64,000 nucleotides of DNA from Octopus vulgaris (Eukaryota): contig OX597838.1 of NCBI GenBank assembly GCA_951406725.2, positions 30,132,001 through 30,196,000 of the forward strand, in the 5' to 3' direction. The notes beneath the pieces were generated by a model, which did not search any database, had not been told where the DNA came from, and worked only from the letters and a program-made list of their open reading frames with translations. Of the stretch, positions 1 through 64,000 are shown piece after piece. The position numbers and the translations under genes are program-made. Each line of letters starts with the position of its first letter. Within the stretch, counting starts at the first letter, position 1.

Positions 1-43
<43 letters not shown>

Positions 44-46
<3 letters not shown>

Positions 47-209
47 CGTAGGAGTGTCTGTGTGGTAAGTAGCTTGCTAACCAACCACATGGTTCCAGGT
101 TCAGTCCCACTGCGTGACATCTTGGGCAAGTGTCTTCTGCTATAGCCCCGGGCCGACCAATGCCTTGTGAGTGGATTTGGTAGACGGAAACTGAAAGAAG
201 CCTGTCGTA

Positions 210-273
<64 letters not shown>

Positions 274-433
274 CGTAGGAGTGGCTGTGTGGTAAGTAGC
301 TTGCTAACCAACCACATGGTTCCAGGTTCAGTCCCACTGCGTGACATCTTGGGCAAGTGTCTTCTGCTATAGCCCCGGGCCGACCAATGCCTTGTGAGTG
401 GATTTGGTAGACGGAAACTGAAAGAAGCCTGTC

Positions 434-488
<55 letters not shown>

Positions 489-1138
489 CGTAGGAGTGGC
501 TGTGTGGTAAGTAGCTTGCTAACCAACCACATGGTTCCGAGTTCAGTCCCACTGCGTGACATCTTGGGCAAGTGTCTTCTGCTATAGCCCCGGGCCGACC
601 AATGCCTTGTGAGTGGATTTGGTAGACGGAAACTGAAAGAAGCCCGTCGTATATATGTATATATATATGTGTTTGTGTATCTGTGTTTGTCCCCCTAGCA
701 TTGCTTGACAACCAATGCTGGTGTGTTTACGTCCCCGTCACTTAGCGGTTCGGCAAAAAGAGACCGATACAATAAGTACTGGGCTTACAAAGAATAAGTC
801 CCGGGGTCGATTTGCTCGACTAAAAGGCGGTGCTCCAGCATGGCCGCAGTCAAATGACTGAAACAAGTAAAAGAGTAAAGAATAAAAGAGTATATGTGTG
901 TGTGTGTGTGTGTGTGGGTTTGTGTTTGTCCCCCTAGCATTGCTTGACAACCAATGTTGGTGTGTTTACGTCCCCGTCACTTAGCGGTTCGGCAAAAAGA
1001 GATCGATACACTAAGTACTGGGCTTACAAAGAATAAGTCCCGGGGTCGATTTGCTCGACTAAAAGGCGGTGCTCCAGCATGGCCGCAGTCAAATGCCTGA
1101 AACAAGTAAAAGAGTAAAGAGTAAAAGAGTAAAAGAGT
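44..1138 (+). mobile_element. tRNA-derived SINE with triplicated head (44-207, 271-434, 486-649) and duplicated tail (670-890, 918-1138)
   Basis: A/B-box-like TGGCTGTGTGGT and GTTCAGTCCC; modules separated by (TA)n/(TG)n; tail ends in (AAAGAGT)n. Confidence 0.8.
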
Positions 1139-1446
1139 ATATATATATATATATATATATGTACATACATGTGCACGTGTATATACAAATTAAGGGAGGA
1201 AGAGAGATGGGATCCCAGTAAAAACTCGTGGGAAAAAAAATCTCGTGGGAAGAACCCCACGAACGACTCATGAAGCGACGATGCAACGCAACAAGGAAAT
1301 AACTAACGGCGAGAATGAAGTTGTAACCGAACACGGTGAAGGTTTCCCGCTCCGCATGTCCAAAACCGCCCGCATCAGAGGCAGTGACCTGGCCTCGGAC
1401 CTCGGACCTCGGTAGTAGTAAGGTAATAGAAAATAGAAAGTGCCAG

Positions 1447-1447
<1 letters not shown>

Positions 1448-1500
<53 letters not shown>

Positions 1501-1517
1501 GCAATAATAATGATAAA

Positions 1518-1590
<73 letters not shown>

Positions 1591-1684
1591 AATAATAATA
1601 ATAGTAATATTAATAATAATAATAATAATAATAATAATGATGATGATGATAATAATAATAATGATGATAATAATAATAATAATT

Positions 1685-1715
<31 letters not shown>

Positions 1716-1843
1716 TGATGAAGATGATAATAATAATAATGATGATAATAATAATAATAATAATGATAATAATGATAATGATAATGATAATAATAGTTGT
1801 TGTTGTTGTTGTTGTATTGTTGTTGTTAATAATAATAATGATA

Positions 1844-1893
<50 letters not shown>

Positions 1894-1951
1894 TGTTGTT
1901 GTTGTTGTTGTTGTTGTTAATAATAATAATAATAGTAATAATAATAATAAT

Positions 1952-1992
<41 letters not shown>

Positions 1993-2089
1993 TGATGATG
2001 ATGATGATAATAATAATAATGATGATAATAATAATAATAATAATTATAATAATAATAATAATAATAGTTGTTGTTGTTGTTAATAATAA

Positions 2090-2138
<49 letters not shown>

Positions 2139-2248
2139 TGTTGTTGTTGTTGTTGTTGTTAATAATAATAATAATAGTAATAATAATAATAATAGTAATA
2201 ATAATAATAATGATGATGATGATGATGATGATAATAATAATAATGATG

Positions 2249-2285
<37 letters not shown>

Positions 2286-2314
2286 TGATGATGATGATGA
2301 TAATAATAATGGTG

Positions 2315-2351
<37 letters not shown>

Positions 2352-2360
2352 TAAAAATAA

Positions 2361-2417
<57 letters not shown>

Positions 2418-2430
2418 TGATGATGATGAT
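1448..2430 (+). repeat. Compound (AAT)/(GAT)/(GTT) microsatellite
   Basis: Seen directly. Confidence 0.95.
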
Positions 2431-2860
2431 AATATTCATATACATTCAACCAGATTAGACTTAGATGCCAAGAACCCTTCTAACTACCCTAGCTGCCCCT
2501 AATATCACTGTATTGAGGCCTTTACAGTCCCAAATTGATGAAAAAATTAATAAGAGAGGTATACAAAAAATAGCAGAGTACCAGGACCTAGCTATTGAAT
2601 TACAGAGACTTTGGAAAGTGCGGGTAAATTGCATCGCAGTAGTTATTAGTGTATTGGGAACTATCTCTAAAGATCTGAACAGATGGATAGAGGAAATAGG
2701 GATAAAACCCAGTTAAGTACGGCTGCAAAAAACAGTGATATTAGGGGCAGCTAGGGTAGTTAGGAGGGTTCTTGGCATCTAAGATTACTCGTTGTAACTC
2801 GATGTTAGGAATTTTTTTTTTTTCCAACAGTCTAATCTGGTTGAATGTATATGAATATTA
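2431..2860 (+). mobile_element. 3' fragment of a third RLE non-LTR family with an inverted copy of its own 3' end
   Basis: KIAEYQDLAIELQRLWKV...VVISVLG. 2431-2511 is the reverse complement of 2732-2860, lacking ~48 bp. Confidence 0.75.
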
Positions 2861-2878
2861 TTATCATCATCATCATCA

Positions 2879-2966
<88 letters not shown>

Positions 2967-2989
2967 CATCATCATCATCATTATTATTA

Positions 2990-3069
<80 letters not shown>

Positions 3070-3072
<3 letters not shown>

Positions 3073-3895
3073 TAGTTTTATTTTTATAGCGCGCTTTCAC
3101 TTCACTACCGAGCGCAGCTCTGTGTGCCTTGGGTATGTGCTGTGATTTGTTGTGATGCTCTGATGGTTATTGTATGGAAAGTGTTCTGTGTAGGATGTGT
3201 GCAGTGCCTAGTAGTGCAATTTTCTGTATGTTATATGTGTTTGTAAGTCCTGGTTTTTTGTTATGTATTTGTCTGAATATTTTTTTATCATGCCTAATGC
3301 ACCTACTATGATAGGAATTGTTTCTGTTTTCAGGTTCCACATTCTAGTTACCTCTATTTCCAGGTCTTTGTATTTTGAGAGTTTCTCCATTTCTTTTAGA
3401 GACACGTTGTCATCTGCCGGTATTGATACATCAATTAGAAAGCATTTTTTTCTTCATGATCTCTGACAACTATATCTGGTCTGTTGGCCTTAATTTCTCT
3501 ATCTGTGTGTATCGGCATATCCCAGAGTATGGTTGCTTTCTCGTATTCTGTGACCTTTTCTGGTGTGTGCCTATACCATCTTTTTTCTGTTGTTATTCCA
3601 TAATGTTGGCATAGCTTCCAATGTATGTAGGTTCCAACTCTGTCATGTCTGTGAATATATTCCTTCTTGGCCAGGACTGGGCAGCTAGAGATAATATGAT
3701 TTATTGTTTCTTGTCCATCTCCACATATTCTGCAGTTACTTGTAATATTTCTTTTCATTACATGTTTTTGGTAATTTCTGGTGGGGAGGCTTTGGTCTTG
3801 TGCTGCAATTAAAAATCCCTCTGTTTCTGCTTTGAGTCCTGAGCTTCTCAACCATTGCTGGGATTTTTCTTTGTCTATTTCTTTTGCGTTTAGTT
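3070..3895 (-). mobile_element. 5'-truncated R4/Dong-like element (second family), frameshifted
   Basis: LKAETEGFLIAAQDQ, CRICG...H...C, RHD, RPDI, KYKDL, IPIIVGALG; (AAT)n on both sides on minus. Confidence 0.88.
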
Positions 3896-3987
3896 TATTA
3901 TTATTATCATTATTATTATCATTATCATTATAATAATTATTTTTATTATTATTATTATTATTATTAACAACAACAACAACAACAACA

Positions 3988-4030
<43 letters not shown>

Positions 4031-4066
4031 TCAACAACAACAACAACAATAACAATAACAACAACA

Positions 4067-4214
<148 letters not shown>

Positions 4215-4419
4215 CATTATTATTATTCTTTCTGCTGAAAGCACAAAGCATGAAATTTGTGGGAAAGGGACTAGTCGATTACGTCGACCCCTGTTTTTCT
4301 CTGGTACTTAATTTTTTGACCCCGAAAAGATGAAAGGCGAAGTTGACCTCTGCTGAATTTGAACCCAGAACATAAGGATGGAGGAAATGTCACTAAGTAA
4401 TTTGTCCGACGTGATAACA

Positions 4420-4467
<48 letters not shown>

Positions 4468-4573
4468 CACAACAAAAAACAACAATATGTTTCAAGCAAA
4501 TGGAATTTGTATTTTATTTCCACAACATATAAAAAAAACGAAATAACTGTTATAATACTTCAGGTTACATTTC

Positions 4574-5150
4574 ATGTATGCATGCATGAATGCATGTATG
4601 GATATATGTATGTATATATGTGTGTGTATGTATGTATGTATGTATGTATGTATGTATGTATGTATGTATGTATGTATGTATGTATGTATGTATGAATGTA
4701 TGTATATATGTATGTATGTATGTATGCATATGTGTGTATGTATGTATGTATATATATGTGTGTATGTATGTATATATATGTGTGTATGTATGTATGTATG
4801 TATATGTATGTATGTATGTATGTATGTTTGTATGTATGTATGTGTGTGTGTATGTATGTATGTATGTATGTATGTATGTATGTGTGTATGTATGTATGTG
4901 TGTATGTATGTATGTATGTATGTATGTGTGTATGTATGTATGTATGTATGTATGCATGTATGTATGTGTGTGTGTATGTATGTATGCATGTATGTATGTA
5001 TGTATGTATGTATGTATGTATGTATGTATGTATGTATGTATGTATGTATGTGTGTATGTATGTATGTATGTATGTGTGTATGTATGTATGGATGGATGTG
5101 TTTGTGTATGTATGTATGTATGTATGTATGTATGTATGTATGTATGTATG

Positions 5151-5182
<32 letters not shown>

Positions 5183-5304
5183 TGTATGTATGTATGTATG
5201 TATGTGTGTATGTATGTATGTATGTATGTGTGTATGTATGTATGTATGTATATATATGTGTGTATGTATGTATATATATGTGTGTATGTATGTATGTATG
5301 TATG

Positions 5305-5336
<32 letters not shown>

Positions 5337-5548
5337 TGTATGTATGTACGGATATATGTAAGCATGTATATATATGTGTGTGTATGTATGTGTGTATGTA
5401 TGTATGTATGTATATATATATGTGTGTGTATGTATGTATGTATGTATGTATGTATGTATATATATGTGTGTATGTATGTATGTGTGTATACATATGTATG
5501 TATGTATGTATGTATATATATGTGTGTATGTATGTATGTGTGTATACA
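4574..5548 (+). repeat. (ATGT)n microsatellite, ~1 kb
   Basis: Seen directly; the paralogous position has a (TG)/(ATGT) tract at 31366-31755. Confidence 0.95.
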
Positions 5549-5641
5549 TAAGCATTTTGGTTCGAACTAACGGCTTATATAACTTTTCAGTCTGGTGTCT
5601 CCATCTGTTGTTAATAGCTTTGAATATTTACAACACAAAGT

Positions 5642-5681
<40 letters not shown>

Positions 5682-5793
5682 CTGCGTGTATTCATATATG
5701 GCACGCGTCGTTCATTCGTTATTCTGAGAGAGATATTAGAAGATAGTCGTTCATTCCGTTATTCCATGGTCTTTCGTGGGGGAGAGACAGGAG

Positions 5794-17297
<11,504 letters not shown>

Positions 17298-17590
17298 CTC
17301 GTCACAGATCTGCGAATGTTGAACAACCGCGGCTGAAACCTGAATGGAAGCCCGAATGGGAACGACACTGATATAGGCTCTCCGCGCCCGCACACACACA
17401 CTCACACACACACACACATACGTATATAGATATGTGTACATGTGTATATATACATATATATATCTATATATAGATATATAAAGATACACACACACACACA
17501 CTCACGCACTTCCGAGGCACGTGTGTACAAGGCGGATTTCGACAAGAGCTGTGTAAGCACTTCCGATACGTACGTGTGCATACATACATG

Positions 17591-17718
<128 letters not shown>

Positions 17719-18074
17719 TATATGTATATATATAATATTTAATGTGGCGGATTAGTGCAGAGGGTTGTTCCATTAACATCCTGAACGAATTTCTTTTTCT
17801 TTTTTGTTTTTATTAACTTTTTTTTTCTATATTTTACAAGTGTTTTGCAACTCTTCATTGAGAAAATAACACAAGCAGAATATTGTAGCGATGCTTCACT
17901 CCCTAATCAGATGGGCATAGAACAATATGGCAGCCAAAATTCAGTATCTTTAACGAGGCACGAACCTCTATGTACACGAAGAGTCACCGACTGCAAAATT
18001 GCTGTAACACAACATGGTGAAAATGAGTCCACACCCATAAGGGACAGTAGCATGATATGTGAGAGTTTGTGTGA

Positions 18075-18112
<38 letters not shown>

Positions 18113-18113
<1 letters not shown>

Positions 18114-18506
18114 TTACTTTATTACTCTTTTACTTGTTTCAGTCATTTGACTGCGGCCATGCTGGAGCACCGCCTTTAGTCGAGCAAATCGACCCCGGGA
18201 CTTATTCTTTGTAAGCCCAGTACTTATTCTATTGGTGTCTTTTGCCGAACCGCTAAGTGACGGCGACGTAAACACACCAGCATCGGTTTTCAAGCAATAC
18301 TAGGGGGACAAACACAGACACACACACACAAATACATATACATACATATATACGTCAGGCTTCTTTCAGTTTCTGTCTACCAAATCCATTCACAAGGCAT
18401 TGGTCGGCCCAGGGCTATAGCAGAAGACACTTGCCCAAGATGCCACGCAGTGGGACTGAACCCGGAACCATATGGTTAGATAGCAAGCAACTTACCACAC
18501 AGCCAC
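18113..18506 (-). mobile_element. Same SINE family, full length (duplicate 23655-24047; partial copies 55020-55240 and 63640-63780)
   Basis: Reverse complement of 486-890. Confidence 0.8.
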
Positions 18507-18767
18507 ACACATATAGATATATATACACACATACATACACAAATATTTATATATATATATATAACGGTAAGCTTTATGAAAATAGACAAAAGACGAAGGC
18601 AGGTTTACGGAAATAAACAAAAGACGAAGGCAGGTGGAATACAAACAAACAATTGTATTAGTATGGCGCTCAGGAAATATAAATGAAACAAGTCTTTAAC
18701 GTTTCGAGCCTACGCTCTTCAACAGAAAGATACACAGAGAAAAAAACACAGAAAGAAGGAGAGAAAA

Positions 18768-18849
<82 letters not shown>

Positions 18850-19209
18850 TGAATGTATGTATATATATATGTGTGTGTGTGTGTATATAAGATATGTTAG
18901 AGGTATGAAAACCTTCTAAGGGATAGATGTATTGAGAGGCACTCCTGGTAATTACCTGAGTATGTATGGTCTTTGTTATAAGGTATACGGTAGTGAGTAA
19001 TTTAAAGGTAAACCGTGGTTTAATGTATATTATACAGACGATAAGAAAATGGAGAAATAAGTAATAATGTAAAGTGGATCTTTGGTGTTATAAAGACATT
19101 TTAATTAATTTAAGTTAATTAATACGATATGGATTGATTTCTCTACGGCTTTCTACCTGGTCTTTATGTGGCGTGCACATTGTTATTTATTTCCCCCTTT
19201 TCTTATCGT

Positions 19210-19465
<256 letters not shown>

Positions 19466-19596
19466 ATACACAGACACACACGCACTTCCGTATGCACATG
19501 TGTACAAGGCGGATCTAGACAAGAGCAGCGTAAGCACTTCCGATATGTATGTGTGCATATATATATGCACACATAACCATACACATACATACATAC

Positions 19597-19812
19597 ATCA
19601 CGTGATCACGTGACCGACCAGACCATCAGAAGAAAGAGTGGGAGAAAGAGTGGTGAAAGAGTACAGCAGGGATCACCACCCCCTGCCGGAGCCTCGTAGA
19701 GCTTTTAGGTGTTTTCGCACAATAAACACACACAACGTCCGGTCTGGGAATCGAAACCGCGATCCTGCGACCGCGAGTCCGCTGCCCTAACCACTAGGCC
19801 ATTGCGCCTCCA
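19597..19812 (-). mobile_element. tRNA-derived SINE (second family), internally deleted
   Basis: Minus strand head GGAGGCGCAATGGCCTAGTGGTTAGG...GTTTCGATTCCC. Confidence 0.7.
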
Positions 19813-19816
19813 CATA

Positions 19817-19854
<38 letters not shown>

Positions 19855-19857
<3 letters not shown>

Positions 19858-20248
19858 TTATATATAAAAGTGAGGTTGTGTGCTGTTTATCTCCCACGAT
19901 TTAGATTCCTGACTACTCACACATTTTGCGGTGCAGTTTAATTAAAACCGGGTATCTTATAGTCGTGATTCATATCGAGCCCTTCTCGGTATTAGCGCGC
20001 GTCTACGATGAGTCTACGATTTAAAAAATAATTTACCAGCAATTTTTCCCATTTTTAATGCTTTTTGGCATATATAAGGGATGTAACTCTCTAAAAATTT
20101 ATTATTAAATCTCAGAACGTAAAAAGCTACAGTAACACCACCGCTTTGTGGTAAGCCATATTGAGATGGCTATTATACTTTACATCTCTAAAAATGCTTA
20201 TATAGTTATTTACCTTACAAACCCGAGCAACGCCGGGCGATACTGCTA

Positions 20249-20249
<1 letters not shown>
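19855..20249 (+). mobile_element. Non-autonomous Helitron (~395 bp)
   Basis: 5' TC(TTTATATATAAAAG), subterminal hairpin CCCGAGCAACGCCGGG, 3' CTAG; inserted between A and T. Confidence 0.8.
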
Positions 20250-20286
<37 letters not shown>

Positions 20287-20304
20287 CCACACACACACGC
20301 ACAC

Positions 20305-20351
<47 letters not shown>

Positions 20352-20420
20352 GGAGTAAACACATAAATGTGAAACAAGGTGGAAAAAAGAGTGCTCAAAT
20401 ACCAGTGGTAGAGTAATATG

Positions 20421-20552
20421 CTTTATTTAAAGCAGCAGAAAATTCCACAAAACCTGTTACTCTGAGTTTCGCGTTGCCGTTCGTCGGACAGTTTTTGAAA
20501 CGCGAAACTCAGAGTAACAGGTTTTGTGGAATTTTCTGCTGCTTTAAATAAA
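20421..20552. repeat. Short fold-back (55-bp arms) with minimal HHR-like motif on minus (20454-20491)
   Basis: Minus strand reads CTGT-CCGACGA-ACG GCAA CGC-GAAAC-TCAGAG-TA-ACAG; paralogous copy at 61768-61899. Confidence 0.7.
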
Positions 20553-20701
20553 GTATGTATATATATATATATATATATATCACAATCAAGGAACTGCCAT
20601 AATAGGCCATTCACCCACTAGAAATAACAGCCAAAAGCTTTAACCGCAAAATAACATTAATACCGTAAACCAGGAGAAAATTGAAAAACTTTTACCCTGT
20701 A

Positions 20702-20808
20702 ATTTCTTAGACGATGCACCGTTTCATCTACCGTTTAATGGTAAACTAACCTGATTAAATTAAATCAAGCCAATCCACCATAGGCCCTTAGACTCATCAG
20801 TAAGAAAT
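20702..20808 (-). ncRNA. Type I hammerhead ribozyme (inverted arm, distal unit)
   Basis: Reverse complement of the array HHR. Confidence 0.88.
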
Positions 20809-21183
20809 AGCCAAATCGGGACAGATATTTTTCACGAGGCATTCCTCTTGCTGCCTCGGCAGTATCTGACCTAAAATTTTCAAATCGTCGCACTCGCGCC
20901 AAATTTATCGGCAGCAAATGAACCACCGATTCCGTTACGGAACTAACCAGAAAATTCATAATTAATCAATATAGGGTGGCAAAAAATTTTGTAGAATTCT
21001 TTTGCCACCAGCGGCCTAGTAGGAAAAATTAAATAGTCATAAACCATTTTTACGTTCAACATCACAATCAAGGAACGGCCATAATAGGCCATTCACCCAC
21101 TAGAAATAACAGCCAAAAGCTTTAACCGCAAAATAACATTAATACCGTAAACCAGGAGAAAATTGAAAAACTTTTACCCTGTA

Positions 21184-21290
21184 ATTTCTTAGACGATGCA
21201 CCGTTTCATCTACCGTTTAATGGTAAACTAACCTGATTAAATTAAATCAAGCCAATCCACCATAGGCCCTTAGACTCATCAGTAAGAAAT
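21184..21290 (-). ncRNA. Type I hammerhead ribozyme (inverted arm, proximal unit)
   Basis: Reverse complement of the array HHR. Confidence 0.88.
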
Positions 21291-21707
21291 AGCCAAATCG
21301 GGACAGATATTTTTCACGAGGCATTCCTCTTGCTGCCTCGGCAGTATCTGACCTAAAATTTTCAAATCGTCGCACTCGCGCCAAATTTATCGGCAGCAAA
21401 TGAACCACCGATTCCGTTACGGAACTAACCAGAAAATTCATAATTAATCAATATAGGGTGGCAAAAAAATTTTGTAGAATTCTTTTGCCACCAGCGGTTT
21501 AGTAGGTGGCAAAAAGAATTCTACAAAATTTTTTTGCCACCCTATATTGATTAATTATGAATTTTCTGGTTAGTTCCGTAACGGAATCGGTGGTTCATTT
21601 GCTGCCGATAAATTTGGCGCGAGTGCGACGATTTGAAAATTTTAGGTCAGATACTGCCGAGGCAGCACGAGGAATGCCTCGTGAAAAATATCTGTCCCGA
21701 TTTGGCT

Positions 21708-21814
21708 ATTTCTTACTGATGAGTCTAAGGGCCTATGGTGGATTGGCTTGATTTAATTTAATCAGGTTAGTTTACCATTAAACGGTAGATGAAACGGTGC
21801 ATCGTCTAAGAAAT
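21708..21814 (+). ncRNA. Type I hammerhead ribozyme (array unit +1)
   Basis: Stem I ATTTCTTA/TAAGAAAT, core CTGATGA (21716-22), stem II GTCTA/TAGAT, GAAAC (21791-95), self-complementary stem III ACGGTGCATCGT, GTC cleavage triplet (cut after 21806). Confidence 0.9.
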
Positions 21815-22191
21815 TACAGGGTAAAAGTTTTTCAATTTTCTCCTGGTTTACGGTATTAATGTTATTTTGCGGTTAAAGCTTTTGGCTGTTATTTCTAGTG
21901 GGTGAATGGCCTATTATGGCCGTTCCTTGATTGTGATGTTGAACGTAAAAATGGTTTATGACTATTTAATTTTTTCCTACTAGGCCGCTGGTGGCAAAAG
22001 AATTCTACAAAATTTTTTTGCCACCCTATATTGATTAATTATGAATTTTCTGGTTAGTTCCGTAACGGAATCGGTGGTTCATTTGCTGCCGATAAATTTG
22101 GCGCGAGTGCGACGATTTGAAAATTTTAGGTCAGATACTGCCGAGGCAGCAAGAGGAATGCCTCGTGAAAAATATCTGTCCCGATTTGGCT

Positions 22192-22298
22192 ATTTCTTAC
22201 TGATGAGTCTAAGGGCCTATGGTGGATTGGCTTGATTTAATTTAATCAGGTTAGTTTACCATTAAACGGTAGATGAAACGGTGCATCGTCTAAGAAAT
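22192..22298 (+). ncRNA. Type I hammerhead ribozyme (array unit +2)
   Basis: Identical motif; predicted cut after 22290. Confidence 0.9.
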
Positions 22299-22675
22299 TA
22301 CAGGGTAAAAGTTTTTCAATTTTCTCCTGGTTTACGGTATTAATGTTATTTTGCGGTTAAAGCTTTTGGCTGTTATTTCTAGTGGGTGAATGGCCTATTA
22401 TGGCCGTTCCTTGATTGTGATGTTGAACGTAAAAATGGTTTATGACTATTTAATTTTTTCCTACTAGGCCGCTGGTGGCAAAAGAATTCTACAAAATTTT
22501 TTTGCCACCCTATATTGATTAATTATGAATTTTCTGGTTAGTTCCGTAACGGAATCGGTGGTTCATTTGCTGCCGATAAATTTGGCGCGAGTGCGACGAT
22601 TTGAAAATTTTAGGTCAGATACTGCCGAGGCAGCAAGAGGAATGCCTCGTGAAAAATATCTGTCCCGATTTGGCT

Positions 22676-22782
22676 ATTTCTTACTGATGAGTCTAAGGGC
22701 CTATGGTGGATTGGCTTGATTTAATTTAATCAGGTTAGTTTACCATTAAACGGCAGATGAAACGGTGCATCGTCTAAGAAAT
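22676..22782 (+). ncRNA. Type I hammerhead ribozyme (array unit +3)
   Basis: Same motif with one stem II change (CAGAT); predicted cut after 22774. Confidence 0.87.
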
Positions 22783-23002
22783 TACAGGGTAAAAGTTTTT
22801 CAATTTTCTCCTGGTTTACGGTATTAATGTTATTTTGCGGTTAAAGCTTTTGGCTGTTATTTCTAGTGGGTGAATGGCCTATTATGGCCGTTCCTTGATT
22901 GTGATGTTGAACGTAAAAATGGTTTATGACTATTTAATTTTTTCCTACTAGGCCGCTGGTGGCAAAAGAATTCTACAAAATTTTTTTGCCACCCTATATT
23001 GA

Positions 23003-23033
<31 letters not shown>

Positions 23034-23134
23034 AAGTATTGAATTTCTAAATCTCTCGTGGAGACATGTACGGTGGTGGGGCGATAGAATGGTTGTATAC
23101 TGTCAATCTAACAAGAACGTGACAGTATACAGCC

Positions 23135-23253
<119 letters not shown>

Positions 23254-23588
23254 TTAATGTGGCGGATTAGTGTAGTGGGTTGTTCCATTAACATCCTGAA
23301 CGAAATTTTTTTCTTTTTCGTTTTTATTAACTTTTTTTTTTCTAGATTTACAAGTGTTTTGCAACTCTTCATTGAGAAAATAACACAAGCAGAATATTGT
23401 AGCGATGCTTCACTCCCTAATCAGATGGGCATAGAACAATATGGCAGCCAAAATTCAGTATCTTTAACGAGGCACGAACCTCTATGTACACAATGAGTCA
23501 CCGACTGCAAAATTGCTGTAACACAACATGGTGAAAATGAGTCCACACCCATAAGGGACAGTAGCATGATATGTGAGAGTTTGTGTGA

Positions 23589-23655
<67 letters not shown>

Positions 23656-24090
23656 TTACTTTATTACTCTTTTACTTGTTTCAGTCATTTGACTGCGGCC
23701 ATGTTGGAGCACGCCTTTAGTCGAGCAAATCGACCCCGGGAATTATTCTTTGTAAGCCCAGTACTTATTCTATTGGTGTCTTTTGCCGAACCGCTAAGTG
23801 ACGGCGACGTAAACACACCAGCATCGGTTTTCAAGCAATGCTAGGGGGACAAACACAGACACACACACACATATACATATACATACATATATACGTCAGG
23901 CTTCTTTCAGTTTCCGTCTACCAAATCCATTCACAAGGCATTGGTCGGCCCGGGGCTATAGCAGAAGACACTTGCCCAAGATGCCACGCAGTGGGACTGA
24001 ACCCGGAACCATATGGTTAGATAGCAAGCAACTTACCACACAGCCACACACACACATATATATATATATATACACACATACATACACAAA

Positions 24091-24147
<57 letters not shown>

Positions 24148-24506
24148 GAATGTATGTATATATATGTGTGTGTGTATGTGTATGTGTATAAGATATGTTA
24201 GAGGTATGAAAACCTTCTAAGGGATAGATGTATTGAGAGGCACTCCTGGTAATTACCTGAGTATGTATGGTCTTTGTTGTAAGGTATACGGTAGTGAGTA
24301 ATTTAAAGGTAAACCGTGGTTTAATGTATATTATACAGACGATAAGAAAATGGAGAAATAAGTAAAAATGTAAAGTGTTATAAAGACATTTTAATTAATT
24401 TTAGCTAATTAATACGAAATGGATTGATTTCTCTACGGCTTTCTTCTTGGTCTTTATGTGCCGTGCACATTGTTATTTATTTCCCCCTTTTCTTATCGTC
24501 TTTATA

Positions 24507-24715
<209 letters not shown>

Positions 24716-64000: not shown

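What the first reader, a model, noticed from the sequence alone, without database searches (positions are those of the whole stretch)
20580..23010. 484-nt hammerhead retrozyme-like array with a head-to-head inversion, recently inserted in (TA)n
Seen: five near-identical units, each with a complete type I hammerhead (8-bp stem I, CUGAUGA, GAAAC, GUC). Predicted cuts after 21806, 22290 and 22774 would release exact 484-nt monomers. Established: metazoan non-LTR retrozymes are tandem HHR repeats that yield linear and circular RNAs and are thought to be mobilised by Penelope-type RTs. Inference: this is a young non-coding retrozyme family copied from a circular RNA by rolling reverse transcription. 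The paralogous TA tract in gene B's flank (61899-61965, after the same short hairpin) is empty, so the insertion probably post-dates the gene duplication. Because of the inversion, read-through transcription from either side would eventually produce sense ribozyme copies.
Basis: partly seen in the sequence, partly recalled or inferred. Interest (0 to 1): 0.92.

Follow-up and report, generated by a model that had tools for sequence, protein, structure and literature searches.

The report
Two-ended Penelope-type hammerhead retrozyme insertion
This is one of hundreds of young insertions of a small non-coding repeat with a predicted self-cutting RNA fold, and their mirror-image arms end at two different fixed points and carry the same variants, likely because a Penelope-type jumping-gene enzyme copies one RNA from both cut strands of the target DNA at once.

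Summary
The array is real: five type I hammerhead motifs in a 484-nt unit, a 930-nt minus arm and a 1,505-nt plus arm head-to-head inside (TA)n. The 24-nt ribozyme end occurs 987 times genome-wide. Folding predicts a two-copy (dimeric) ribozyme; a 69%-identical sister family keeps every stem by compensatory change. Of 45 inverted insertions with readable ends, 42 have one arm at each site, 3 have one off-site end, none has both at one site. Both arms share haplotype in 21 of 21 loci (13.8% across loci). In four loci neither arm contains the other. An autonomous Penelope-like family here obeys the same rule (19 of 19). This is the known Penelope 'tail' signature, here strict and countable, and favours priming from both target strands on one RNA over the published fold-back idea. 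A circular template is likely but unshown; cleavage, circles and the mobilising enzyme are untested. The scan noted the same geometry before in other genomes (four AI notes, unchecked).

The parts
20579..21506 (-). Left arm, 930 nt of unit sequence (67 + 482 + 379), sense reading leftward; its 3' end is site B (unit position 379) joined to (TA)n
21505..23010 (+). Right arm, 1,505 nt (53 + 3 x 484), sense reading rightward; its 3' end is site A (unit position 479-484) joined to (TA)n
21505..21506 (.). Head-to-head junction of the two 5'-truncated arms (unit positions 418 and 432), 2-nt microhomology
21708..21814 (+). Type I hammerhead motif, predicted cut after 21806
22192..22298 (+). Type I hammerhead motif, predicted cut after 22290
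22676..22782 (+). Type I hammerhead motif, predicted cut after 22774; one change (22754) in the outer pair of stem II
21184..21290 (-). Type I hammerhead motif, predicted cut after 21192 on the minus strand
20702..20808 (-). Type I hammerhead motif, predicted cut after 20710 on the minus strand
22906..23010 (+). 'Tail': the 105 nt between site B and site A, present at the end of the right arm and absent from the end of the left arm; both sites lie just 3' of a predicted hairpin
22305..22306 (+). GT splice-donor-like site 14 nt after the predicted cut (one per unit; same place in the sister family); used in one RNA-run contig from an older copy elsewhere
20558..20580 (.). Left (TA)n target tract
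23008..23033 (.). Right (TA)n target tract
61899..61965 (.). Empty paralogous (TA)n site after the same short hairpin
17594..17738 (.). Second empty paralogous (TA)n site (local tandem duplicate; lacks hairpin and array)

Best explanation
The array is one insertion of a young, dispersed, non-coding 484-nt hammerhead repeat whose two arms end at two different fixed sites and carry the same variants, likely because a Penelope-type enzyme nicked both strands of the (TA)n target and copied one RNA, probably a circle, from both nicks. Shown by sequence: the ribozyme motif and its conserved stems, the dispersed family, the (TA)n flanks, the two end sites, one site per arm, matching arm haplotypes, arms of several units, loci where neither arm contains the other, and the same rule in an autonomous Penelope-like family. 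Inferred steps: (1) a tandem transcript folds two neighbouring hammerheads into a double hammerhead and cuts out a monomer; (2) a host ligase closes it, and the lone ribozyme in the circle is then predicted to be inactive; (3) a dimeric GIY-YIG/RT protein of an unidentified Penelope-like element binds this RNA so that one subunit starts at site A and the other at site B; (4) each target 3' end is extended, both polymerases running the same way round the template past unit length; (5) repair joins the two 5'-truncated products by microhomology, giving a head-to-head array, or keeps only one arm, giving a direct array ending at A or B.
For: Ends: 25 of 25 inverted loci with both ends in the first set are A+B; 6 more and 11 more; 0 AA or BB among 45. 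One template: 21 of 21 informative loci have matching arm haplotypes against 58 of 420 across loci, 0 of 100,000 permutations; variants seen in no other of the 40 loci lie in both arms of four loci. Independent priming: in L339, L342, L343, L346 neither arm contains the other, in L343 the arms do not overlap at all. Penelope machinery: an autonomous RT/GIY-YIG family gives tail plus no-tail in 19 of 19 pairs, arms share variants in 9 of 19 against 3 of 342 across loci, and in 6 single-copy pairs neither arm contains the other. PMC11167929 shows a purified Penelope-like protein cutting and extending both strands from two internal RNA sites that bound the tail, and predicts a dimer. More than unit copying: arms up to 7 units, both arms over 484 nt in 17 of 26 inverted loci, no change at the cut seam (2 variants within 6 nt among 153 segments), 35 of 40 loci uniform at diagnostic sites. 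Ribozyme: unconstrained two-copy fold is the double hammerhead (-77.9 against -68.4 kcal/mol), monomer active fold 3.9 kcal/mol above the minimum; compensatory stems in the sister family.
Against: No cleavage, circle or expression of this locus shown; runs guessed to be RNA hold family sequence but not this locus's haplotype, and contigs cannot tell circle from tandem. No protein-coding partner found among four PLE-like protein searches and a GIY-YIG family search. PMC11167929 saw no difference in start site between strands in vitro, found the ribozyme dispensable for insertion and inactive without protein; 10.64898/2026.07.22.740005 saw cleavage in only 1 of 9 dimers. The base of stem II is G-U here, not the usual G-C. 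5 of 40 loci have mixed units at diagnostic sites, and L058 has two forms of one insertion, which a single circle does not explain; one unit-specific variant recurs once in each arm of L067. Three inverted loci (L135, L332, L336) have one end at neither site. Gene conversion or assembly polishing between arms could add to arm matching.
Confidence: 0.68

Rival explanations
1. Same two-site priming from both strands, but the template is an uncut linear multimeric transcript of an older array; the ribozyme is weak or irrelevant and no circle is involved.
For: Unprocessed RNA was the main substrate in vitro in PMC11167929. Mixed arrays (5 of 40) and the L067 variant in one unit of each arm fit a heterogeneous linear template. 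An RNA-run contig reads through the cut site of an older copy.
Against: Arrays could then only shorten between rounds, yet arms of 6-7 units occur in young loci; new variants are fixed in all units of a locus (7 of 7, 8 of 8, 5 of 5), which needs a one-unit bottleneck; most mixed units change towards a common allele, as polishing or conversion would (inference). Stems and the stem III palindrome are kept across families.
Confidence: 0.22
2. One primer only: the cDNA folds back and copies itself (self-priming), and the endonuclease trims one end, leaving the tail on one side, as proposed in PMC3846280 and PMC8557442.
For: Explains matching haplotypes and one-sided tails; some loci are near-symmetric hairpins (L334; Neptune L251, L253).
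Against: One arm should then contain the other. It does not in L339, L342, L343, L346 or in 6 single-copy autonomous pairs where the tail-less arm reaches further 5'. Most junctions are asymmetric with 0-3 nt overlap, not palindromes.
Confidence: 0.05
3. A single pseudo-LTR remnant inserted and then grew in place into a tandem array by unequal crossing-over, the route favoured in 10.64898/2026.07.22.740005; the inversion came later.
For: Uniform units within a locus are also what local amplification gives.
Against: Both arms are independently multimeric, end at fixed A and B sites in (TA)n and start at scattered 5' points in dozens of loci that are 97-100% alike; a later inversion would not give one site per arm.
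Confidence: 0.04
4. The array or its inversion is an assembly artefact.
For: This locus's own junction is not bridged by any listed contig in four other runs.
Against: The same rule holds at 42 loci and in a second element family; short-read contigs of run X17 hold head-to-head joints of this family at depth about 30; paralogous empty sites exist.
Confidence: 0.01

Closest known systems
Animal non-LTR retrozymes (Cervera and de la Pena 2020, PMC7229834; Li, Clavereau and Pollet 2026, 10.64898/2026.07.22.740005)
   Same: Non-coding tandem unit of a few hundred nt, low G+C, one type I hammerhead per unit, dimers to multimers, co-occurring with Penelope-like elements; dimer-type ribozyme as in amphibian retrozymes.
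   Different: Unit longer than the 170-400 nt RNAs of the 2020 paper (within the 51-972 nt of the 2026 one); 68-nt stem II; strict (TA)n targeting; head-to-head arms with two fixed ends, which the text read does not describe ('inverted' occurs 0 times in PMC7229834); no homology to a known pseudo-LTR found; RNA circles not shown.
EN+ Penelope-like elements with inverted pLTR and one-sided 30-40-bp tail (PMC3846280 Pen2a_Av; PMC8557442 Fig. 2; Poseidon PAc, PMC11167929)
   Same: 5'-truncated tandem and head-to-head copies, two 3' ends bounding a tail, tail on one end only, AT-rich or microsatellite targets, hammerhead with palindromic stem III upstream of the end sites.
   Different: No ORF; tail about 100-105 nt, against 30-40 nt published and about 27 nt in the autonomous family of this genome; both arms can be many units long; the one-tail rule is called 'often' or 'optional' in those papers and is without an AA or BB case here.
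L1 twin priming
   Same: Two target 3' ends prime on one RNA and give an inverted arm.
   Different: In L1 the second site is variable and the two segments do not overlap; here both sites are fixed and internal and the arms overlap over whole units.

Membership tests
Type I hammerhead ribozyme | Core CUGANGA, GAAA, NUH with stems I-III | tested here: met
   Five copies; stems kept with compensatory changes in the sister family
Type I hammerhead ribozyme | Rfam Hammerhead_1 at gathering score | tested here: not met
   22 bits against 34, E 0.09, all five copies
Type I hammerhead ribozyme | Self-cleavage at the predicted site | not testable with these tools
   Folding only; 5' truncation points show a mild excess at unit 249-260 that microhomology can also explain
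Non-LTR retrozyme | Tandem repeat with a complete type I hammerhead in at least two consecutive units | tested here: met
   criterion
Non-LTR retrozyme | Non-coding, no LTR structure | tested here: met
   Longest stop-free stretch 66 codons in the circularised unit; tandem layout; PBS and PPT were not searched
Non-LTR retrozyme | Dispersed, mobile family | tested here: met
   987 exact ribozyme ends, 429 exact B junctions; 40 loci on many contigs
Non-LTR retrozyme | Expressed as linear and circular monomer RNA | tested here: inconclusive
   Contigs of four runs guessed to be RNA cover the unit and the unit-to-unit joint, one contig is spliced; circle and ends cannot be read from contigs
Non-autonomous Penelope-like element | Head-to-head 5'-truncated copies with a one-sided tail | tested here: met
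   42 of 45 inverted loci; same in an autonomous family
Non-autonomous Penelope-like element | Sequence similarity to the pLTR of an autonomous element | tested here: inconclusive
   None in about 180 loci from five searches; these sample only a few of many families and mostly 1.5 kb of flank
Non-autonomous Penelope-like element | Target-site duplication | tested here: inconclusive
   Cannot be read inside (TA)n; TA or AT runs flank both sides in 36 of 40 loci
Autonomous Penelope-like element | RT plus GIY-YIG ORF | tested here: not met
   No ORF in the unit; no array among 40 is continuous with such an ORF

The most novel reading that the evidence does not exclude
Penelope-type integration is an obligately asymmetric two-primer reaction on a single RNA: a protein dimer starts one strand at each of two fixed sites, and on a ribozyme-made circle both polymerases roll round the same ring at once, writing two multimeric arms into one break. 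The retrozyme would hold the two sites in place with about 100 nt of folded RNA where autonomous elements use about 30. This would be the first genomic record of double rolling reverse transcription on an animal circular RNA.
Probability: 0.45. Interest if true: 0.8.

Novelty: new variant of a known kind. Interest (0 to 1): 0.6.

Why it matters
How Penelope-like elements make their tandem and inverted insertions is named as open in PMC8557442 and PMC11167929, and the link between retrozymes and Penelope enzymes rests on co-occurrence and phylogeny. Here the integration signature itself ties a retrozyme to that machinery, and the counts (one end site per arm, one haplotype per locus, arms that do not contain each other) separate two-primer from fold-back models. 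The 484-nt unit, with an intact young autonomous family in the same genome, is a small ready substrate for testing it in vitro. The element class and the one-sided tail are known, and the scan has noted the same geometry elsewhere, so the gain is mechanism, not a new kind of element.

Tried and rejected
Rfam: only sub-threshold hammerhead and hairpin-type matches. Coding role: no ORF. Ends at the ribozyme cut: rejected, ends lie at unit 379 and 479-484, the cut at 248. Pile-up of 5' ends at the cut as a sign of cleavage in vivo: 6 of 66 within 240-258, other clusters as dense, microhomology can explain it; inconclusive. Mobilising element: protein searches with four PLE-like frames and PF01541 gave loci with no pLTR-like match to either family, only neighbouring insertions. 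A loose contig end taken as a possible ORF start proved to be a host exon. An apparent AA pair 8.2 kb apart was two separate A+B insertions. Sequencing runs: no RNA holder on record was listed; summed contig depths were not used as copy numbers; this locus's junction was not bridged in four other runs. Search of earlier scan notes by sequence found nothing. Literature searches for a counted one-site-per-arm rule or twin priming in Penelope elements or retrozymes found none; most subscription papers are not in the library, and supplements (Fig. S2 of PMC11167929, Fig. S9 of PMC7229834, the bioRxiv tables) were not seen and may bear on novelty.

Full report
Observation. The window holds a 484-nt repeat at 20579-23010: a minus-strand arm of 930 nt and a plus-strand arm of 1,505 nt whose 5' ends meet at 21505-21506, between two (TA)n tracts. 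Units differ by 0-2 changes. There are five hammerhead motifs and three cut-to-cut monomers (484, 484, 482 nt). The genome has 2.8 Gb in 227 contigs; from recall of its repeats it looks like an octopus, which I did not test.

The ribozyme. Each motif has an 8-bp stem I, CUGAUGA, a 68-nt stem II region folding as a long hairpin, GAAA, a near-palindromic 12-nt stem III and GUC. Rfam scores it below threshold, but 0 of 20,000 random units of like composition gave the motif. As a monomer the active fold lies 3.9 kcal/mol above the minimum; two copies folded without constraints give the double hammerhead, with stems I and III between copies and the core unpaired (-77.9 against -68.4 kcal/mol). An older sister family found beside L066 (about 69% identical, 2,458 first-look candidates, 40 scored, 30 loci examined) has other sequences in stems I, II and III that still pair, and a perfect stem III palindrome in 24 of 35 motifs. 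Palindromic helix III and dimer action are described for metazoan and Penelope hammerheads in PMC4209133 (passages) and for axolotl retrozymes in PMC7229834 (one part of six plus passages). Activity is untested; the G-U pair at the base of stem II and the 1-of-9 success rate in 10.64898/2026.07.22.740005 (parts 1-3 of 5 read) call for caution.

The family. The unit search gave 574 candidates, 40 scored, full units 97-100% identical on many contigs. Exact counts: 987 ribozyme ends, 429 B junctions, 609 forward A junctions (reverse count inflated by overlapping matches). All 40 scored loci were examined. TA or AT runs flank both sides in 36 of 40. Two paralogous sites in the window are empty, and the unique flank is 95.6% and 97% identical to them, so the insertion likely post-dates the duplications. 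It lies about 3 kb from a putative first exon of a VWA-domain gene (Pfam hit for the 12.9-kb exon; gene model inferred).

Two fixed ends. With the unit numbered so that the cut is at 248, sense 3' ends fall at 379-381 (site B) or 473-484 (site A). Of the 40 loci, 26 are inverted; 25 have both ends and all 25 are A+B (L065 dropped: contig end); 14 were scored direct, 9 A and 5 B (L036 among them has a corrupted inverted arm). Random choice between two sites would give 25 of 25 with odds near 3 in 100 million (my arithmetic). A second set of 11 loci: 6 inverted A+B, 2 with a 15-nt arm of the other site, 2 direct, 1 (L135) with an off-site end. A third set picked by one end junction on contig C1 (20 regions, 21 insertions; all 11 unpaired B ends up to 140 Mb, 6 of about 50 unpaired A ends, 2 short pairs, 1 apparent AA pair): 11 A+B, 2 with an off-site end, 8 direct. 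Total 42 of 45 A+B, no AA or BB. In the sister family, picked for having an A end, 11 of 13 inverted loci end at B on the other side.

One template. Arms match at ten diagnostic sites in 21 of 21 informative loci, against 58 of 420 cross-locus pairs (0 of 100,000 permutations); variants private to one locus of the 40 lie in both arms in L038, L056, L065 and L067. Both arms exceed one unit in 17 of 26; arms reach 7 units; the cut seam shows no scar. Against a single circle: 5 of 40 loci are mixed at a diagnostic site, L058 has two forms of one insertion, and 'private' is judged on a sample.

Two primers, not fold-back. PMC3846280 (passages) proposes self-priming and PMC8557442 (passages) endonuclease resolution for the inverted copy and the one-sided 30-40-bp tail. 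Fold-back needs one arm to contain the other. In L339, L342, L343 and L346 neither does; L343 is a 79-bp insertion of unit 450-481 facing 333-379. As a control I took 20 inverted pairs of a young autonomous RT/GIY-YIG family with a hammerhead in its end repeat: 19 had both ends, all 19 had the roughly 27-nt tail on exactly one arm; arms shared variants in 9 of 19 against 3 of 342 across loci; of 13 pairs with a single-copy short arm, the tail-less arm was longer in 6 (plus one broken by a gap), the tailed arm in 5 and 2 were equal, counting the broken one apart. PMC11167929 (parts 1-2 of 4) shows cutting and extension of both strands from two internal RNA sites that bound the tail and predicts a dimer, but saw no strand difference and no need for the ribozyme. 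The genomic rule adds that within one product the two strands use different sites.

Expression. No listed run is on record as RNA. Contigs of four runs guessed to be RNA cover the unit and its end-to-start joint, carry commoner haplotypes than this locus, and cannot tell a circle from a tandem. One contig joins the unit's GT, 14 nt after the cut, to an exon behind an AG on contig C28; an older copy sharing the checked variants lies 20 kb upstream on the same strand, so at least one relative is likely transcribed in sense and spliced. Two large runs show most family sequence with a GUA triplet, so this locus belongs to a young minority branch.

Comparison and novelty. It meets the sequence definition of a non-LTR retrozyme and bears the integration signature of Penelope-like elements; membership by RNA behaviour and by homology to a partner is open. 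It differs by a tail about three times the published length and by two multimeric arms. Eight literature searches found no counted statement of the rule; supplements were not seen. After my own result, a word search of the scan's notes returned four AI notes on other genomes with the same geometry and reading; they are unchecked and not independent support.

Verdict. Observation confirmed; first reading partly supported. Odds: real hammerhead repeat family 0.97, Penelope-mobilised 0.9, two-site priming from both strands 0.85, circular template 0.6. New variant of a known kind, interest 0.6.

Noticed in passing
window 20350-20558 and 61710-61926: Short inverted hairpin beside the array with a minimal hammerhead variant (core at 20487 and 61834, minus strand); looks like a mini head-to-head insertion of another Penelope-type family, also seen in L195.
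   Followed up: partly
window 30451 (+), 37401 (+), 38178 (-), 26496 (-), 25006 (-) / 25184 (+): Further hammerhead-like motifs of unrelated sequence, four with palindromic stem III; 24872-25318 is a 217-nt-arm inverted repeat holding one such motif per arm.
   Followed up: no
window 23034-23136: About 100 bp between two TA tracts, with an internal hairpin, absent from both paralogues and from the rest of the window.
   Followed up: partly
window 17.4-19.4 kb versus 23.1-24.7 kb; 7-17.7 kb versus 35-62 kb: Local tandem duplication and several paralogous VWA-domain exons on the minus strand.
   Followed up: partly
L070-L099: Older, more abundant sister retrozyme family (about 485-nt unit, CCGAUGA core, same two end sites).
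   Followed up: yes
L100-L129, L221-L270, L197, L202: At least three young Penelope-like families with intact frames of 775-847 codons and many near-identical copies; the 775-codon family has a hammerhead and a 27-nt tail.
   Followed up: partly
L182 and L130 (G000:C28, 13.016-13.018 Mb and 12.9957 Mb): An older family copy appears to supply a splice donor to a host exon 20 kb downstream in one RNA-run contig.
   Followed up: partly
window 42645-46479 (+): Long LINE-type reverse transcriptase frames (RVT_1), with 3' fragments at 32776-33927 and elsewhere.
   Followed up: no
window 8743-9087, 15442-16077, 56560-56967: Fragments resembling Penelope-like RT or GIY-YIG proteins (GIY-YIG Pfam hit for the last; the others by recall).
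   Followed up: no
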